Shown: piece after piece, positions 1-43,933 of the stretch
How positions within the stretch are numbered: position 1 is the stretch's first letter
Layout: the number at the start of each line of letters is the position of its first letter
Origin: a virus
Lineage: Duplodnaviria > Heunggongvirae > Uroviricota > Caudoviricetes
IMG/VR virus record: IMGVR_UViG_2711768014_000011
Length of the DNA stretch: 43,933 nucleotides
Strand: one strand, 5' to 3'
Position numbers and translations under genes: made by a program
Notes under the pieces: generated by a model
What the model was told of the DNA's origin: nothing
Database searches by the model: none
The model's input: the letters and a program-made list of their open reading frames with translations, nothing else

Positions 1-3000
1 ATACGCTATACCGTTAAAAATAATGGGCGGAATAATAATCTGGCGGTCAAAGTTATGATCATCGCTGATGGTGACTGTAACCGTACCGTCTGGTGTTTCC
101 GTGTTACCCCACGTACCGACTTTTTTCGGGAAGGCTTTTGATACAGCTTTAACGAAATCCCCTCTGACCTGGGTCGCCTCCAGCATGCCCTTAATCGTAC
201 AGTTCTGGTTAATCGTGACATTGTTGAGCGTTCCTGAGTTCGCATTCACACTACCACTGATATCCGCATTTTTAGCGGTCAGCTTTCCGTCTGATGTCAG
301 GGAAAATACCGGAGGACTGCCACCGCTGGTAATGGCGGGGGCTGTCAGGCGCTTCAGGAACACGTCGTTCATGAATATCTGGTTGCCCTGCGCCACAAAC
401 ATCGGCGTTTCATTCCCGTTTGCCGGGTCAATAAACGCGATACGGTTAGCGGCAACCAGAAACTGGCTCAGTTTGCCTTCCTCCGTGTCCTCCATGCTGA
501 GGCCAATACCCGCGACATAATGTTTGCCGTCTTTGGTCTGCTCAATTTTGACGCCCCACATCGCATTCCATTTATCGTTAGCGTCCTTCCACTCTTTCGA
601 AAACTCATCCAGTCTGCTGGCGTTATCCTCCGTCAGATCAACTTTTTCCAGCAGCTCTTTACCGAGATGGGATTCGGTTATCTTGCCTTTGAAAAAATCC
701 AGGTAACCTTCCGCATCATCGCTCGCCCGACCGACGGCCTCCACGAATGCCGATTTGCCAACGGTGTTCACACTGCGGATATAAAAGTAATAATCATGGC
801 CCGGTTTGATATTGATACTGGCGGCTATCCAGTACAGCCCCGCGCCAAGGTAGCGGGCTGTGGTTTCAACCTGCCTGATATCGGTAATCCGCGTTTCCGA
901 GAACCAGAACTCAAACTGTACCGTCGGATCATAAACCGCAAGATGCGGCGTGGCAGTTATCTGAAAATAGCCCGGCGTCAGCTCAATCCGCGACGGTGCT
1001 ACCGGTGCGGCAATCCTGAACGATACCGACGCCGGATCGCCCTGCTGTCCCCAGGCATTTACCGCCCGGACTGTCAGCGTGTACCGTCCCAGCGCCAGTT
1101 GCGTGAAGCGGTATGTGGTTTCCGTCGTCCGGGCCGTGCTGACCAGCCGCTCACTGCCGTCATCCGCTGCCACGGTCAGGCGAAGCATAAAGCTCACCCC
1201 CTTCACCACCTTCGGCGTGTCCCAGCGCGCCAGCACCTGATATTCCCCGCTGTCTGCGGTGACTTCGGCAGTCAGGTGCTGCACCGCTGGCGGCGTGACA
1301 CCATTCACCGTGCCGCTCTGGTCGCCGTCAAAGTGCGCCCCGTTATCCACGATGGCTTCTTTTTCCGGTACATGCTGCACGGCAGTGATGGCATACGTGC
1401 CGTCATCGTTCTCACGGATACTCACACAGCGGAACAGGCGCTGGCGCAACGTCGGCAGCTTCAGCCCCCACACGCTGTATTCAGCAACGCCGTCAGGAAC
1501 ACGGCTCACTTTCACCTTCACGCCGTCGGTGACGGACTGAACCTCCACGCTGACCGGATTGCCACTTCCGTCAACCAGGCTTATCAGCATGGTACCGGAG
1601 GATGGCAGCGTGATTTCACGGTCGAGCGTCAGCGTCCGGGTCTGGCTGTTTACCGCCAGCACGCGCCCGCCGATGCTGATACCCGCATAGTCATCATCAC
1701 AGATTTCAATGACATCGCCCGGCACATGGCGAAGCCCTTCTGCGCCCACGCTGAAGTCCACGGTCTGCGTTTCCAGCAGTTCTGTTTTAATCAGCCACAG
1801 CCCGGCGCGGTGTGCCTGCCCCCGGCTGGTACAGCCAAAAGCATCCATCTTCGTGACGTTACGACCGTAACGGGCAATGGCCTGCGTATCCTCCACAAGC
1901 TCTGTCGCCGTCTCCCAGCCGTTATCCGGGTCAATCCAGTTCACCTCAACGGCATTATGGCGGTCNNNNNNNNNNNNNNNNNNNNNNNNNNNNNNNNNNN
2001 NNNNNNNNNNNNNNNNNNNNNNNNNNNNNNNNNNNNNNNNNNNNNNNNNNNNNNNNNNNNNNNNNNNNNNNNNNNNNNNNNNNNNNNNNNNNNNNNNNNN
2101 NNNNNNNNNNNNNNNNNNNNNNNNNNNNNNNNNNNNNNNNNNNNNNNNNNNNNNNNNNNNNNNNNNNNNNNNNNNNNNNNNNNNNNNNNNNNNNNNNNNN
2201 NNNNNNNNNNNNNNNNNNNNNNNNNNNNNNNNNNNNNNNNNNNNNNNNNNNNNNNNNNNNNNNACACCAGGCCATGTTGTTGCTGTATGCTGGTTTTAAC
2301 GTTCCGTCCCAGATACCGCTGTATTGTCGCGTCTGCGGGTTATAGTTCGACGGCACCTGCAGAATGCGCCCGCGAAGATGATAATTACGACTCACCTGCT
2401 GGCTGCCGAACTGCTCCGAGTCCACCTGTACGCCGACCAGTGCAGTGTTCGGGTAGCACTGTTTCACATCGATGATTTCGGTGTATGACGACCAGAGCGT
2501 TTTGTTCTGCAGCTGGTCTGTGGTGCTGTCCGGTGTCATCCTGCGCATCCGGATACTGAACGGGCGCGGAGGCAGGTTATCCACCACCACCGAGACCAGA
2601 TACTGCGAGGTGGTTTTGCCCTTAATGGTGATGTCTTTTTCCGTCACCCAGCCACCGTTACGCTGTATCTGAACCAGCAGGCGGACTTCCGACGGATTCC
2701 TGTCTCCCTTTGAGGTGGTTTCCACCAGTGCCTGTACACCGAAGGTAAAGCGCAGACGGTCGATGTTTGCCGACGTGATGGTCCGGGTGATCGGCGTGTC
2801 ATATTTCACTTCCGTACCCAGCACCGTCTCGGAGCCGGAGGATTCAAACCCCTCCGGCGGTGACTGCTCCTGCTCACCTGCCCGGAACACCACCGTGACG
2901 CCGGAGATGTTGGTATTCCCCTCATTGTCCAGCACCGGCGTACTGTTCAGCAGCACGCTTTTTAATCCATCCACCGGACCTTCAACCGGCCCTTCACTGA

Positions 3001-3088
3001 TGGCATCGATCACACTCAGCAGCTGCGTGGACTTCAGGTTGTCCTTCGCTTCGCGCGGGGTATGCCCCTTACTGCTGCCTTTACCCAT
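1..3088 (-). CDS. J: Tail tip / host-specificity protein J (lambda gpJ-like); 3' end runs off the window start; interrupted by N block 1966-2263
   Basis: N-terminus [24 protein letters not shown] matches recalled lambda J. Reverse-strand translation of bases 1-150 gives [36 protein letters not shown], which matches the J C-terminal region. Confidence 0.9.
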
Positions 3089-3148
3089 TCCTCACGCTCC
3101 ATAAACGACAAAACCGCCCGCAGGCGGTTTCTCATAAAACATTTTGCA

Positions 3149-3854
3149 TCAGCGACCAATCACCACAACCTGACCACCATCCCCTTCGTCTGCCGTGCTG
3201 ATCTCCTGAGAAACCACACGTGACCCCACGCGCATTTCCCCGTACAGNNNNNNNNNNNNNNNNNNNNNNNNNNNNNNNNNNNNNNNNNNNNNNNNNNNNN
3301 NNNNNNNNNNNNNNNNNNNNNNNNNNNNNNNNNNNNNNNNNNNNNNNNNNNNNNNNNNNNNNNNNNNNNNNNNNNNNNNNNNNNNNNNNNNNNNNNNNNN
3401 NNNNNNNNNNNNNNNNNNNNNNNNNNNNNNNNNNNNNNNNNNNNNNNNNNNNNNNNNNNNNNNNNNNNNNNNNNNNNNNNNNNNNNNNNNNNNNNNNNNN
3501 NNNNNNNNNNNNNNNNNNNNNNNNNNNNNNNNNNNNNNNNNNNNAAAACACACCGCCACTTTTGGCACCCGCCAGACGCGGAACGATGTGGATCACGGCA
3601 CCATTTGCCAGCGGTTCATTAAGACGGGCAGATAATTCATTTTCGCCTGCATCACGCCCGGCAATGCGCACCTGATACCAGCCGTCGCTCAGTTTCTGAC
3701 GAAATGCCGGGAGCTGTGTGGCCAGTGCCCGGATGGCTTCGGCCCCCGTTTTCACACGAAGGTCGATGCGGCGGCCAAATCGCTGCAAATCCCCGTAAAG
3801 GCAGATGCGTGCCATGCCCGGTGACGCCAGAGGGAGTGTGTGCGTCGCTGCCAT
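3149..3854 (-). CDS. I: Tail assembly protein I (lambda gpI-like); N block 3248-3544 inside
   Basis: N-terminus MAATHTLPLASPGMARICLYGDLQRFGRR and C-terminus LYGEMRVGSRVVSQEISTADEGDGGQVVVIGR match recalled lambda I; the frame changes across the N run. Confidence 0.8.
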
Positions 3855-4714
3855 TTGTCGGTATACCTCTCTCGTTTGCTCAGTTGTTCAGGAATATGGT
3901 GCAGCAGCTCGCCGTCACCACAGTAAATGGCGGCATGATTCGGCACCGATGAACCAAAACAGCACAGCAGCACATCGCCCGGCTGCGCCGTTGACAACGG
4001 CACCTGATACAGCCCTGTAGCCTCCAGATTATCCAGATAGAGATTCTGACCATTACGCCACCAGTCGTCCTCACGATGAAAATCTGGCATCTCAATTCCC
4101 GCCAGATGGTAAGCGTCCCGGAACAGCGTGTAACAGTCCGTCACCCCGTGCTCAAAGCGCCGCCCGGTGAGATGCGGCACACAGCGGAACTTGTGAATCG
4201 CCCCGCGGCAGACCAGCCACCACGACAAATCACTCTGCACCTGCAGCCGCCGGTCGGCCTCACTCAGCCAGGGCAGACCACCGGGGTGGCTGTGGACCAG
4301 CGCCACAATCTCACCCTGCATCTCTGCCTNNNNNNNNNNNNNNNNNNNNNNNNNNNNNNNNNNNNNNNNNNNNNNNNNNNNNNNNNNNNNNNNNNNNNNN
4401 NNNNNNNNNNNNNNNNNNNNNNNNNNNNNNNNNNNNNNNNNNNNNNNNNNNNNNNNNNNNNNNNNNNNNNNNNNNNNNNNNNNNNNNNNNNNNNNNNNNN
4501 NNNNNNNNNNNNNNNNNNNNNNNNNNNNNNNNNNNNNNNNNNNNNNNNNNNNNNNNNNNNNNNNNNNNNTCCGGAAATACTCCTCCGGCTCACCGGAAAT
4601 ATTCACGCAGGGAAAATATCTTTCCCCCTCCGGTGTTCTCACCACGAAGCCGCACGACTCCGCTGGCGCACATCGCCGGGCGTGCGCCAGAATCGCTGAT
4701 TCTGTCTGTGTCAT
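3752..4714 (-). CDS. K: Tail assembly protein K (JAB/MPN metalloprotease-like HSHPGG motif plus NlpC/P60-like C-terminus); N block 4328-4569 inside
   Basis: MTQTESAILAHARRCAPAESCGFVV and EIVALVHSHPGGLPWLSEADR motifs; 103-nt overlap with I start as in lambda. Confidence 0.8.
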   Translation of the reverse strand: MTQTESAILAHARRCAPAESCGFVVRTPEGERYFPCVNISGEPEEYFRXXXXXXXXXXXXXXXXXXXXXXXXXXXXXXXXXXXXXXXXXXXXXXXXXXXXXXXXXXXXXXXXXXXXXXXXXXXXXXXXXAEMQGEIVALVHSHPGGLPWLSEADRRLQVQSDLSWWLVCRGAIHKFRCVPHLTGRRFEHGVTDCYTLFRDAYHLAGIEMPDFHREDDWWRNGQNLYLDNLEATGLYQVPLSTAQPGDVLLCCFGSSVPNHAAIYCGDGELLHHIPEQLSKRERYTDKWQRRTHSLWRHRAWHASAFTGICSDLAAASTFV

Positions 4715-4719
4715 GGGAT

Positions 4720-5418
4720 TTACTGCGAAAGTTTGTTAATGGAAAGGAAGCCGCCAAAGTTGCCGACGTTATTGCGAAACTTACAGCCGCTCAGGCATTT
4801 GCTGCATTTATCCTTCGTGATATCGGACGTTGGCTGGTCATATTCATCCGCGACAGCCGGACCGTGATAACCGCACTCATCACCGCGATAGGTCCAGGTG
4901 CAGGTATTAGCAAGCATGATGCGCCCCGGAAAAACAGCGCCGTCCGTTTCCGTCGGCGTGGACAGTACAAAGGAGGCACTGACCGCGCTCAGTTCGCTGC
5001 ACTGCTCAATACGCCAGCGGCTGATCACCTCCTGCTCCGGATCGGCGTCACTGTTTCCGTTGACGAAGTTCACCGCATCCAGAAAACGGGCGTAAACCTT
5101 ACGCCTGACCACCGTTCCGCCGACCAGACTCTGCAGGTCTTCCGCCATCCCGGTGACCATGCCGTGCAGATTAGAGACTTTCAGCGTTGGCCTTGCACTG
5201 GCACCTTTGCCGTTCATCTCAAATCCACTCCCCTGAATGGGATAGGCCTGATACTGCCGACTCTGCCAGGTGACAGACTCTCCTTTCTCGTTCTGCTCAT
5301 TGCAGAAAAAGTAGCGATCCCCGCCTACCTCGGTCAGGTCGATTTCCCAGAGCACCACGCTGGCCGACTGCTCCGCACGAATGCATTCATTCAGCGTTTC
5401 CTGTTGTATGTCCTGCAT
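4720..5418 (-). CDS. L: Tail tip protein L (lambda gpL-like)
   Basis: 232 aa; [33 protein letters not shown] and C-terminus CSKCLSGCKFRNNVGNFGGFLSINKLSQ match recalled lambda L almost residue for residue. Confidence 0.9.
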   Translation of the reverse strand: MQDIQQETLNECIRAEQSASVVLWEIDLTEVGGDRYFFCNEQNEKGESVTWQSRQYQAYPIQGSGFEMNGKGASARPTLKVSNLHGMVTGMAEDLQSLVGGTVVRRKVYARFLDAVNFVNGNSDADPEQEVISRWRIEQCSELSAVSASFVLSTPTETDGAVFPGRIMLANTCTWTYRGDECGYHGPAVADEYDQPTSDITKDKCSKCLSGCKFRNNVGNFGGFLSINKLSQ

Positions 5419-5756
5419 CAGATCACCACTTCGTCAAACTGACACGAAAAATCGGTATAGGTGATATGTTCTGTCGCTGACCACGTTCGACACACCACTC
5501 TGATTTTTCTGTTAATACCCGGCGGGCGCCAAAAAAAAGATTTATAGCCTTCATGCCGGGCTAAAAATTTTTCAAATGAATCACGTTCATTCGCCTCAAC
5601 TTTGAAATCACAGGTGAAAACGCGCAGAGAATGATTAAGTCCATTTGGACTTCGTTGCTCATAACCATCACCAAATCTTACAGTTTTTATCGATGGTTTA
5701 TTTTCTGTTTTCATTCCATCCTCTGGTAACCAGTGAAATTCTTCCGTATTAGCCAC
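5418..5756 (-). CDS. Minor tail / tail assembly protein M-like (divergent, AT-rich)
   Basis: 112 aa directly upstream of L and overlapping the tape measure stop; [10 protein letters not shown] and C-terminal FDEVVI resemble lambda M; lower GC than the J-I-K-L block. Confidence 0.65.
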
Positions 5757-8700
5757 TTAACATTCCCCCATCACGTCGCATATTTAACAGATTGCCCTGC
5801 ACCCGCTGATCAACCATCCCCATAAGTGCTTTTATTGCCTGAGGGCCAATCTCTCCATTCTGGCCGTCATTTTGAATAGTGATTTGGTATACAGGGGCAT
5901 AGGTAATATCTCCGCCTCCATTACCACTTTTACTATTAATAGCTCTGACACCAAGAGAACCATCGGAAGTTCGTGTTAATGGCATAATGGCTTCCGGTCC
6001 AGCCTCACCAAAAACACCAGCCCCTTTTGCAAAAGCAAAAAATTGCGGGGAATCATAAATACCGTTCGAATACGTGCTCAATGACGGAGACTCATAAACA
6101 CCGCCCTTTGCATTCGGAATAAATTTACTAATAGCACTCCCGATAGTTCCTAAAATCCCCCCAGAAGAACTGTTACTAATGCTGTCGAAAATCCCAGTAA
6201 TTGAAGCCTTTAATGCTATTCGACTAAGATCCGAAATCACGGAAGTAGCGAAAGAACGAAAATTTGCCTTGCCTGTCGTGACAAAATCACCCAGCGCATC
6301 GGTCATCCCATCAAACATCTGAGTCGTGGTTGATTTTATCTGCTCACTGATATCCTTAGTGTCATCCAGCCAGTTATTGAATCCCTGGGAGGCACCACTA
6401 ACCCAGTCTCCTGCCTGAATATCGAGCTGCTCGTTTTTCTGTCTGACAATTTCTTTTTCCCGTTCCAGAGCATCATTCAGAGCCTGCATTTTCTCTTGAA
6501 AAACATGATCTGACATTCCACGGGATTTATCTGCATAGTCACGTTCAAGTTGCAGACGCTGATTGTTATATCCATGTTCAATCCGCAGTAATTCCTGCTG
6601 GCGTTGCTGATTTTTATCGCCAACCCCATAACCAGCAATCTGAATATCATACCCCTGCTGACGATTATCAATCGAAGCCTGCAATGAATCACGCCATGCT
6701 GTTATTTCGGCGGATTCCTTGATTAGCCTGTTATTTTTTTCAATCGCAACATTTTTCTCCATCAACGTGGTTATTTCTTCCCGGTGTAAGAGAAGCGATT
6801 TCTGATCCTGGGTTAATTTCGATGATGGTCGTGACTCTAGGTCGGCAATCCGCTGACGCCACTTAACCAGTTCCTGTTCAGAGGAACTTAATTTAACGGT
6901 CAACTCAGCTTGTGAACTTAGTAACGCATTCTGTTGATTCAGATGATCAATCATTCGTTGGGCTGCATCATCAGAATAACCTTTCGCCTTTGGTTGCTTT
7001 GGATCTTTATAACGCTCATTTATTTGAGCGATAAGATTATTATATTCTTCCTTTGAATACTGATTCTTTAGCTTTTCCAGTTTTGCAAGTTCACTAGCTC
7101 TCTGCTGCTCCCGGGTCTGATATTGTTTTGAAAAGGCATCTGCTCTCTGTCTGAGTTCAATTCCTTCCTGTTGTCGCTTGTTGTAATCGTTTATTGATGA
7201 ATTTAGTACGTCCTGAGCAATTTTTTCTGCTTGAAGTACGCCCAATTGCTGCTTTAATCGTGCCAGCCTTTTATTTTGAGCTCCGCCATCTCCAATGCCA
7301 CCTAACCCGAAAACTCCGGGTCGGGTATTTTTTTCTATTTCATCAATTTGACGGAGAACATCTGAGATTTTTTGATCAAGGGAGGCCTCACGGCCAATAT
7401 CCAGCATGGAATCCCATGCCCATTTTGCGGAGTCTGCGACAGCTTTCCATGCAGTCTCAAGATAACCAAGATTTTCTTTAATCTGGTTGGTGCGCTGGAT
7501 CATTGAGGATGAGTATTCTTCTGTCGCAATGCGGGCGGCCTCCTGCTGGTTCCCTTCATCCTGTAGCGCCTTAATCTGGTTATAAGTCGCAAGTGTCAGA
7601 AAATGGTACTGATCATTAAGTTTTGATATGGCACTGACAGGATCCTTTGCAATTTCATTGAAGTCATTAACCAGTTGTTCGGTTGATATTCCTGTTACTT
7701 CGCTCGTTTTTACTATCGCTGTCGTCACTTGCTCCAGCGAACTGCTCGCTACCTTTCCCGAACGCACAAGCTGATTTAATACTGCCGCCGCAGCACCAGT
7801 TGTCGAATCAGCCGCATTCCCGGCACGTTGAGCTATATCGCCCAATTGCCCGCTGGTTGTCCCCAACTGATTTCCGGTAAGAATAAGAGATTTATTAAAT
7901 TCGTCCTGCTCCTGAGAGCCTTTATAGTAAGCCAGTCCTAAGACCCCAACGGCTGCTGCGGCCAGGGTAAAAGGATTAATTAATCCCAGCACATAAGAAC
8001 CTACACCTTTGATCGCCGGGCCAATCCCACCGAACATATCTTTTAGCTGGCCGCCCTGCTGCATTAACACCATAAATGGCGACTGACCAGTGGACAACCC
8101 AACAACAATATCCGTCATTTGTACAGGCAACATGCGCATAGCAAAAGCCGTTTGTTTTGCCGACATTCCGGTTTTGCTTAATTGTGATTGAGTAACCTCA
8201 AGCTCACTCCGCATAGCACGAAGTTTTCCAGAAAGCTCCTCATACATTTCAGGAGAAAGCATCCCCTTAGCTTTTGCTTCATTGAGCTGTTTCTGTTGTT
8301 CTACCAGACGATTAAAAGCAGTTCCGACAGGATCAAGTTGAGCAATCAGACGTTGCAAAGCAACAACCTGTTCATCATGCGCTTTTGCTGCTTCTCGCTC
8401 TGCCTGAGCCTCTCCGGTAAGCTCTCGCCGTGTTTCCTGTATTTTTCGGCTATAATTCTCAAACTGAGAACCATTTATTTTCCCGGATGCAAACGCAGCA
8501 TTAAGTTCATCATGCTGTTGTTCAAGATTTCTTAGCGCCGCAGCCAGAGGGTCGATCTTGTCCAGCATTCTTTGAAAGGCCTGAGCCTGCGCTTCCTGCT
8601 GGGCGGCAGCAAGTTTTCCGGCCTTCTCGGCTTCTCTCTGCGCTTGCGCAACCCCGCTCAATTCCTCTGTGGTTTCATTAAGTTTACGGACAAGAAATTC

Positions 8701-8982
8701 ATATTCTTCTTTATCAATAAGCCCTTTATCGAAAAATTTCTTTAATTCAGAATAGCGTCGACCGACAGTATCAATTGCGGCACCAACTGGATCAATAGCT
8801 GCTTTTAATTTTGCGAGCGCGTTCTTCTCATCTTCTGTTGCCTTAGTCACTTTCCCTGCGCTATTTGCAGCAGTTTCCCCAGCCTGCGTCATTTTGACTA
8901 ATGAGGAGGTCAGATTGTCAGCATTATTTTTCGCTCCAGTGCTATCAATAATTATTGCGAGACGCGAGGTTTGCTCTGCCAT
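5749..8982 (-). CDS. Tail tape measure protein
   Basis: 1077-aa ORF between the chaperone and M; long coiled-coil-like Ala/Gln/Glu-rich N-terminal half and Gly-rich C-terminal region; SD AGGAG 9 nt upstream of ATG at 8982. Confidence 0.85.
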
Positions 8983-8995
8983 TTATTAAAACTCC

Positions 8996-9027
8996 TGACA
9001 ACAAAAAACCCACCGCGAAGTGGGTTT
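8996..9027 (-). terminator. Intrinsic-terminator-like hairpin just upstream of the tape measure RBS
   Basis: Minus-strand RNA: GAAACCCAC-uucgcg-GUGGGUUU followed by UUUGUUGU; perfect 8-bp stem at 9006-9013/9020-9027. Confidence 0.35.
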
Positions 9028-9147
9028 CAGGCGACATAATAGTAGATATAGCGATTACGAGGCCACGCAATGCTTTTCTCCAGGAGCATCATCGATTTAA
9101 TTAAAGACACCATCACATCTCTGTAACAGAGTGTACGTAATTAACAA

Positions 9148-9917
9148 CTACACACACTGCTCCTGAAAATACTGGTCATCCAGTGCAAAGATCACTGCTT
9201 CAAATTCATCGCGCTCAATCAATACCGGATGAGTGGCTAAATATTCATTTATCTCTGTCAGAGATAAAGGCAAAGGCACCCCAGCCATTCCAGCATAACG
9301 TCGGGCACGGGATATTACCGAATAGGCGTACAACAACTCCTTAAGCACCGGGTCTATTTCTGGTTCCGGTATCGGTGGCAACCTGAGTTTTTCTCGCTTC
9401 CATCTTGCCTTTTCCCCCCTTTCTCCCCCGAACTCCGATAACCACCGCTGGGCAGCTATGGCTTTTTTATCGTATCCTGCTTCTGCTGCTCTTTACCCTG
9501 GGCGATGCTGGCTGCTTCTGCAAGGATCTGCCAGTACAACTCTGGATTCTGCTTAAGCAGCGCGATCCCTCGTTCTGCCGTATATTCCAGTGCAACCTCA
9601 ACACCATTAACCAGTTCACCAACCCCTTTCCAGTCTTTCAGCAGATAACGAGCGGCATTATCAATGAGTAAATCATCAACAGAATCCACCTCGGAAACCT
9701 TTGAAATATCAAACTCCTTCGTTCCGACGTGCAAACTGGCATCCATTTTCTCAATGTGGCGACGGATTAATGCATTACGGGAGCGATACTGATCGTTATC
9801 GCTGCTTGCCACCAACAGTTTTAACCCGTCTACAGGTTTTAAGTCCTTCATTGGCGTAAACCAGCGTTCTCCACCAATGATAATTTTCTGATTAAGAATA
9901 AACATCCATAACCTCAT
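9148..9917 (-). CDS. G-T fusion product made by programmed -1 ribosomal frameshift (T segment 9148-9468 in the -1 frame)
   Basis: The -1 frame is open from the slippery site to 9148 (KKAIAAQRWLSEFGGERGEKARWKREKLRLPPIPEPEIDPV...); position and arrangement mirror lambda G/GT. Confidence 0.6.
9456..9917 (-). CDS. Tail assembly chaperone G-like
   Basis: 153-aa ORF between major tail and tape measure genes; ends ...DTIKKP-stop with a slippery heptamer at its 3' end; alternative start at Met5 (9905). Confidence 0.7.
   Translation of the reverse strand: MRLWMFILNQKIIIGGERWFTPMKDLKPVDGLKLLVASSDNDQYRSRNALIRRHIEKMDASLHVGTKEFDISKVSEVDSVDDLLIDNAARYLLKDWKGVGELVNGVEVALEYTAERGIALLKQNPELYWQILAEAASIAQGKEQQKQDTIKKP
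9462..9468 (-). other. Slippery heptamer A_AAA_AAG for the G/GT -1 frameshift
   Basis: Minus-strand sequence gat acg ata aaa aag cca tag; X_XXY_YYZ heptamer is the last two sense codons of G. Confidence 0.6.
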
Positions 9918-9965
9918 TCAATGCGTCCCCCTGTAGGGCAGTACCACAGGAGGAATAACGGAAAA

Positions 9966-10928
9966 TCAACTAATCGCCTCAGCACTGGCTTTTGCGATCA
10001 CGGCAGCCGGGGAATTTTTTTTTCTGGTTATCGTAGGTGCTTCATCTGCTGCGGTAATGCTCAATTGAACCTGGATAATGTCGCTATTACCCCCATCAGG
10101 CCATTCACCTGACACCTGAACCTTCGGGAAACTGAAAGTGTATGCCCCCTCTCCATTCGAAAGCGTGAAGCTGAACGGAACTGTTTCTCCAGTCAGTGTT
10201 TTACTCCAGATTTCCCACGCGGCTTTAGACCATGAAAGCGTCACCGTACCGGACGGTGTAAAAGTAGTCGGAATATTTGCTCCTGCATAAGGCGAGCCAG
10301 TCCCGATACAACGCTGTGTCTGGAGTTTGTTATCGAACTGAATATCAAAACTGTCGATACAAAAACCGTTACCTCCGGCAACACCATTCAGGCTTACTGC
10401 TGAAACCTCCTTAAACGAATAACGTAGCTTTCCTGCACTATCCACAGGTTCGCCTTTGATAAAATTCGTATCATCGGCCTTTGATTCCCAGTCCAGTCCG
10501 GCAAAGGTTACGGTCGCTGTAATATCGCCGTCGTTAGGGATCTGCATTTTCCATGAGCCAACCTGCGCTCCTCTGACGACAGAGGCAATTCCGACATCGG
10601 ACGCATAGGTCGCCAGAGAAAATGTTATTCGCTCATTCCCCATTGTCAGAGAATCGCCTGACCATTCCGCGCCGAAACAGGATGCAAGAAAATCATCATG
10701 TTGACCCCAGCGAAATTTGGTACCAACATCACCGCCGACATCCACAGTGCCAGGCGTCGCCCCCTGAGCCATCCGGGAGCCACCAATCTCATTATTTTCG
10801 CCTTTATTCTGGGTGGGTTTTACTCCCCAGCTTGTGCGTTTTAATAAACTCCAGTCACCACTTGCTGGCGTAGTGCCTGCAACCGTCTCCCGGATAAATG
10901 CCGAGATAACCTTTGCACCTGAACTCAC
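9966..10928 (-). CDS. Major tail (tube) protein, possibly with C-terminal Ig-like domain
   Basis: 320-aa ORF immediately upstream of the G/GT chaperone genes; Ser/Thr/Gly-rich beta-type composition; assignment is by position. Confidence 0.6.
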   Translation of the reverse strand: MSSGAKVISAFIRETVAGTTPASGDWSLLKRTSWGVKPTQNKGENNEIGGSRMAQGATPGTVDVGGDVGTKFRWGQHDDFLASCFGAEWSGDSLTMGNERITFSLATYASDVGIASVVRGAQVGSWKMQIPNDGDITATVTFAGLDWESKADDTNFIKGEPVDSAGKLRYSFKEVSAVSLNGVAGGNGFCIDSFDIQFDNKLQTQRCIGTGSPYAGANIPTTFTPSGTVTLSWSKAAWEIWSKTLTGETVPFSFTLSNGEGAYTFSFPKVQVSGEWPDGGNSDIIQVQLSITAADEAPTITRKKNSPAAVIAKASAEAIS

Positions 10929-10954
10929 AGGAGCCTCCTATGTCATTAATTGCG

Positions 10955-11347
10955 CTAGAGCGCGCGATATGGAATTTGAAGATTAAGCTGGAACCAGCCA
11001 TTCTTTTCGCCAACGGCTATTGAGGAAACAGCCTGGTAACTGAGACGATCGTCATCCTGAAACTCAAACAGTTCCCGCAATTTATCGGCTGTCTCAGTAA
11101 TGAGTTTTGAACCAGAACCTGCGGGGACAAATAACTGAATAATGATTATCCCCGTGCGATAAACAACCGGCCCCGCGCCAATTTCATTAACTCCAGCCTG
11201 CCCGGGAATATTACTTAACCGCGCCCAGATTAACTTACCGGAAGGATCGAACGTTGGCCCGTTCGGATACAATACGTCTTTTCCATCAATAATCGTCTGT
11301 GCCGTCATTCTGGAAATAACCGTATTTCTGATTTCAGTAAACTTCAT
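10955..11347 (-). CDS. Putative tail terminator / tail-tube-associated protein
   Basis: 130-aa ORF directly upstream of the major tail gene; assigned by siphovirus gene order only. Confidence 0.4.
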   Translation of the reverse strand: MKFTEIRNTVISRMTAQTIIDGKDVLYPNGPTFDPSGKLIWARLSNIPGQAGVNEIGAGPVVYRTGIIIIQLFVPAGSGSKLITETADKLRELFEFQDDDRLSYQAVSSIAVGEKNGWFQLNLQIPYRAL

Positions 11348-11724
11348 TTGTAAGCCTGTAAAACACCATGAAAAGCGTTGGCATACACGCCAGTTGGCGC
11401 TTGTTGTGAATGACCGTTTTCAAGAGCCTCTGCATAAGGAAGGTTATTCTGGATATAAATAACCCCGTAATTTGCAGCTTTCGAAATAACCCCGATCCCA
11501 CGCTGAACAGCAATCGTACCGTTCGGATCCACGTTATCAGATATACCAAAATCGGGATGCTGTAACGACACCAGGTTGTTATTTCTGAAACGTCCGGTAT
11601 CAACCGGAGCAGCAATATCAATAGCAGTAAGAATCTGCATAGCGATGTAGCGAATCTTCAGCCCTACATCTTCCTCAATCATCCCGGCAAATATTGACGG
11701 TTCTATATCCCATGCCTTTGCCAT
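11344..11724 (-). CDS. Putative neck / tail completion protein
   Basis: 126-aa ORF, 4-nt overlap with the downstream gene; assigned by position. Confidence 0.4.
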   Translation of the reverse strand: MAKAWDIEPSIFAGMIEEDVGLKIRYIAMQILTAIDIAAPVDTGRFRNNNLVSLQHPDFGISDNVDPNGTIAVQRGIGVISKAANYGVIYIQNNLPYAEALENGHSQQAPTGVYANAFHGVLQAYK

Positions 11725-12108
11725 TTACGCTCTCCTTAACTGGATAGAGTAAACTGATGCGGAAGGATCTACACTTGCTGTAATTACCTCGTATCGTTGT
11801 AACTGCCTTGATACAGGATCATAAATCTCAATAATATGGTCGACAGCTGGTTTATCCGTAACCTCGCATACCAGAGCGGTTAATTTAAGGTCACCATGCA
11901 AAATATTAATCCCATCAATTCTGCCCAGCTTATAACGTGTCAACACGCCTCGCCCGGTATAGATTGCGGTTGATTCGCCGCCAGTTTCCGTCACAGGATC
12001 CCAGTGCCGGTGCGTAACGTAAGAACCAGAAAAATCACTCACGGCGTCCGCTAAATCCTCATCAAAAGCAGCGGCAACCTCTGACTGAATCTCTTCACGA
12101 AGCCCCAT
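11725..12108 (-). CDS. Putative head closure protein
   Basis: 127-aa ORF abutting its neighbours (1-nt overlap); assigned by position. Confidence 0.4.
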   Translation of the reverse strand: MGLREEIQSEVAAAFDEDLADAVSDFSGSYVTHRHWDPVTETGGESTAIYTGRGVLTRYKLGRIDGINILHGDLKLTALVCEVTDKPAVDHIIEIYDPVSRQLQRYEVITASVDPSASVYSIQLRRA

Positions 12109-12503
12109 TATCCCCCCCTCACAACCCTGACTTGTGAGCGACTAAGTCCGTACGGTTTCAGCAGTGCTATCGCAAGCTGTAAATCGGGTTCAAGCAATGC
12201 AGTGCTGTTTGCTGGCAACTCAGAAAATGATTTCGATACACTGACCCCGTCAGCCGACACGGCTTTACTGATAACAACGCCAGAATCATTTTTCTGCTGA
12301 AACAACTTACCGAATGAGGCAATTCTGGCTGCATATGCTCCCGCAAGTTTTACCTCTTCCGGAATACGGGATGGGTTAATTTTCAGGTTGAAGCCATTAA
12401 GCCAGGCATTAGCCATTAAAACAGCTTTATTTTTAGCGTTCTCACTCGTCCAGGCGTTCCCAAACGCATTATCAACGTCATCACAGGTCACGTAAGTGAT
12501 CAT
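12108..12503 (-). CDS. Putative head-tail adaptor protein
   Basis: 131-aa ORF downstream of the capsid gene in the head-tail connector block; assigned by position. Confidence 0.4.
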   Translation of the reverse strand: MITYVTCDDVDNAFGNAWTSENAKNKAVLMANAWLNGFNLKINPSRIPEEVKLAGAYAARIASFGKLFQQKNDSGVVISKAVSADGVSVSKSFSELPANSTALLEPDLQLAIALLKPYGLSRSQVRVVRGG

Positions 12504-12506
12504 GTG

Positions 12507-12683
12507 TTACTCCTGAGTTTTCCAGCCCATAGCCTTCCAGTTGTCAACTTCATCAGGATGAACATTAGCGATAGTTGGTGCGCCGGGAAACATCTGATAA
12601 TCGGTCACCATAACCACTAACTCAATTTGCGTTTTTTGTGCGGCTTCACGCTGTGCTCTTTGCTCTTTAGTTAATCCGGCCAT
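12507..12683 (-). CDS. Small hypothetical protein (58 aa) between capsid and head-tail adaptor genes
   Basis: ATG at 12683 preceded by G-rich SD (aatgggggg); MAGLTKEQRAQREAAQKTQIELVVMVTDYQMFPGAPTIANVHPDEVDNWKAMGWKTQE; below the ORF-track size cutoff. Confidence 0.4.
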   Translation of the reverse strand: MAGLTKEQRAQREAAQKTQIELVVMVTDYQMFPGAPTIANVHPDEVDNWKAMGWKTQE

Positions 12684-12691
12684 ATGCCCCC

Positions 12692-12717
12692 CATTAAAAA
12701 TGGGGCCGAAGCCCCGT
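12692..12717 (-). terminator. Intrinsic terminator downstream of the major capsid gene
   Basis: Minus-strand RNA GGGGC-uucg-GCCCC followed by AUUUUUAAU, 10 nt after the capsid stop. Confidence 0.5.
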
Positions 12718-12725
12718 TTGAATGT

Positions 12726-13865
12726 TTAACCAAGAATCAGACAACCATGTGCCGGCTTCACTGATGAAACACCCCATGCCAGTCCAACTTCATAGCGCAC
12801 CTGGCGATACTGACGATACAGTGCAATCTGGAACGTAATCCCTGAAATCGGGTCCGTAACATTCATTACATCATCAGCATTATCGCCACCTTCCGGCATT
12901 GCCGGAGTACGGGATGCCAGCAGAAACGCGTTGCGATCAAACGCCATATTTGCAGTAAAGGCCCCAACAACTGTGATGGCAGTATCATCGGCCAGATCCT
13001 GACGCAGTCCGGGCGCTGCAAGAGTAATCAGATTGCTGGTCGCTGCTGCCACAACATACTGATTCGGATCACCAGCGAACGTAACAATCTGACCTGCAGA
13101 AATACTCCCCGAACCAGTATCAATGGAAATAAGAACATCGCCTTCTTTTTTCTCTCCATTCACGAGATAACCAGTTGCAGCAACCTTTGGCGCTCGTTTC
13201 ACACCTGCCGAACTGTGAATATTGAATCCCTCCAGACGCCCCAACACGCCCTCACGCAGTAGCTGTTCAGTGCCGGATTCATTCACTTTAAACAATACAG
13301 ACTGTTTTCCGCGCAAATTAGCAATGGCAGTGGAGCCAAGCACCATCTGCAGATCGGTTGTCGGTGCGCCGTTATCCTCCAGAACCTGACGAGCCAGAGC
13401 AGCATCAGAAAGATCATCTTTAACACCAAACGGCGTTGTCCCTGCGGTTCCCACGGCGCGGGAAGCACCGAAATACAACGCACCAAGATCAGCCTCAACC
13501 TCGTTTGCAAGGGCGCGAAAAGCCTGCTTGAACTGATCAGCCAGAATGGTGTTGTAAGTCCCTGAAGGGCCAAGAGCCAGTTGTTCTTCACCATTCCATT
13601 TAACCGGTGCCATTTTGGATTTAGTAATTTTTACATCAACAGTGCCAATATTTTGATCACCGGTATTCGGAGCTGACGGCCCCGGTACGATATCTTCGGT
13701 TTTCGCCTCAGGCGCAACTGGCGCGGTTACCGTCTGATCTTTTGCTGCGGCGTCAGCTTTTGCGTTTTTTGCTACCGCAGGGATAAAACCTACCTGCTCA
13801 CGGGATACAACATCCAGGGCGGTATAAATAGTCGGGATCAACCCGGTCAGGGTATTTCCAGCCAT
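12726..13865 (-). CDS. Major capsid protein
   Basis: 379 aa from ATG at 13865 (SD AAGGAA 8 nt upstream); sits between scaffold and connector genes and is followed by a terminator. The ORF-track upstream extension to 13958 lacks an RBS. Confidence 0.8.
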   Translation of the reverse strand: MAGNTLTGLIPTIYTALDVVSREQVGFIPAVAKNAKADAAAKDQTVTAPVAPEAKTEDIVPGPSAPNTGDQNIGTVDVKITKSKMAPVKWNGEEQLALGPSGTYNTILADQFKQAFRALANEVEADLGALYFGASRAVGTAGTTPFGVKDDLSDAALARQVLEDNGAPTTDLQMVLGSTAIANLRGKQSVLFKVNESGTEQLLREGVLGRLEGFNIHSSAGVKRAPKVAATGYLVNGEKKEGDVLISIDTGSGSISAGQIVTFAGDPNQYVVAAATSNLITLAAPGLRQDLADDTAITVVGAFTANMAFDRNAFLLASRTPAMPEGGDNADDVMNVTDPISGITFQIALYRQYRQVRYEVGLAWGVSSVKPAHGCLILG

Positions 13866-13963
13866 AATTAAATATTCCTTAAAAATTTGCGTAATTGTGA
13901 ATAGATGGAGTAATGAGCTATCCAGCCCTGACACCAGCTCCCATCCGGAAGCTGACAAATGTG

Positions 13964-14728
13964 TTAATCAACGATTGTGATACCGTCTTTCAATGCGTTT
14001 TGCTTACCTGCAACATCCAGTGCATCAAAAGCAGAGCGTTTCATCGTTTTCTGACCAATATCATGCTGTGTCGGACGGGAGCCGCCGCCATTGTTGCCAC
14101 TGGCTTTCAGGATGTAGTCTTTCTGAGGGTAATTTTCGACAAGGAACTCCAGCGCCTCATCAAACTGCGCCAGTTCGCCAGGCTTCGCGCGGGAATAAAT
14201 TTTGTTGCCGGAAGCGTCATAAGCAACGATCCTCCCTTCTTCCACTTTGAATGCCTGCCCGAAGCGGGCTTGTAATAAATCTGCCGGGATCGCAATTTTA
14301 TCGGCAATATATTTTGAACCCGCAAAACTACCGCCAATCATAGAATCGTAAAGCTGCTTCTCCAGCATCTGAGAGCGTTGCTTTTCTTCATCTAATTGCT
14401 GCTGAAAATTTTTCGTAATTTCTGCCTTAACCTGGTCAACCTGTCCCGCATCGAGCAGCTTTTTCTGGTCGATTTTTGACAGCATTTCCAGTGCCTCGAT
14501 CGCCTTCTTCGGGTCTTCGATAGCGGCAAACTTAGCCAGTTTTTCCTCTGCAGCTTCTTTAGCCAGGCGATGATTTTTTGCCTCGCCATTAAGCTCTGTA
14601 ATTTTTTTTGTCGCCAGCGGTGCATCGAAGCCAATTTCTTTACCATCGTCGTGCACATAAACTGGCAGGCCAGCAGTATCAATTTCTGCGTATTGTTTTC
14701 CGTTAATCTCGACCGTTTTCAGTTTCAT
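13964..14728 (-). CDS. Scaffolding protein
   Basis: 254 aa from ATG at 14728; highly charged, coiled-coil-like (EAAEEKLAKFAAIEDPKKAIEALEMLSKIDQKKLL...); between the minor head protein and capsid genes. The track start at 14800 lies inside a terminator hairpin. Confidence 0.6.
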   Translation of the reverse strand: MKLKTVEINGKQYAEIDTAGLPVYVHDDGKEIGFDAPLATKKITELNGEAKNHRLAKEAAEEKLAKFAAIEDPKKAIEALEMLSKIDQKKLLDAGQVDQVKAEITKNFQQQLDEEKQRSQMLEKQLYDSMIGGSFAGSKYIADKIAIPADLLQARFGQAFKVEEGRIVAYDASGNKIYSRAKPGELAQFDEALEFLVENYPQKDYILKASGNNGGGSRPTQHDIGQKTMKRSAFDALDVAGKQNALKDGITIVD

Positions 14729-14785
14729 ATTAGTACCTGGTTTAAGTCTTCCGACAGTTACGCTGCTCACCATCCGGATCGCAGC

Positions 14786-14813
14786 AATAAAAAAGGCCAC
14801 CCGAAGGTAGCCT
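14786..14813 (-). terminator. Intrinsic-terminator-like hairpin between the minor head protein and scaffold genes
   Basis: Minus-strand RNA AGGCUACC-uucg-GGUGGCCU followed by UUUUUUAUU. Confidence 0.45.
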
Positions 14814-14832
14814 GTTGTAATAAATGATTTAT

Positions 14833-15948
14833 TTAAATCCCTGCTTTTCTGAATACCTGTGCATCACGCTCACGGAGCTGCTTCAGCGTCAGCCATTCGC
14901 CTTTATCGGTGTAAAATTCATCTGGCGACATACCACCATCCCGAATCAGCTTTGCTCGGCTTTCCCCCACAATCTGTTTTTGTCTGGTGTAAGGCTGACG
15001 CAAAAACCATTCCCTGTAGGTTGTATCTCCGGCCACCACGCCATCCATGCTGGCCCGCTCAGCCGGGGAAATATCGCGAACATCAATACCCAGTTCCTTC
15101 GCTGATTTCAGAATGAACGTTTCCGTTGAGCGGCAGCAGAAATGAATTTTTCCCGGCCCCTGCAAATAAGGCACGCTGTGACCTACAGGTTTATTATTCA
15201 GCGTATATTTGAGGCGATCCCTGATTCGACATTGTGGCGTAGTACGATTATCAAGCGTTGATAACCATTGCTTACCCTTAATCAAATCATTATTCGCGCT
15301 GGCAAAACTCTCACGGGCAGTAGCAGCAAGATGTCCAACCGCTGTTTTTGCAATGCTGGCCGCATTAGCCCGGCTCATCTGCAATGCACCATCCTGAAAT
15401 CCCTTACTGACATGTCCCCGAATTTTTCTTGCGATCTGCTCATTGGTATCCCCCAGCAAAAAACCCTGACGCACTGTATTTGTTATGCGTCTGAGCCGAT
15501 CCGCCTCAAGATCTGAGGCCCACTCACTGAGCAGTCGTCCCTGGAATGGTCGCGCCATTGCAGCGGCATAAAGTGCATCAGGAGAGATACCAACCAGAGG
15601 GTGAACATCAGCAACAAAATCAGGTAGCATAGAATCAAACAGACTTAACTGATAACCAGCCTCATAAATTGCCAGCTCGTTCAGCTCTCCGGAGAGACTG
15701 GTAAACATGCTGTTAATAGCAGTGCGGTTAACCTCTCTGACGCTCGCCAGAAGTGACTCCAGGCGCTTAACGGTAAAACTACCTGGATCGAGGCTGTCCA
15801 GTGCTATCAGCAGGCGAGCAGTAAGTTCCGCATCGCTGTCATTCAGTATTTTCACCATTCTGGCAGCCACGCCAGTGCTATAGCGGGATATCCAGACTGC
15901 ATGAGCAATTGATTCATCACGCAGCCGTTCATTCACGGTTTGCATCAT
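14833..15948 (-). CDS. Minor head protein, phage Mu F / SPP1 gp7-like head morphogenesis protein
   Basis: 371 aa directly after the portal gene with a 20-nt overlap; contains the TTPQCR motif typical of the Mu-F family. Confidence 0.7.
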   Translation of the reverse strand: MMQTVNERLRDESIAHAVWISRYSTGVAARMVKILNDSDAELTARLLIALDSLDPGSFTVKRLESLLASVREVNRTAINSMFTSLSGELNELAIYEAGYQLSLFDSMLPDFVADVHPLVGISPDALYAAAMARPFQGRLLSEWASDLEADRLRRITNTVRQGFLLGDTNEQIARKIRGHVSKGFQDGALQMSRANAASIAKTAVGHLAATARESFASANNDLIKGKQWLSTLDNRTTPQCRIRDRLKYTLNNKPVGHSVPYLQGPGKIHFCCRSTETFILKSAKELGIDVRDISPAERASMDGVVAGDTTYREWFLRQPYTRQKQIVGESRAKLIRDGGMSPDEFYTDKGEWLTLKQLRERDAQVFRKAGI

Positions 15949-17335
15949 TGATTTCCATCAGCATTACACTCTGATTTTTTAATTCATCGATCACTTCCTC
16001 TGGACGGGAATCCTGATCGATAAATTTCAACGCCTGCAACACCCGAACCGCATCAATCTGACGTATATCACCGCCCTGACGCAATGACTGAACAGCCAGC
16101 GCGGAGGATGAGTCAAACACCTGGGCAGATACATCCAGTTCAGTGCGCACATCCACATTGCCACCGCAACTCTCTCCGATCCATTCCGCCATTATCTGGA
16201 GAATATTATCGAGGGCATCTTCGAGGGAGTTCGCCATTGTATAAAGCGGCGAGTTTTCCTGCATTCGCTCTTCATTAGTCTGATCAACAGATTTGGTGGA
16301 TGTATTTTCAGCACGCAGAAGTTTAGCGCCGGCATGACGCATCTGATTTTCCAGCTTCTCAAGTGATGTTTCGCCAGATTCTATCGCTGCGCCACTATGT
16401 TCAACATATTCGAGGCCATTTTTTGTTCTGTCCTCAAAAATCGTAGCGGTGGATGCACCAACCGTCAGTTCTTCATTCCTGTCCAGCCCGTAGGCCACCA
16501 GCAATGGAACGCGGGCAACATGAAGAATATTGTCCTGCTCGCTCTGGCTTTGCCAGTGCTTGATATTCAGCAAGCCAAGATTAAGCAATGGCGGTGTACC
16601 ACGCATAAATCCTGTTTTCTTCGTGTACAGTGTTACCAGAGGAATATCATCACGGCTGGTATTCCATGACTCATGAAGCGTCCAGACAGATTCGCCATTA
16701 GTGCCTTCGCTACGTCGATAAATTTCAACTCGACGGGGCATAATATGGCGGATCTGCTCCACCTTCTTCTGCCCGAAATCATCACCATCAATAATGATGA
16801 CCTCTTTTATACGCAAATCAGTGAGAACAACTTTCCCTTTTTCAACTTTCGATTTCCATCCAATAACCTGGCGTGGATTCAGCATCGTAACGTACGGACG
16901 ACCACCGGTCGCGTTTTCATCGGCTTTTGTCCGAATCTCTTTCATATCCGTTCGTGGATAGTCCACCAGCGCATGTGCCACACCATACTGAAATGCGAGG
17001 CTGAAAAATTGCTGCGCCCACACATCCAGTCGGCTCCCCTCCATGTCGATATTTTCTGCATATTCCCTGATTTTTGCCGGCGTTTCCTCACTCAATACTG
17101 TCGGCTCTGCAAATATGCGCCCAATATTTTGCTTGATGCTTTCTTCATACACAGGAAGTAGCGTAGCCACAGACAGGCGTTTTTTATAAGCGTCTTCATC
17201 TTCGTTAGGCCATTTTGGGAGATAATTTTCCCCCTGCCTGCGCATTTCAAGCGTACCGCCCATCAGTGCGTCGTTAATATCCCACGCCTCCAGCATATCG
17301 TTATAGTCGAGGTTGGGTGTTGATATATCAGCCAT
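15929..17335 (-). CDS. Portal protein
   Basis: 468-aa ORF immediately downstream of the large terminase; acidic C-terminal region; assigned by position and size. Confidence 0.75.
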   Translation of the reverse strand: MADISTPNLDYNDMLEAWDINDALMGGTLEMRRQGENYLPKWPNEDEDAYKKRLSVATLLPVYEESIKQNIGRIFAEPTVLSEETPAKIREYAENIDMEGSRLDVWAQQFFSLAFQYGVAHALVDYPRTDMKEIRTKADENATGGRPYVTMLNPRQVIGWKSKVEKGKVVLTDLRIKEVIIIDGDDFGQKKVEQIRHIMPRRVEIYRRSEGTNGESVWTLHESWNTSRDDIPLVTLYTKKTGFMRGTPPLLNLGLLNIKHWQSQSEQDNILHVARVPLLVAYGLDRNEELTVGASTATIFEDRTKNGLEYVEHSGAAIESGETSLEKLENQMRHAGAKLLRAENTSTKSVDQTNEERMQENSPLYTMANSLEDALDNILQIMAEWIGESCGGNVDVRTELDVSAQVFDSSSALAVQSLRQGGDIRQIDAVRVLQALKFIDQDSRPEEVIDELKNQSVMLMEINDANRE

Positions 17336-17337
17336 AA

Positions 17338-18648
17338 TTAAATCCGAAGTGATGTGACTCTTCCGGTCGGTTTGACAATAGGGAATTGCTTAACGATGAA
17401 ATAACCTCCGGCATCATTCGGGTGATCATTGCCAGATTTTTTATCAGGCTCCCCCTTCTCATCCCAGACCTGTTGCTCCAGAGATTCGGCATATAACGGG
17501 CAACGCTTCACATTAACTTTATAGCGACGCTCACCATTGGCATTGCAGAACATTGCATTCATTGAGTTAACGCGATCTTTTACTGGCGGGTTCGAGCTGT
17601 TCACCACAACGTTAAAACCAGCCTGCTTAAGCTGGGCTATATCCGTCGTACTTGCGTTACTTGATTTTCTGGAATCCCCGGAAGCATCTGGATAAATATA
17701 AATTTCCCTCACTTTCCGGTAATCATTCCCATCATACAGCCAGAAGCGTTCTTTAATGATGCGGATCATATCCGGCGTATCGTAGGCATTGATGATTTCA
17801 GTTACCGCACATGGAAGCCCCAAACGCAGCACATGGACGATTCCCGCCATCTTTCCAACGTTAAAATCCATCCCAATATAAATCGGCTCCCCTGGCTGCT
17901 CCACTTCTTCGCAATTATTCAGTTTCCGGTCAAACTGATGGTAAACAGTACCACTTGTCAGGTTAGTAAACTGTCCTCGAAGATAGGCTTTAATCAGCTC
18001 TGGAGGGTATGATTCAAGAAGCGAAGGAATGTAATCTGCTGGCAGGTTCTTTTCATTATCGAAAGTAGATGCCTGCACCAGACCATACAGTGAGGCCAGC
18101 TCTGTTTTTTCACGCACGGCTTTAACAAACTGCTCGTAGACAAATTTGAATCCTTCCGGCGTGGTTGTAACGTCAATACCGTTGCGAAGTCCATCAATCT
18201 TATAACGCATACGTGCAATTATCTTGCGCCACGCCGTTCTGGCTTTTTCCTTCGGCAAAATGTCCAGTTCATCCACCAACGCATTACCAATTTTGAAACC
18301 GACGATCGTTTGTGGCTTCTCCATCGATCTGCAGATAGTGGTTCCCCGATACTGGCGTCCGTAATAAAAGTGAACCTCTTTATTTCCCTCATTAATTTTT
18401 ACGTTCAATCCCCAGTCAGCAGCAACTTCTTCCACTGTAGGGTAAAAAATATCGCGAATTTGGGGATACGTTGGCGCAAAATATCCCTGATTTATACCTG
18501 GATGCTCCCAAATCCCCTTGCATATGCCGCCACACCCAACCCATGTTTTGCCCGAGCCAAAACCAGCAATATAGGCTTTAAATTTATGGGGCATTGAAAG
18601 AAATCGCGCCTGAGGCACATTAAGCGTCGGAGAGATCATCTTCATCAC
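17338..18648 (-). CDS. Terminase large subunit
   Basis: 436 aa with Walker A-like AGFGSGKTW near the N-terminus; overlaps the small-subunit stop. Confidence 0.85.
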   Translation of the reverse strand: MMKMISPTLNVPQARFLSMPHKFKAYIAGFGSGKTWVGCGGICKGIWEHPGINQGYFAPTYPQIRDIFYPTVEEVAADWGLNVKINEGNKEVHFYYGRQYRGTTICRSMEKPQTIVGFKIGNALVDELDILPKEKARTAWRKIIARMRYKIDGLRNGIDVTTTPEGFKFVYEQFVKAVREKTELASLYGLVQASTFDNEKNLPADYIPSLLESYPPELIKAYLRGQFTNLTSGTVYHQFDRKLNNCEEVEQPGEPIYIGMDFNVGKMAGIVHVLRLGLPCAVTEIINAYDTPDMIRIIKERFWLYDGNDYRKVREIYIYPDASGDSRKSSNASTTDIAQLKQAGFNVVVNSSNPPVKDRVNSMNAMFCNANGERRYKVNVKRCPLYAESLEQQVWDEKGEPDKKSGNDHPNDAGGYFIVKQFPIVKPTGRVTSLRI

Positions 18649-19714
18649 TCCTTACTCTGGCATCAACCACATTAATATTGATCGCCACAGGCTGGGGATG
18701 TTCATTATCTTCCACCGTTTCGATCTCTTTGCGCAGCTTCTGGTTTTCCATTCTGCGCCGTTCAATTTCCAGTTCCCGTAGCCGCTTATCTGCACATAAA
18801 GCCCCGCCAGCAGAAAACAAACGCAACAATTCACGCCGGGCGGCAGCCTTATCCTCCAGCAGGATCTCAACGCCGAATTTTCCGAATTTTGCCCCTGCAT
18901 ATAATTGCCGCGCATCCCCATCAAGCAGAGTGGTATCAGCCATATAAAGCTGTCCCGTTCCCTCACCGCAGCACTTCGGGCAGTCCGGATTGGGTATGGC
19001 GTTATCAACAAAGCCGAGGCCTCCATATTCCGGTTCGGGTTTGCCATCTCTGGAAGCCTGCGCCGCTGCCTTGTCGAATTCTGCTATATCGCGCCACTGG
19101 TAGAGATGATTCTCGCCCCAGCAATAACGGCAGTTAACACGGCGAAATTGTGCAAGCTGATTGGGGTCGGCCAGGACAATAGCCATCAACTGACTCACTA
19201 GTAAATCCAGGTCTGCGGTATAGCGTTTCTGGTACTGATTGCGGAAGTAGCTGATAGCGCGAAAAACCCTGGCATTTCTAAGCATACGACTGGCGTTGCT
19301 GTTAGCTGTCGCACCTTGCCCCTCATAACCGGCTAGTCGGTACGCCTCTGTCGGCTTTTTACCCTGAGCAACAAGCATCGCAAACTTAGCCTGCTGGTCA
19401 GAAATGCCGAATTCATCGGGACAGAACGAAAATTCCTCCGCGTCGCCCTCATTCAGGCCCGCATCGAATACTGGCTTTTTTTCCTGAGATTTTTCGTTCC
19501 GCTTTTGTGCAGTCTGCGCAGATTTTTTCTGCGCACTTTTTTGCGCAGTTTTGCACATTTCTGTCTGCGCATTTTTCGGAGTTTTTTTGATGTAACGACG
19601 GGCTGTTGCGTAATTCAGTCCCCTTGCTTCACACCATGCCACCGGAGATATACCGGAGCGGGTGTATTCAGCAATATACTCCTGCTGCAACGCCCCCCAG
19701 TCCGGTCTGCTCAT
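18620..19714 (-). CDS. Terminase small subunit (N-terminal HTH, Lys/Gln-rich linker)
   Basis: 364-aa ORF immediately upstream of and overlapping the large terminase; assigned by position. Confidence 0.55.
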   Translation of the reverse strand: MSRPDWGALQQEYIAEYTRSGISPVAWCEARGLNYATARRYIKKTPKNAQTEMCKTAQKSAQKKSAQTAQKRNEKSQEKKPVFDAGLNEGDAEEFSFCPDEFGISDQQAKFAMLVAQGKKPTEAYRLAGYEGQGATANSNASRMLRNARVFRAISYFRNQYQKRYTADLDLLVSQLMAIVLADPNQLAQFRRVNCRYCWGENHLYQWRDIAEFDKAAAQASRDGKPEPEYGGLGFVDNAIPNPDCPKCCGEGTGQLYMADTTLLDGDARQLYAGAKFGKFGVEILLEDKAAARRELLRLFSAGGALCADKRLRELEIERRRMENQKLRKEIETVEDNEHPQPVAININVVDARVRSDEDDLSDA

Positions 19715-19717
19715 CAG

Positions 19718-19969
19718 TTAGTCCTGATTTTTATCCACCCTGAGTAGTTCGCGCAGAGCAAAGGCATCCCCTTTTCTGGCAAGCTTAAACAATGCCGCTC
19801 GTAACTCGGCTTCACCTTTCGCTCTGCCCTTACGGATGGCCGCATAAAAATCTGTCATTGCTTCCCGATTTTCTTTCAGTCGGTTCAGATCAACATCCAG
19901 AACGTCAGCGATTTGTTGTGCAGTCATCCGGCACGCTGCCAGAGACTCGACTTTCGAATACGGAATCAT
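19718..19969 (-). CDS. Small hypothetical protein, possible HTH DNA-binding
   Basis: 83-aa ORF directly upstream of the small terminase; MTAQQIADVLDVDLNRL is helix-turn-helix-like; true start may be the internal Met at 19927. Confidence 0.4.
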   Translation of the reverse strand: MIPYSKVESLAACRMTAQQIADVLDVDLNRLKENREAMTDFYAAIRKGRAKGEAELRAALFKLARKGDAFALRELLRVDKNQD

Positions 19970-20837
19970 TTGTCACCCCCATTGATATGCAGGGTGTCTT
20001 CTTCCTGTATTTTTCGTGAAGGATTTTTACTGCAGCGTTGTTCCAGGTGACCTGATGGTGAATGCGTTTATGACTGGCACCCATAAGTGAGATTTTTACG
20101 CACGACGGCGCATACATGACGGAGTAAAAACTTTTAACGTAGGTTCCGGAATCCAGATACAGCTCGGTCATTCCGCCGCTGTTTTTCTGCGTCTGTTTCT
20201 GCCCTAACTGGACAGCACCGATCGTCATAAACAATTCACCACAGCGACCGAGATTCGTGTACGTATTCACATCCTCGTTAATGCGCCCCATGAATGAGAA
20301 CGGTCGATCAACCGAACAGATAAAGCTGTTCATTGCCTTGCGTTTCACCCACGAAGCATGGCCGCCATTGTCACCAAGAAAATCCCCGCCCTGCGACATA
20401 GCGATGGAAAGAGCAGGTATTGATTCGTAGTACGCAAGCATTTCAGAAAGGATCTCATCCAGTTTCCTTATCGGGAAATAGGCCTGGTCATAGTTGCGAT
20501 CCACCCGAAACTGGAACTCGTGATAATCATCATCGAGCTGAATGAAGTATTTACACCCGACCAGTTTTGCCTGGTCGAAACAGGCATTACGGGCGTAAAA
20601 AATTGAGCGGCGGTCACTAAAATTATCGGCTTCGTCAAAACGACTAGCAATATCGGCTTTGGAAAATACCAGCACCTGTTCACCAAATTCAGCCATGTAC
20701 TGATGCCGTGTCTTATCTTCATCATCAACAACGATAAAAATTTTCCCGGTATAGCCAGCACGACGCAACGTCCGGTAAGTCAGAACTTTGTCCGGTCGCC
20801 CGTGAGTCAGAATAAAGGCGCAAAAATCATCACGCAT
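19905..20837 (-). CDS. Hypothetical protein with GT-A-fold glycosyltransferase-like motifs
   Basis: 310 aa from ATG at 20837 (SD GGAGGAGG 3 nt upstream); 8-nt overlap with the ParB-like gene; motifs IFIVVDDEDK, ARN and YFIQLDDDYHEF resemble GT2-type DxD signatures. Confidence 0.5.
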   Translation of the reverse strand: MRDDFCAFILTHGRPDKVLTYRTLRRAGYTGKIFIVVDDEDKTRHQYMAEFGEQVLVFSKADIASRFDEADNFSDRRSIFYARNACFDQAKLVGCKYFIQLDDDYHEFQFRVDRNYDQAYFPIRKLDEILSEMLAYYESIPALSIAMSQGGDFLGDNGGHASWVKRKAMNSFICSVDRPFSFMGRINEDVNTYTNLGRCGELFMTIGAVQLGQKQTQKNSGGMTELYLDSGTYVKSFYSVMYAPSCVKISLMGASHKRIHHQVTWNNAAVKILHEKYRKKTPCISMGVTNDSVFESRVSGSVPDDCTTNR

Positions 20838-21618
20838 ATTCCTCCTCCCCGCCATGCATGATCTCCACCATGCGCTGCGTCATTCGGACAAATCCATTTT
20901 CAATAGCCTGCTGATAATCAATGATCACCAGCGCCGACTCCTCGAAAAGGCACTGAATTTCAGCGGGGGCATGAGCGTAATAGTCCGCAATTCTGCTGAA
21001 ATTAAACACCGTGTGACGTTCTGCTGCACACAGGAGGAATTTCTCAATATCAGGATCAAGGGACGCCGAACGTATCCGGCTGATCAGCTCCTGAGTTTTC
21101 GTATCGTCGTACAGTTCACTGATATCCGGTTTACCGCCTGACGGCTCATAAACAGGCGTATCAATTTTCGTCGTATACGGCTCCTCCTCATTTCCTGTAC
21201 CGGGCAAAACATCCGTCAACAGTTCATCAATTTCTGCCGGGATGAAGCCTGTCAGGGAGACATCAAAATCAGCATTGATTAGGTCCGACAGCTCCATCCG
21301 CAACAGATCTTCATCCCAGCCAGCATTCATCGGCAGGCGATTATCTGCCAGGCGGTACGCCTTTTTCTGCTCATCCGTCAGGCCAGACAGAACAATGACC
21401 GGAACAGAATCCATTTTGAGCATTTCAGCCGCCATAACACGACCGTGACCCGCAATAATTTCGCCCTTTTCGTCAATCAGCACCGGATTAGTCCAGCCGA
21501 ATTGCTTAATACTTTCTACCAGTTGTGCCACCTGCTCAGTACTGTGCGTCCTGGCGTTGTGCGCATACGGTGACAATTCTTGTAATGGGCGATAGACTAT
21601 CTTTAATTTCTCGCTCAT
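20830..21618 (-). CDS. ParB/Srx-like nuclease-domain protein
   Basis: 262 aa; N-terminal ParB-type domain with the GHGR motif (IIAGHGRVMAAEM) and LADNRL; acidic C-terminal half. Confidence 0.75.
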   Translation of the reverse strand: MSEKLKIVYRPLQELSPYAHNARTHSTEQVAQLVESIKQFGWTNPVLIDEKGEIIAGHGRVMAAEMLKMDSVPVIVLSGLTDEQKKAYRLADNRLPMNAGWDEDLLRMELSDLINADFDVSLTGFIPAEIDELLTDVLPGTGNEEEPYTTKIDTPVYEPSGGKPDISELYDDTKTQELISRIRSASLDPDIEKFLLCAAERHTVFNFSRIADYYAHAPAEIQCLFEESALVIIDYQQAIENGFVRMTQRMVEIMHGGEEEYA

Positions 21619-21639
21619 ACAGCCTTGCTTTATGAATAA

Positions 21640-21672
21640 AACGCACCCCAGCAGCCAGTGCTACTGGGGGCG
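21640..21672 (-). terminator. Terminator-like hairpin downstream of trkG
   Basis: Minus-strand RNA CCCCAGUAG-cacugg-CUGCUGGGG (one mismatch) followed by UGCGUUUUAUU. Confidence 0.3.
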
Positions 21673-21755
21673 GAGGTGTTGCTGGTAAAGTTAGGTATTG
21701 GATCAATGAGTGAGTCAACATAATATTAAACTCACAATTATAAATCAGCCATATA

Positions 21756-23213
21756 TTAGGAGCGCCAAAAAAAACCTGAAAACAATATAATAACAGGATA
21801 AATTTCAAGGCGACCAAGAATCATAGCTATGCACATTAAATATTTTGCAATGTCATTAAGCACTCCGAATGACGATGCAGTAGCCCCAAAACCTAATCCC
21901 ATATTATTAATACATGCAGCCACTGTTGCAAATGATGTAAGAAAATCATATCCCATACCATTTAACACCAGTATAAAAAACACCGTGAAGAGAGTATAAA
22001 GAAAAAAGAAACTCCATACAGACCTCATTACACGATCTGTAACTATCTTCCCTCCTACATTTACACTCAACAACGCTCTGGGATGAGAAAGCTGATTTAT
22101 CTCGTGTTTGCTTTGTTTGAAAAGTATAAGAAATCGAAGTGACTTAATTCCACCACAGGTTGAACCTATACATCCCCCAAAGAAACTTGACAACAGCAAA
22201 AACACTATCGTGTGCGTGGGCCAGTTTGCATAATCCTGCGTAGCTAAACCATTATCAGTGAGCATGGAGCTGGCAAGAAAAAACGAATGAATAAAACTTC
22301 CATGCAAGTCATACATACCTATATGCCAGACCTGGAAAGAGGTAACAATGATCACCCCTAAGGCTATTAACAGAAAGAAACGAAGTTCAATATCTCTGAT
22401 TAAAGGTTTTATCGTTTTTCTGCTAATAACAATATACCAAAGAGTGAAGTTGAAAGCCGATAGCAGGGAAAAAGAACCAGCCACCAGCTCAACCAAATAG
22501 TTATTAAAATATCCGATACTCTCGCTATGAGTTGAGAAACCACCAAGCGAAACTGTGGAAATCCCGTGACAAATAGCATCAAACAAAGGCATTCCTGCAA
22601 GTCTATAACAGACAATACAAGCAATACCTAATAAAGAATAAGTTATCCACAGTGTCCGTGACGTATCGGCCAGGCGGGGAGTGAGTTTGTCATCCTTAAA
22701 TGGCCCCGGCATTTCTGACTGATAAAGCTTTGCACCACCAATACCCAATAATGGCAATACTGCAACCGCCAGAACAATAACTCCTAAACCACCTATAAAA
22801 TTTAACTGTGACCGATAGTACAAATATGCCCGAGGTAATGAACTAACATCATCAATTACAGTTGCTCCTGTTGTTGTTATTCCAGAAACCCCTTCAAACA
22901 GAGCATCAATGAACGTTAAATTAAGTTCTGAGTCAATCCATAAAGGGAATGCACTAATAACAGAAAACAAAATCCAAAACATTACAATTATAATAAACCC
23001 ATCACGGGTACGTAATTGAATGCCAGATTTCTTAGTTGTATACCACGCTCCGCCACCAATGCAAAAAAATATAACGAAAGTTATAAAGAAAACGAACAGG
23101 CTTTTTTCTTTATAAAACAATGCTACAACCATTGGTGGCAACATTGAAAGACTATAGAGCCAAACCAGGAACCCACACATATGAGTAACAACTCTTACAT
23201 GAGATGTATTCAT
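21756..23213 (-). CDS. trkG: Potassium uptake protein TrkG (TrkH family); AT-rich cargo gene
   Basis: 485 aa from MNTSHVRVVTHMCGFLVWLYSLSMLPPMVV; matches recalled K-12 TrkG; strongly AT-rich against the phage backbone. Confidence 0.9.
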   Translation of the reverse strand: MNTSHVRVVTHMCGFLVWLYSLSMLPPMVVALFYKEKSLFVFFITFVIFFCIGGGAWYTTKKSGIQLRTRDGFIIIVMFWILFSVISAFPLWIDSELNLTFIDALFEGVSGITTTGATVIDDVSSLPRAYLYYRSQLNFIGGLGVIVLAVAVLPLLGIGGAKLYQSEMPGPFKDDKLTPRLADTSRTLWITYSLLGIACIVCYRLAGMPLFDAICHGISTVSLGGFSTHSESIGYFNNYLVELVAGSFSLLSAFNFTLWYIVISRKTIKPLIRDIELRFFLLIALGVIIVTSFQVWHIGMYDLHGSFIHSFFLASSMLTDNGLATQDYANWPTHTIVFLLLSSFFGGCIGSTCGGIKSLRFLILFKQSKHEINQLSHPRALLSVNVGGKIVTDRVMRSVWSFFFLYTLFTVFFILVLNGMGYDFLTSFATVAACINNMGLGFGATASSFGVLNDIAKYLMCIAMILGRLEIYPVIILFSGFFWRS

Positions 23214-23350
23214 ATCTAAATATTCTTTCAATTATAACCACCTTGCTGCAATATTATGATTATACTGTATAAAATTTAACTCCTCTTAGATCTTACTTCA
23301 CTGTTCCTTATGAAACAATCATCAAAATGAATCATATTGTAGTTAAGATT

Positions 23351-23815
23351 TTACTTTAAACACTGCTCGGTTATGTATTGCTGAGCACCTTCAAGTTGGG
23401 CCTGCATCATTACCAGTCGTTCCCGGAGGGTGAAATAATCCCGTTCAGCGGTGTCTGCCAGTCGGGGGGAGGCTGCATTATCCACGCCGGAGGCGGTGGT
23501 GGCTTCACGCACTGACTGACAGACTGCTTTGATGTGCAACCGACGACGACCAGCGGCAACATCATCACGCAGAGCATCATTTTCAGCTTTCGCATCAGCT
23601 AACTCCTTCGTGTATTTTGCATCGAGCGCAGCAACATCACGCTGACGCATCTGCATGTCAGTAATTGCCGCGTTCGCCAGCTTCAGTTCTCTGGCATTTT
23701 TGTCGCGCTGGGCTTTGTAGGTAATGGCGTTATCACGGTAATGATTAACAGCCCATGACAGGCAGACGATGATGCAGATAACCAGAGCGGAGATAATCGC
23801 GGTTACTCTGTTCAT
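23351..23815 (-). CDS. rzpR: Spanin inner-membrane subunit Rz
   Basis: [94 protein letters not shown] matches recalled lambda Rz. Confidence 0.9.
23410..23595 (-). CDS. rzoR: Spanin outer-membrane lipoprotein Rz1, embedded in the +1 frame of Rz
   Basis: [57 protein letters not shown]; lipobox VVGC and proline-rich tract as in lambda Rz1. Confidence 0.85.
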
Positions 23816-24315
23816 TGCTGACCCCACAAACAGATTTCACGCTCAATCTCACGACGAGTCATGAGACCTTTCCATTGCTTACCGCCAGCATATGTCCAGC
23901 GACGTAGCTGATCACATGCGCCTTTGATATCGCCCTGGTTTATTTTNNNNNNNNNNNNNNNNNNNNNNNNNNNNNNNNNNNNNNNNNNNNNNNNNNNNNN
24001 NNNNNNNNNNNNNNNNNNNNNNNNNNNNNNNNNNNNNNNNNNNNNNNNNNNNNNNNNNNNNNNNNNNNNNNNNNNNNNNNNNNNNNNNNNNNNNNNNNNN
24101 NNNNNNNNNNNNNNNNNNNNNNNNNNNNNNNNNNNNNNNNNNNNNNNNNNNNNNNNNNNNNNNNNNNNNNNNNNNNNNNNNNNNNNNNNNNNNNNNNNNN
24201 NNNNNNNNNNNNCCAGACCATCGTTACCACTTGGGCCAGTGATTAACACTGATGCTATAGCAATTGCTCCGCCACCAATAGCAGCAGCAACGACTTTTCG
24301 TAATGATGGAGGCAT
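23812..24315 (-). CDS. SAR endolysin (T4-lysozyme-type, RrrD-like); N block 23947-24212 inside
   Basis: N-terminal signal-anchor-release segment [34 protein letters not shown] and C-terminus [37 protein letters not shown]; start overlaps the holin stop (ATGA). Confidence 0.85.
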
Positions 24316-24530
24316 TATTCACCTCTCGCAGCCTTGCGCTTATCTTCTTTAATCTTGAAATAAAGGTTTGTCAGGTACGTCAGCAGGCCAAATACCAGAC
24401 TACCCAGCACACCGATTGCAGCCCACTGTGACGGAGTTACTCTATCGAGCAACTGTAAAAACCAGTAGCCAGCACTGCCTGCGGAGGTGCCGTAGGCAAT
24501 GCCTGTTGAAATTTTGTCCATGGATTTCAT
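24315..24530 (-). CDS. Class II holin (phage 21 S21-like pinholin) with dual-start motif MKSMDK
   Basis: 71 aa [71 protein letters not shown]; matches recalled S21. The track start at 24587 is an upstream extension. Confidence 0.85.
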
Positions 24531-24630
24531 AGCCTCACCTCCGCACGGAACGGATGGCATAGTTATTATGTGTAGGCTTTCAGACACATCAATCAGAGCC
24601 TTAATTGATATATATGCTGGAGACGATGCA

Positions 24631-24655
24631 ATATAAAAAGCTCGCCGTAGCGAGC
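24631..24655 (-). terminator. Intrinsic terminator downstream of the lipoprotein moron genes, upstream of the holin
   Basis: Minus-strand RNA AGCUCGC-uacg-GCGAGCU (perfect 7-bp stem) followed by UUUUAUAUUG. Confidence 0.45.
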
Positions 24656-24781
24656 TAATAAAATGTATTTCTCTGATATTATGTTTATTTGTATTAGCTC
24701 AGACTTGACATCACAGGTTTCGTATATAGAACATCATCAAATCTGTCAGTTTGCTATGAATGAGATATAGTAATTGAAGAG

Positions 24782-25177
24782 CTAACCTCGCATGTCAAAG
24801 CCAGATTTCTGAAAATCTCTGTAGACTTCCGGATTGTTGAAGGCCGGAAATTTGGCTTTATGAGCTGCGGACTTTATCGCTTCGCAATAGGCTTTATCAC
24901 CGTTACTGGTAGATATTTTTAACGCCGTGCCATCCTGAGAGAATTCCATATGCAACCTGCATTTTTTCCCTTTCCAGTTATGCGGCTCATCAAGTTTGGC
25001 ATTAATTGCAGCTCTGATTCCCCGCGCTTGCGCCCCCCATTCATCCTGATCATCCCAGCGTCCTGAACTGCAACTACCTGTAGCAGTAGTTTTGTGGCAA
25101 TCTGAAGGGTGTAAAGGTGTGCATCCCGCAACAAAACCGACCCAAAAAGTCAACATAACGATTTTCTTTAATCCCAC
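24782..25177 (-). CDS. Lipoprotein with TolA C-terminal (domain III)-like domain, paralog 2
   Basis: GTG start with SD GAGGAG 6 nt upstream; signal peptide and lipobox MGLKKIVMLTFWVGFVAGC; C-terminal IRAAINAKL...GKKCRLHMEFSQDGTALKISTSNGDKAYCEAIKSAAHKAKFP aligns with the recalled TolA C-terminus. Confidence 0.6.
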   Translation of the reverse strand: MGLKKIVMLTFWVGFVAGCTPLHPSDCHKTTATGSCSSGRWDDQDEWGAQARGIRAAINAKLDEPHNWKGKKCRLHMEFSQDGTALKISTSNGDKAYCEAIKSAAHKAKFPAFNNPEVYRDFQKSGFDMRG

Positions 25178-25327
25178 TTCTTGCTCCTCAATCCATTAAA
25201 ATCTCAGCAATAGTAGTTGTTACGTCCGCCACTGGCTCAGAGCTGACTATCCGCTAAATTTAGCTCAGTGCCGTAGCTGTGTCAGAACAAACCTAAGCCG
25301 AAACCGTTTATTACAAAACAATAAATA

Positions 25328-25756
25328 TCAGGGTTTAAAATCCAGCACCCCATTTTGAAATACTTTATATACTTCCGGCGAAGGGGGGGCAGGTATATCA
25401 GCATTCTTTATCGCATTCATCGCTTCACGACATAAATCGAGGTCTCCACTTTCTCTTTTAACCTCCAGTAGAAGGCCATTCGGGGCCATATGCATTCTCA
25501 GTGTACACTCTTTTCCTGAATACTTACTCGCATCCCCGAACTGTTTTTCGATGGCGCTCTTGATTTGATGGGCATACAGACGGATATCCTCACTAACATC
25601 AGAAGTACGTTCAGATGAACTCACATACTGTGTCTCTATTGCTTTATCGGAGTAATATGATGTACGGTCATGATAATTTGTCGATACAGCATCAGTGCAC
25701 CCGATAATAATCCCACTAATAATCAACGTAAGAATTGATGCGCTACGAAAACCCAT
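25328..25756 (-). CDS. Lipoprotein with TolA C-terminal (domain III)-like domain, paralog 1
   Basis: Signal peptide and lipobox MGFRSASILTLIISGIIIGC; C-terminal QIKSAIEKQFGDASKYSGKECTLRMHMAPNGLLLEVKRESGDLDLCREAMNAIKNADIPAPPSPEVYKVFQNGVLDFKP closely parallels the recalled E. coli TolA C-terminus (...QIKSAIESKFYDASSYAGKTCTLRIKLAPDGMLLDIKPEGGDPALCQAALAAAKLAKIPKPPSQAVYEVFKNAPLDFKP). Confidence 0.65.
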   Translation of the reverse strand: MGFRSASILTLIISGIIIGCTDAVSTNYHDRTSYYSDKAIETQYVSSSERTSDVSEDIRLYAHQIKSAIEKQFGDASKYSGKECTLRMHMAPNGLLLEVKRESGDLDLCREAMNAIKNADIPAPPSPEVYKVFQNGVLDFKP

Positions 25757-26344
25757 TTTTCCTCACATATGTCATATAGTAAAGGATTATATATACCGTT
25801 GTTTTGGACGCTCAAACAGCGAATCAGATCAAATAAAACGCACATTTGTTAACATTTACACAAAGTCTGCGTGGGATATTCTGAAAGAATATCCATAATG
25901 TGGAGAGAATCTATTGAAGTGCATGGTGCCGGGTGCCTCCCGGTGAACAAAATGTTCGTGATACCTGTCGGCGACAGAAAAGGTTAATGGTATCACCCCA
26001 CCGCACAGGGGGATTCACCATGCAGGAGTTTTCTTAGCAAACTCACTGCGCGCCCGGCAACTCCCAACCACATAAAATGCGGAGTTTGTGGCATTTATGC
26101 ATATAACTCGCAGGAATTATCTTAAAAAACTGATGTCGATCCGGATTAAAAAGAAGCAGGTCATCATCAGATGACTGGAAAAAAGGAAAACAAAAAATAC
26201 TCATCATACAGTTTTGATTGCAGGGATGAGCCTGCTATGCACAATATGCAGAATATAAGCAAGATAAAAATATGCAGGCATATTATTTCGGATCTTGTTA
26301 TTAACACAACCTTTTTAATAATCATTTGGCATACAATAAACCAG

Positions 26345-26373
26345 CCCAAAAAGAACCGCCTAAACAGGCGGTT
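26345..26373 (-). terminator. Intrinsic terminator in the late leader region between Q and the lipoprotein genes
   Basis: Minus-strand RNA AACCGCC-uguuua-GGCGGUU followed by CUUUUUGGG. Confidence 0.4.
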
Positions 26374-26693
26374 GGTCAATACAAAGGATGCTTCGTCTTT
26401 ATTATAGTAATCTGAGGCGTCGGGTGTCTTGTATCAGACAACATATTGTCCCGCTAAACAGCGAATTACAAACCACCCTGCAATGATCTCTCATCTCATT
26501 TTATATGAGTTGACGACATCAGGATAACGCATCATCAGCCCCTGCCAAGAAATATCAAAACTCCCGCCAGCAATGTGTTATCACAATATTGTAAAAAAAA
26601 CACAGCACCGAAACTATAACTGGTCTCTGTTATAATTTGGAGCAGAAAGACCAGTTGCCCAACTAGCAGCATTCTCCCCTGCTTTCCTGACGT

Positions 26694-26720
26694 AAAAAAA
26701 CCGCATTAAGCGGTTTTTTT
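26694..26720 (-). terminator. tR'-like bidirectional hairpin about 80 nt downstream of the Q stop
   Basis: AAAAAAACCGC-attaa-GCGGTTTTTTT; A/T runs on both sides; the position matches where lambdoid phages have pR'-tR' between Q and the lysis genes. Confidence 0.4.
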
Positions 26721-26800
26721 ACGATGTCCATGTCTGCAATCCGCCTCGCGATACAGCTTTGCGAAGCATAGCAAAATTGAAGCAGTTTATACGTAAGAAA

Positions 26801-27343
26801 TCAAGCCATTTTCTCAGCAAATGATTCACGCATGGGAATATATAGGGCATACTCAGCAACAGCTAACCAATTAGCAATCCGTTTTTCGCATGTGCTAAAA
26901 CACCACTCTGGGTGTGCATCATTTAGCAATTCAGCCATTTTGCGCTTAGTCATCCCCCGCCCTTCATAGCGTTGCCGGAGAATGCAAATCAATCCTGGAT
27001 GCTCTGCCAGCACCTCACTTATGACTCGATCAATACATAACGCCTCTGCATCAGTACAATGCGCCAGCCAGCTCTTTTGCTTGCCGTTGATCATCTCTCG
27101 CAAAAACGCTTCCAGCTCAGCTTTCTCTATTCCCGCTTTTTTCATTCTGCGCAGGGCTTCATTAATGGCTGTTTTCGTCAGTTTTTTGGATGCCAACAAC
27201 TGATTGAACATATTCCCTGACCTGCCACCGCCAATATACGACCAGCGCCCCCACATACGTAGTTTTCCCTGAATCCAGACACTTTCCAGCGTGGTGAGGC
27301 GAAGGTGTTCTCCGCTTTTTCCTGTATTCGTTGGGTAAATCAT
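26801..27343 (-). CDS. Putative late antiterminator Q-like protein
   Basis: 180-aa ORF directly upstream of the tR'-like hairpin and the lysis cassette, downstream of nin-type genes; call is mainly positional. Confidence 0.45.
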   Translation of the reverse strand: MIYPTNTGKSGEHLRLTTLESVWIQGKLRMWGRWSYIGGGRSGNMFNQLLASKKLTKTAINEALRRMKKAGIEKAELEAFLREMINGKQKSWLAHCTDAEALCIDRVISEVLAEHPGLICILRQRYEGRGMTKRKMAELLNDAHPEWCFSTCEKRIANWLAVAEYALYIPMRESFAEKMA

Positions 27344-27630
27344 AAATGACCTTTCTTTCTCCAGATTTCTTGTGTGCGAAAAACCCCTTCAGCATGCATC
27401 AGGCGCAATTCTTCTTTGGTGTAATCGCTGGTTTTTACCCGCCCGTCGATTAGATCGTGGCATGAGCTACAGGCTATCGCCGCCTGCATATCATGTGGTT
27501 TTGTCGCTGTTCCGCACGTCCCCGCCAGCCTGTAATGCGCCAGCACAGAGGTTTCGGGATTGTGATTGCAGTAGCCAGGGATTCTGATCTGGCACATCTG
27601 GCCTTTAGCCGCTTTACGTAAATTCACCAT
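27340..27630 (-). CDS. DUF1364 / YbcO-like putative zinc-binding nuclease (nin-region protein)
   Basis: 96 aa; PETSVLAH, TKPHD and IACSSCHDLIDGR resemble recalled DLP12 YbcO; 4-nt overlap with the Q-like gene. Confidence 0.55.
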   Translation of the reverse strand: MVNLRKAAKGQMCQIRIPGYCNHNPETSVLAHYRLAGTCGTATKPHDMQAAIACSSCHDLIDGRVKTSDYTKEELRLMHAEGVFRTQEIWRKKGHL

Positions 27631-28229
27631 TACGCAAACTCCAGTAGTTGTGCGGCCACATTTTCAACTTCCTCCTGAGAGGAGAATTTACGGAACAGAA
27701 TCCAGTTCCACAGCACATTCAGTACAGATTTATAAACCTGCTGAAACTCGACTTCGTCCATATTCGCAAAAGCGATGGATTTTGCCCGACGCCCACGGCT
27801 ACCGTCCGGATAAATATGCTCGGTGTAAAATCCGGCCTGAATGGTTACCCACTCGCGGAAAGCCTCAAACGACTTTAGCAACGCCGTATCCCGGGTTCTA
27901 CGAGTCGCAACGGTGTTAAGGTATTGCTCTGCGGCATCACTCAGGGCTGGCGTGTGTTCCCGACCAACTGATTCGCACAGGTAATCAACGAAACCAGACA
28001 GCAGTTCTCGTTCGCGAGGCGTGATCGCCCCACCGACCGGAGTCCAGTAATCGAATCCCAGTTGCAGGAGTTTGAAAAAACGCTTGTGGAATGCGTAGTT
28101 ACGCACACGCTTAAAGTCTGCGTGTATCCACTCACCTATTTTGATTTGATGCAGAAAATCGCAACTCTCCGGCGTCGCCGGGAGAAGTAAACCAGAAGAG
28201 GTTTGTTTGACCAGTTGTATATGCGCCAT
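27630..28229 (-). CDS. Conserved lambdoid nin-region protein of unknown function
   Basis: 199-aa ORF, stop overlaps the next start; phage-like GC; no confident family assignment from sequence alone. Confidence 0.5.
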   Translation of the reverse strand: MAHIQLVKQTSSGLLLPATPESCDFLHQIKIGEWIHADFKRVRNYAFHKRFFKLLQLGFDYWTPVGGAITPRERELLSGFVDYLCESVGREHTPALSDAAEQYLNTVATRRTRDTALLKSFEAFREWVTIQAGFYTEHIYPDGSRGRRAKSIAFANMDEVEFQQVYKSVLNVLWNWILFRKFSSQEEVENVAAQLLEFA

Positions 28230-28509
28230 TTCTCAATCTCTCGATGGCGCAGCGCAGCAGATGCCAGTTGTTCAGGCTGACGAATAAAGTATAAATAAAC
28301 TGGCTATGGTGTAAAGCCCCACATAGCATGAACAAACACTACATATCAAATAGCTGGTACAAGGATAGAAATACGACACTTATTATTAAAAACGATTAGA
28401 TAAATTACATTTTAATGTTATGCAAAAGTTCTTTTTTATCATAACATTTCAATAAAAGCATTACAGATGCAATCATCCCGTCATCATCAATTATTTAAGG
28501 TGGTTAAAC

Positions 28510-28596
28510 ATGGAAAATAACAAGTTCGCACATCTCGCTCCTTTTTTATCCGTAATCCTTTTCGCTTGTTGTTTTATATGGGCATTATTTTTATAA
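28510..28596 (+). CDS. Candidate small hydrophobic peptide (28 aa)
   Basis: ATG at 28510 with SD AAGGTGG 6 nt upstream; MENNKFAHLAPFLSVILFACCFIWALFL has a single predicted transmembrane helix; lies in an AT-rich cargo island. Confidence 0.35.
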   Translation: MENNKFAHLAPFLSVILFACCFIWALFL

Positions 28597-28987
28597 AGTA
28601 GCCACATGATAAGTTGCTGGAATCATATTTCCCACTCAAGTCATTAACATTTGATAAGATATATCTAAAAGGACGCCTTTACATTATTTATGCGTATATA
28701 ATTTATTTATATACACAGTAAAGGTATCCTGGGAAAATATTTATCGTTAAAAAATACATCATAAATAATTAAGCTGAAATTTCAGAACACAACTAATACA
28801 CACAATAAGGTTCAGTAACAGTAATCTATGTGGACTACATCGAGATTTTTTGATTAAACTTTAATAACTTATTCCTAACACACAGAATGCATAAACTAAA
28901 AGTAAAACAAATAGTTATACGAAAAACAACCATATTTATTCTATCTTCTCCTCTAATCAACATATCAATTATGTGTTTCATAACAGC

Positions 28988-29027
28988 TTGACATAACCCT
29001 CCAAAAGATGCATTTTTAATGCATGTT
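28988..29027 (+). promoter_or_regulatory. Candidate promoter (-35 TTGACA at 28988-28993) overlapped by an NsrR-type 11-1-11 inverted repeat (29005-29027)
   Basis: AAGATGCATTT-T-TAATGCATGTT; the left half-site equals the recalled NsrR consensus half AAGATGCATTT, the right half matches its reverse complement at 9 of 11; sits 16 nt upstream of the yeaR-like start. Confidence 0.45.
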
Positions 29028-29042
29028 TTGGAGGAGGTGGTT

Positions 29043-29381
29043 ATGACACACAAGAGAATTCCTAAAGATTGGGTAATCAAACGCTCAACTCCGTTCTTCA
29101 CAAAAGAGAACGTACCTTCAGCGTTATTAACACATCATAATACAGCAGCAGGTGTTTTTGGGCAGTTGTGCGTAATGGAAGGCACTGTAACATATTATGG
29201 TTTTACTGATGAGAATGCTACTGAACCGGAGATAAAAGTAGTCATTAATGCTGGCGCTTTTGCAACAAGCCCACCACAATACTGGCACCGTGTTGAACTA
29301 AGCGATGATGCTCAGTTTAATATTAACTTTTGGGTCGCTCCAGACTTTTCGGGCGAAAAAGTCTATAGCACCAAAAAATAG
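29043..29381 (+). CDS. YeaR-like DUF1971 family protein (cupin-like); plus-strand moron
   Basis: 112 aa from ATG 29043 (SD GGAGGAGGTGG); RSTPFF, AAGVFGQLCVMEGTVTYYGFTDENATEPE and FNINFWVAP parallel the recalled K-12 YeaR pattern. Confidence 0.65.
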   Translation: MTHKRIPKDWVIKRSTPFFTKENVPSALLTHHNTAAGVFGQLCVMEGTVTYYGFTDENATEPEIKVVINAGAFATSPPQYWHRVELSDDAQFNINFWVAPDFSGEKVYSTKK

Positions 29382-29410
29382 ATGATCATATTAAAAATGC
29401 TTTAACAGTC

Positions 29411-29447
29411 AGACCCGGCAGGGCTATCCCCGACGGGTCTCATTTTT
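29411..29447 (+). terminator. Intrinsic terminator downstream of the yeaR-like gene
   Basis: GACCCGGCAGGG-cuau-CCCCGACGGGUC (two mismatches) followed by UCAUUUUUG. Confidence 0.5.
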
Positions 29448-29599
29448 GTAAATATATTGGTTCTACATTGACAGGAGACTTCAACCATAAGAAGTAATCT
29501 GAATACTTGAGCAATAAATTTACTTAAGATTAATGAGCGCACCTTGCCGGACAAAGATAAACCAAGGTAACACCTTTTTTCTAGCCAGTATGTAATCAA

Positions 29600-29818
29600 T
29601 CAGAAAGCCGCTCCATAAGAACAACAGCAAGACAATAAATTGCCATTACAGCCGCAATAGCCAGCGCACATTTGAGAACCAGCACGACAACCCCCTGTAT
29701 TAGACGCACACCAGTCCTGATAAATATGAGGCTGTCTCGTCAGTGATTCAATACAACTATTGGGTATAGTTTCTGTGATTTTATTCTGTAGAAATGGAAC
29801 ACAACAACCAGTCACCAC
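29600..29818 (-). CDS. Candidate cysteine-rich small protein (about 72 aa, 13 Cys)
   Basis: SD AAGGAA followed by tandem GTG codons at 29824/29818/29815; product ...VTGCCVPFLQNKITETIPNSCIESLTRQPHIYQDWCASNTGGCRAGSQMCAGYCGCNGNLLSCCCSYGAAF; directly downstream of the two-gene cassette on the same strand. Confidence 0.3.
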   Translation of the reverse strand: MVTGCCVPFLQNKITETIPNSCIESLTRQPHIYQDWCASNTGGCRAGSQMCAGYCGCNGNLLSCCCSYGAAF

Positions 29819-30001
29819 CAGCACTTCCTTAAATGCTCTAAGTCAGAAACAAGCCAACATTTTAGTCCGCTTTGAGCGATCTGCAGACATTGCTAGCAGC
29901 CTTCTGTGTGAATTCTCAGGGAGCAGGTCGGCATAGCATCACGTTGAGGCTCTTACCCTACTTGTTCACACCAACCCTAACTCCACAGACTGATTCATAA
30001 A

Positions 30002-31003
30002 TTAGTAATCTGCGTGTTTCGCACTTTTCAGAAATGCTTTCATATTTTCATTAGGTCGCTCAATTTCGAAGTTACTTCCATATAACTCTTGTAATTTTGG
30101 CCATAACTTACTTAATAACCCTCTCCTGCGATAAAATGGATGTATCCAAACGGTAGATAGGTACGGAGAATTTGCATTTGAATTGTTTATTGTGACCAGC
30201 CCAACTAAACATTGTCGATAACCACTATTATCCATTGATTGTATTTCTTCGACGAATGGATACGCGATTACATCAGTCCAACCATGATCGGTTGTATCCC
30301 ATTGCATTCCGTCATGACATTCCTTCGACTGATAGCGGCGTAAAGCTACACACGCGAGCTTTTGCCAATCTGGAGAATTAATTGTGATCTCTTCATCGTA
30401 TGACGCGCCTATTGGAGCGGGTATTGGTCTGATTAATCCAGCATGGCATTCATCATAGAACTTCATGTTTCCCTCAGAAACGTTGTGTACGTTGGGTTGC
30501 TCCATGTGTGCGCCATTCAAAAATAGCTCTGATAGTAGTGTATCTACACTGTAATCTTTATTGATTATTGTCGGCTTAGAGTTTTTCTTATTAAGGCCGC
30601 GAGTAACGATTTTTTGATCAATGTTAACAACATGGAATAATCCGTCGGGGAGGCTAGCGAACCACGATGGGGCATCGGACCAGAATAGCATGCCTTTTGT
30701 ACTTCTTAAGAGTTTAATTAAGTTAATACAAGCTTCTTCACTAGTCTTGCCGTTGATGCGAAGTATGTTAGGACTAAAGTAATATTCATCCATATCAGGG
30801 AATGCAGCTTCGCAAAACTCCTGTACATAATTTAGCACCTGGATTCTACAGAGATCATCATAGCTGGTAATAACTAAGGGGGTATCTTCATTACTATTAT
30901 GATTATCAATAATGCAATCTATAGCGAGACTTACTGCTTTGCGTATCACTTCAGTTGAATCTAACGACTCTAAAAATTTTGTCTTTCGTGTGCGAATATC
31001 CAT
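30002..31003 (-). CDS. Cargo cassette protein B: unknown function, C-terminal GNAT-acetyltransferase-like motif
   Basis: 333 aa; AT-rich; start 15 nt after protein A's stop; C-terminal LVGLVTI...YLSTVWIHPFYRRRGLLSKLW resembles GNAT motif A (V-x-P-x-Y-R-x-x-G). Confidence 0.75.
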   Translation of the reverse strand: MDIRTRKTKFLESLDSTEVIRKAVSLAIDCIIDNHNSNEDTPLVITSYDDLCRIQVLNYVQEFCEAAFPDMDEYYFSPNILRINGKTSEEACINLIKLLRSTKGMLFWSDAPSWFASLPDGLFHVVNIDQKIVTRGLNKKNSKPTIINKDYSVDTLLSELFLNGAHMEQPNVHNVSEGNMKFYDECHAGLIRPIPAPIGASYDEEITINSPDWQKLACVALRRYQSKECHDGMQWDTTDHGWTDVIAYPFVEEIQSMDNSGYRQCLVGLVTINNSNANSPYLSTVWIHPFYRRRGLLSKLWPKLQELYGSNFEIERPNENMKAFLKSAKHADY

Positions 31004-31018
31004 GTATGACCTGCGCTA

Positions 31019-32041
31019 TTAAAATTCATGAATGAACGGTTTGTCATCTGGTTGCAAAATGGTGGTTTTATTCGTTGCTACATTTAAACTGTTGTAGAGC
31101 ATAATTGCCAGGTTCGATGCATTTTCAATCAGCGTTTCAAGATCCTGGTCTGTAATCACTACGAGGTTCCCTTCTTTATCCTTTCCACCACGATGCACTA
31201 AGTGATTTCGATTGAGGGTTGCCAATTCAATAGCTTCTATCGGACAGTCTTTTTGTACTTTTATATCGAATGTAGCTTCATAGCGGTCGATTACCTTTTT
31301 AGTGCTATGCCAGCTTGCACTGATCAAGTGTTCCTTGATTGACCTGATTAGCTCTCCCCTAATTTTCTCGATGGGTTCACCCTTGAAAGGCAACGCAGCA
31401 ATATCTTTGCTTACTTTAAATTCAGTCTTACCTTTTTCTATACAATTGGCTATGTAGACATCATCTTTCTCTATAGAATTAATGAATAGCTCAACATAAA
31501 GCGTTTCCAAAGCTGTAATAACATTCGTGTAGAGCAAACTAAGCAAGTGGTTTTTTTGCTGTTGTTCAGTTTTATCTTTTGCAAGTTTTTTTATTTTATC
31601 GATATTATCAATGAATTTTAAATACGGATTACCGGAAGACGTTACAGCGTCGTAGATATCATCATCGTACCAATCATCTATATTATTTGAGTTTCCAGAC
31701 CAGTCAAAACATTGTGTTTGTAATTCATCTACTAATTCCTCAATATACTCAGATTTAACATATTGACCGAAGATGGATTGTAGTTCTTCGCTCGCATCAT
31801 ACGGCCCGCCATATATGTAAGCATAGCCACCTTCTCTACTTTCATACGGACAAGCATTTGCCGGATCTTCAAAGTTTTCAAAGAACCAGTTTTTCATTAC
31901 TTCGAGTTGATCTTTTTTGCTTATGTATTTTAAAGATTTTAGTGGAACTTTCTTTCCATTAACCTCGAAAACAATTTTCACGATGTAACGCTCCCTTGTA
32001 TCAATTGCGCAACTATTATACCACAGCGAAATACAGGGCAT
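31019..32041 (-). CDS. Cargo cassette protein A: unknown function, C-terminal HEPN-like Rx4H motif
   Basis: 340 aa from ATG 32041 (SD AAGGAGG 6 nt upstream); alternative GTG start at 31981 behind an extended -10; AT-rich; C-terminal ELATLNRNHLVHRGG contains R-N-x3-H. Confidence 0.75.
   Translation of the reverse strand: MPCISLWYNSCAIDTRERYIVKIVFEVNGKKVPLKSLKYISKKDQLEVMKNWFFENFEDPANACPYESREGGYAYIYGGPYDASEELQSIFGQYVKSEYIEELVDELQTQCFDWSGNSNNIDDWYDDDIYDAVTSSGNPYLKFIDNIDKIKKLAKDKTEQQQKNHLLSLLYTNVITALETLYVELFINSIEKDDVYIANCIEKGKTEFKVSKDIAALPFKGEPIEKIRGELIRSIKEHLISASWHSTKKVIDRYEATFDIKVQKDCPIEAIELATLNRNHLVHRGGKDKEGNLVVITDQDLETLIENASNLAIMLYNSLNVATNKTTILQPDDKPFIHEF
32015..32023 (-). promoter_or_regulatory. 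Candidate extended -10 (TGGTATAAT) inside the 5' end of the cassette A ORF
   Basis: Minus-strand TGGTATAAT lies 34 nt upstream of GTG 31981, which has SD AAGGGAG; a TTGACA hexamer also occurs at 32137-32142 in the upstream gap but without a matching -10. Confidence 0.3.
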
Positions 32042-32179
32042 AACCTGCCTCCTTAAACTAACATACCATGAGCCAGCAATGTCCGCTATTGGCACAAAGC
32101 GGACAACCACGCTAGCTCTCCCCTGTGCCAGAAAAATGTCAATTTACATATGAACTAATGCTCTTTGATCTAGTAACGT

Positions 32180-32596
32180 CTATAAATACCGAAGATTTCC
32201 TTGATAAAATGCCAGTACACGTTTCATAACTTCACTCTTCCGGCACTCGCGACAGATTATGTTCTGACGCCTGTCATAGCGGCGTATTTCTCCGTCTGGT
32301 AATGACCAGATAAGGTCAGGATCAACCACAACCGTTTTTTTCACCTTTGCCCTGGATAGTTTTTTGCGGGCGTTTTTCCAATCCTTACGAGCCTGTTCAG
32401 ACGGGAATAACCCATAGCCAGAGTTGTATACATCGCCACTGGCAACCAACTCTCTGGCAAGAATGCTCATCAGATATCTTGTCGCACCTGTCTTGGCCTC
32501 CAGTTGCCTTAACGTCTCGCGCCCACTCTGGCGTACCAACTCAACAACCTGCTCCTTAATTTTTTCACGCTCTTCCTGTGTAAAAACTTTTGCCAT
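32180..32596 (-). CDS. Hypothetical phage protein (138 aa)
   Basis: ATG 32596 with SD GGAGG 6 nt upstream; phage-backbone GC; basic C-terminal region with CRECRK. Confidence 0.6.
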   Translation of the reverse strand: MAKVFTQEEREKIKEQVVELVRQSGRETLRQLEAKTGATRYLMSILARELVASGDVYNSGYGLFPSEQARKDWKNARKKLSRAKVKKTVVVDPDLIWSLPDGEIRRYDRRQNIICRECRKSEVMKRVLAFYQGNLRYL

Positions 32597-32611
32597 AAGC
32601 GCCTCCGGCAA

Positions 32612-33373
32612 TCACTTTTCCGACACAATACGACTGGAGGAATCGACAATCTGTCGGACAATATCCCGGTGCTTGTTCAGCTCCCGCAGCGCGGCGCAGA
32701 CTCGCTCCCACTTCTGGACATGATTTTTCGCCCGACGCAGTTCGCGGTTTGCCATATGCAGCGATGGTAAAACTAGGTCATCCGCTTGCGTTTCAGTAAA
32801 CGATGGCAGCGACTGCACAATGTCCGCCACAGTTTCTGTTTTAATATCTTCCTGTGTTGCCGCTTCCTGTACTGGTAACGCAACACCGGCTGGCTGAGGA
32901 AAGGCTTTACCATCAGTTTCCGCTACCGATGCAGCTTTCGGCTCTGCTGGTAAATTATCGCCCGGCATGCAGTAACGAAATTTACTGTTCTGGTTTACGC
33001 GAATCAGGCGTCCTTTGCTGATTGCCATTGCCAGCGTTGAAGCAACTTTGCGGGATGTTGTACCGAACAGCGTAGCCAGTTCATCCGCCGTTTGTGGTCC
33101 GCGTTGTTCAATCGTCGCGGTTAAATCGCACTCTGAGATTTTCACTACAGTTGCCGTGGTGGTTTCTTCCGGCAGTTCTGCCTGCATTGGCTGTTCCTGC
33201 TGAACGTTGTTATCAGCCACACGCCAGGTGTACGCGCTTTTATCAACGAAACCAGCTTTTTTCAGTTCCCATAGTTCGTTCAGCACTTCTTCACGACTGA
33301 TATCAAGTCGCGCAGCAAGTTCTATGGATGTGGCTTTTCCCATTGCTTTCAGTGCGTCAAAAACAGTCTCCAT
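32612..33373 (-). CDS. Hypothetical phage protein with N-terminal winged-helix-like segments (253 aa)
   Basis: ATG 33373 with SD GGGAGG 8 nt upstream; [46 protein letters not shown] looks like an HTH/winged helix; lies downstream of ydaV at the position of K-12 ydaW. Confidence 0.6.
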
Positions 33374-33395
33374 AAAAATTTCCTCCCGGTAAAAA

Positions 33396-34138
33396 TTACT
33401 TCTCAATTCCTGGCTGGACGACATTCGGACGCCAGCTCTCCCAGTTAAAATTCACCCATCGCCCGNNNNNNNNNNNNNNNNNNNNNNNNNNNNNNNNNNN
33501 NNNNNNNNNNNNNNNNNNNNNNNNNNNNNNNNNNNNNNNNNNNNNNNNNNNNNNNNNNNNNNNNNNNNNNNNNNNNNNNNNNNNNNNNNNNNNNNNNNNN
33601 NNNNNNNNNNNNNNNNNNNNNNNNNNNNNNNNNNNNNNNNNNNNNNNNNNNNNNNNNNNNNNNNNNNNNNNNNNNNNNNNNNNNNNNNNNNNNNNNNNNN
33701 NNNNNNNNNNNNNNNNNNNNNNNNNNNNNNNNNNNNNNNNNNNNNNNNNNNNNNNNNNNNNNNNNNNNNNNNNNNGATAGCTGCCGCTAAGTGGTTCTTC
33801 CCGGTACCAGGTTTTCCGCTGAACGCAAAATTTGTACACCCGGTCATCAGTTCATCAGCGATGGATTTCGCCTGACTCAACGCGTATCGCTGCGCTTCGT
33901 TCTGCACCTGGTAATTCGAAAACGAGCATTTGCGGTGCAATGGCTGGATGCCAGAGCGATTCAGAATTTTTTCCACCCGCAACTGACGATTCTGACGGTT
34001 GATCTCCTCACAACGTTTCTGGCCTTCGGAAAGTTGCCACTCGCGCCACTCCGCTACCGTCTTGAATGGCGCGGTTACATGTGACGGGGCCAGTCTGCGG
34101 ATACGTTCAAGAACGTCGCCTGTCGCAATATTTTTCAT
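33396..34138 (-). CDS. ydaV: DnaC-like replication ATPase YdaV (helicase loader); N block 33466-33775 inside, 3' end frame uncertain
   Basis: N-terminal 121 aa visible with Walker [17 protein letters not shown]; size with the masked block is about 246 aa, close to K-12 YdaV. Confidence 0.7.
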
Positions 34139-34144
34139 GGTCAG

Positions 34145-35002
34145 TTACCCCCTGAAGCCTGGCGGGATCGCACTATCCGGTAACGAGACGGTGTTAACCT
34201 GTCGGAGTAACGTCTCAGGTCGAACACCTTTCGGCGCGAACAAGCCCTGGTATTCATTGGCGATGCTGTGTCGAATCACCTGCTCAGGTGAAAAACCCTG
34301 CTGGCGGAATTTTTCCAGCTCCCGTATCGCCCCGTTAGCGCCCTGCTCCGTTCGAATCGGTTTTCGCAATGCCTGGCGAAATTCAACCCACTCACGCCAA
34401 AGCGAGACAGAAATCCAGTTCGGCAAAGCAATATCCAGAGGGTCAAACTTTTTGACACCTCGATTCCCCCGGGGGGGATTTAGGGGGGGATCTGTTTTTA
34501 GATCTTTATCTGTATCTTTATTAGTTGCCTTTGTGTTGACATCATGTTCAAACACCACTTCAACATCTGTTTGAACACCTGTTAAATTTCTCTCTTGTTT
34601 TGTTTGAACATCTGCTTCCTTTCTGCTTCTTCTGGCCTGAACAGATGCTTTTCCTGCGGCTGATTTTTTGGTTAATTTTTCCCTGACTGATGCCAGATCT
34701 TCCTCAATCCGAAGATGCACCCATTCCTCGCCGTTATCGCAAAAAAACTCCTGCAAGGATGGTTCAACATCAGCCCATCGCTCGTTAGTCAGACGGGCAA
34801 TTTTTGCCAGCCTGTTTTTAGGTATTGGCTTTCCTGTTTGCCAGTAATTGAACATCAGCAACAAATACGCACCATGCTCCTCTGCTGACAAATGCATGGT
34901 GTCAGCCAGGTAATCAGCTATGTACAGTTGCATGTATGGTAATGCGGCCATAATTGCCCCGTATGATGCTGCCCGGTGGCTTAGAATAAGCACAAACAGC
35001 AT
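34145..35002 (-). CDS. ydaU: Replication-module protein YdaU
   Basis: 285-aa ORF directly upstream of the DnaC-like gene; length equals recalled K-12 YdaU. Confidence 0.75.
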   Translation of the reverse strand: MLFVLILSHRAASYGAIMAALPYMQLYIADYLADTMHLSAEEHGAYLLLMFNYWQTGKPIPKNRLAKIARLTNERWADVEPSLQEFFCDNGEEWVHLRIEEDLASVREKLTKKSAAGKASVQARRSRKEADVQTKQERNLTGVQTDVEVVFEHDVNTKATNKDTDKDLKTDPPLNPPRGNRGVKKFDPLDIALPNWISVSLWREWVEFRQALRKPIRTEQGANGAIRELEKFRQQGFSPEQVIRHSIANEYQGLFAPKGVRPETLLRQVNTVSLPDSAIPPGFRG

Positions 35003-35014
35003 GGAAACTTTTGC

Positions 35015-35437
35015 TTAATGAACAATGACAGAATCGTCGGAAGACCCGCCGCCGCTGAAATGCGCTTTCCGGTAAACGGCTTGGACTGCATCATCATGCG
35101 CATCAATTGCCGTACTTAACGCTTCCTGCGCCGCCAGTAATGCACGGCGTTCCAGGGTATCGAAGATGCAGAGTCGGTGACGCAGCTCGCGCGGAAGGAT
35201 TGCCAGAATTGCTGGGATCAGCTTCTGAATTTTTTCTCTTTGCGTTTTCGTTTCACCTTTCAACCAACGGTGATAGATATTCTGCTGATTATTCCAGTCC
35301 TTGCCTGGTACCAGGGGCAATTCGCCGCCCCCCTGGCGCAGATATTCTTCAGTAATGGCATTGGCTACCCATGCCTGCCCTTTTTCGGCTGCCAGGGCTA
35401 ACAACACTGACTCGATGTGCTCATGCTTGATTTTCAT
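35015..35437 (-). CDS. ydaT: YdaT (toxic partner of the ydaS-ydaT operon repressed by RacR)
   Basis: 140 aa as in K-12; directly downstream of the cro-like ydaS with a 4-nt overlap. Confidence 0.8.
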   Translation of the reverse strand: MKIKHEHIESVLLALAAEKGQAWVANAITEEYLRQGGGELPLVPGKDWNNQQNIYHRWLKGETKTQREKIQKLIPAILAILPRELRHRLCIFDTLERRALLAAQEALSTAIDAHDDAVQAVYRKAHFSGGGSSDDSVIVH

Positions 35438-35688
35438 GAATCAACTCCCATCAGCTTTTTCGTAGTAGTTTTATTTCTGCCAATAGTTAAAATTACATCA
35501 GCAGAAAATAATCCGTTTGATGCATGAGCGATTTTTTCAGCGTAATTTGTTTCGCCGGTATATTCTGTGCGAGGCAATTTTCCGTTATCCATCCATTTGT
35601 AGATTGCTCTTTGGCTGACACCACAAACGTCGGCCACAACAGAAACGCGAACAGTTTTGATTACATCTTCAAGTGTTTTCTGGTTCAT
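35434..35688 (-). CDS. ydaS: Cro-like HTH protein YdaS
   Basis: MNQKTLEDVIKTVRVSVVADVCGVSQRAIYKWMDNGKLPRTEY is an HTH; divergent from racR across a 61-bp intergenic region; a GTG start further upstream is possible. Confidence 0.8.
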   Translation of the reverse strand: MNQKTLEDVIKTVRVSVVADVCGVSQRAIYKWMDNGKLPRTEYTGETNYAEKIAHASNGLFSADVILTIGRNKTTTKKLMGVDS

Positions 35689-35749
35689 ATCACCCTCACA
35701 ATGTGAACTTTGAGTACATGCTATAACAGAACTGACAGTACATTCAAGA
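35689..35749. promoter_or_regulatory. Divergent immunity promoter/operator region (OR-like) between ydaS and racR
   Basis: 61-bp gap between divergent starts; direct repeats of AGTACAT at 35713-35719 and 35737-35743; TGAACTT repeated at 35704 and 35761. Confidence 0.4.
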
Positions 35750-36187
35750 GTGAATATCATTGAACTTATGGTTCATGAAGATAAAGCGCGTAAAGAGTTC
35801 GCCAGTAGGCTTGCGCTAGCCTGTGAAAACGCTGGTTATGAACAACATGGAAGGCAGGCAGAAATTGCCCGTCGAATGAAATTAACACCAAAAGCGGTTA
35901 GCAAATGGTTTAATGGCGAAACAATTCCTCGCCGAGAGAAATTAAGGGAATTAGCAACACTCATTGGAACAACACCAACCTATCTTTTGGGAGAGGATAC
36001 AGAAGAAAGTGGACAGGTACGTTTCTATCAGGAGTTAAATCCAAGACAAAAAATCATCATTGACCTTCTGGACGAGCTCCCTGACAGTGAGACAGATGAA
36101 CTTTTAAAAACTCTTGAGGAGAAAAAACAGAAGTACAATGCAATTTACGAAGAGCTAGCACGAAAGAAAAAACAAAAAGCCTCTTAA
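35750..36187 (+). CDS. racR: Prophage repressor RacR (CI-like)
   Basis: GTG start at 35750 (ATG alternative at 35768); HTH QAEIARRMKLTPKAVSKWFNG; divergent from ydaS-ydaT as in K-12 Rac. Confidence 0.85.
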   Translation: MNIIELMVHEDKARKEFASRLALACENAGYEQHGRQAEIARRMKLTPKAVSKWFNGETIPRREKLRELATLIGTTPTYLLGEDTEESGQVRFYQELNPRQKIIIDLLDELPDSETDELLKTLEEKKQKYNAIYEELARKKKQKAS

Positions 36188-36260
36188 ACCAGCATAAATC
36201 CGGTAGCGTCCCCCTCCGGGTTTGTGCTTCACTTTATCCCATCTCATTTTTTTACACACA

Positions 36261-36310
36261 AAATGTACTTATAGTACTTTACATCAATGAACACAAAGTA
36301 CATTATATAC
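36261..36310. promoter_or_regulatory. OL-like operator/promoter region for the early-left operon
   Basis: ATGTACT (36263-36269), AGTACTT (36273-36279) and AGTACAT (36297-36303) repeat the motif seen between racR and ydaS; TTTACA and TATATA-like hexamers are nearby. Confidence 0.3.
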
Positions 36311-36477
36311 CTACCAACCCACCCCGCCCCACAGAACGCAGGGCAATACTTCGAGTTACCAGGCAGTGGTCAGGGGTTAAGTAGCCAGCCCGAGGCGTAT
36401 GAACATGACGGCAGGGTTCAGATTTTGCAGTGCAGCAGGTTTCAGTTCCGCCACCCGGCGTTAAGGGGAGAGATAAG

Positions 36478-36612
36478 ATGGTGCATTACGAAGTAGTTCA
36501 GTATTTGATGGATTGTTGCGGTATCACTTACAACCAGGCTGTGCAGGCTTTACGCAGCAACGACTGGGATCTCTGGCAGGCAGAAGTCGCTATACACAGC
36601 AACAAGATGTGA
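36478..36612 (+). CDS. ydaG: Small protein YdaG (44 aa)
   Basis: ATG 36478 with SD AAGGGGAGAG; MVHYEVVQYLMDCCGITYNQAVQALRSNDWDLWQAEVAIHSNKM; first gene after the OL-like region. Confidence 0.6.
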   Translation: MVHYEVVQYLMDCCGITYNQAVQALRSNDWDLWQAEVAIHSNKM

Positions 36613-36622
36613 GATTCGCAAA

Positions 36623-36778
36623 ATGCAAAAAATCGACCTCGGCAACAACGAATCCCTGGTGTGCGGCGTGTTCCCCAACCAGGATGGAACGTTCACTGCC
36701 ATGACGTATACCAAAAGCAAAACATTTAAAACCGAAACTGGTGCGCGCCGATGGTTGGAGAAGCACACAGTAAGCTAA
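36623..36778 (+). CDS. ydaF: Small protein YdaF (51 aa)
   Basis: MQKIDLGNNESLVCGVFPNQDGTFTAMTYTKSKTFKTETGARRWLEKHTVS; below the ORF-track cutoff; converges on the sieB stop. Confidence 0.6.
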   Translation: MQKIDLGNNESLVCGVFPNQDGTFTAMTYTKSKTFKTETGARRWLEKHTVS

Positions 36779-37263
36779 CGATTAAAACGTCTACTCCTGC
36801 TGTTCCAGAATAACTTCATAAAATGGGAGTATTTTTCGGTGACGAGATAATAAGAACAGTTTGCGCTATCACTCTGATGTTGAATGATGCCCTTCCGTTC
36901 TAATTTTTTCATAACCGGGTTACGGCAAGGAGAAGTGATAATAAGATTTCCTGTTTTAAGGAAATCTTTAAATACAGCGATTTCTTTCTCAGATAAACGA
37001 AGCAATACTCGTTGCTCTGGTAGTAATGAATAATGCTTTTGAATATGTGCTCGCAATCTTGAGAAGGAAATGGCGACCACGAAAGAAAAGGCAAAAACGA
37101 TAATCTGAAAGAGCCAAGGTATTTCAGTATAAGCATTGAATGCGACAGTAAACTCTTTCGGTATCAGCCAGAGAGTGAGACCAAAAATGATAATCGTATA
37201 CATAAGTATTTCGAGTGGCTCGTTAGCAAAAAGTTTCAACAATGGAGTAAATACATCCAACAT
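36775..37263 (-). CDS. sieB: Superinfection exclusion protein SieB
   Basis: 162 aa from MLDVFTPLLKLFANEPLEILMYTIIIFGLTLWLIPKEF; matches recalled K-12 SieB; AT-rich; opposed to the early-left operon. The track start at 37386 is an upstream extension. Confidence 0.9.
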   Translation of the reverse strand: MLDVFTPLLKLFANEPLEILMYTIIIFGLTLWLIPKEFTVAFNAYTEIPWLFQIIVFAFSFVVAISFSRLRAHIQKHYSLLPEQRVLLRLSEKEIAVFKDFLKTGNLIITSPCRNPVMKKLERKGIIQHQSDSANCSYYLVTEKYSHFMKLFWNSRSRRFNR

Positions 37264-37704
37264 ATCAATAACTCTCAACTGTAAGGGTATTGAAATGTTA
37301 ACACAAGCTCTCGCTGTAGGGGTATAGCCGAGACCACCGAAGCCCGGAGGTGGTGAAATAAAACCGGGCACAACACGAAGGCGCATTTCCGATATCCATA
37401 AAGAGTCGGTCTTGTCTGTTAAATTTAAATGGTGGGAGTGCGCCTCCGGTTGTAAATAACGACATTGCTGTGTGTAGTCCTGGCGGCATCAGTTTTTTTC
37501 TTGAAGTTCGGCTGATGTCCGCCCTTTTTAAAGTGAATTTTGTGATGCGGTGAATGCGGCTAAGCGCACGTGGCACAGTTAAAAGTCATGTTAGTCCTTA
37601 TTGGTTTGGGTGGGAAAGCCGACTGTAATTGTTAACTGGTTGCAGTCACCTGGAGGCACCAGGCACCGCATCAACAAAGTTCATTTGTAAAAATGGAGAT
37701 AATT

Positions 37705-37926
37705 ATGATTGCACATCACTTCGGAACTGATGAAATACCACGTCAGTGTGTGACTCCTGGCGATTATGTTCTTCATGAAGGCCGGACATATATTGCCTCG
37801 GCAAACAATATTAAAAAGCGAAAACTATATATTCGTAACCTGACCACAAAAACATGCATTACTGACCGCATGATTAAAGTCTTCCTCGGTCGTGATGGTT
37901 TACCTGTAAAGGCGGAGTCATGGTGA
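37705..37926 (+). CDS. kilR: Cell-division (FtsZ) inhibitor KilR
   Basis: 73 aa [73 protein letters not shown]; SD GGAG 6 nt upstream. Confidence 0.9.
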
Positions 37927-38096
37927 TGACTAAGAAAATAAAATGTGCTTACCACCTTTGCAAAAAAGACGTTGAAGAAAGCAAAGCTATTGAAAGAATG
38001 CTTCACTTCATGCACGGGATTTTATCAAAAGACGAACCGAGAAAATATTGCAGTGAAGCTTGTGCCGAAAAAGACCAGATGGCACATGAACTTTAA
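37926..38096 (+). CDS. ydaE: Small cysteine-rich protein YdaE (56 aa)
   Basis: ATG overlaps the kilR stop (TGATG); [56 protein letters not shown]. Confidence 0.7.
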   Translation: MTKKIKCAYHLCKKDVEESKAIERMLHFMHGILSKDEPRKYCSEACAEKDQMAHEL

Positions 38097-38170
38097 TTAA
38101 TTGACTATTCGAAACTGAATTTATGCCAGAAATGGCAGGTATTCGCTCAACCTTAATTAAGGAGAAAAAC

Positions 38171-38446
38171 ATGATTACCAATTATGAAGCCACTGTTGTA
38201 ACTACCGATGACATTGTTCACGAGGTGAATCTGGAAGGAAAGCGCATTGGCTACGTAATTAAAACAGAAAATAAAGAAACCCCATTCACTGTGGTTGATA
38301 TCGATGGTCCATCAGGCAACGTAAAAACACTTGATGAAGGTGTCAAAAAAATGTGCCTGGTGCATATCGGAAAGAATCTGCCCGCAGAAAAAAAAGCCGA
38401 ATTTCTGGCAACTCTAATTGCAATGAAATTAAAAGGTGAAATCTGA
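38171..38446 (+). CDS. racC: RacC
   Basis: 91 aa MITNYEATVVTTDDIVHEVNLEGKRIGYVIKTENKETPFTVVDIDGPSGNVKTLDEGVKKMCLVHIGKNLPAEKKAEFLATLIAMKLKGEI; SD AAGGAG. Confidence 0.85.
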   Translation: MITNYEATVVTTDDIVHEVNLEGKRIGYVIKTENKETPFTVVDIDGPSGNVKTLDEGVKKMCLVHIGKNLPAEKKAEFLATLIAMKLKGEI

Positions 38447-38451
38447 AAGAA

Positions 38452-38476
38452 ATAGCCTGCGTATGGCGCAGGCTAT
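38452..38476 (+). other. Strong perfect hairpin between racC and recE (possible attenuator or processing site)
   Basis: ATAGCCTGCG-tatgg-CGCAGGCTAT, 10-bp perfect stem; no U-run on the plus strand. Confidence 0.3.
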
Positions 38477-38547
38477 GAACAGTGTGTATCCGGCAAGATC
38501 ATTCACTGAACAAAACGAATTTTAATCTGAGTTGAGGTTAAAAAACA

Positions 38548-41148
38548 ATGAGCACAAAACCACTCTTCCTGTTACGGAAAGCGAAAAAATCATCCGGTGA
38601 ACCTGACGTCGTCCTGTGGGCAAGCAACGATTTTGAATCGACCTGTGCCACTCTGGACTACCTGATCGTTAAGTCAGGTAAAAAACTGAGCAGCTATTTT
38701 AAAGCTGTTGCCACGAATTTTCCTGTCGTTAATGACCTGCCCGCTGAAGGTGAGATCGATTTTACCTGGAGTGAACGCTATCAACTCAGCAAAGACTCCA
38801 TGACATGGGAACTAAAACCGGGAGCAGCACCAGACAACGCTCACTATCAAGGCAATACCAACGTCAACGGCGAAGACATGCCTGAGATTGAGGAGAATAT
38901 GCTACTCCCAATTTCTGGCCAGGAACTGCCCATTCGTTGGCTTGCTCAACACGGCAGCGAAAAACCGGTAACGCACGTTTCACGCGACGGACTCCAGGCA
39001 TTACACATTGCTCGGGCTGAAGAACTACCGGCTGTTACTGCCCTGGCTGTTTCCCACAAAACCAGCCTGCTCGACCCGCTGGAAATTCGCGAACTCCACA
39101 AACTGGTTCGTGACACTGACAAAGTTTTCCCTAATCCTGGTAATTCAAACCTGGGACTGATAACTGCTTTTTTCGAAGCATACCTGAACGCTGACTACAC
39201 CGATCGAGGACTGCTGACAAAAGAGTGGATGAAGGGTAATCGTGTTTCACACATCACTCGCACGGCTTCCGGTGCTAATGCTGGCGGCGGAAACCTCACC
39301 GATCGCGGCGAAGGTTTCGTACACGATCTGACGTCACTGGCGCGGGACGTAGCCACTGGCGTACTGGCCCGTTCAATGGATCTGGACATCTATAACCTTC
39401 ATCCGGCACACGCTAAACGCATTGAGGAAATTATCGCTGAAAATAAACCGCCCTTTTCTGTTTTCCGCGACAAATTCATCACCATGCCTGGCGGGCTGGA
39501 TTATTCCCGCGCCATCGTGGTTGCGTCCGTAAAAGAAGCACCAATTGGGATCGAGGTCATCCCCGCGCACGTCACTGAATATCTGAACAAAGTACTGACT
39601 GAAACCGATCATGCCAACCCTGATCCGGAAATCGTGGATATTGCCTGCGGTCGCTCCTCTGCCCCGATGCCGCAGCGAGTAACAGAAGAAGGAAAACAGG
39701 ATGATGAAGAAAAACCGCAACCATCTGGAACAACGGCAGTTGAACAGGGAGAGGCTGAAACAATGGAACCGGACGCAACTGAACATCATCAGGACACGCA
39801 GCCGCTGGATGCTCAGTCACAGGTAAATTCTGTTGATGCGAAATATCAGGAACTGCGGGCAGAACTCCATGAAGCCCGGAAAAACATTCCATCAAAAAAT
39901 CCTGTCGATGCCGATAAATTGCTTGCTGCATCACGTGGTGAATTTGTTGACGGAATTAGCGACCCGAACGATCCGAAATGGGTAAAGGGGATCCAGACTC
40001 GCGATTGTGTGTACCAGAACCAGCCAGAAACGGAAAAAACCAGCCCGGATATGAATCAACCTGAGCCAGTAGTGCAACAGGAACCGGAAATAGCCTGCAA
40101 TGCCTGCGGCCAGACTGGCGGGGATAACTGCCCTGACTGTGGTGCGGTGATGGGCGACGCAACATACCAGGAAACATTCGATGAAGAGAGTCAGGTTGAA
40201 GCTAAGGAAAATGATCCGGAGGAAATGGAAGGCGCTGAACATCCGCACAATGAGAATGCTGGCAGCGATCCGCATCGCGATTGCAGTGATGAAACTGGCG
40301 AAGTCGCAGATCCCGTAATCGTAGAAGACATAGAGCCAGGTATTTATTACGGAATTTCGAATGAGAATTACCACGCGGGTCCCGGTGTCAGTAAGTCTCA
40401 GCTCGATGACATTGCTGATACTCCGGCACTGTATTTGTGGCGTAAAAATGCCCCCGTGGACACCACAAAGACAAAAACGCTCGATTTAGGAACCGCTTTC
40501 CACTGCCGGGTACTTGAGCCGGAAGAATTCAGTAACCGCTTTATCGTAGCACCTGAATTTAACCGCCGGACAAACTCCGGAAAAGAAGAAGAGAAAGCGT
40601 TTCTGAGGGAATGCGCAAGCACAGGAAAAACGGTTATCACTGCCGAAGAAGGCCGGAAAATTGAACTCATGTATCAGAGCGTTATGGCTTTGCCGCTGGG
40701 GCAATGGCTTGTTGAAAGCGCCGGACACGCTGAATCATCAATTTACTGGGAAGATCCTGAAACAGCAATTTTGTGTCGGTGCCGTCCGGACAAAATTATC
40801 CCTGAATTTCACTGGATCATGGACGTGAAAACTACGGCGGATATTCAACGATTCAAAACCGCTTATTACGACTACCGCTATCACGTTCAGGATGCATTCT
40901 ACAGTGACGGTTATGAAGCACAGTTTGGAGTGCAGCCAACTTTCGTTTTTCTGGTTGCCAGCACAACTATTGAATGCGGACGTTATCCGGTTGAAATTTT
41001 CATGATGGGCGAAGAAGCAAAACTGGCAGGTCAGCTGGAATATCACCGCAATCTGCGAACCCTGGCTGACTGCCTCAATACCGATGAATGGCCAGCTATT
41101 AAGACGTTATCACTGCCCCGCTGGGCTAAGGAATATGCAAATGACTAA
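38548..41148 (+). CDS. recE: Exodeoxyribonuclease VIII, RecE
   Basis: 866 aa, N-terminus [41 protein letters not shown] through C-terminus [10 protein letters not shown]; matches recalled K-12 RecE. Confidence 0.95.
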
Positions 41149-41950
41149 GCAACCACCAATCGCAAAAGCCGATCTGCAAAAAACTCAGGGAAACCGTGCA
41201 CCAGCAGCAATTAAAAATAACGACGTGATTAGTTTTATTAACCAGCCATCAATGAAAGAGCAACTGGCAGCAGCTCTTCCACGCCATATGACGGCTGAAC
41301 GTATGATCCGTATCGCCACCACAGAAATTCGTAAAGTTCCGGCGTTAGGAAACTGTGACACTATGAGTTTTGTCAGTGCAATCGTACAGTGTTCACAGCT
41401 CGGACTTGAGCCCGGTAGCGCCCTCGGTCATGCATATTTACTGCCTTTTGGTAATAAAAACGAAAAGAGCGGTAAAAAAAACGTTCAGCTAATCATTGGC
41501 TATCGCGGCATGATTGATCTGGCTCGCCGTTCAGGTCAAATCGCCAGCCTGTCAGCCCGTGTTGTCCGTGAAGGTGACGAGTTTAATTTCGAATTTGGCC
41601 TTGATGAAAAGTTAATACACCGCCCAGGAGAAAACGAAGATGCCCCTGTTACCCACGTCTATGCTGTCGCAAGACTGAAAGACGGAGGTACTCAGTTTGA
41701 AGTTATGACGCGCAAACAGATTGAGCTGGTGCGCAGCCAGAGTAAAGCTGGTAATAACGGGCCGTGGGTAACTCACTGGGAAGAAATGGCAAAGAAAACG
41801 GCTATTCGTCGCCTGTTCAAATATCTGCCCGTATCAATTGAGATCCAGCGTGCAGTATCAATGGATGAAAAGGAACCACTGACAATCGATCCTGCAGATT
41901 CCTCTGTATTAACCGGGGAATACAGTGTAATCGATAATTCAGAGGAATAA
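41141..41950 (+). CDS. recT: Recombination/annealing protein RecT
   Basis: 269 aa from [23 protein letters not shown]; ATG overlaps the recE stop; matches recalled K-12 RecT. Confidence 0.95.
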
Positions 41951-42005
41951 TTCAGCCTGGCGGTGTAATGCACCGCCAACTTGAAATATTTTTATGAGAA
42001 AAATT

Positions 42006-42155
42006 ATGAGATATGACAATGTTAAACCATGTCCATTTTGTGGTTGTCCATCAGTAACGGTGAAAGCCATTTCAGGATATTACCGAGCGAAGTGTAACGG
42101 ATGCGAATCCCGAACCGGTTATGGTGGAAGTGAAAAAGAAGCACTCGAACGATGA
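42006..42155 (+). CDS. ralR: RalR / Lar-family restriction-alleviation protein and type I toxin, truncated to 49 aa by an in-frame TGA
   Basis: MRYDNVKPCPFCGCPSVTVKAISGYYRAKCNGCESRTGYGGSEKEALER then TGA at 42153-42155; the next 14 in-frame codons (NKRTTGNNNGGVHV, stop at 42198-42200) equal the recalled K-12 RalR C-terminus that follows a Trp codon. Confidence 0.7.
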   Translation: MRYDNVKPCPFCGCPSVTVKAISGYYRAKCNGCESRTGYGGSEKEALER

Positions 42156-42192
42156 AATAAACGAACCACTGGAAATAATAATGGAGGTGTTC

Positions 42193-42381
42193 ATGTATAA
42201 AATTACCGCCACTATTGAAAAGGAAGGTGGCACTCCTACTAACTGGACAAGATATTCAAAATCTAAACTAACGAAATCAGAATGCGAAAAAATGCTCTCA
42301 GGTAAAAAAGAAGCAGGCGTTTCCAGAGAGCAGAAAGTAAAACTGATAAATTTTAATTGCGAGAAACTTCAGTCCTCGTGA
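42193..42381 (+). CDS. rcbA: RcbA (YdaC)
   Basis: MYKITATIEKEGGTPTNWTRYSKSKLTKSECEKMLSGKKEAGVSREQKVKLINFNCEKLQSS; SD GGAGGTG 3 nt upstream; between ralR and xis as in K-12; longer upstream starts are possible. Confidence 0.65.
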   Translation: MYKITATIEKEGGTPTNWTRYSKSKLTKSECEKMLSGKKEAGVSREQKVKLINFNCEKLQSS

Positions 42382-42480
42382 ATTGCATTGTATTCAAATT
42401 AAAACTTCATAGCTGATTATTAATAATCAACATCGGGCGTCAATTTAAGTCTAACATTGGCGCCTGCCAGAGGTGATGCG

Positions 42481-42696
42481 ATGGCACAAGTAATCTTTAA
42501 TGAAGAGTGGATGGTTGAATACGGCCTGATGCTTCGCACTGGTCTGGGGGCCAGACAAATTGAAGCATACCGCCAGAACTGTTGGGTGGAAGGCTTCCAC
42601 TTCAAACGAGTATCTCCTTTAGGGAAGCCAGACAGTAAGCGAGGGATTATCTGGTATAACTATCCAAAGATAAATCAGTTTATCAAAGACTCATGA
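42481..42696 (+). CDS. xisR: Excisionase XisR (YdaQ)
   Basis: 71 aa [44 protein letters not shown]...; stop abuts the integrase start. Confidence 0.8.
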
Positions 42697-42697
42697 T

Positions 42698-43933
42698 ATG
42701 TCTAAATTACCAACAGGTGTCGAGATTCGAGGTAAATACATTCGCATCTGGTTCATGTTTCGAGGAAAACGATGTCGGGAAACATTGAAAGGCTGGGAGG
42801 TTACTAACAGTAACATTAAAAAAGCCGGGAATTTAAGAGCGTTGATAGTTCATGAAATCAATTCCGGTGAGTTTGAGTATTTAAGACGTTTTCCCCAGTC
42901 CAGCACTGGGGCAAAAATGGTGACAACGAGGGTCATAAAAACGTTCGGGGAGCTTTGTGATATCTGGACAAAAATTAAAGAAACAGAGTTAACAACAAAC
43001 ACAATGAAGAAAACGAAATCACAATTAAAAACACTCAGGATAATAATTTGTGAGAGTACTCCGATATCGCATATTCGTTATAGCGATATCTTAAACTACC
43101 GGAATGAACTGCTGCATGGAGAAACGCTTTACCTGGATAATCCAAGATCCAACAAAAAAGGAAGAACCGTGCGCACAGTTGATAACTATATCGCCCTGCT
43201 CTGTTCGTTGTTACGTTTTGCGTATCAGTCGGGATTTATATCAACCAAACCATTTGAAGGAGTAAAGAAATTACAGAGAAACAGAATAAAGCCTGACCCG
43301 TTATCTAAAACAGAATTCAATGCATTAATGGAAAGTGAAAAAGGACAGAGCCAGAACTTGTGGAAATTTGCCGTATACTCCGGGCTTCGTCACGGGGAAC
43401 TGGCTGCTCTGGCGTGGGAGGATGTGGATTTCGAGAAGGGAGTTGTGAATGTCAGAAGAAACCTGACGATACTGGATATGTTCGGTCCCCCAAAAACAAA
43501 TGCGGGGATCCGGACGGTAACACTACTGCAGCCTGCTCTTGAAGCACTGAAGGAGCAATACAAACTGACCGGGCATCATCGCAAAAGCGAAATCACTTTT
43601 TATCATCGGGAGTACGGCAGAACCGAAAAGCAAAAACTGCATTTTGTTTTCATGCCCAGAGTGTGTAACGGAAAACAGAAACCTTATTACTCGGTAAGCA
43701 GTTTGGGTGCGAGATGGAATGCAGCAGTAAAACGTGCTGGTATTCGCCGCCGTAATCCGTACCATACGCGGCATACTTTTGCCTGCTGGCTGTTGACGGC
43801 AGGAGCGAACCCGGCGTTTATAGCCAGCCAGATGGGGCATGAAACTGCGCAGATGGTGTATGAAATTTACGGTATGTGGATTGATGACATGAACGACGAA
43901 CAGGTAGCCATGTTGAATGCGCGGTTATCGTAG
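42698..43933 (+). CDS. intR: Tyrosine integrase IntR
   Basis: 411 aa; catalytic-domain motifs RHGELAALAWEDVD and HTRHTFACWLLTAGANPAFIASQMGHETAQMVYEIYGMW; stop TAG is the last codon of the window. Confidence 0.95.
   Translation: MSKLPTGVEIRGKYIRIWFMFRGKRCRETLKGWEVTNSNIKKAGNLRALIVHEINSGEFEYLRRFPQSSTGAKMVTTRVIKTFGELCDIWTKIKETELTTNTMKKTKSQLKTLRIIICESTPISHIRYSDILNYRNELLHGETLYLDNPRSNKKGRTVRTVDNYIALLCSLLRFAYQSGFISTKPFEGVKKLQRNRIKPDPLSKTEFNALMESEKGQSQNLWKFAVYSGLRHGELAALAWEDVDFEKGVVNVRRNLTILDMFGPPKTNAGIRTVTLLQPALEALKEQYKLTGHHRKSEITFYHREYGRTEKQKLHFVFMPRVCNGKQKPYYSVSSLGARWNAAVKRAGIRRRNPYHTRHTFACWLLTAGANPAFIASQMGHETAQMVYEIYGMWIDDMNDEQVAMLNARLS

What the first reader, a model, noticed from the sequence alone, without database searches (positions are those of the whole stretch)
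19905..21618. Translationally coupled ParB-like nuclease-domain protein and GT-A-like protein upstream of terminase
The ParB/Srx-like ORF (20830-21618, GHGR motif) overlaps by 8 nt the start of a 310-aa ORF whose motifs (IFIVVDDEDK, ARN, YFIQLDDDYHEF) resemble the DxD signatures of GT-A-fold glycosyltransferases. The pair sits between the trkG cargo and the packaging genes. K-12 Rac seems to retain only a fragment of this region. A nucleotide-sugar transferase next to a DNA-binding ParB-type protein at the packaging locus could be a DNA or virion modification function, but that is speculative.
Basis: inference. Interest (0 to 1): 0.5.

Follow-up and report, generated by a model that had tools for sequence, protein, structure and literature searches.

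The report
Phage sugar-transferase with ParB-like partner
Two overlapping late genes of this Rac-like E. coli prophage form a widespread phage cassette, a DNA-type sugar transferase and its dedicated ParB-like partner, that sits just before the DNA-packaging genes and probably puts sugars on phage DNA, although the phage has no enzyme to make the usual attachment point.

Summary
On the minus strand, a 262-aa ParB/Srx-fold protein (20830-21618) overlaps by 8 nt a 310-aa ORF (19905-20837). They lie between trkG and the terminase genes.

The 310-aa protein belongs to Pfam PF20691 TAGT (TET-associated glycosyltransferase, E 3.7e-34). It has a GT-A fold and an intact R...DDD...ED motif, and RefSeq already calls it 'GREB1-related protein'.

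New here:
- The pair is a strictly linked cassette. The partner precedes the glycosyltransferase in 77 of 80 species-level loci from Bacteria and Archaea, and the two genes overlap in 67 of the 74 loci where the junction could be measured. In the reverse test, a TAGT gene lies within 2.5 kb downstream in 79 of 80 loci.
- The cassette usually sits upstream of terminases of at least four unrelated families.
- The obligate partner element is an undescribed acidic C-terminal domain, not the ParB domain. About 8 loci carry this domain alone.
- No TET/JBP dioxygenase, C5-methyltransferase or hydroxymethylase is present in the window, and none recurs near relatives.

Best reading: a late-expressed, partner-activated, post-replicative DNA glycosylation module whose acceptor is unknown. 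This is inferred, not shown. It is a new variant of a known kind and is testable in E. coli.

The parts
19905..20837 (-). TAGT-family GT-A glycosyltransferase gene (310 aa; RefSeq WP_001614535.1 'GREB1-related protein')
   Evidence: Pfam PF20691 TAGT E 3.7e-34, 118.9 bits against a cut-off of 27.5, residues 8-222 covering profile positions 4-205 of 205. PHROG 842 E 7.5e-104. PGAP name. AF2 model with Foldseek top hits all GT-A: SpsA 2e-5, WrtF, SunS/ThuS, glycogenin. Invariant residues R14, D38, D41, D68, E69, D71, N72, R83, N84, D102-D104, Y105, N187, D189, H260, H261 and W265 in 39 homologues.
20526..20534 (-). Codons for D102-D103-D104, the DxD/'DDD' metal and nucleotide-sugar site
   Evidence: Read from the sequence. 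Invariant in alignment A1. Matches the R...DDD...ED[Y/F] motif reported for phage GT-A DNA glycosyltransferases and JGT (bioRxiv 10.1101/2023.12.21.572611).
20830..21618 (-). Partner protein gene (262 aa, ynaK-type): ParB/Srx N-domain, linker motif and C-terminal domain
   Evidence: Pfam ParB_N 29.3 bits against a cut-off of 26.3. PHROG 620 E 1.7e-90. Full-length conservation from E. coli to Lactobacillus phages and halovirus HHTV-2. Net charge about -24, pI 4.5.
21214..21618 (-). N-terminal ParB/Srx CTPase-fold domain (res 1-135) with box II as A-G-H-G-R
   Evidence: phmmer alignment to Spo0J 1vz0, 4umk and 6sdk, with AGHGR aligned to AGERR. Foldseek hits: Noc 8e-7, ParB-CDP, MxParB-CTPgammaS, PadC, KorB. 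Its closest profile relatives are the N-termini of DNA methyltransferases: PHROG 498 E 6e-51 and PADLOC MTase_II E 1.5e-38.
21142..21177 (-). Codons for the linear motif Y148-T-T-K-I-D-T-P-V-Y-E-P159, in a segment predicted disordered
   Evidence: Y148, P155 and Y157 are invariant; T149, K151, I152, E158 and P159 are at least 90% conserved. pLDDT is below 50 for residues 137-160. The motif is present at the N-terminus of the short, C-domain-only partners.
20854..21186 (-). C-terminal domain (res ~145-255), the obligate partner element of this glycosyltransferase subfamily
   Evidence: A C-domain HMM finds it directly upstream of the glycosyltransferase, also in 132-153-aa proteins that lack ParB_N. 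There is no Pfam family and no PDB sequence relative. 1187 clusters at 50% identity carry it; in the 150 listed it is nearly always C-terminal.
20830..20848 (-). Translational-coupling junction: GGAGGAGG (20841-20848), ATG (20835-20837) and TGA (20830-20832)
   Evidence: Read from the sequence. Overlaps of 8 nt (24 loci), 11 nt (34), 4 nt (4) and 14 nt (3) give 67 of 74 species-level loci with overlapping stop and start.
21646..21669 (-). Terminator-like hairpin after trkG, 28 nt before the partner gene's start
   Evidence: Consensus scan: 10-bp stem with 7 GC pairs, followed by a T-rich tail. This is a pattern match only.
19718..19969 (-). Small ORF (83 aa; PGAP aa from 19927) between the glycosyltransferase and TerS; overlaps the 3' end of the glycosyltransferase gene
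   Evidence: PHROG 309 'terminase small subunit', E 8e-23, matched to part of the profile. An 85-aa counterpart sits in the same position in Pantoea loci.
17338..19714 (-). Terminase small (18620-19714) and large (17338-18648) subunit genes directly downstream
   Evidence: Pfam Terminase_2, and Terminase_6N plus Terminase_6C. PHROG 51, 10250 and 2.

Best explanation
The two genes are one functional cassette of the phage late operon.

Shown:
- The downstream gene encodes a soluble GT-A glycosyltransferase of the TAGT family. Characterised members of this family add sugars to hydroxymethyl-pyrimidines, or to sugars already on DNA.
- The upstream, translationally coupled gene encodes a very acidic partner with no recognisable DNA-binding domain. 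It has a ParB/Srx nucleotide-binding N-domain of the subtype that phages fuse to DNA methyltransferases, an invariant linear motif (YTxKIxxPxYEP), and an undescribed helical C-domain.
- That C-domain is found with this glycosyltransferase subfamily essentially always, sometimes without the ParB domain.

Inferred:
- The C-domain and motif bind and activate the glycosyltransferase.
- The ParB domain, an NTP-gated module, helps the enzyme act on double-stranded phage DNA. This would parallel ParB176, which is needed for the phage T-dioxygenase 5mYOX176 on dsDNA.
- The enzyme uses a common host nucleotide sugar.
- Replicated phage DNA is glycosylated shortly before or during packaging, which would protect it from restriction in the next host.

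Unknown: the acceptor group. Neither this prophage nor its relatives encode a TET/JBP dioxygenase or a hydroxymethylase.
For: Family and fold of the glycosyltransferase.

Known activities of TAGT members: the T6-type second glucosyltransferase (PMC13390438); 5hmC glycosylation by phage GT-A enzymes and their similarity to JGT.

Fold of the partner's N-domain and its kinship with methyltransferase-fused ParB domains.

Precedent that a ParB-like protein lacking a DNA-binding domain activates a phage DNA-modifying enzyme on dsDNA: PMC13229309.

Strict linkage:
- 77 of 80 species-level loci have the partner ending at the glycosyltransferase start. The other 3 are contig edges or a second glycosyltransferase in between.
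- 67 of 74 measured junctions overlap.
- In the reverse test, 71 of 80 viral contigs chosen by the C-domain have TAGT directly next, and 8 more have it within 2.5 kb.

Position before terminases: at least 37 of 63 loci by seed search, plus L006 and L012, where terminases were already seen, plus 5 of 10 sampled remainders. The terminases belong to Terminase_6N, Terminase_3, TerL_ATPase and GpA types.

The same arrangement occurs in cultured phages: Lactobacillus c5 and phi jlb1, and halovirus HHTV-2.

Accessory genes inserted into the cassette in some relatives are nucleotidyl-transferases, CofD-like transferases and radical SAM enzymes, as expected for donor or glycan tailoring.
Against: - No hydroxymethyl-pyrimidine source is present. 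No TET/JBP, C5-methyltransferase or ThyS-like gene is in the window. No third gene family occurs in more than 17 of 84 related loci. None appears in nine Pfam-labelled or annotated contexts. Canonical DNA bases have no hydroxyl group.
- The partner is strongly acidic (pI 4.5, net charge -24) and has no HTH domain.
- Box II is GHGR rather than GERR.
- A family member, GREB1, glycosylates a protein (PMC7968844).
- The C-terminal halves of both AF2 models have low confidence.
- No modified base has been reported for any phage carrying the cassette, in the papers I could search.
Confidence: 0.5

Rival explanations
1. The cassette is a protein glycosylation system. The enzyme O-glycosylates a Ser, Thr or Tyr residue. 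The acceptor could be its own partner, for example within the invariant YTxKIxxPxYEP motif, or another phage or host protein, as GREB1 does with ER-alpha and glycogenin does with its own tyrosine.
For: GREB1, a TAGT-family member, O-GlcNAcylates a protein (PMC7968844). The only universally co-occurring protein is the partner, which carries invariant Tyr and Thr residues in a segment predicted disordered. Glycogenin and the peptide S-glycosyltransferases SunS and ThuS are among the structural matches. No DNA acceptor-generating enzyme is present.
Against: The partner's N-domain is the subtype fused to DNA methyltransferases. All characterised phage TAGT members act on DNA. Inserted tailoring genes resemble DNA hypermodification clusters. 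The structural matches are generic GT-A hits with low TM-scores.
Confidence: 0.2
2. The enzyme works only on hydroxymethyl-pyrimidine DNA made elsewhere, for example by a dioxygenase supplied in trans or on superinfecting hmC or hmU phage DNA. In this prophage it would then be idle or serve inter-phage conflict.
For: The family's known acceptors are 5hmC, 5hmU or glucosyl-hmC. Pyle et al. raise anti-phage hypermodification by prophage glycosyltransferases. Vibrio 191-kb phages carry the glycosyltransferase with a C-domain-only partner in a replication module.
Against: The genes lie in the late operon behind a terminator-like hairpin, so they are not expected to be expressed in lysogens (inference). 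The cassette is under strong purifying conservation in small temperate and virulent phages of Gram-negative and Gram-positive bacteria and of archaea, none with a dioxygenase nearby.
Confidence: 0.12
3. The acceptor is a small molecule such as a nucleotide, nucleoside or signalling molecule. The ParB-fold domain would bind that NTP, for example to neutralise a host defence signal or to make a modified precursor.
For: ParB-fold domains bind various NTPs (PMC12704722). A nucleoside-binding GT-A (AvpGT with Ara-A, 9jn3) is among the structural matches and has the highest query TM-score, 0.40. Cytidylyl- and NTP-transferases are inserted in some cassettes.
Against: No precedent exists in the TAGT family. 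The persistent position next to the packaging genes and the kinship of the N-domain with DNA methyltransferase fusions point to DNA. The glycosyltransferase has no PADLOC match, although that library covers defence proteins rather than anti-defence ones.
Confidence: 0.08
4. The two genes are unrelated neighbours: a ParB-type protein working in packaging or partition, and a glycosyltransferase that alters a cell-surface glycan (seroconversion).
For: Prophages often carry surface-modifying glycosyltransferases, and ParB-like genes are common next to terminases (general knowledge; GenBank phage records annotate the protein as 'chromosome (plasmid) partitioning protein').
Against: Overlapping stop and start codons occur in 67 of 74 loci, and linkage is near-absolute in both directions across phyla with different cell envelopes. 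No ParA, parS-like repeat or HTH was found. The glycosyltransferase is soluble and belongs to the DNA-glycosyltransferase family.
Confidence: 0.03

Closest known systems
TAGT family (Pfam PF20691): TET/JBP-associated glycosyltransferases of phages, including the T2/T6-type second glucosyltransferase, and related to kinetoplastid JGT and animal GREB1
   Same: Full-length match to the family profile, GT-A fold and a conserved R...DDD...ED motif. It is phage-encoded and lies next to a ParB-like gene, an association already noted for these systems.
   Different: No TET/JBP dioxygenase, C5-methyltransferase or hydroxymethylase is present in the phage or near relatives. The third motif reads E-D-V rather than E-D-Y/F. 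A conserved C-terminal extension (res 223-288) lies beyond the Pfam model. The enzyme is strictly coupled to a dedicated partner domain.
ParB-dependent phage thymine dioxygenases (5mYOX176/ParB176; O'Toole et al., PNAS 2026, PMC13229309)
   Same: A phage DNA-modification-type enzyme is encoded next to a ParB-like protein that has the nucleotide-binding domain and a C-terminal domain but no obvious DNA-binding domain. Both systems lie near terminase genes.
   Different: The enzyme here is a glycosyltransferase, not a dioxygenase. Dependence on the partner is untested here. I could not compare the C-domains because no ParB176 sequence was available. Natural partners consisting of the C-domain alone exist here.
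ParB_N-DNA methyltransferase fusions of phages (PHROG 498; PADLOC MTase_II; noted in PMC12704722)
   Same: The N-domain (res 3-144) matches the N-terminal domains of these fusions at E 6e-51 and 1.5e-38. These fusions are also enriched in prophages.
   Different: The catalytic module is a separate polypeptide, the glycosyltransferase. It is reached through an adaptor C-domain instead of a covalent fusion.
Chromosomal and plasmid ParB/Spo0J/Noc/KorB CTP-dependent clamps
   Same: The N-domain has the same fold, and the phosphate-binding Arg (R60) and Asn (N93) are conserved.
   Different: There is no HTH DNA-binding domain, no ParA and no parS-like site. Box II is GHGR instead of GERR. The protein is strongly acidic.

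Membership tests
TAGT (PF20691) glycosyltransferases | Sequence match to the family profile above the curated threshold | tested here: met
   118.9 bits against a cut-off of 27.5, E 3.7e-34, profile positions 4-205 of 205. PHROG 842 E 7.5e-104.
TAGT (PF20691) glycosyltransferases | GT-A (Rossmann-like) fold | tested here: met
   The N-terminal ~150 residues of the AF2 model have pLDDT mostly above 90. All top Foldseek PDB hits are GT-A enzymes, E 2e-5 to 1e-3. The C-terminal half is poorly modelled.
TAGT (PF20691) glycosyltransferases | Active-site motifs R...DDD...ED[Y/F] (Pyle et al. 2023) | tested here: met
   R14, D102-D103-D104 and D189 are invariant, and E188 is at least 90% conserved in 39 homologues. 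The last position is an invariant V190 instead of Y/F.
TAGT (PF20691) glycosyltransferases | Genomic association with a TET/JBP (5mYOX) dioxygenase or another source of hydroxymethyl-pyrimidine | tested here: not met
   None in the window. No recurrent third gene in 84 related loci. None in the Pfam-labelled or annotated contexts examined. No TET/JBP profile could be run over all loci.
TAGT (PF20691) glycosyltransferases | Sugar transfer to hydroxymethyl-pyrimidine (or glycosyl-hmC) in DNA | not testable with these tools
   Needs an enzyme assay or nucleoside mass spectrometry.
ParB/Srx CTPase-fold proteins | ParB_N domain by sequence and by fold | tested here: met
   PF02195 29.3 bits against a cut-off of 26.3. 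Foldseek hits to Noc, ParB-CDP, ParB-CTPgammaS, PadC and KorB, E 8e-7 to 1e-4.
ParB/Srx CTPase-fold proteins | Nucleotide-binding residues (box II arginine, box III asparagine) and catalytic Glu of GERR | tested here: inconclusive
   R60 and N93 are invariant, and N21 takes the place of the Gln. The GERR Glu is His58 and the middle Arg is Gly59. Binding or hydrolysis cannot be judged from sequence; PMC12704722 reports that sequence does not predict NTP specificity.
ParABS partition systems | HTH DNA-binding domain, parS site and ParA partner | tested here: not met
   No HTH in Pfam or in the model. No convincing palindrome in or near the genes. No ParA in the prophage annotation.
ParB-activated phage DNA-modification enzymes (as 5mYOX176/ParB176) | Adjacent ParB-like protein with nucleotide-binding domain plus C-terminal domain and no DNA-binding domain | tested here: met
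   Architecture. Adjacency and overlap.
ParB-activated phage DNA-modification enzymes (as 5mYOX176/ParB176) | The enzyme's activity on dsDNA depends on the cognate ParB | not testable with these tools
   Needs co-expression or in vitro reconstitution.

The most novel reading that the evidence does not exclude
The cassette attaches a sugar to DNA without a hydroxymethyl handle, directly on a canonical base or another non-classical acceptor. It would do so through a new adaptor domain that switches on the glycosyltransferase and can work with or without a ParB NTP-binding module. This would be a new kind of DNA modification. At least 16% of complete E. coli genomes carry at least 80% of the 2-kb region, 30% carry some of it, and roughly a thousand partner-domain clusters exist in phages of Bacteria and Archaea.
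Probability: 0.25. Interest if true: 0.85.

Novelty: new variant of a known kind. Interest (0 to 1): 0.6.

Why it matters
Post-replicative sugar modification of phage DNA is known only downstream of enzymes that first create a hydroxymethyl group. About 65% of phage glycosyltransferase contigs mined by Pyle et al. lack such an enzyme and were left unexplained.

This locus gives a native E. coli example of that 'orphan' class. It has a defined minimal unit (partner C-domain plus glycosyltransferase) and a clear prediction that activity depends on the partner.

If the target is DNA:
- it would reveal either a new acceptor chemistry or a hidden source of modified bases;
- it would extend the new idea that ParB-fold proteins license DNA-modifying enzymes from dioxygenases to glycosyltransferases;
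- it would bear on restriction evasion, phage therapy host range and sequencing artefacts.

If the target is a protein, it would be the first bacterial or phage parallel to GREB1.

Tried and rejected
- Partition system: rejected. There is no ParA, no HTH and no parS-like inverted repeat.
- Known defence system: PADLOC finds nothing for the glycosyltransferase, and matches only a methyltransferase N-terminus for the partner.
- Hidden dioxygenase or methyltransferase in the window: the unannotated ORFs at 30002-31003 and 31019-32110 give only sub-threshold GNAT and HEPN_RES_NTD1 hits. All other ORFs are ordinary Rac-type genes.
- Identity of the C-domain: profile search of PDB sequences and Pfam scans of 29 members gave only noise. 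The hits were designed armadillo repeats at E 0.003 and PF23887 in 7 of 29 members at E >= 0.003.
- Structure of the C-terminal halves: both AF2 models have low confidence there, so no fold claim is made.
- First IMG/VR scan: it returned almost only near-identical E. coli prophages and was useless for diversity. It was replaced by the species-level genome scan and a scan seeded with a divergent C-domain.
- Iyer et al. 2013, which defined TAGT, is not held in the library. No supplementary sequences were available for ParB176 or 5mYOX. I could therefore not build a TET/JBP profile or compare C-domains.
- Vibrio 191-kb phages: they encode a thymidylate synthase next to DHFR, which looks like ordinary dTMP synthesis and gives no information on the acceptor.
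- A literature search for ynaK found nothing useful.
Full report
**1. The observation**

The window is a Rac-like lambdoid prophage of E. coli. It is 99.8% identical to a prophage of strain EC2, NZ_CP058571.

On the minus strand, a 262-aa ORF (20830-21618) is followed by an ORF ending at 19905.
- The second ORF starts at the ATG at 20837, giving 310 aa beginning MRDDFCAF. PGAP and all homologues use this start.
- ATGCGTGA contains both the start of the second gene and the stop of the first, so the overlap is 8 nt.
- A GGAGGAGG run lies 3 nt upstream of the ATG.

Upstream lies trkG (21756-23231), followed by a terminator-like hairpin (21646-21669). Downstream are a small TerS-like ORF, TerS and TerL. 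K-12 Rac retains only the 87-aa ynaK fragment of the first gene and has lost the second gene and the packaging genes.

**2. The two proteins**

*The 310-aa protein*
- It matches Pfam PF20691, TAGT (TET-associated glycosyltransferase), at E 3.7e-34 over the whole profile.
- It matches PHROG 842 at E 7.5e-104. Newer RefSeq annotations call it 'GREB1-related protein'.
- An AF2 model is confident for the N-terminal ~150 residues. All its best PDB matches are GT-A glycosyltransferases: SpsA, WrtF, SunS/ThuS and glycogenin.
- In 39 homologues, R14, D102-D103-D104 and D189 are invariant and E188 is at least 90% conserved. This corresponds to the R...DDD...ED[Y/F] active-site signature described for phage GT-A DNA glycosyltransferases and the trypanosome base-J glucosyltransferase.
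- Characterised TAGT members add a second glucose to glucosyl-hmC in T6-type phages (PMC13390438) or glycosylate 5hmC made by phage TET enzymes (PMC8256090; bioRxiv 10.1101/2023.12.21.572611). The animal relative GREB1 O-GlcNAcylates a protein (PMC7968844).

*The 262-aa protein*
- Its N-terminal ~135 residues form a ParB/Srx domain: Pfam ParB_N just above threshold, and an alignment to Spo0J in which AGHGR aligns to AGERR. Foldseek hits include Noc, ParB-CDP, ParB-CTPgammaS, PadC and KorB.
- The closest profile relatives of this N-domain are the N-termini of phage DNA methyltransferases: PHROG 498 at E 6e-51 and PADLOC MTase_II at E 1.5e-38.
- It has no HTH domain, and the prophage has no ParA and no parS-like repeat.
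- The protein is strongly acidic (pI 4.5, net charge about -24), whereas the glycosyltransferases are mildly basic (median pI 8.4 for the 39 aligned homologues and 8.7 for 79 diverse ones).
- After a variable acidic linker comes an invariant linear motif, YTxKIxxPxYEP (residues 148-159, predicted disordered), and then a helical C-terminal domain. Both are conserved from E. coli to Lactobacillus phages and the haloarchaeal virus HHTV-2.
- This C-domain has no Pfam family and no relative among PDB sequences.
- Searched alone against 1.84 billion representative proteins, it finds 1187 clusters. In the 150 listed it is nearly always at the C-terminus, in proteins of 93-433 aa.

**3. The pair is a cassette**

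*Forward test.* A scan of one genome per species returned 80 loci with a glycosyltransferase 43-99% identical to this one. They come from Proteobacteria, Bacteroidota, Firmicutes, Negativicutes, Planctomycetota, candidate phyla and Archaea.
- In 77 of them, an ORF matching the partner profile ends at the glycosyltransferase start. The three exceptions are contig edges or a second glycosyltransferase in between.
- Stop and start overlap in 67 of the 74 loci where the junction could be measured, mostly by 8 or 11 nt.

*Reverse test.* Of 80 viral contigs chosen by a divergent C-domain, 71 have TAGT directly downstream and 8 more have it within 2.5 kb.
- In 7 of those 8, the gap holds one of three insertions: a radical SAM enzyme, a histidine-phosphatase/cytidylyltransferase fusion, or a CofD-like transferase with a MobA-like NTP transferase.
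- In the eighth, the glycosyltransferase has an extra N-terminal domain.
- All of these look like donor- or glycan-tailoring functions.

*C-domain-only partners.* In about 8 loci the partner is only 132-153 aa long: the motif plus the C-domain, without the ParB domain. These include Vibrio 191-kb phages and a Methanosphaera contig. The C-domain, not the ParB fold, is therefore the obligate partner.

*Position.* No third gene family occurs in more than 17 of 84 loci. The recurrent neighbours are terminases of at least four unrelated Pfam families just downstream.
- A seed search found a TerL in 37 of 63 loci with room, a lower bound.
- L006 and L012, where terminases had already been seen, add two more.
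- So do 5 of 10 sampled remainders.

Cultured phages with the same arrangement include Lactobacillus c5 (ORF1/ORF2 right after cos), phi jlb1 and HHTV-2.

In E. coli, 1604 of 5426 complete genomes match part of the region and 867 carry at least 80% of it.

**4. What is missing**

TAGT enzymes are named for their TET/JBP partner, which creates the hydroxymethyl acceptor.
- The window has no TET/JBP, no C5-methyltransferase and no thymidylate-synthase-like hydroxymethylase.
- None recurs in the related loci.
- None appears in the nine Pfam-labelled or annotated contexts I inspected.
- A subset of Bacteroidales phages has a C5-methyltransferase ~4 kb upstream (10 loci), again without a visible dioxygenase.

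One limitation applies: I could not run a TET/JBP profile over all loci. Pyle et al. reported that ~65% of phage glycosyltransferase contigs lack a 5mYOX or ThyS neighbour and left them unexplained. This cassette is a well-defined part of that class.

**5. Most likely mechanism**

*Shown*
- The enzyme is a catalytically intact TAGT-family GT-A protein.
- It is translationally coupled to a dedicated partner.
- Late-operon position just before packaging is the usual arrangement.

*Inferred*
- The partner's motif and C-domain bind and activate the glycosyltransferase.
- The ParB NTP-binding module helps it work on dsDNA. This is analogous to the 2026 finding that ParB176, which also lacks a DNA-binding domain, is required for the phage T-dioxygenase 5mYOX176 on dsDNA (PMC13229309). 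It also fits the earlier proposal that ParB proteins direct modification enzymes during packaging (cited in PMC8256090).
- The donor is a common host nucleotide sugar, because most cassettes carry no donor-synthesis gene.
- The product protects packaged DNA from restriction.

The acceptor is the open point. Because the cassette is self-contained in very different hosts, the acceptor must be universal. It could be canonical DNA (new chemistry), the partner protein itself, or a common metabolite. I put about 0.5 on DNA as the target.

*Rivals*

| Rival | Confidence |
|---|---|
| Protein glycosylation, including the partner's own Tyr/Thr motif | 0.2 |
| Activity only on hydroxymethylated DNA from elsewhere | 0.12 |
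| A small-molecule acceptor | 0.08 |
| Unrelated neighbours | 0.03 (contradicted by the linkage data) |

**6. Comparison with what is known, and novelty**

- Membership in the TAGT family is met by sequence, fold and motifs. The name-giving TET association is tested and not met.
- The partner is a ParB/Srx-fold protein but not a partition ParB.
- The system works like the ParB-dependent 5mYOX systems and like ParB_N-methyltransferase fusions, but with a glycosyltransferase and a separate adaptor domain.
- The ParB-CTPase fold survey of 2025 does not mention glycosyltransferases (PMC12704722). I found no paper describing this cassette or the C-domain in the searchable library.
- The founding TAGT paper (Iyer et al. 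2013) could not be read, so part of the ParB-TAGT association may already be described there.

I rate it a new variant of a known kind. The gene family and the ParB link are known and already annotated. Three things appear new: the dioxygenase-free two-gene unit, its near-absolute linkage, and the undescribed C-domain as the core partner. All three are directly testable in E. coli.

Noticed in passing
window 19513-19589 (inside the 5' part of terS, minus-strand gene 18620-19714): There are four to five copies of TCTGCGCA-like direct repeats spaced 12-24 nt apart, partly forming hairpins. They encode the repetitive 'KTAQKSAQKKSAQTAQK' stretch of TerS. They could be a pac-type recognition site or simply a repeat in the protein.
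   Followed up: no
L205, L227, L230, L243, L245, L253, L258, L208 (IMG/VR contigs): In some relatives, extra genes sit between the partner and the glycosyltransferase. They are a radical SAM enzyme (L205, L227), a histidine-phosphatase plus cytidylyltransferase fusion (scanned in L230; the L243 ORF is alike by its N-terminal sequence), and a CofD-like transferase plus a MobA-like NTP transferase (scanned in L245 and L253; L258 is alike). In L208 the glycosyltransferase has an extra ~185-aa N-terminal domain that starts with a P-loop-like GxxxxGKT sequence (no Pfam match for that part). This suggests more elaborate modifications built on the same core.
   Followed up: partly
L014 7459-7878; L105, L119, L153, L157, L170, L172, L175: Here the partner proteins are only 132-153 aa long: the YTxKIxxPxYEP motif plus the C-domain, without the ParB domain. 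They include Vibrio 191-kb phages and a Methanosphaera contig. L153 has two tandem [C-domain + glycosyltransferase] units. L002, L147 and L161 have two tandem glycosyltransferases after one partner.
   Followed up: partly
L001 21662-21919 (= window 21361-21618): RefSeq annotates the intact 262-aa partner ORF of strain EC2 as a truncated ynaK pseudogene covering only the first 86 codons, although the sequence is identical to the window's full ORF. This is probably an artefact of using the K-12 fragment as reference. GenBank phage records call the protein 'chromosome (plasmid) partitioning protein'.
   Followed up: partly
window 19905-19969: The E. coli glycosyltransferase has a ~22-aa C-terminal extension absent from most homologues (which are 283-295 aa). 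The extension overlaps the start of the next small ORF by 23-65 nt, depending on the start chosen.
   Followed up: no
window 30002-31003 and 31019-32110 (minus strand): Two adjacent ORFs of 333 and 363 aa have only sub-threshold Pfam hits (GNAT acetyltransferase, HEPN/RES N-terminal domain). They lie in the early/nin region and may be a moron or a defence pair. The first is frameshifted in strain EC2.
   Followed up: partly
window 42199-42377 and 25867-26053 (minus strand): Rfam finds the RalA antitoxin sRNA of the Rac RalR/RalA system (225 bits) and the sRNA STnc100 (87 bits).
   Followed up: no
window 1966-2263, 3248-3544, 4330-4569, 23947-24212, 33466-33775: There are five masked runs of N. 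One interrupts the lysozyme gene. Compared with strain EC2, the window lacks the IS1 insertion in the tape-measure gene.
   Followed up: partly
L145 2992-4746, L141 6519-9047 and similar Bacteroidales loci: A subset of related phages carries a C5-cytosine methyltransferase (10 loci) and an SNF2-helicase/N6_N4-methyltransferase fusion (7 loci) a few kb upstream of the cassette. No dioxygenase cluster was seen there.
   Followed up: partly

Follow-up and report, generated by a model that had tools for sequence, protein, structure and literature searches.

Two lipoproteins with a TolA domain III in a Rac-like prophage: possible outer-membrane-tethered decoys for the ligands of TolA

A Rac-like E. 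coli prophage encodes two small proteins, here called P1 and P2, that we confirmed to carry a lipoprotein signal peptide and a genuine TolA domain III. Their genes were found in a window of 43,933 nucleotides, which is the whole stretch of viral DNA that was analysed (IMG/VR record IMGVR_UViG_2711768014_000011). We propose, with a confidence that approaches an even chance without reaching it, that both proteins may act as outer-membrane-tethered decoys trapping the ligands that bind TolA.

In colicin and phage biology, TolA domain III is viewed as a fixed host target for invaders, and the known routes to resistance are the loss of a receptor, specific immunity proteins and costly mutations in tol genes. 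If our proposal is true, a mobile copy of the target tethered to the outer membrane would represent a different strategy, namely, the molecular mimicry of the host's co-receptor. Such a strategy could account for some of the colicin tolerance that is widespread, yet unexplained, among natural E. coli isolates, and it could also explain why the hosts of pilus-bearing plasmids resist pilus-specific filamentous phages. If P1 and P2 were instead modulators of Tol-Pal, they would offer a new handle on the control of TolB-Pal at the outer membrane.

Signal peptides and linkers

P1 (25328-25756, minus strand, ATG start, 142 aa) and P2 (24782-25177, minus strand, GTG start, 131 aa) are both predicted outer-membrane lipoproteins. 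The GTG start used here for P2 has the sequence GAGGAG just 5′ of it, and the plasmid copies of the P2-type gene carry an ATG at the same place; the RefSeq start is later and gives a 124-aa product. In P1, a signal peptide (residues 1-19) is followed by the predicted lipid-bearing Cys20, a linker (approximately 21-53) and TolA domain III (54-142); the linker, which is modelled with low confidence by AF2, is probably disordered. In P2, the predicted lipid-bearing residue is Cys19, and the linker (20-43), with a conserved Cys-x8-Cys/GRWDDQDEW, leads to a TolA domain III at approximately 44-131. The linkers of the two proteins are 25-35 residues long.

The initial annotation had read both ORFs as beginning with a lipoprotein signal peptide, and a rule of the PROSITE PS51257 type (basic n-region, hydrophobic core, lipobox [LVI][ASTVI][GAS]C and the cysteine at 15-35) bears this out. 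P1 has K/R in its n-region, the lipobox IIGC and Cys20, and P2 is recognised with VAGC and Cys19, as are the homologues at loci L004-L007 and 43 of the 73 short representatives of the family. The +2 residue is Thr in P1 and in P2, and Asp at this position is absent from every family member recognised by the rule. Following the +2 rule, we infer that P1 and P2 are located at the outer membrane. In every homologue examined, domains I and II of TolA are replaced by the lipobox, whose cysteine is invariant.

Homology to TolA domain III

Profile, sequence and structure comparisons all identify the C-terminal domain. Against PF06519 (96 model positions, gathering cut-off 25 bits), P1 scores 82.6 bits (2.4e-23) over model positions 4-96 and P2 54.6 bits (1.3e-14) over positions 10-92, while phmmer searches against the TolAIII chains of the PDB (1s62, 3qdp, 2x9a and 1tol) give E-values of 5e-28 for P1 and 5e-9 for P2. 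The alignments with E. coli TolA are gap-free, with 52 of 88 residues identical (59%) between P1 and TolA 334-421 and 27 of 79 (34%) between P2 and TolA 341-419. The AlphaFold2 models of the two domains (pLDDT about 90) show the TolAIII fold of three helices and a three-stranded sheet, and the first Foldseek matches of both are E. coli TolAIII. P1 superposes on chain B of 2x9a, the complex of TolA with the g3p of If1, with an rmsd of 0.7 Å and a TM of 0.95 (0.7-1.8 Å among the top TolAIII matches), and P2 on 3qdp with an rmsd of 1.1 Å (1.0-1.4 Å among the top matches). Consequently, the TolA domain-III-like C-termini that had been recognised from the sequence alone hold up under alignment and superposition, with similarity far beyond chance.

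The motifs quoted for this domain in the initial annotation are all present in P1: QIKSAIE and the terminal LDFKP are the same as in TolA, GKECTLR corresponds to GKTCTLR, and both cysteines are found. The Cys pair of the domain is invariant across homologues. In TolA, g3p-N1 is bound through backbone hydrogen bonds of D418 and K420, and a proline there abolishes the binding of both g3p-N1 and ColN (PMC4339652). The beta3 strand LDFKP of P1 is that of TolA, D418 and K420 included, and the ColA box of TolA, LLDIKP, becomes LLEVKR. P2 differs at both known binding sites, with ALKIST for LLDIKP and GFDMRG for LDFKP.

The inner-membrane anchor of TolA (domain I) and its long helical domain II are absent from P1 and P2, in which the signal peptide and linker precede domain III. 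The full-length TolA model NF007065 gives 107.8 bits for P1 and 53.7 bits for P2, both below its cut-off of 213; P1 does exceed the cut-off of TIGR02794 (75.6 bits against 59.45), yet this match covers only model positions 265-362, and P2 stays under it with 47.2 bits. Proteins identical to P1 and P2 are present in RefSeq, where they are named "TolA" and "TolA C-terminal domain-containing protein"; the name "cell envelope integrity protein TolA" is an overstatement for P1. The homology of P1 and P2 to TolA is, therefore, already in public annotation. Both proteins also match PHROG 5772, labelled "unknown function" (1.6e-62 for P1 and 6.7e-65 for P2), and full-text searches of the literature found no functional study of P1/P2-type proteins.

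Two publications mention a "TolA protein", and both simply list it among prophage or plasmid genes. A gene of CP-933O that was likened to TolA is induced 32-fold by ciprofloxacin (PMC11125564); EDL933 is not among the matches listed, no link from this gene to P1 or P2 was found, and the induction is not counted as evidence here.

The domains of P1 and P2 are about 32% identical and fall into different lineages, which rules out a recent duplication; judged from their sequences, the two proteins are anciently diverged. A recent capture of E. coli tolA is also ruled out by the 59% identity of P1 to TolA, and it is further disfavoured by the roughly equal distance of P1 from other standalone lipoproteins and from true TolAs.

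A possible decoy for TolA ligands

TolA domain III binds the N-terminus of TolB, and it is hijacked by group A colicins and by the g3p of filamentous phages through beta-strand addition. In the mechanism that we propose, P1 and P2 would be copies of this domain anchored in the outer membrane and facing the periplasm, and, tethered beneath the outer membrane by linkers of about 25-35 residues, they would be able to bind ligands on emergence. The ligands trapped could be group A colicins, the g3p of Ff and If1 and the N-terminus of TolB. Since P1 and P2 would be uncoupled from TolQR and the proton-motive force, a bound ligand would not be pulled inwards, and the two proteins would compete with TolA or serve as dead-end decoys. 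Tolerance to Tol-dependent bacteriocins and to phages of the Ff/If1 type would then be conferred on the lysogen or, by the plasmid relatives, on the host of the plasmid, and the presence of two anciently diverged copies may widen the range of ligands. The likeness to E. coli TolA domain III (approximately 330-421; PDB 1tol, 2x9a, 3qdr and 1s62) extends to the fold and the disulphide pair, but P1 and P2 lack domains I and II, and with them any coupling to TolQR and the proton-motive force, and have in their place a lipid anchor that is predicted to sit in the outer membrane.

The intact, TolA-like domain III of P1 favours the decoy reading, as do the lipobox in place of domains I and II, with no Asp at +2, and the purifying selection described below, and a precedent is provided by periplasmic g3p-N1 and TolAIII fragments. 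In work by Levengood-Freyermuth and colleagues from 1993, the export of TolA domain III to the periplasm of wild-type cells reportedly made them colicin-tolerant and leaky. Engineered periplasmic TolAIII fragments and periplasmic g3p-N1 both provide a free Tol-interaction domain that competes with the native contacts between TolA and its ligands, and such constructs give colicin tolerance, filamentous-phage resistance and tol-like phenotypes. For instance, the sequestration of TolA by periplasmic pIII-N1 produced colicin A resistance and a 4-log decrease in phage uptake (PMC10424213). These are, however, laboratory constructs or a protein of the filamentous phage itself, whereas P1 and P2 are natural, are predicted to be lipid-tethered and are carried by tailed-phage prophages and plasmids. 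Small outer-membrane lipoproteins that block other phages and colicin M via an uptake component are known from phages, as in the case of Cor (phi80/N15/HK022) and Llp (T5). By contrast with P1 and P2, to which they are unrelated in sequence, Cor and Llp inactivate the receptor FhuA, while P1 and P2 would mimic a periplasmic co-receptor, with the invader or TolB as the partner bound.

Several observations speak against the decoy reading. The residues of the ligand-binding sites show no extra conservation over the rest of the domain in the sequence comparison, and P2 is diverged at both sites. Some titration of TolB would be the cost of such decoys, and a TolAIII decoy should, in addition, damage the envelope. 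Furthermore, none of the defence-protein models of PADLOC-DB 2.0 matched P1 or P2 at E ≤ 1, and the literature search returned no functional paper.

Distribution and selection

The P1 family is present in 895 of 5426 complete E. coli genomes, that is, in about one in six, and P1/P2 genes are also found in STEC prophages. P2-type genes occur in many Enterobacterales chromosomes and on some 600 plasmids, of which pO157 and conjugative plasmids of the I-complex are examples; related genes are found on about 1300 plasmids, among them pO157 and plasmids of epidemic Klebsiella. In an exhaustive profile search, the architecture of a standalone TolAIII lipoprotein was found in dozens of 50%-identity clusters.

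In an I-complex conjugative plasmid (IncK2/Z, MPF_I), the P2-type gene comes directly after the relaxase gene; the TolA-dependent phage If1 uses the pili of I-complex plasmids as its receptors. In p2_020003, a lipoprotein-TolAIII and a TonB_C protein with a signal peptide form a pair that adjoins a full-length homologue of colicin E3, a Tol-dependent group A bacteriocin. Among Klebsiella plasmids, 379 records carry the same lipoprotein-TolAIII; of the records listed, most are of 10-12 kb and nearly all pair it with a TonB_C protein. As relatives are frequent on elements exposed to parasites and weapons that use TolA, this distribution was counted in favour of the decoy reading. A broader version, about which we are rather doubtful, is that standalone TolAIII lipoproteins and the Klebsiella TonB_C partners constitute widespread and unrecognised "import-machinery decoys" of mobile elements, providing receptor-independent tolerance to Tol- and Ton-dependent bacteriocins and to filamentous phages, with P1 and P2 as the prophage version.

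Many P2-type genes, however, are lone, chromosomal and not mobile-looking (e.g., in Enterobacter), which counts against decoys and could indicate a housekeeping role. A standalone TolAIII lipoprotein would then be a regulator or auxiliary partner of Tol-Pal, and a general fitness gene rather than a defence gene; its task might be, for instance, to retain TolB or Pal at the outer membrane or to adjust the mobilisation of Pal under stress. We consider this explanation unlikely. It is consistent with the Enterobacter cloacae complex, in which the P2-type genes are single and chromosomal and have conserved, non-mobile-looking neighbourhoods, and with the 31 species-representative Enterobacterales genomes that carry the gene, in whose 31 chromosomal loci ORF clustering found no conserved partner gene but lineage-specific neighbours. 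Purifying selection on the P2-type genes is very strong (dN/dS 0.08-0.13, or 0.06-0.14 with the linker included), which indicates that they are functional and, like the dozens of clusters of the same architecture, suits a role in the envelope. By contrast, the dS of 0.6 between the Enterobacter and Serratia copies looks lower than would be expected for vertical inheritance between these genera and suggests horizontal spread, and the Serratia copy adjoins a GmrSD-N and HEPN gene pair, which are defence-type genes and also speak for the decoy reading. The enrichment on bacteriocin plasmids, conjugative plasmids and prophages also argues against an envelope accessory, and to our knowledge E. coli K-12 has no TolA_C paralogue, so Tol-Pal would not need the protein.

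Genomic context

The genes of P1 and P2 are located immediately upstream of the lysis cassette and are co-directional with it. Its first gene codes for a P21-type holin S (24315-24587, minus strand; PF04971, 119.9 bits; RefSeq start at window position 24530), which is annotated as essD in the related locus L001, and it is followed by endolysin and Rz/Rz1. Upstream of P1-P2 there is a DUF1133 protein (26801-27343, minus strand; PF06576, 356 bits), a putative Q-type late antiterminator whose match to PF06530 Phage_antitermQ is borderline (26.1 bits, with a cut-off of 26), and a strong hairpin terminator follows its gene at approximately 26690-26718. The position between Q and the holin given in the initial annotation is, therefore, upheld, with a Q-like gene in the place of Q, and so is the terminator attributed to the pair. 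This intrinsic terminator (24631-24656, minus strand) lies after P2 and before the holin gene and has a 7-bp GC-rich stem, a 4-nt loop and a UUUUUAUAUU tail; for the stem at 24656-24639 with its U-tract, dG is -13 kcal/mol and z is -4.4, and none of 200 shuffles was as stable. Just upstream of P1, a full-length Rfam match identifies an STnc100-family RNA element (RF02076; 25867-26053, minus strand; 86.6 bits, with a gathering score of 47), which is also found beside the P1 homologues of loci L002 and L004.

A sigma-70-like promoter candidate (25786-25815, minus strand; TTGAGC-18-TATAAT, 10/12 consensus) lies 30 nt upstream of the P1 start. The region contains 11 promoter-like sites, where chance alone would give 7.3 ± 2.4, and this candidate is not recognisably conserved in L004; it points weakly to a dedicated promoter for the P1-P2 cassette. 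Consequently, with a promoter call near chance level, expression in the lysogen is weakly indicated as well, which counts against the decoy reading.

The cassette is seen in at least three different lambdoid backgrounds, and the P1-P2 block is found behind different upstream modules. Among 80 closely related loci, the shared block extends from 25947 to at least the masked N-run at 24213 or to the end of the locus; position 25947, inside the STnc100 element, is the upstream mosaic breakpoint in 39 of them, and in 36 the homology ends at the end of the holin gene (24314/24328), which belongs to the same mosaic block. A terminator of its own and several lambdoid backgrounds fit accessory cargo. 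In another prophage (L004), a P1 variant follows Q and tRNA-Ile/Arg and precedes a SASA-family esterase gene, which is the position of stx in Stx phages. Thus, the placement in the moron slot that holds stx stands as far as this variant is concerned.

The genes of P1 and P2 are part of the late operon and, in their closest relatives, move together with the holin gene, which also counts against decoys and leads to a reading as late-gene lysis helpers. In this reading, the Q-dependent late promoter would drive their transcription along with that of the holin, and late in infection the two proteins would fill the periplasm, cut TolA off from TolB-Pal and loosen the outer membrane, thereby aiding spanin-mediated lysis and the release of vesicles or virions. 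Cells in which Tol-Pal is inactivated are known for a blebbing and leaky outer membrane, and this fits such a role, as do the co-directional arrangement and the block shared with the holin. We nevertheless hold this reading to be quite unlikely. A terminator separates P2 from the holin, the P1 variant of L004 is apart from lysis genes, and the plasmid and chromosomal homologues have no lysis genes nearby; the frequent occurrence of such genes on plasmids and Enterobacterales chromosomes argues for a lysis-independent function. Additionally, only one of 50,697 phage genomes (mEp460_ev081) carries P1-P2 and the other 50,696 do without, so lysis does not need them.

It is very improbable, in our view, that P1 and P2 are Bor-like host-interaction morons with an effect on serum resistance, adhesion or immune recognition, for which the TolA-like fold would be a mere scaffold. 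This idea agrees with the moron-type position and with carriage by STEC prophages and by pO157, a virulence plasmid, and lambda Bor/Lom and the stx cassette that lies downstream of Q are likewise cargo in or next to a lambdoid late operon, although they have no sequence relationship to P1 and P2. However, environmental and commensal Enterobacterales often carry the genes, as do bacteriocin plasmids, the ligand-binding strand and the disulphide of TolA are kept, and nothing suggests surface exposure. Finally, it is scarcely credible that P1 and P2 are non-functional passengers derived from a captured tolA fragment with no selected role: the near identity of the E. coli copies (at least 99% in 784 records) leaves little selection signal within E. 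coli, but diverged copies give dN/dS values of 0.08-0.35, neither the lipobox nor the Cys pair varies, and the ORFs are intact in hundreds of genomes and plasmids of many genera.

TolA domain III in two short predicted lipoproteins

The C-terminal parts of the products of two neighbouring minus-strand ORFs, P1 (25328-25756, 142 aa) and P2 (24782-25177, 131 aa), are beyond doubt TolA domain III (TolAIII), the C-terminal domain of E. coli TolA. Both match Pfam PF06519 (P1, 82.6 bits; P2, 54.6 bits) and, in phmmer searches of the PDB, the E. coli TolAIII chains (5e-28 and 5e-9, respectively). Residues 55-142 of P1 align without gaps to TolA 334-421 with 59% identity, and residues 51-129 of P2 align to TolA 341-419 with 34% identity. 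Thus, the resemblance proposed in the initial annotation holds in profile and pairwise comparison, and all the motifs that it listed for P1 (QIKSAIE, GK-x-CTLR, the Cys pair and the terminal LDFKP) were found. Structure prediction, also suggested there, gave the same answer: the domain is modelled confidently by AlphaFold2 in both proteins and fits solved TolAIII structures (P1 on 2x9a_B, rmsd 0.7 Å, TM 0.95; P2 on 3qdp, rmsd 1.1 Å). The N-terminal parts (P1 1-50, P2 1-39) are modelled with low confidence and are probably disordered.

With 142 and 131 residues, and lacking both the inner-membrane anchor and the helical domain II, neither protein is TolA itself. The RefSeq name of P1, “cell envelope integrity protein TolA”, is a description of the domain and not of the function; the NF007065 equivalog cut-off of 213 bits is missed by P1 (107.8) and P2 (53.7). 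Nor are they recent duplicates, as their domains are only about 32% identical. P1 is 55-59% identical to genuine TolAs, roughly as much as to other standalone lipoproteins, and P2 groups apart from it, in a clade of standalone proteins that has diverged further.

Both ORFs open with a lipoprotein signal (N-terminus MGFRSASILTLIISGIIIGC in P1 and MGLKKIVMLTFWVGFVAGC in P2) that passes a PS51257-type rule, with Thr after the lipid Cys in each case. This Cys is unchanged throughout the homologue alignments, which agrees with the earlier assignment of both products as lipoproteins. RefSeq places the P2 start seven codons further downstream (124 aa, MLTFWV...). The GTG start giving 131 aa seems more plausible, because it has a GAGGAG Shine-Dalgarno sequence and plasmid copies show ATG at the same position, while starting at the RefSeq codon would cut off the signal peptide's basic n-region.

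Prophage setting and mosaic breakpoints

The setting of P1 and P2 is the late region of a lambdoid E. coli prophage of the Rac type: the gene order is the same in E. coli LD39-1, where the annotation assigns it to a Rac-like prophage with sieB, kilR, racC, recE and recT. On the minus strand of the window, a DUF1367 gene (27630-28229), a YbcO-type nuclease gene (27340-27630) and a DUF1133 gene with a borderline Phage_antitermQ match (26801-27343) are followed, after about 1 kb without convincing ORFs, by P1, P2, a terminator, a P21-type holin gene (24315-24587), an endolysin gene, Rz/Rz1 (23351-23827) and then trkG. The terminator had been described as the pair's own, and its stability (dG -13 kcal/mol, z -4.4) supports this. 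The window contains five masked stretches, N runs of 240-310 bases (1966-2263, 3248-3544, 4330-4569, 23947-24212 and 33466-33775), the fourth covering part of the endolysin gene; its LD39-1 counterpart is a lysozyme gene interrupted by an IS2 element.

Straight after the Q-like gene there is a hairpin terminator (26680-26725, minus strand; dG -19.7 kcal/mol, z -6.6), in a region with weak isrK-like Rfam matches. A promoter-like site (26430-26401, minus strand) is followed, some 30 nt on, by a second terminator-like hairpin (26373-26354), and together these elements may form a late promoter with a Q-sensitive terminator.

The P1-P2 block (at least 80% coverage) is present in 776 of 5426 complete E. 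coli genomes, and the P1 family, including an 81%-identical variant, in 895 of them. By comparison, a single one of 50,697 sequenced phage genomes carries the genes (mEp460_ev081), again between Q and holin. The window was compared with 80 IMG/VR prophage loci whose P1 is identical. Upstream, homology stops at 25947 in 39 of them and otherwise runs on through the Q-like module; downstream, 36 loci diverge just where the holin gene ends (24314 or 24328). The exchangeable block therefore spans from about 25947 to about 24314 and holds P1 and P2 with the terminator, flanked by part of an STnc100 element on one side and the holin gene on the other.

The STnc100 RNA element (RF02076) is full-length in the window (25867-26053, minus strand, 86.6 bits), just upstream of P1, and also lies upstream of P1 in mEp460_ev081 (L002 4700-4890). 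In another prophage (L004), the 81% variant of P1 stands by itself; Q and tRNA-Ile/Arg precede it and a SASA-family esterase gene follows. Here STnc100 is downstream of the variant, with three more tandem copies (4682-4894, 2192-2923). The site of the variant is the one that stx takes in Stx phages, which favours the view of the locus as a moron slot. As the commonest upstream breakpoint, 25947, falls inside the element, STnc100 repeats may be the sites at which lambdoid late regions recombine and exchange cargo.

Relatives on plasmids and chromosomes

“Lipoprotein plus TolAIII” is a large and diverse family: 580 of 1.8 billion representative proteins matched in an exhaustive profile search and, among the best 150 of these, 94 were 170 aa or shorter, 60 of them with a recognisable lipobox. 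In a few members, an ordinary signal peptide takes the place of the lipobox.

P2-type proteins form 370 clusters (78-89% identity) in Citrobacter, Enterobacter, Serratia, Klebsiella, Raoultella and Shigella, and their genes occur in 31 species-representative Enterobacterales genomes and on about 600 E. coli/Shigella plasmids. For instance, the gene adjoins a truncated nikB relaxase gene on pO157 of EDL933 (L003 6001-6432) and lies directly 3′ of a nikB-type relaxase gene on an IncK2/Z I-complex conjugative plasmid (L007 5965-6396), these copies being 87-88% identical to P2. It is a single chromosomal gene with a conserved neighbourhood in the Enterobacter cloacae complex, and in Serratia marcescens (L012-L015 8001-10736) it lies between nrdDG and a GmrSD_N and HEPN gene pair, domains that occur in anti-phage defence proteins. 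Among the chromosomal loci compared, no neighbour is conserved across genera.

About 700 plasmids, most of them from Klebsiella, carry a more distant member. Of these, 379 Klebsiella records have a copy at least 99% identical to that of K. pneumoniae p2_020003, and the plasmids listed among them are mostly 10-12 kb long. On p2_020003 the gene overlaps another that encodes a protein with a signal peptide and a TonB C-terminal domain, and the pair adjoins a bacteriocin, immunity and lysis operon (L005 1512-2245 and 3091-5277). The toxin of the operon is homologous over its full length to colicin E3 (2e-191), one of the Tol-dependent group A colicins. The pair is possibly a double decoy for Tol- and Ton-dependent import. 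Such lipoprotein-TolAIII/TonB_C genes have been mentioned, without comment, on a cloacin plasmid (PMC10269471). Additionally, a thioredoxin-fold (DsbA/TraF-like) gene precedes the TolAIII lipoprotein gene on a Klebsiella IncR plasmid (L006 5217-6246), as on large Klebsiella plasmids, and could serve disulphide formation in the domain.

Possible functions

P1 and P2 represent a known domain in an unstudied standalone, mobile and, by prediction, lipid-anchored form. The homology is already in databases (RefSeq names, RAST “TolA protein”, PHROG 5772 “unknown function”); in the searchable literature, we found no paper that describes this architecture, how widely it occurs or its association with bacteriocin and conjugative plasmids, or that puts forward the decoy idea. 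Such proteins are easily tested and of real interest for colicin, Tol-Pal and phage-defence research.

Tethered beneath the outer membrane and uncoupled from TolQR, TolAIII would capture TolA ligands without force transduction, and so would act as a decoy or dominant-negative competitor. Levengood-Freyermuth et al. are said to have found, in 1993, that periplasmic TolAIII makes wild-type cells colicin-tolerant and leaky. In the mirror case, periplasmic g3p-N1 sequesters TolA; the cells become resistant to colicin A, and phage uptake falls by 4 logs (PMC10424213). The TolB N-terminus, g3p-N1 and ColN attach to the C-terminal strand of TolAIII by beta-strand addition, and the ColA binding site is the LLDIKP strand (PMC4339652; PMC8928145). 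P1 keeps LDFKP unchanged and has LLEVKR as its ColA box; P2 has GFDMRG for LDFKP and ALKIST for LLDIKP. Because beta-strand addition rests largely on the backbone, P2 may still bind ligands, though this is uncertain. The location of these genes on a group A bacteriocin plasmid, I-pilus conjugative plasmids and prophages would fit protection against weapons and parasites that use TolA. No PADLOC model matched P1 or P2.

Alternatively, the proteins could be physiological Tol-Pal accessories, a reading that the lone chromosomal genes support, or Bor-like host-interaction lipoproteins. Gene position and holin linkage support a late-expressed helper of outer-membrane disruption at lysis, but this reading is weakened by the homologues on plasmids and chromosomes, by the intervening terminator and by the lack of the genes in nearly all sequenced phages. 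A functionless passenger is contradicted by dN/dS, which is 0.08-0.13 (at dS 0.5-1.1) between P2 and its plasmid, Enterobacter and Serratia counterparts, and 0.35 overall (0.29 in the domain) between P1 and the L004 variant; both genes are functional.

Constraint on the P2 linker (residues 20-47, C-x-PLHPS-x-CHKTTA-x-GSCSSGRWDDQDEWG, with two extra Cys) matches that of the domain across genera (dN/dS 0.06-0.14), with low AlphaFold confidence there. The linker probably does more than tether the domain passively, and could be an element for specific binding or one stapled by disulphides.

What the first reader, a model, noticed from the sequence alone, without database searches (positions are those of the whole stretch)
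28988..29447. Plus-strand yeaR-like (DUF1971) moron behind a near-consensus NsrR-type operator
A 112-aa ORF (29043-29381) is transcribed against the surrounding phage genes. It has its own strong SD, a -35-like TTGACA and an intrinsic terminator (29411-29447). Its sequence follows the YeaR/DUF1971 pattern. Immediately upstream lies an 11-1-11 inverted repeat, AAGATGCATTT-T-TAATGCATGTT, whose left half equals the NsrR half-site consensus as I recall it. Chromosomal yeaR is a known NsrR-regulated, nitric-oxide-responsive gene. A prophage-borne copy with its own NsrR operator would be a nitrosative-stress-inducible lysogenic-conversion gene.
Basis: partly seen in the sequence, partly recalled or inferred. 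Interest (0 to 1): 0.5.

Follow-up and report, generated by a model that had tools for sequence, protein, structure and literature searches.

The report
Prophage stress gene under NsrR control
An E. coli prophage carries a small self-contained gene, related to a Salmonella nitric-oxide-resistance gene, whose promoter sits under a near-perfect binding site for the host's nitric-oxide sensor NsrR; the phage probably gives its host an extra nitric-oxide-induced stress protein, a tidy but not surprising case of a known kind.

Summary
The 112-aa ORF (29043-29381, +) is a DUF1971 protein (Pfam E 2.3e-26). It lies opposite to the flanking nin/Q genes of a Rac/Qin-like lambdoid E. coli prophage. It has a consensus -35, a strong SD and a hairpin plus T-run terminator. 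The 11-1-11 palindrome at 29005-29027 scores 26.8 bits on an NsrR matrix built from published CFT073 sites, second only to ytfE. Chance expectation is about 3e-6 per window.

One correction: the protein is only 41% identical to E. coli YeaR. It is 79-82% identical to the chromosomal Salmonella, Kluyvera and Klebsiella orthologues. The Salmonella one sits at nhaB-dsbB, where STM1808 lies, and STM1808 is a published NsrR-regulon gene.

About 50 enterobacterial orthologues keep a strong NsrR site with the same -35/operator geometry, while their flanks are unconserved. The cassette is in 457 of 5426 complete E. coli genomes, always on prophage. E. coli has no diverged chromosomal copy.

Most likely mechanism: NsrR covers the -10 and start site, and NO relieves repression. 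Binding, induction and phenotype are untested. Verdict: a new member of a known kind, of moderate interest.

The parts
28988..28993 (+). -35 hexamer TTGACA (consensus)
   Evidence: Read in the sequence. It is invariant in all 39 prophage and phage copies examined. A -35-like hexamer ends 11-12 nt before the operator in Kluyvera/Leclercia (TTTACA), Klebsiella (TTGACG) and Citrobacter (TTGCCT) orthologues.
29011..29016 (+). Predicted -10 hexamer CATTTT, 17-bp spacer, lying inside the left half of the operator (operator positions 7-12). Inferred, not mapped.
   Evidence: Chromosomal orthologues show the same geometry: TATTTT, CATATT or TATATT at 17-18 bp from the -35. An alternative -10, TTTAAT at 29015-29020, would have a 21-bp spacer. 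Either hexamer lies inside the operator.
29005..29027 (.). NsrR-type 11-1-11 operator AAGATGCATTT-T-TAATGCATGTT
   Evidence: It scores 26.8 bits on a PWM from Table 4 of PMC5320621. That ranks second to ytfE (30.3) and above hcp, hmp and yeaR. P is about 7.5e-11 per position. No shuffle gave a match. The site is conserved in 52 unique orthologue promoters at 1.65 bits per column, against 0.5 in the flanks.
29030..29040 (+). Shine-Dalgarno region GGAGGAGGTGG, ending 2 nt before the ATG
   Evidence: Read in the sequence. A GGAGG motif is conserved at this position in orthologues.
29043..29381 (+). DUF1971 protein gene, 112 aa, STM1808-type. The true start is 29043, not the in-operator ATG at 29019.
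   Evidence: Pfam PF09313, E 2.3e-26. It is 79-82% identical to enterobacterial and Vibrio orthologues, which start MSH/MTH. PDB 3DL3 matches at E 3.5e-59. H32 and H82 are invariant. dN is 0.12-0.14 with synonymous sites saturated against chromosomal orthologues. The CDS is the least diverged segment between prophage lineages: 4.4% against 10-15% in flanking segments.
29411..29447 (+). Intrinsic-terminator-like hairpin (stem 29411-29417 / 29434-29440) followed by a T-run at 29443-29447
   Evidence: dG is -17.7 kcal/mol, z = -2.85. On the minus strand the hairpin has no U-tail. The divergent lineage (L002) has a different sequence that still forms a hairpin of -18.9 kcal/mol, followed only by a short 4-U run.
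28600..28987 (.). AT-rich (28-31% GC) non-coding leader that always travels with the cassette. Function unknown. It marks the approximate left limit of cassette-specific DNA.
   Evidence: The full spacer is found in 462 genomes, close to the 457 that carry the gene. Only its first ~360 nt (28240-28600, about 76% identity) occur in another ~390 genomes that lack the gene. GC profile.

Best explanation
This is a moron: a self-contained transcription unit carried in the cargo hot spot between the replication genes and the nin/Q genes of a Rac/Qin-like lambdoid prophage of E. coli and Shigella.

It encodes an STM1808-type DUF1971 protein, a small protein whose histidines H32 and H82 are conserved. 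E. coli does not otherwise have this gene on its chromosome.

The promoter was inherited together with the gene from an enterobacterial chromosomal orthologue. It has a consensus -35 (TTGACA) and a weak -10 embedded in the left half of an 11-1-11 NsrR operator.

Proposed mechanism:
1. In a lysogen growing without nitrosative stress, the host [Fe-S] repressor NsrR occupies the operator. The operator covers the -10 and the predicted start site, so RNA polymerase is excluded.
2. Nitric oxide damages the NsrR cluster and NsrR leaves the DNA.
3. The promoter fires independently of the phage lytic circuit. It has no Fur-box match above chance, no NarL heptamers and no FNR-like site nearby.
4. The short mRNA stops at its own terminator.
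5. The protein adds to the host's NsrR regulon and presumably improves tolerance of NO, as reported for Salmonella STM1808.

Shown here: gene family, prophage context, anatomy, strength of the operator, its conservation across species, purifying selection, and distribution.

Inferred: NsrR binding, NO induction, expression in lysogens, the exact -10 and start site, and any benefit to the host.
For: - Family and orthology. The Salmonella orthologue sits after nhaB-dsbB, the position of STM1808. STM1808 is stated to be in the NsrR regulon and to have a role in virulence (PMC7527575).
- Operator strength: 26.8 bits on a PWM from the ChIP-seq-derived CFT073 site list, second only to ytfE. The left half equals the best half-site of ytfE and hmp. 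P is about 7.5e-11.
- Phylogenetic footprint: nearly all Enterobacteriaceae orthologues have a 24-30-bit site ending 15-27 nt before the ATG. The operator carries 1.65 bits per column against about 0.5 in the flanks, and the -35 spacing is fixed.
- NsrR as an NO-sensitive [Fe-S] repressor: PMC5320621.
- Moron features: opposite strand, own promoter and terminator, 41% GC against 48-52% in the nin genes. It is absent from related prophages, which carry IS421/hokD/relBE at the same spot.
- On real phages: three cultured phages and 37 IMG/VR contigs carry it.
- Distribution: 457 of 5426 E. coli genomes, all at least 95% identical, with no diverged (<95% identical) copy detected. The sampled copies are prophage-borne.
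- No other regulator sites: the best Fur-box match is at chance level (11/19), there are no NarL heptamers, and there is no FNR-like match near the promoter.
- Selection: dN is much lower than dS, and the CDS is the most conserved segment.
Against: - There are no expression, binding or phenotype data for this gene. The held literature contains nothing on it.
- The -10 is weak (3 of 6), and the generic promoter scan did not call a promoter.
- About 400 bp of 28-31% GC DNA lies just upstream, so H-NS silencing is possible.
- The commonest prophage allele has a degraded left half-site (AACACGCATTT, 20.7 bits). Tight NsrR control may therefore not be the selected state in most lysogens.
- The biochemical function of DUF1971 proteins is unknown.
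- The STM1808 phenotype rests on one paper that I could not read here.
- Vibrionaceae orthologues mostly lack a proximal site.
Confidence: 0.75

Rival explanations
1. The cassette mainly serves the phage. In one version, NO-triggered transcription from this promoter runs head-on into the early rightward transcript that must cross it to reach the DUF1367, DUF1364 and Q genes, so host nitrosative stress modulates lytic development. In another version, the strong operator, once amplified by phage replication, titrates scarce NsrR and derepresses the whole host NsrR regulon.
For: The gene is convergent with the flanking early and nin genes and lies between the replication module and Q. In every copy it is physically linked to the DUF1367-DUF1364-Q block, while the other side varies. 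Repressor titration by NsrR sites is a documented effect (cited in PMC5320621). Substitutions between alleles cluster in the operator.
Against: The transcript has its own terminator about 65 nt after the stop codon, so antisense overlap with phage genes is minimal. The coding sequence is under purifying selection and is the best conserved segment, so the protein matters. Chromosomal orthologues have the same promoter and operator without any phage. The linkage to Q may simply reflect the position of the cargo hot spot.
Confidence: 0.08
2. The cassette is a silent or decaying hitch-hiker. The operator is an inherited relic and the promoter is too weak or is H-NS-silenced in E. coli, so the gene contributes nothing in lysogens.
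For: The -10 is weak and the promoter scan found no promoter. The leader is very AT-rich. The commonest allele has a degraded half-site. A few genomes have IS insertions or truncations nearby.
Against: The ORF is intact in 453 of 457 genomes at 95% identity or more. TTGACA, the SD and a terminator-like hairpin are kept in both prophage lineages. Substitutions between lineages are mostly synonymous, and the CDS is less diverged than its surroundings. All operator alleles still score 17.7-28.6 bits, within the range of the published sites, which include hmp and yeaR.
Confidence: 0.12
3. The palindrome is an operator for a regulator other than NsrR, such as another Rrf2-family protein or a phage repressor, or it is a chance AT-rich palindrome.
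For: No binding experiment exists for this site. The PWM was built from predicted sites in one strain.
Against: The site has 2 mismatches to the ytfE palindrome, and the left half is identical to the ytfE and hmp half-site with ChIP-seq support. Chance expectation is about 3e-6 per window. The same motif lies upstream of chromosomal orthologues in non-phage contexts in many genera. No other such site occurs in the prophage.
Confidence: 0.03

Closest known systems
Salmonella enterica STM1808 (DUF1971 protein of the NsrR regulon; Karlinsey et al. 2012, Mol Microbiol 85:1179, cited through PMC7527575)
   Same: Same orthogroup: 79% identity over the full length, with H32 and H82 conserved. It is a single gene with a strong NsrR 11-1-11 site between the -35 and the start codon. 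STM1808 is reported to be NsrR-regulated and to have a role in virulence. From memory, not checked here: it is a zinc protein whose H32 and H82 are needed for NO resistance.
   Different: STM1808 is a core chromosomal gene at nhaB-dsbB. This copy is on a mobile prophage in a species that lacks the chromosomal gene. Here the operator ends 15 nt before the ATG, against 27 nt in Salmonella. The -35 is a consensus TTGACA here, against TTGTTT/TTGCCT there. The phage gene has a lower GC content (41%).
E. coli yeaR-yoaG operon (YeaR, PDB 3BB6)
   Same: Both are DUF1971 proteins. YeaR is NsrR-repressed and strongly induced under nitrate/NO conditions (160-fold in CFT073). Both have an 11-1-11 operator near the promoter.
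   Different: Identity is only 41%, so they are paralogues. There is no yoaG downstream and no NarL heptamers upstream. From memory, yeaR needs NarL activation (Lin et al. 2007). The operator here (26.8 bits) is stronger than that of yeaR (22.4 bits).
PDB 3DL3, 'tellurite resistance protein B' (structural-genomics entry; I recall it as Vibrio fischeri, and the source organism was not shown by the tool), and the N-terminal domain of TehB (PDB 3M70)
   Same: 3DL3 matches at E 3.5e-59 over residues 1-111, so the fold of this protein is effectively solved. The N-terminal domain of TehB is homologous.
   Different: This is not a TehB. It has no methyltransferase domain and scores 49 bits against the NCBIfam TehB cut-off of 303. 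The RefSeq labels 'TehB family protein' and 'tellurite resistance' are over-annotations.
Morons wired to host regulators (general concept: PMC3594210, 'The moron comes of age'; from memory, examples include Fur-regulated stx1 and PhoP-regulated sodCI on Gifsy-2)
   Same: It is an independent promoter-gene-terminator unit in a temperate phage. It is expected to be expressed in the lysogen under control of a host transcription factor, and it is expected to benefit the host.
   Different: In the held library I found no report of a moron under NsrR control. Here the regulatory site was demonstrably inherited with the gene from chromosomal orthologues rather than evolved on the phage.

Membership tests
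Pfam DUF1971 (PF09313) | Full-length match to the family HMM above the gathering score | tested here: met
   92 bits against a cut-off of 23.1, E 2.3e-26, covering profile positions 1-80 of 80.
STM1808-type DUF1971 orthogroup | High full-length identity to the single-domain ~112-aa proteins of Salmonella, Klebsiella, Kluyvera and Vibrio, clearly closer than to YeaR | tested here: met
   73-82% identity to 10 orthologues, against 41% to YeaR. PDB 3DL3 matches at E 3.5e-59, against E 1.6e-24 for 3BB6 (YeaR).
STM1808-type DUF1971 orthogroup | Conserved His32 and His82 (from memory of Karlinsey 2012, the reported metal ligands) | tested here: met
   H32 and H82 are invariant columns in alignment A1 and are present in the window protein. 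Their role was not verified from a paper I could read.
YeaR (yeaR-yoaG operon) orthologue | Orthology to E. coli YeaR, with yoaG downstream and NarL-dependent promoter elements | tested here: not met
   41% identity. No downstream ORF precedes the terminator. No NarL heptamers lie in 28900-29045.
TehB tellurite-resistance methyltransferase | SAM-dependent methyltransferase domain following the DUF1971 domain | tested here: not met
   The protein is 112 aa. NCBIfam TehB scores 49 bits against a cut-off of 303 and matches only profile positions 11-106 of 289.
NsrR regulon (direct target) | 11-1-11 inverted repeat matching the NsrR matrix | tested here: met
   26.8 bits, second to ytfE among 26 published sites. 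P is about 7.5e-11.
NsrR regulon (direct target) | The site is placed so that a bound repressor occludes the core promoter | tested here: inconclusive
   The operator spans the predicted -10 (either candidate) and the predicted start site, and the geometry is conserved in orthologues. The transcription start is not mapped.
NsrR regulon (direct target) | NsrR binds the site in vitro or in vivo | not testable with these tools
   This needs EMSA or ChIP. CFT073, the strain with ChIP-seq data, has no such site in its published list.
NsrR regulon (direct target) | Derepression in an nsrR mutant and by NO | not testable with these tools
   No transcriptome of a strain carrying the cassette was found.
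Phage moron / lysogenic-conversion gene | Independent promoter and terminator, orientation or composition unlike the neighbours, and absence from otherwise related phages | tested here: met
   Promoter, operator and terminator. Opposite strand. GC is 41% (28-31% in the leader) against 48-52% in the nin genes. Related prophages with the same DUF1367-DUF1364-Q block carry IS421/hokD/relBE instead.
Phage moron / lysogenic-conversion gene | Expressed from the prophage in the lysogen and changes the host phenotype | not testable with these tools
   This requires RNA-seq or a reporter, plus NO-tolerance assays of a lysogen against a deletion mutant.

The most novel reading that the evidence does not exclude
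The operator, rather than the protein, may be the evolving and possibly phage-relevant part. Prophage copies with identical proteins carry distinct operator alleles, and substitutions are packed into the 58-bp promoter/operator/SD segment: 5 of 58, against 8 of 1811 in the surrounding DNA (p = 2.6e-5). One allele moves toward the perfect NsrR consensus and loses a TATAAT. The commonest allele loses two key left-half positions and keeps TATAAT. This would be consistent with selection tuning how tightly a phage-borne gene is coupled to the host NO sensor. At the extreme, the NsrR-gated convergent promoter (or NsrR titration by replicating phage DNA) would link prophage development or the whole host NsrR regulon to nitrosative stress.
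Probability: 0.1. Interest if true: 0.7.

Novelty: new member of a known kind. Interest (0 to 1): 0.42.

Why it matters
If confirmed, this is a clear example of a temperate phage moving a complete piece of a host stress regulon between species. The gene, its promoter and the operator for a conserved host sensor travel together. About 8% of E. coli strains would gain an NO-induced protein that Salmonella, Klebsiella and Citrobacter encode chromosomally and that, in Salmonella, is reported to contribute to virulence. It would add a strain-variable member to the E. coli NsrR regulon, which matters for gut inflammation, poultry and urinary-tract niches. It also offers a natural allele series of NsrR operators for studying how repression strength evolves. 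It does not reveal a new mechanism.

Tried and rejected
- YeaR copy: rejected. Identity is 41%, with no yoaG and no NarL sites.
- TehB or tellurite resistance: rejected. There is no methyltransferase domain.
- Fur co-regulation: Kluyvera/Leclercia orthologues have a Fur-box-like palindrome (13-17 of 19), but the window's best match is 11 of 19, which is chance level.
- FNR site near the promoter: none found.
- Known RNA families in 28200-30050: none credible.
- Anti-phage defence role: no PADLOC hit.
- Generic promoter and terminator scan: it called neither element on the plus strand because of the weak -10 and the large loop. This was resolved by comparative alignment and folding.
- Primary papers: Karlinsey 2012 and Lin 2007 are not held. 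Statements about STM1808 zinc binding and H32/H82, and about NarL at yeaR, therefore rest on memory.
- Literature: searches linking NsrR or DUF1971 with prophage or morons found nothing relevant.
- A second, diverged copy in E. coli: none found with sensitive blastn.

Full report
**1. The observation**

The sequence contains every element at the stated coordinates.
- The -35 hexamer TTGACA lies at 28988-28993.
- The palindrome AAGATGCATTT-T-TAATGCATGTT lies at 29005-29027. Its halves are complementary at 9 of 11 positions.
- GGAGGAGGTGG lies at 29030-29040.
- The ORF runs from ATG 29043 to the stop at 29379-29381, giving 112 aa.
- A hairpin (29411-29417 paired with 29434-29440) is followed by CATTTTTGT.

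The hairpin folds at -17.7 kcal/mol, z = -2.85, and only 1 of 200 shuffles folds as well. On the minus strand the same hairpin has no U-tail. The generic scan called neither a promoter nor this terminator. The -10 is weak and the loop is large and interrupted.

Both neighbours are on the minus strand: DUF1367 at 27630-28229 and a 333-aa ORF at 30002-31003. RefSeq annotates exactly 29043-29381 as a DUF1971 protein. The longer ORF from ATG 29019 starts inside the palindrome and has no SD. Orthologues begin MSH/MTH, so 29043 is the start.

**2. What the protein is**

Pfam DUF1971 matches at E 2.3e-26 over the whole model. The TehB equivalog matches only its N-terminal domain, at 49 bits against a cut-off of 303, so this is not a TehB.

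The protein is 41% identical to E. coli K-12 YeaR. It is 73-82% identical to single-domain proteins of Salmonella, Kluyvera, Leclercia, Klebsiella, Citrobacter, Vibrio and Aliivibrio. PDB 3DL3 matches at E 3.5e-59, YeaR (3BB6) at 1.6e-24 and TehB (3M70) at 5.4e-11.

In Salmonella the orthologue follows nhaB and dsbB. By my memory of the LT2 gene order, that is the position of STM1808. [quoted passage not shown] 2012. I could not open that paper. My recollection that STM1808 is a zinc protein needing H32 and H82 is therefore unverified. Both histidines are invariant in the alignment and present here.

**3. Where it is**

The window is a lambdoid prophage of E. coli.
- The identical region in E. 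coli O78 strain 3 is flanked by sieB, ydaF, ydaT/U/V, then the cargo region.
- After the cargo come DUF1367, DUF1364 (YbcO), DUF1133 (Q-like antiterminator), holin, RrrD, the lysis protein, trkG and terminase.
- The Rac sRNA RalA is at 42199-42377.

Three cultured temperate phages (vB_EcoS-666R9, -673R7, -613R10) and 37 IMG/VR contigs carry the gene.

In complete E. coli genomes the cassette occurs in 457 of 5426. It is nearly always single-copy and always at least 95% identical. Sensitive blastn finds no diverged second lineage. E. coli therefore has this gene only through the prophage.

In all copies the gene is joined on its left to the same block: AT-rich leader, DUF1367, DUF1364 and Q. 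The right side varies after 29378 or about 29880. The full leader is present in 462 genomes. Only its first ~360 nt (28240-28600) occur in another ~390 genomes. In one of these, the same nin/Q block is followed by IS421, hokD, relBE, ydfV and flxA instead.

GC content is 28-31% in the leader and 41% in the gene, against 48-52% in the nin genes. At the sequence level this meets the definition of a moron in a cargo hot spot.

**4. The operator**

I built a symmetrised 23-bp matrix from the 26 distinct 11-1-11 NsrR sites in Table 4 of PMC5320621. That table was derived from NsrR ChIP-seq in CFT073.
- The window site scores 26.8 bits. It is second only to ytfE (30.3) and above hcp (24.1), yeaR (22.4) and hmp (19.5), although those sites trained the matrix and this one did not.
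- The next best site in the 43.9-kb window scores 12.4 bits.
- The exact tail probability is 7.5e-11 per position, or 8.7e-10 with the local AT-rich background.
- A search with the perfect palindrome finds only this site, at 2 mismatches, and none in 100 shuffles.
- The left half, AAGATGCATTT, is the top-scoring half-site in that paper. It is present twice at ytfE and once at hmp.

**5. Comparative evidence**

In 80 loci from species-representative genomes, almost all Enterobacteriaceae orthologues have a 24-30-bit site ending 15-27 nt before the ATG. Most Vibrionaceae orthologues have none.

Anchored on the site, 52 unique promoters carry 1.65 bits per column in the operator, against 0.52 and 0.50 in the 40 nt upstream and 15 nt downstream.

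A -35-like hexamer always ends 11-12 nt before the operator: TTTACA in Kluyvera and Leclercia, TTGACG in Klebsiella, TTGCCT in Citrobacter, and TTGACA here. This places the -10 at operator positions 7-12 with a 17-18-bp spacer. The hexamer is TATTTT, CATATT or TATATT in those groups and CATTTT at 29011-29016 here. The predicted start is near 29023, inside the right half-site.

The phage copy therefore inherited its promoter and operator from a chromosomal ancestor. That ancestor resembled the Kluyvera/Leclercia type, which has the same short spacing between operator and ATG.

The Fur-box-like palindrome that sits upstream of the -35 in that group (13-17 of 19) is absent here; the best match is 11 of 19, which is chance. 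There are no NarL heptamers and no FNR-like site near the promoter. With a consensus -35 and no activator sites, NsrR is the only evident control.

**6. Selection**

Against chromosomal orthologues, dN is 0.12-0.14 while synonymous sites are saturated.

Between the two prophage lineages the CDS differs at 4.4% of positions. The regulatory segment, leader and DUF1367 gene differ at 10-15%, and the terminator region at 44%. Coding differences are mostly synonymous, 8 against 3.

The divergent lineage has a different downstream sequence that still forms a hairpin of -18.9 kcal/mol, followed only by a short 4-U run.

**7. Operator alleles**

The copies fall into four operator alleles.

| Allele | Sequence | Score (bits, uniform background) |
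|---|---|---|
| A (this window) | AAGATGCATTTTTAATGCATGTT | 27.8 |
| B | AACACGCATTTATAATGCATGTT | 20.7 |
| C | AAGGTGCATTTATAATGCATGTT | 26.6 |
| D | AAGGTGCATTTATAATACATGTT | 25.7 |

Identity classes map one-to-one onto the E. coli genome search. Allele A is in about 26 of 457 genomes, and B is the majority.

A and B encode identical or nearly identical proteins. They differ at 5 of 58 positions in the promoter/operator/SD segment, against 8 of 1811 elsewhere (Fisher p = 2.6e-5). Relative to C and D, allele A gained the consensus A at position 4 and lost a TATAAT. Allele B lost G3 and T5 of the left half.

Whether this reflects selection on repression strength or a small recombination patch cannot be decided here.

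**8. Mechanism, and what is inferred**

NsrR is an [Fe-S], NO-sensitive repressor (PMC5320621). The best-supported model has three steps.
1. NsrR covers the -10 and start site and blocks transcription.
2. NO relieves the block.
3. A short monocistronic mRNA ends at the terminator.

The product would add an STM1808-type protein to the host's NO response, independently of the phage lytic circuit. Binding, induction, the start site and any phenotype are all inferred.

Rivals:
- A phage-centred role, through convergent transcription against the transcript heading for Q, or through NsrR titration during replication.
- A silent relic.
- A different regulator binding the palindrome.

**9. Novelty**

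The family, the regulator and the moron concept are all known. RefSeq calls the protein DUF1971 or 'TehB family', and PHROG 34268 lists it with unknown function. Searches of the held literature found nothing that links this prophage gene, or any moron, to NsrR.

I rate it a new member of a known kind. It is moderately interesting and easy to test.

Noticed in passing
window 29596-29685 (-): A 29-aa hydrophobic ORF (VLVLKCALAIAAVMAIYCLAVVLMERLSD) with a GTG start and an SD-like purine run. It is about 92% conserved in phages Tritos, Evi and mEp460 and in IMG/VR locus L112. In Tritos and L112 it lies directly upstream of hokD. In this window hokD is missing, and homology ends near 29584, next to the DUF1971 terminator. 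It may be an unannotated small membrane peptide or part of a hok-type locus.
   Followed up: partly
window 30002-31003 (-) and 31019-32110 (-): Two adjacent cargo genes of unknown function. The 333-aa protein has a weak C-terminal GNAT match. The 363-aa protein has a weak HEPN/RES N-terminal-domain match. Both fall in PHROGs of unknown function and have no PADLOC hit. They are absent from most related prophage copies. They could be a toxin-antitoxin or defence pair.
   Followed up: partly
window 28985-29042 compared with L085-L106 and others: Substitutions between prophage copies that encode identical proteins are concentrated in the promoter/operator/SD segment: 5 of 58 against 8 of 1811 (p = 2.6e-5). 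This gives four operator alleles of different predicted strength. The window's near-consensus allele is the rare one.
   Followed up: partly
L005-L026, about 64-66 nt upstream of the ATG: Chromosomal orthologues in Kluyvera, Leclercia, Pseudescherichia, Silvania and Buttiauxella carry a conserved Fur-box-like palindrome (for example GATAATGAGATTCATTATC, 13-17 of 19 to the consensus) just upstream of the -35. This suggests dual Fur and NsrR control there. The phage copy lacks it.
   Followed up: partly
window 28230-28987: About 760 bp with no credible ORF or Rfam match, at 28-31% GC. The right ~400 bp always travel with the DUF1971 cassette. The left ~360 bp are shared at about 76% identity with prophages that lack the gene. 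Its function is unknown; it could be an H-NS target.
   Followed up: partly
window 42199-42377 (-) and 25867-26053 (-): Rfam matches above gathering score: RalA, the antitoxin sRNA of the Rac RalR/RalA system (225 bits), and STnc100 sRNA (86.6 bits) downstream of the Q-like gene.
   Followed up: no
L066, L069, L076 (Neptunomonas, Parendozoicomonas) and the Vibrionaceae loci: Marine orthologues mostly lack an NsrR-type site next to the gene. However, some loci have 22-24-bit sites 1-2 kb away, presumably in front of other genes. The regulatory link may be specific to Enterobacteriaceae or may be organised differently there.
   Followed up: no
window 1966-2263, 3248-3544, 4330-4569, 23947-24212, 33466-33775: Five runs of N (masked stretches) in the window. 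In the identical E. coli O78 locus, an IS2 copy is annotated where the last run lies.
   Followed up: no

Follow-up and report, generated by a model that had tools for sequence, protein, structure and literature searches.

A HEPN–GNAT gene pair in a Rac-like Escherichia coli prophage is the anti-phage system DS-33, carried in a repeat-bounded cassette

What does an AT-rich gene pair, one member with HEPN-like and the other with GNAT-like motifs, contribute to the prophage that carries it, and do its two genes act as a unit? The initial annotation of a 43,933-nt Caudoviricetes sequence (IMG/VR record IMGVR_UViG_2711768014_000011; this whole stretch is called the window here) placed such a pair between replication and late-control genes and proposed an undescribed abortive-infection or toxin-like module. 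The setting was confirmed: the two ORFs are co-directional on the minus strand, lie 15 nt apart (31004–31018) and have a GC content of 0.34–0.40 vs. 0.45–0.51 in the flanking phage genes. E. coli FORC_081 contains an identical region, in whose annotation ydaU-like, DnaC-like, DUF1627 and DUF977 replication genes stand on one side of the pair and DUF1367/DUF1364/DUF1133 genes on the other. The absence of both genes from K-12 Rac, noted in the initial annotation, was upheld by annotation and tblastn, and the two strings quoted there (ELATLNRNHLVHRGG and WIHPFYRRRGLLSKLW) are both present in the sequence. Homolog clusters (121 for A, 66 for B) and confident AlphaFold models (pLDDT 87 and 90, respectively) indicate that neither gene is a chance ORF. 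Genes A and B thus make up a small, self-expressed cassette of cargo DNA, which occupies a variable slot in a Rac-like prophage of E. coli and is arranged as follows.

29865–32104, no strand assigned: mobile cargo cassette, 2240 bp (repeat end, promoter, A, B, repeat end)
31019–31981, minus strand: gene A, a 320-aa HEPN defense protein equal to DS-33A (WP_014639476.1), its start backed by homologs and RefSeq
30002–31003, minus strand: gene B, 333 aa, an N-domain of its own followed by a GNAT-fold C-domain, equal to DS-33B bar one residue

Position 32110, initially given as the upper edge of the locus, is simply where the longest mechanical ORF has its upper limit.

The module is not undescribed. 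Protein A is identical to DS-33A at 320/320 residues (Table S8 of PMC13092281), B is identical to DS-33B (WP_000354965.1) at 332 of 333, and the A-then-B order and spacing are equal; the cassette is therefore the already known anti-phage system DS-33 (working id “GNAT”), published in Science in April 2026 by the DefensePredictor study (PMC13092281). DS-33 protects E. coli from phages T7, T3, Bas67 and Bas26 by 2–6 logs (PMC13092281), and these experiments, made on an identical A, bear out the proposed defense function. Specifically, with the system expressed from its native promoter on a low-copy plasmid (log10 protection, two replicates; Tables S6 and S7 of PMC13092281), the wild type gave 3.8/2.6 against T7, 3.3/2.4 against T3, 4.0/2.0 against Bas67 and 5.0/5.9 against Bas26. 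Deletion of the HEPN gene left values of −0.5 to 0.5, i.e., defense was gone for all phages, and the R258A substitution likewise abolished it (≤0.8 for all phages; Table S7). Deletion of the GNAT gene left 4.8/4.3, 3.3/3.3, 4.0/3.3 and 5.0/4.9 against the same four phages, respectively (PMC13092281). Our search of the main text of that study turned up neither an RNase assay nor a substrate, a trigger or an MOI experiment for DS-33; the text searched says nothing of how the system works or is triggered, of where the cassette ends, or of whether its genes are separable in evolution. Literature searches on repeat-bounded cassettes and on the protein accessions returned nothing beyond the DefensePredictor supplement. 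Three points are new here: the edges of the DS-33 cassette, a caveat concerning residue 289 of B, and the retention of B after loss of A.

Are both genes needed? The initial annotation had treated them as a combined module, and adjacency, a common orientation and promoter, and two folds typical of toxin or defense proteins would all suit a HEPN+GNAT toxin or abortive-infection system with two obligate components, each contributing a required enzymatic activity. Such a system is nevertheless highly improbable, and largely refuted already: defense persists without the GNAT gene, so that the HEPN gene alone defends; DefensePredictor gave A a log-odds of 9.45 and B one of 1.08, its cut-off being 4 (PMC13092281); a partner of the RHH, DUF1778 or MNT type is missing; and the two families do not co-occur outside a single Enterobacterales/Aeromonas clade, to which A–B pairing is confined. 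A homologs at ≤76% identity are never found with B. The A family occupies 355 loci in species-representative genomes of many phyla, and all-against-all BLASTP of neighbors at 78 of the more distant A loci revealed neither B nor any recurrent neighbor. Gene A is thus a stand-alone HEPN gene outside one clade. A HEPN–MNT toxin–antitoxin pair was also considered and rejected, as the adjacent MNT partner is missing, the neighbor has a GNAT fold and the 78 distant loci lack a recurrent neighbor.

The architecture of A comprises two domains and a catalytic motif.

31706–31906, minus strand: HEPN/RES-NTD1 domain of A (residues ~26–92; Pfam PF18870), the best-conserved part of the A family
31058–31564, minus strand: HEPN domain of A (residues ~140–308)
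31193–31210, minus strand: Rx4H catalytic motif R258-N-H-L-V-H263, with R258, H263 and R264 invariant in 70 sequences

The HEPN assignment made from the sequence alone proved sound. The model of A has the all-alpha helical bundle of the HEPN superfamily, and R258-x4-H263 is invariant across 70 family members spanning 26–87% identity; the R and H of RNHLVH singled out in the initial annotation are this invariant catalytic pair. Family membership is less direct. PF18870 matches A at E = 1.9e-4 and 22 bits, against a curated cut-off of 27.4 bits, and PF18735 does not match, while clear homologs (phmmer E 1e-35 to 1e-53) carry PF18870 in 64/70 cases and PF18735 in 33/70. The putative placement of A among RiboL-PSP/MAE_18760 HEPN proteins with a HEPN/RES-NTD1 domain hence rests on transitive homology and structure, its own Pfam scores being sub-cut-off. 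Other resources said little about either protein: PADLOC HMMs gave no meaningful match and NCBIfam none for A or B, PHROGs returned only families 17908 and 16994 (both of unknown function), and a PDB sequence search with the A and B family profiles yielded chance-level matches only. Among distant A homologs, identity is 51% in the HEPN/RES-NTD1 domain vs. 29% in the HEPN domain, and such conservation of the N-domain fits recognition of something itself conserved, be it a ligand or a target, better than that of a rapidly evolving protein of phages.

Several described systems resemble A in part. A fusion of a MAE_18760/RiboL-PSP HEPN to HEPN/RES-NTD1 (PF18735 + PF18870) appears in the 2013 computational catalog of Anantharaman et al. 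(PMC3710099), whose architecture A matches; that catalog, however, predicted merely a role in conflict, and the A of this window lies below both Pfam cut-offs. Component B of PD-T4-2, a RiboL-PSP-HEPN protein, was reported by the DefensePredictor authors as a remote relative of A (HHblits probability 96.1 over 55% of A; PMC13092281). PD-T4-2 itself, which has two genes and was selected on phage T4 (Vassallo et al., 2022; PMC9519451), is a different system, and no PADLOC HMM matches A at E ≤ 1. A precedent is HepS of Salmonella prophage Gifsy-1, which is constitutively expressed, auto-inhibited and activated by a phage protein, and which cleaves tRNA anticodon loops (PMC13043305). Like A, HepS is a single HEPN protein whose gene fills the accessory slot that separates replication from late-regulation genes in a lambdoid prophage; both proteins have an Rx4-6H motif, lack a partner gene and are presumed auto-inhibited (PMC13043305); no sequence homology between A and HepS was found.

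How is the cassette expressed? Two signals ahead of gene A were read from the sequence.

32015–32023, minus strand: extended −10 promoter element TGgTATAAT (TGGTATAAT), ~35 nt upstream of the GTG of A
31991–31997, minus strand: ribosome-binding site of A, AAGGGAG, 9 nt before the GTG

The extended −10, already proposed in the initial annotation, is kept as TG(T/C)GGTA(T/C)AAT in divergent cassettes, including an Aeromonas copy and two of the derivatives in which deletion has left B alone (L106 and L128); a consensus promoter scan omitted it, as the element lacks a −35. The earlier view of a variable cargo with its own promoter was correct. The start of A had been misplaced by 20 codons. The 340-aa reading from the ATG at 32041 is probably too long and the GTG at 31981 is favored: homologs begin MKIVF..., which matches this GTG, RefSeq places the start there too, and the conserved −10 is found downstream of the ATG. 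Of the two strong ribosome-binding sites described initially, the AAGGAGG exists but goes with the non-conserved ATG, and gene B has only a weak AGG.

What, then, is B? Its features are the following.

30554–31003, minus strand: N-terminal alpha/beta domain of B (residues 1 to ~150), of no recognizable family
30014–30391, minus strand: GNAT-fold domain of B (residues ~205–330), which stops after helix alpha4
30119–30139, minus strand: P289-F-Y-R292-R-R-G295, GNAT motif-A (CoA pyrophosphate loop) region

The model of B has the alpha/beta GNAT fold at the motif noted in the initial annotation. It ends after helix alpha4 (residues 319–327), with no beta6–beta7 strands following. Within 54 B family sequences W286, H288, P289 and R292 are invariant; in the YRRRG segment highlighted earlier, conservation thus holds for R292 but for G295 in only 41/54, and the final G/A position of motif A (Q/R-x-x-G-x-G/A) is K, L or R in the family. 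The N-domain has no Pfam, NCBIfam or PADLOC match, and a profile search of 1.84 billion representative proteins matched just its own family and fragments thereof.

The GNAT toxins of type II systems (TacT, AtaT, ItaT, KacT) are ~160–180 aa long and paired with an RHH/DUF1778 antitoxin. B resembles them in its GNAT fold and mobile-element carriage, but differs in its length of 333 aa, its own N-domain, the lack of an RHH/DUF1778 partner and the lack of C-terminal GNAT strands. A type II GNAT–RHH toxin–antitoxin (TacAT/AtaRT type) was rejected on account of this length and extra domain, and of the absence of an antitoxin-like ORF both next to B and in solo B loci.

The single residue that separates our B from DS-33B bears on how its dispensability is read. 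Position 289 is P in the window vs. L in the tested ECOR allele; as the tested protein carries L at an invariant proline, the finding that B is dispensable may stem from an already impaired allele.

B may (at a close to even chance, in our judgment) have an independent second function in the cassette, e.g., a defense specificity of its own, counter-defense, or a host-modifying acyltransferase activity that benefits the element, being tied to A by the promoter only. A has been deleted on no fewer than three separate occasions (junctions 31080/32009, 31060/32048 and 31214/–) with B left intact, and the first two of these junctions fuse the cassette promoter upstream of B. B homologs at ≤56% identity, together with three 86%-identity lineages, occur without A and with no recurrent partner; all-against-all BLASTP of neighbors found no conserved partner gene around 15 B-only loci. 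Solo homologs occur in an ICE, where ParE/PaaA2 is the neighbor, and in an integrase island that also carries Mrr, McrA-like and Fic genes, and stand-alone GNAT-domain relatives (~160 aa) directly follow primase/helicase-like genes in phage-like elements, although Pfam and PHROGs scans of these relatives were uninformative. The 29 residues invariant across the B family argue for purifying selection. On the other side, B alone (i.e., the HEPN-gene deletion) gave no protection, albeit as the L289 allele and with five phages re-tested, it has no PADLOC match, and its partly canonical motif A and missing beta6–beta7 mean that it may be a pseudo-enzyme.

The conserved pairing within the one clade could mean a functional link rather than mere linkage. 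The fixed 15-nt spacer is held across A identities of 84–100%, B identities of 73–100% and differing genomic contexts, and the cassette has moved as a unit into an Aeromonas mobilizable element and into a bare chromosomal site. Such unit carriage, with spacer and single promoter conserved through ~25% protein divergence, would suit a modulator role, in which the co-transcribed GNAT-fold protein dampens or gates the HEPN nuclease (e.g., through acylation of A or of the trigger of A, or through direct contact with A) and the pair is a functional unit though A can act alone. With B deleted, protection rose by 1.0 and 1.7 log against T7, by 1.3 against Bas67 and by 0.9 against T3 (the last two in replicate 2), and B may accordingly not be neutral. 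We consider this modulation unlikely, however: the gains are small, come from two replicates, may reflect polar or expression effects, and are reversed for Bas26 in replicate 2; three deletion lineages and every distant relative have B but no A, and A homologs at ≤76% identity likewise have no B; and the B-deletion strain is viable and defended, hence B is no essential antitoxin.

Where does the cassette begin and end? DNA homology to >10 unrelated contexts stops at 29864/29865 and 32104/32105, and phages Evi and Tritos match the window at the cassette flanks only. Inverted repeats of ~30 nt lie at these edges.

32075–32104, minus strand: upstream terminal inverted repeat with palindromic core, GTCCGC-TTTGTGCCAATA-GCGGAC-ATTGCT
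29865–29894, plus strand: downstream terminal inverted repeat, degenerate, GTCCGC-TTTGAGCGATCT-GCAGAC-ATTGCT

Two such sites occur in the 44-kb window vs. 0.03 expected, and the same repeats also flank other defense cargos. Familiar element types were compared and set aside. Stable RNA hairpins or terminators are not supported thermodynamically in this copy (folding z = −1.2 upstream and +0.9 downstream, the latter no better than shuffled), nor does a high-copy MITE or REP (median 1 copy per E. coli genome, copies unannotated); the GTTRRRY/RYYYAAC cores of an integron attC were not seen on inspection. The cassette ends carry no T-run terminator, Rfam places no RNA family on the cassette, and no target-site duplication was obvious at 15 junctions compared without an empty site.

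Taken together, the identity with DS-33, the defense it confers, its need for A and R258, the dispensability of B, the two folds and the solo distributions make it very probable that A is the defense gene and B a separable accessory gene. We propose that the extended −10 promoter within the cassette drives transcription of A, and that A may be held inactive in uninfected cells by auto-inhibition. Upon infection by T7, T3, Bas67 or Bas26, the conserved N-terminal HEPN/RES-NTD1 domain would sense a cue and HEPN domains would pair, creating a composite Rx4H site with predicted RNase activity. This predicted RNase would cut an RNA needed for translation and so halt phage growth, probably by abortive infection. 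B, with its own N-domain and truncated GNAT fold, is co-transcribed with A but dispensable for DS-33 defense.

A broader and more tentative proposal, possible rather than probable, joins two parts: that B either dampens the HEPN protein or serves a separate defense or counter-defense, missed through the L289 allele and the re-testing of only five phages; and that DS-33 belongs to a wider class of defense cassettes that bring their own promoter, end in conserved ~30–45 nt inverted repeats with a palindromic core (GTCCGC-N12-GCGGAC-ATTGCT), and are exchanged between lambdoid prophage hotspots, occasionally landing in bare chromosome. Swapping could depend on recombination over short homologies, as in the RecET/Red type, or on some other recombinase.

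While the core finding, a HEPN defense gene, was already known and experimentally validated in 2026, the published dispensability of the GNAT gene was judged with an allele mutated at an invariant residue. The independent mobility of both genes points to A being a system of one gene, whose sensor-like N-domain is highly conserved, portable and also found in RES toxins, and the repeat-bounded structure of the cassette may explain how defense cargo is exchanged at this prophage hotspot.

The "GNAT" transcription unit of the DefensePredictor study (Science 2026, PMC13092281 supplement) consists of WP_014639476.1 and WP_000354965.1; the study counts it among its validated systems, as DS-33, with the defence marked as replicated. 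WP_014639476.1 is the RefSeq accession for gene A (the HEPN-protein gene, 31019-31981, minus strand) in Escherichia coli FORC_081, and the window proteins match printed DS-33A at 320/320 residues and DS-33B, the GNAT-fold product of gene B, at 332 of 333. The finding is real and already known: the initial annotation had correctly read the biochemistry as HEPN and GNAT, while the module that it took to be undescribed is already published and validated. Table S7 of the same study gives log10 protection in two replicates against five phages.

Log10 protection by DS-33 and its mutants (replicate 1/replicate 2; PMC13092281 Table S7)
DS-33 wild type: T7 3.8/2.6; T3 3.3/2.4; Bas67 4.0/2.0; Bas26 5.0/5.9; T5 0.8/0.1
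HEPN-gene deletion: T7 0.1/-0.3; T3 -0.5/0; Bas67 0/-0.2; Bas26 0.5/0.3; T5 0.5/0.1
R258A: T7 0.8/0.5; T3 -0.3/0.3; Bas67 0.5/0; Bas26 0.7/0.4; T5 0.4/0.3
GNAT-gene deletion: T7 4.8/4.3; T3 3.3/3.3; Bas67 4.0/3.3; Bas26 5.0/4.9; T5 1.7/0.5

These values make the HEPN gene both necessary and sufficient; defence depends on its catalytic arginine but not on the GNAT gene, so that the proposed HEPN + GNAT pair is not an obligate two-gene module. DefensePredictor scored A at log-odds of 9.45 and B at 1.08 (cut-off 4), and the main text, as searched for DS-33, yielded no mechanism (PMC13092281). Codon 289 of B (30137-30139) encodes proline in the window, whereas the tested DS-33B allele of PMC13092281 carries L289. 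As P289 is invariant across the B family (54/54) and present in each of the 50 near-identical copies retrieved, the published dispensability of B may have been obtained with a defective allele.

The gene A protein matches Pfam HEPN_RES_NTD1 weakly (E about 2e-4), a domain found in 64 of 70 family members, with HEPN_RiboL-PSP in 33 of the 70. In the 70-sequence alignment (26–87% identity), the RNHLVHR string singled out earlier as HEPN-like holds three invariant residues (R258, H263, and R264); W224, H225, and E159 are likewise invariant. A fusion of HEPN/RES-NTD1 with a MAE_18760-type HEPN was catalogued computationally in 2013, and the N-domain module is also fused to RES toxins (PMC3710099). 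Among distant homologues the N-domain retains 51% identity vs 29% for the HEPN domain, a level of conservation that suggests a conserved ligand or cellular target. Homologues of A start MKIVF..., i.e., at the GTG at 31981, which gives 320 aa and is also the RefSeq start. The ATG at 32041 that had been chosen as the start, together with its strong AAGGAGG site, precedes the conserved -10 box, and divergent cassettes lack it. This box, the extended -10 promoter TGgTATAAT at 32015-32023, is conserved across divergent cassettes, and the best-supported reading is that the cassette's own promoter drives gene A as a one-gene HEPN defence system. Under such a model, A would be auto-inhibited in uninfected cells and might sense infection via its conserved N-domain; HEPN dimerisation would then build the Rx4H RNase site, and RNA cleavage would stop translation.

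A Rac-like prophage, inserted at ttcA, makes up the window. In the identical stretch of FORC_081, intR, xisR, ralR, recET, kilR, sieB, and ydaT/ydaU are annotated to one side and lysis genes with trkG to the other; A and B, each labelled "hypothetical protein", lie between DUF977 and DUF1971/DUF1367/DUF1364/DUF1133. Several earlier sequence-level observations held here: two minus-strand ORFs (B at 30002-31003, 333 aa, and A ending at 31019) lie 15 nt apart, their GC content is 0.34–0.40 vs 0.45–0.51 in adjacent phage genes, and the stretch is missing from K-12 Rac, where ydaW is annotated as directly followed by rzpR and where tblastn with both proteins found no match. Of 5426 complete E. coli genomes, 205 have the full cassette and 1735 its flanks, which identifies it as variable cargo.

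Elsewhere in the prophage, five masked N runs (1966-2263, 3248-3544, 4330-4569, 23947-24212, and 33466-33775) interrupt the sequence; the last cuts into the DnaC-like and DUF1627 replication genes immediately upstream of the cassette, where it produces an apparent GC dip at 33.25–34.0 kb. A very AT-rich segment (28250-29000, GC 0.29–0.33) between the DUF1367 and DUF1971 genes holds no ORF of at least 100 aa, and the identical FORC_081 region has no gene annotated there; phage Evi has a hok-family MokW gene at a comparable position. Two small RNAs score above the Rfam gathering score, and a third, weaker GTCCGC-N12-G(C/T)GAC palindrome (25224-25247, one mismatch) lies near the STnc100 match.
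42199-42377, minus strand, RalA antitoxin sRNA of the RalR/RalA type I toxin-antitoxin (225 bits)
25867-26053, minus strand, sRNA STnc100 (87 bits)

Homology to more than 10 unrelated contexts stops sharply at 29864/29865 and 32104/32105, and each end carries an inverted repeat.
29865-29894, plus strand, inverted repeat GTCCGC-N12-GCGGAC-ATTGCT, cassette end
32075-32104, minus strand, the same inverted repeat, cassette end

These are the only two such sites within the window (0.03 expected). The repeats are about 30–45 nt long with a palindromic core and loops of two types ("TTTGTGCCA" and "TTTGAGCGA"), and neighbouring cassettes are connected by a ~18-nt spacer similar to "CTTCAGCTCAG". In related prophages, the corresponding slot holds different cargos enclosed by the same repeats: a small GNAT with an XRE/cupin regulator in phage Evi, a three-gene 3HP system (PADLOC Hp1-3, E down to 5e-41), an AbiGi protein (E = 1e-41), and two further proteins bearing R-N-x3-H motifs. 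Comparison loci with these repeats include L175, L178, L184, and L194, together with three for which both copies are placed below.
L002, 3266-3295 and 4678-4707, repeat pair
L163, 3150-3179 and 6477-6506, repeat pair
L177, 4867-4896 and 5958-5987, repeat pair

In E. coli the element is low-copy (median one per genome) and unannotated, and literature searches found no description of it. The cassettes contain no recombinase, no target-site duplication was seen, and folding of the window copy as RNA is not exceptional.

A and B differ in their spread. The A family numbers 355 loci in a species-representative genome scan (Proteobacteria, Acidobacteriota, Chloroflexota, Planctomycetota, cyanobacteria, and others); at 78 more distant loci examined, B was nearby in none and no neighbour protein family recurred in more than three. 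B has a small family of about 10 full-length clusters (50% identity), whose members at ≤56% identity are solo, one in an ICE beside ParE/PaaA2 and another in a Shewanella island. The pair is limited to a clade with A at ≥84% and B at ≥73% identity, always with identical spacing, and there the two genes travel together as a unit. In Aeromonas caviae CP025706 (L156) the cassette sits on a relaxase- and H-NS-carrying element, adjoining a SIR2 gene that overlaps a cREC_REC gene (10212-11293), which looks like another defence-type pair. At L222 (7904-10183, on the contig that also holds L144) the entire cassette is isolated in a bacterial chromosome: a LacI-family regulator/sugar-catabolism operon lies to one side and a LysR regulator/beta-lactamase gene to the other, and phage and mobile-element genes are absent within 9 kb. 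The window's flanking proteins are absent from all of these contexts.

In the B protein, the WIHPFYRRRG string previously likened to GNAT motif A lies among residues invariant across the family (W286, H288, P289, and R292); the motif-A loop is only partly canonical and the fold ends after helix alpha4. The N-terminal ~150 residues fold into an alpha/beta domain for which no relatives could be recognised, even when 1.84 billion proteins were searched with a profile. The same search recovered GNAT-domain relatives that stand alone (about 160 aa); three of them lie on phage- or satellite-like contigs, directly 3' of large primase/helicase-type genes or overlapping their ends (DUF3987, DUF3631, and an 802-aa protein).
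L216, 4001-4483, stand-alone GNAT-domain gene
L218, 2938-3420, stand-alone GNAT-domain gene
L219, 4001-4474, stand-alone GNAT-domain gene

Four B-only lineages (86–91% identity) derive from the pair by deletion, at three different junctions (window coordinates).
31080/32009, L106 5817-7075 and L128 1422-2682, -10 box visibly kept
31060/32048, L107 5878-7188 and L224 8885-10121
31214/-, L160 7790-9185, without promoter match

Nearly all of A is removed in these derivatives; in the first four loci the cassette 5' region is fused to the last 40–80 nt of A and intact B. As different junctions leave B intact, B has been repeatedly retained after loss of A, which favours a function of B independent of A. 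The small rise in protection on B deletion (PMC13092281 Table S7) and the tight, conserved A-B coupling keep alive a role for B as a damper of A-dependent defence. Together, these data favour an independent or modulatory accessory role for B. The P289L caveat, the B-only deletion derivatives and the repeat-bounded ends are absent from the searched text of PMC13092281, and the remaining interest of this locus lies in the role of B—read with the P289L caveat—and in the repeat-bounded cassette family.

What the first reader, a model, noticed from the sequence alone, without database searches (positions are those of the whole stretch)
42006..42200. In-frame TGA truncates the RalR toxin / restriction-alleviation protein to 49 aa
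The ralR reading frame starting at ATG 42006 stops at TGA 42153-42155. The next 14 in-frame codons encode NKRTTGNNNGGVHV and end at TAA 42198-42200, which overlaps the rcbA start. In the K-12 RalR I recall (64 aa, ...EALERWNKRTTGNNNGGVHV) that position is a Trp codon, so this looks like a single TGG to TGA change. RalR is the DNase toxin of the RalR/RalA type I toxin-antitoxin pair and also alleviates restriction. The truncated product keeps both CxxC pairs (CPFCGC, CNGC) but loses the C-terminal 15 residues.
Basis: partly seen in the sequence, partly recalled or inferred. Interest (0 to 1): 0.55.

Follow-up and report, generated by a model that had tools for sequence, protein, structure and literature searches.

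The report
Common truncated RalR toxin allele
The premature stop in the ralR toxin gene is real, but it is a common, already catalogued natural allele found in about 310 complete E. coli genomes, including O157:H7 Sakai, and it most likely just disables the small DNase toxin.

Summary
The frame from ATG 42006 stops at TGA 42153-42155. Fourteen more in-frame codons (NKRTTGNNNGGVHV) run to TAA 42198-42200, which overlaps the rcbA start at 42193. K-12 MG1655 has TGG (Trp50) there and makes a 64-aa RalR.

It is not a sequencing error or a private mutation. The identical allele is in 310 of 5,426 complete E. coli genomes, about 19% of those typed at this codon. These include O157:H7 (Sakai prophage Sp10), O26 and O111, and three deposited phage genomes. 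RefSeq lists the 49-aa product as WP_001443846.1.

The stop removes Trp50, Asn51 and Arg53. These are invariant or nearly so in 60 distant Lar-family relatives, alongside the four zinc-ribbon cysteines. It also cuts the only predicted helix. Guo et al. 2014 found that changes at residues 49, 51 and 52 reduce toxicity, and that a purified K52 mutant has no DNase activity. The 49-aa product is therefore most likely a non-toxic remnant.

The RalA antitoxin RNA, its pairing site in ralR, and rcbA are all intact. Low-level UGA read-through by tRNA-Trp would restore the wild-type residue; I could not exclude this. Interest is low: an ordinary, widespread loss-of-function polymorphism.

The parts
42006..42155 (+). 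ralR, truncated allele: 49 codons plus TGA. A 53-codon version from ATG 41994 is also open.
   Evidence: Pfam PF14354 scores 39 bits (cut-off 28.6), matching profile positions 2-52 of 58. NCBIfam RalR NF007260 scores 126.9 bits (cut-off 113), matching positions 1-49 of 64. Annotated as ralR WP_001443846.1 in NCTC10444, E2865 and O157:H7 strain 3384.
42153..42155 (+). Premature stop TGA. K-12 has TGG (Trp50). The next base is A, giving a UGA-A context.
   Evidence: Alignment with MG1655. Allele-specific 55-mer searches found TGA in 310 genomes and TGG in 1,310.
42150..42150 (+). Linked synonymous change in codon 49: CGA here, AGA in K-12.
   Evidence: The hypothetical intermediate (K-12-type ralR with CGA-TGG) occurs in 0 of 5,426 genomes.
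42156..42200 (+). Untranslated remnant of the ralR 3' end: 14 codons (NKRTTGNNNGGVHV) plus TAA. It holds the N51, K52 and R53 codons and the rcbA Shine-Dalgarno GGAGG (42183-42187).
   Evidence: It is identical to K-12. The 55-mer covering 42128-42182 is 100% identical in all 310 TGA genomes.
42130..42145 (+). 16-nt site in ralR mRNA that pairs with RalA (codons 42-47), 7 nt upstream of the new stop.
   Evidence: Direct repeat 42130-42143 / 42302-42315. It matches the description in Guo et al. 2014 of 11 contiguous nt, with the second copy 105 nt past the ralR end.
42199..42377 (-). ralA antitoxin sRNA gene, full length and identical to K-12.
   Evidence: Rfam RF02694 scores 225.1 bits (gathering 170), model positions 1-179 of 179. 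Alignment with K-12.
42193..42381 (+). rcbA (ydaC), DUF1187, 62 aa. Its start overlaps the ancestral ralR stop.
   Evidence: Pfam PF06688 scores 132 bits, profile positions 1-61 of 61. Annotated as WP_001302840.1.
41141..41950 (+). recT, upstream neighbour. With recE (38548-41148) it places ralR in the Rac recET-ralR block.
   Evidence: Annotation of the 100%-identical NCTC10444 stretch, offset 877. ORF list.
42481..43933 (+). xisR (42481-42696) and intR (42698-43933). This is the prophage end next to ttcA.

Best explanation
The window is a full-length Rac-type prophage integrated at ttcA. Its ralR gene carries a natural nonsense allele: TGG to TGA at codon 50, always together with a synonymous AGA to CGA at codon 49.

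Translation ends after 49 residues. The peptide keeps the four-cysteine zinc ribbon and the first half of the C-terminal helix. It lacks the invariant Trp-Asn-x-Arg motif and the rest of that helix. Single substitutions at residues 49, 51 and 52 already weaken the toxin, and a K52 mutant has no DNase activity. The 49-aa product is therefore most likely non-toxic and DNase-dead, which makes this a toxin-null allele of the RalR/RalA type I toxin-antitoxin pair.

The antitoxin RNA RalA, its pairing site in the ralR mRNA, and the overlapping rcbA gene are untouched. The allele is one haplotype of single origin. It now sits in many E. coli lineages and in deposited phage genomes.

Shown: the stop, its frequency, the haplotype identity, the family conservation, and the intact RalA. 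Inferred: loss of toxicity and of DNase activity, and single origin followed by spread through recombination or lysogeny.
For: - **Sequence and reference:**
- **Not an error:** the identical 55-mer is in 310 of 5,426 complete genomes. The ralR-rcbA haplotype is identical in the window, O157:H7 strain 3384, O26 strain E2865 and phage vB_EcoS-673R7, and ralR is identical in Sakai Sp10. The exact 49-aa protein is on at least 1,000 contigs.
- **TGG is ancestral:** Salmonella, Citrobacter and a divergent E. coli lineage all have WN(K/R)R. Among 60 single-domain representatives drawn from 1,690 family hits, W50 is 60/60, N51 is 60/60 and R53 is 59/60. The only other invariant positions are C9, P10, F11, C12, C30 and C33.
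- **Profile coverage:** the Pfam and NCBIfam profiles extend past the stop. The 64-aa form covers 2-58 of 58 and 1-64 of 64. The 49-aa form covers only 2-52 and 1-49.
- **Structure:** the AlphaFold model of a 64-aa homologue (pLDDT 72) has strands 17-22 and 25-30 and a single helix 43-58. The stop cuts that helix at residue 49.
- **Experiment (Guo et al. 2014, PMC4041452):** an error-prone PCR screen found that changes at aa 14, 37, 39, 49, 51 and 52 reduce toxicity. The purified K52 mutant does not cleave DNA. Changing SEKEA to SAIAE (codons 42-46) abolishes toxicity.
- **No recoding signal:** no stable hairpin follows the TGA (z = 0.37), and there is no Rfam SECIS hit.
Against: - Nobody has tested the 49-aa form. 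I found no paper that mentions it.
- NCBI's pipeline annotates it as an ordinary RalR coding sequence rather than a pseudogene. This follows from its score passing the model cut-off and says nothing about function.
- The peptide keeps the whole zinc ribbon and could retain a partial or different activity.
- UGA is leaky in E. coli. Read-through by Trp-tRNA would re-create the wild-type protein, so the allele may be a strong hypomorph rather than a null.
- The 45 nt after the stop show no further decay. They are too short to be informative, and they are also constrained by the rcbA ribosome-binding site and start.
Confidence: 0.8

Rival explanations
1. Leaky-stop hypomorph. The UGA followed by A is read through at a low rate by Trp-tRNA. 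This inserts exactly the ancestral tryptophan, so cells make authentic 64-aa RalR at a few percent of the normal rate. The allele would then turn the toxin down rather than off.
For: UGA read-through in E. coli results from competition between Trp-tRNA and RF2. It reached about 2% at 37 C and 4% at 25 C on a reporter in K-12 BW25113 (PMC10570021). The 14 downstream codons and the TAA are intact and identical to K-12. From memory, unchecked: a 3' adenine favours UGA suppression by normal tRNA-Trp (Engelberg-Kulka 1981).
Against: No read-through-promoting structure follows the stop. The reporter values come from K-12; I recall that its RF2 variant terminates poorly at UGA and that natural isolates terminate better (memory, unchecked). 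The intact downstream codons are equally explained by a young allele and by the overlap with rcbA signals. RalA would still repress the little that is made.
Confidence: 0.12
2. The 49-aa peptide is functional in its own right. It might retain the restriction-alleviation activity first ascribed to Lar, or it might interfere with full-length RalR or Lar proteins made by other prophages.
For: The complete zinc ribbon is kept, and the product still passes the Pfam, TIGRFAM and NCBIfam cut-offs. The allele has reached 310 of 5,426 complete genomes in several lineages and is carried by deposited phage genomes.
Against: The lost WNxR motif is invariant across the family, so it is needed for whatever the family does. 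The TIGR03655 score only just passes (40.3 against 39.6). The frequency is inflated by heavy sampling of O157:H7 and other Shiga-toxin strains, and by hitch-hiking on a prophage. Rarer independent alleles also lose the C-terminus: a frameshifted form P0005 and the RalR-RcbA fusions P0012 and P0015. That pattern fits decay better than a new function.
Confidence: 0.07
3. Sequencing or assembly error in this one record.
For: None, apart from it being a single-base difference from K-12.
Against: The same base is present in 310 independent complete genomes, in Sakai Sp10 and in three phage records. The exact protein is on at least 1,000 contigs.
Confidence: 0.01

Closest known systems
RalR (Lar), b1348, of the E. 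coli K-12 Rac prophage: the 64-aa DNase toxin of the RalR/RalA type I toxin-antitoxin pair (Guo et al. 2014, PMC4041452)
   Same: Same locus between recT and rcbA/xisR/intR at ttcA. Residues 1-49 are 100% identical. The RalA gene and the 16-nt pairing site are identical.
   Different: Codon 50 is TGA instead of TGG and codon 49 is CGA instead of AGA. The product lacks residues 50-64, including N51 and K52, which the K-12 study found to matter for toxicity and DNase activity.
RefSeq WP_001443846.1, a 49-aa protein annotated as 'type I toxin-antitoxin system endodeoxyribonuclease toxin RalR'
   Same: Identical sequence. It is annotated at the same position in NCTC10444, O26 strain E2865 and O157:H7 strain 3384, and it is on at least 1,000 contigs.
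   Different: Nothing; this is the same object. The functional name is carried over from the 64-aa protein because the score passes the model cut-off. The curated Sakai annotation has no coding sequence there.
Lar family of small zinc-ribbon proteins (Pfam PF14354, TIGR03655)
   Same: CPFCG...C..C zinc ribbon followed by a helix. Scores are above the family cut-offs.
   Different: The product lacks the family's invariant W-N-x-R motif.
Inactivated chromosomal type I toxins, such as the hok-like loci of K-12 noted as apparently inactive in the introduction of PMC4041452
   Same: A small toxin gene disabled by a point mutation while the RNA partner persists.
   Different: Here the RNA partner lies antisense to a protein-coding gene (rcbA). 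Its persistence therefore cannot be read as selection on the antitoxin.

Membership tests
Lar family (Pfam PF14354 / TIGR03655) | Score above the curated cut-off | tested here: met
   PF14354 scores 39 bits against 28.6. TIGR03655 scores 40.3 against 39.6, which is borderline.
Lar family (Pfam PF14354 / TIGR03655) | Four-cysteine zinc ribbon (CPFCG ... CxxC) | tested here: met
   C9, C12, C30 and C33 are present. These positions are invariant in 60 of 60 distant members.
Lar family (Pfam PF14354 / TIGR03655) | C-terminal W-N-x-R motif | tested here: not met
   W50 is 60/60, N51 is 60/60 and R53 is 59/60 in the family. In the window the W codon is TGA, and the N and R codons lie after the stop.
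RalR equivalog (NCBIfam NF007260) | Score above cut-off and full-length match | tested here: inconclusive
   The score passes (126.9 against 113), but only model positions 1-49 of 64 are matched. The 64-aa form scores 166 over positions 1-64.
RalR/RalA type I toxin-antitoxin system | RalA sRNA gene on the opposite strand, downstream of ralR | tested here: met
   Rfam RF02694 at 42199-42377 (minus strand), 225.1 bits against 170, full length.
RalR/RalA type I toxin-antitoxin system | 16-nt complementarity between RalA and the ralR coding region | tested here: met
   Repeat 42130-42143 / 42302-42315, identical to K-12. It matches the description in PMC4041452.
RalR/RalA type I toxin-antitoxin system | A toxic protein with DNase activity | not testable with these tools
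   Predicted to be lost. Residues 51 and 52, which the K-12 screen found to matter, are not translated.
RalR/RalA type I toxin-antitoxin system | Location in a Rac-type prophage: recE-recT-ralR-rcbA-xisR-intR next to ttcA | tested here: met
Selenocysteine or programmed UGA recoding | Stable stem-loop (SECIS-like) just downstream of the UGA | tested here: not met
   The 66 nt from 42150 fold at -6.4 kcal/mol, z = 0.37 against shuffles, with no hairpin next to the UGA. No Rfam recoding element is found.

The most novel reading that the evidence does not exclude
The TGA-A stop acts as a leaky attenuator. Near-cognate Trp-tRNA reads it at a percent-level rate and re-inserts the ancestral tryptophan. 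Carriers, including O157:H7, would then make authentic RalR at a much lower dose, and the dose would vary with temperature and growth state as UGA read-through does. A lethal prophage toxin would become a low-dose, condition-dependent one.
Probability: 0.1. Interest if true: 0.45.

Novelty: already known. Interest (0 to 1): 0.15.

Why it matters
- **Transfer of K-12 results.** Work on RalR/RalA (toxicity, DNase activity, fosfomycin tolerance) should not be carried over automatically to the roughly one in five ralR-bearing E. coli genomes with this allele. That group includes O157:H7 Sakai and O26 and O111 Shiga-toxin strains.
- **Annotation.** These genomes carry the full name 'endodeoxyribonuclease toxin RalR' on a product that lacks the family's invariant motif. 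Toxin-antitoxin inventories built from annotation will overcount active RalR.
- **A ready-made experiment.** Natural TGA and TGG alleles differ at only two nearby bases within ralR. They could be used to test what the C-terminal WNxR motif of Lar-family proteins does.
- **Scope.** Beyond these points this is an ordinary loss-of-function polymorphism.

Tried and rejected
- **Recoding.** I looked for a SECIS-like or read-through hairpin after the TGA by RNA folding and with Rfam at a permissive threshold. Only RalA came up.
- **Solved structures.** A sequence search of the PDB found only spurious weak hits to a chitin-binding protein.
- **Fold search.** A Foldseek search of the AlphaFold model against the PDB gave no match better than E = 0.33, just generic zinc-ribbon modules. 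The fold comparison added nothing.
- **Literature.** I searched for any mention of a truncated or nonsense ralR and found none. King and Murray 1995, the original lar paper, is not held. Two restriction-modification reviews did not contain 'Lar' as a word. The supplementary files of Guo et al. are not held, so I could not see whether their screen recovered stop codons.
- **Progenitor allele.** I searched for the immediate wild-type progenitor, K-12-type ralR with CGA-TGG. It is absent from all 5,426 genomes. CGA-TGG exists only on a divergent ralR lineage next to a different recT.
- **Family search input.** I used the 64-aa homologue P0004 instead.
- **Apparent gpJ disruption.** I briefly thought the tail gene gpJ at the left end of the window was broken and that two unknown ORFs replaced it. 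This is an artefact of masked N runs in the window.

Full report
**Observation.** ATG 42006 opens a frame of 49 sense codons (MRYDNVKPCPFCGCPSVTVKAISGYYRAKCNGCESRTGYGGSEKEALER). It stops at TGA 42153-42155. The same frame then continues through 14 codons (NKRTTGNNNGGVHV) to TAA 42198-42200. The rcbA (DUF1187) start ATG is at 42193, so that TAA overlaps it as ATGTATAA. An in-frame ATG four codons upstream (41994) gives an alternative 53-aa reading.

**Comparison with K-12.** In MG1655, ralR (b1348) is 195 nt and 64 aa. It lies between recT and rcbA, with ralA annotated on the opposite strand. Over about 470 aligned bases the window differs from K-12 at four places:
- a T5 rather than T6 run upstream of ralR;
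- CGA rather than AGA at codon 49, which is synonymous;
- TGA rather than TGG at codon 50;
- TGA rather than AGA at rcbA codon 63.

The addition is the linked synonymous change 5 nt upstream.

**Context.** Bases 19000-43933 of the window match E. coli NCTC10444 at 100% apart from masked stretches. There the region is annotated as a full-length Rac-type prophage next to ttcA. It has a capsid, terminase, tail and lysis module, the trkG insert, sieB, kilR, racC, recE, recT, ralR, a DUF1187 gene, xisR and intR. NCBI's pipeline annotates ralR there as a 150-nt coding sequence, WP_001443846.1, and not as a pseudogene. The same is true in O26 strain E2865 and O157:H7 strain 3384.

**Is it an error or a private mutation?** No. 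I used 55-mers centred on the variable base, so that every 28-base seed word has to contain it.
- The TGA allele is in 310 of 5,426 complete E. coli genomes, all at 100% identity.
- The TGG allele is in 1,310 genomes.
- About 1,740 to 1,920 genomes carry the locus at all.

Carriers include many O157:H7 strains, O26, O111 and assorted human, bovine and poultry isolates. The O157:H7 Sakai reference carries the identical ralR sequence in prophage Sp10. Its curated annotation has no gene there: locus tag ECs_1932 is absent between ECs_1931 and ECs_1933. Three deposited phage genomes (vB_EcoS-666R9, -673R7 and -613R10) are 99.8% identical over the last 6 kb of the window, and one annotates the 53-aa form. 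The exact 49-aa protein is recorded on at least 1,000 contigs. These frequencies reflect the database, which over-samples Shiga-toxin strains.

**Origin.** Across ralR and rcbA the TGA haplotype is base-for-base identical in the window, O157:H7 strain 3384, O26 strain E2865 and phage 673R7. Differences appear only further on, in xisR. The hypothetical intermediate, K-12-type ralR with CGA-TGG, is found in none of the 5,426 genomes. CGA-TGG occurs only on a divergent ralR lineage (MRYEKV...) that sits next to a different recT. I infer one origin followed by spread through descent, recombination at ttcA or lysogeny. I did not test this phylogenetically.

**What the stop removes.** Close homologues from Salmonella, Citrobacter and the divergent E. 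coli lineage all read ...RWN(K/R)R.... A full search of 1.84 billion representatives with a 64-aa homologue found 1,690 family members, and nearly all matches extend to query position 52-55 or beyond. I aligned 60 single-domain representatives of 90 aa or less.
- W50 and N51 are invariant (60/60) and R53 is nearly so (59/60).
- The only other invariant positions are C9, P10, F11, C12, C30 and C33.

So TGG is ancestral, and the stop deletes the second of the family's two conserved signatures. The profiles agree. The 64-aa form covers Pfam PF14354 positions 2-58 of 58 and NCBIfam RalR positions 1-64 of 64. The 49-aa form covers only 2-52 and 1-49. An AlphaFold model of the 64-aa homologue P0004 was built on a shallow alignment (pLDDT 72). 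It shows a beta hairpin (17-22, 25-30) and a single helix (43-58), and the stop cuts that helix after residue 49.

**Experimental anchor.** Guo et al. 2014 (PMC4041452) showed that K-12 RalR is toxic and cleaves DNA. They screened error-prone PCR mutants and found that changes at residues 14, 37, 39, 49, 51 and 52 reduce toxicity. A purified residue-52 mutant does not cleave DNA; the paper calls it K52Q in the text and K52G in its table. Replacing SEKEA with SAIAE (codons 42-46) abolishes toxicity. Residues 51 and 52 lie beyond the new stop. This is the strongest reason to expect the 49-aa product to be non-toxic and DNase-dead. It remains an inference, because the truncated form itself has not been tested in anything I could find.

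**What stays intact.**
- Rfam finds a full-length RalA at 42199-42377 on the minus strand, at 225 bits against a gathering score of 170.
- The 16-nt RalA pairing site in ralR (42130-42145) and its partner (42302-42317) are identical to K-12. The pairing site ends 7 nt before the new stop.
- rcbA has its own GGAGG 5 nt upstream of its ATG. Ribosomes on ralR now terminate 38 nt before the rcbA start instead of overlapping it. Any effect on rcbA translation is speculative.
- RalA is antisense to rcbA, so its conservation cannot be taken as selection on the antitoxin.

**Recoding and read-through.** No stable hairpin follows the TGA (z = 0.37 against shuffles), and no recoding element is detected. 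UGA is nevertheless leaky in E. coli. A K-12 reporter gave about 2% read-through at 37 C and 4% at 25 C, through competition between Trp-tRNA and RF2 (PMC10570021). Read-through here would insert tryptophan, the ancestral residue, and the downstream codons are intact. A strong hypomorph rather than a strict null cannot be excluded, and this is the most novel reading that the evidence leaves open. From memory, unchecked: a 3' A favours UGA suppression, and K-12's RF2 is unusually weak at UGA, so natural carriers would read through less.

**Verdict.** The feature is an ordinary, widespread, already catalogued nonsense polymorphism of a prophage toxin gene, and it is most likely a loss-of-function allele.

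Its practical value is as a caution. K-12 findings on RalR/RalA may not apply to O157:H7 and many other strains. The database name 'endodeoxyribonuclease toxin RalR' on WP_001443846.1 rests only on a score that passes the model cut-off over 49 of 64 positions.

No solved structure or significant fold match exists for the family. The role of the WNxR motif is therefore known only from conservation and from the K-12 mutants.

Noticed in passing
window 42193-42381 (stop at 42379-42381): rcbA/ydaC is 62 aa here, where K-12 has AGA instead of TGA and runs 7 codons further (69 aa). The 62-aa form matches Pfam DUF1187 end to end (positions 1-61 of 61), and the 55-mer carrying its TGA stop is in 738 complete genomes. 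The K-12 reference form looks like the extended, atypical one.
   Followed up: partly
window 42130-42143 and 42302-42315; proteins P0012 and P0015: Public E. coli records contain RalR-RcbA fusion proteins. The P0012 junction (...SEKEA|GVSREQ...) is what a 172-nt deletion between the two RalA-pairing direct repeats would give. The repeats sit in the same codon phase in the two genes (EKEA and KKEA). These alleles are rare, on 1-2 contigs each, and they also lose the RalR C-terminus.
   Followed up: partly
window 42150 and 42155: The synonymous CGA at codon 49 and the TGA at codon 50 are completely linked. A K-12-type ralR with CGA-TGG was found in 0 of 5,426 genomes. CGA-TGG exists only on a divergent ralR lineage next to a different, 350-aa RecT-family gene. 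The cause could be two close mutations, one multi-base event, or a short conversion patch followed by a mutation.
   Followed up: partly
L009 (NC_002695.2, Sakai Sp10), locus 23350-23593: The curated O157:H7 Sakai annotation has no feature over the identical truncated ralR; locus tag ECs_1932 is missing. NCBI's automatic pipeline calls a 49-aa RalR in other genomes, and a phage record calls a 53-aa 'endodeoxyribonuclease toxin'. The same sequence is annotated three different ways.
   Followed up: yes
window 1966-2263, 3248-3544, 4330-4569, 23947-24212, 33466-33775: Five masked runs of N, 1,411 bases in all. ORF calls across them are unreliable. For example, tail gene gpJ looks broken and spurious antisense ORFs appear at 68-2475. 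None of the runs is near ralR.
   Followed up: yes
window 1-3200 compared with 19000-43933: The right 25 kb matches NCTC10444 at 100%. The left 3.2 kb (gpJ) matches best to other strains at only about 98.6%, and NCTC10444 is not among the eight best hits listed. The tail-tip end of this prophage therefore differs from the NCTC10444 copy, which suggests a mosaic or a different host strain.
   Followed up: no
one search hit list (e.g. P0050, P0055, P0156): Many Lar-family relatives are not single small proteins. They are 100-430 aa long with 2-5 tandem Lar domains. I did not look at what these are or where they occur.
   Followed up: no
phage record PP818812.1 (hit H106): A phage deposited as Actinobacillus phage vB_Apl-pPE4 carries recE/recT sequence 92.7% identical in DNA to this E. 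coli Rac region. That is unexpectedly close for a Pasteurellaceae host.
   Followed up: no
window 41989-41993: The T run between recT and ralR has 5 T here and 6 in K-12. It lies just upstream of the alternative ATG at 41994. No effect was examined.
   Followed up: no
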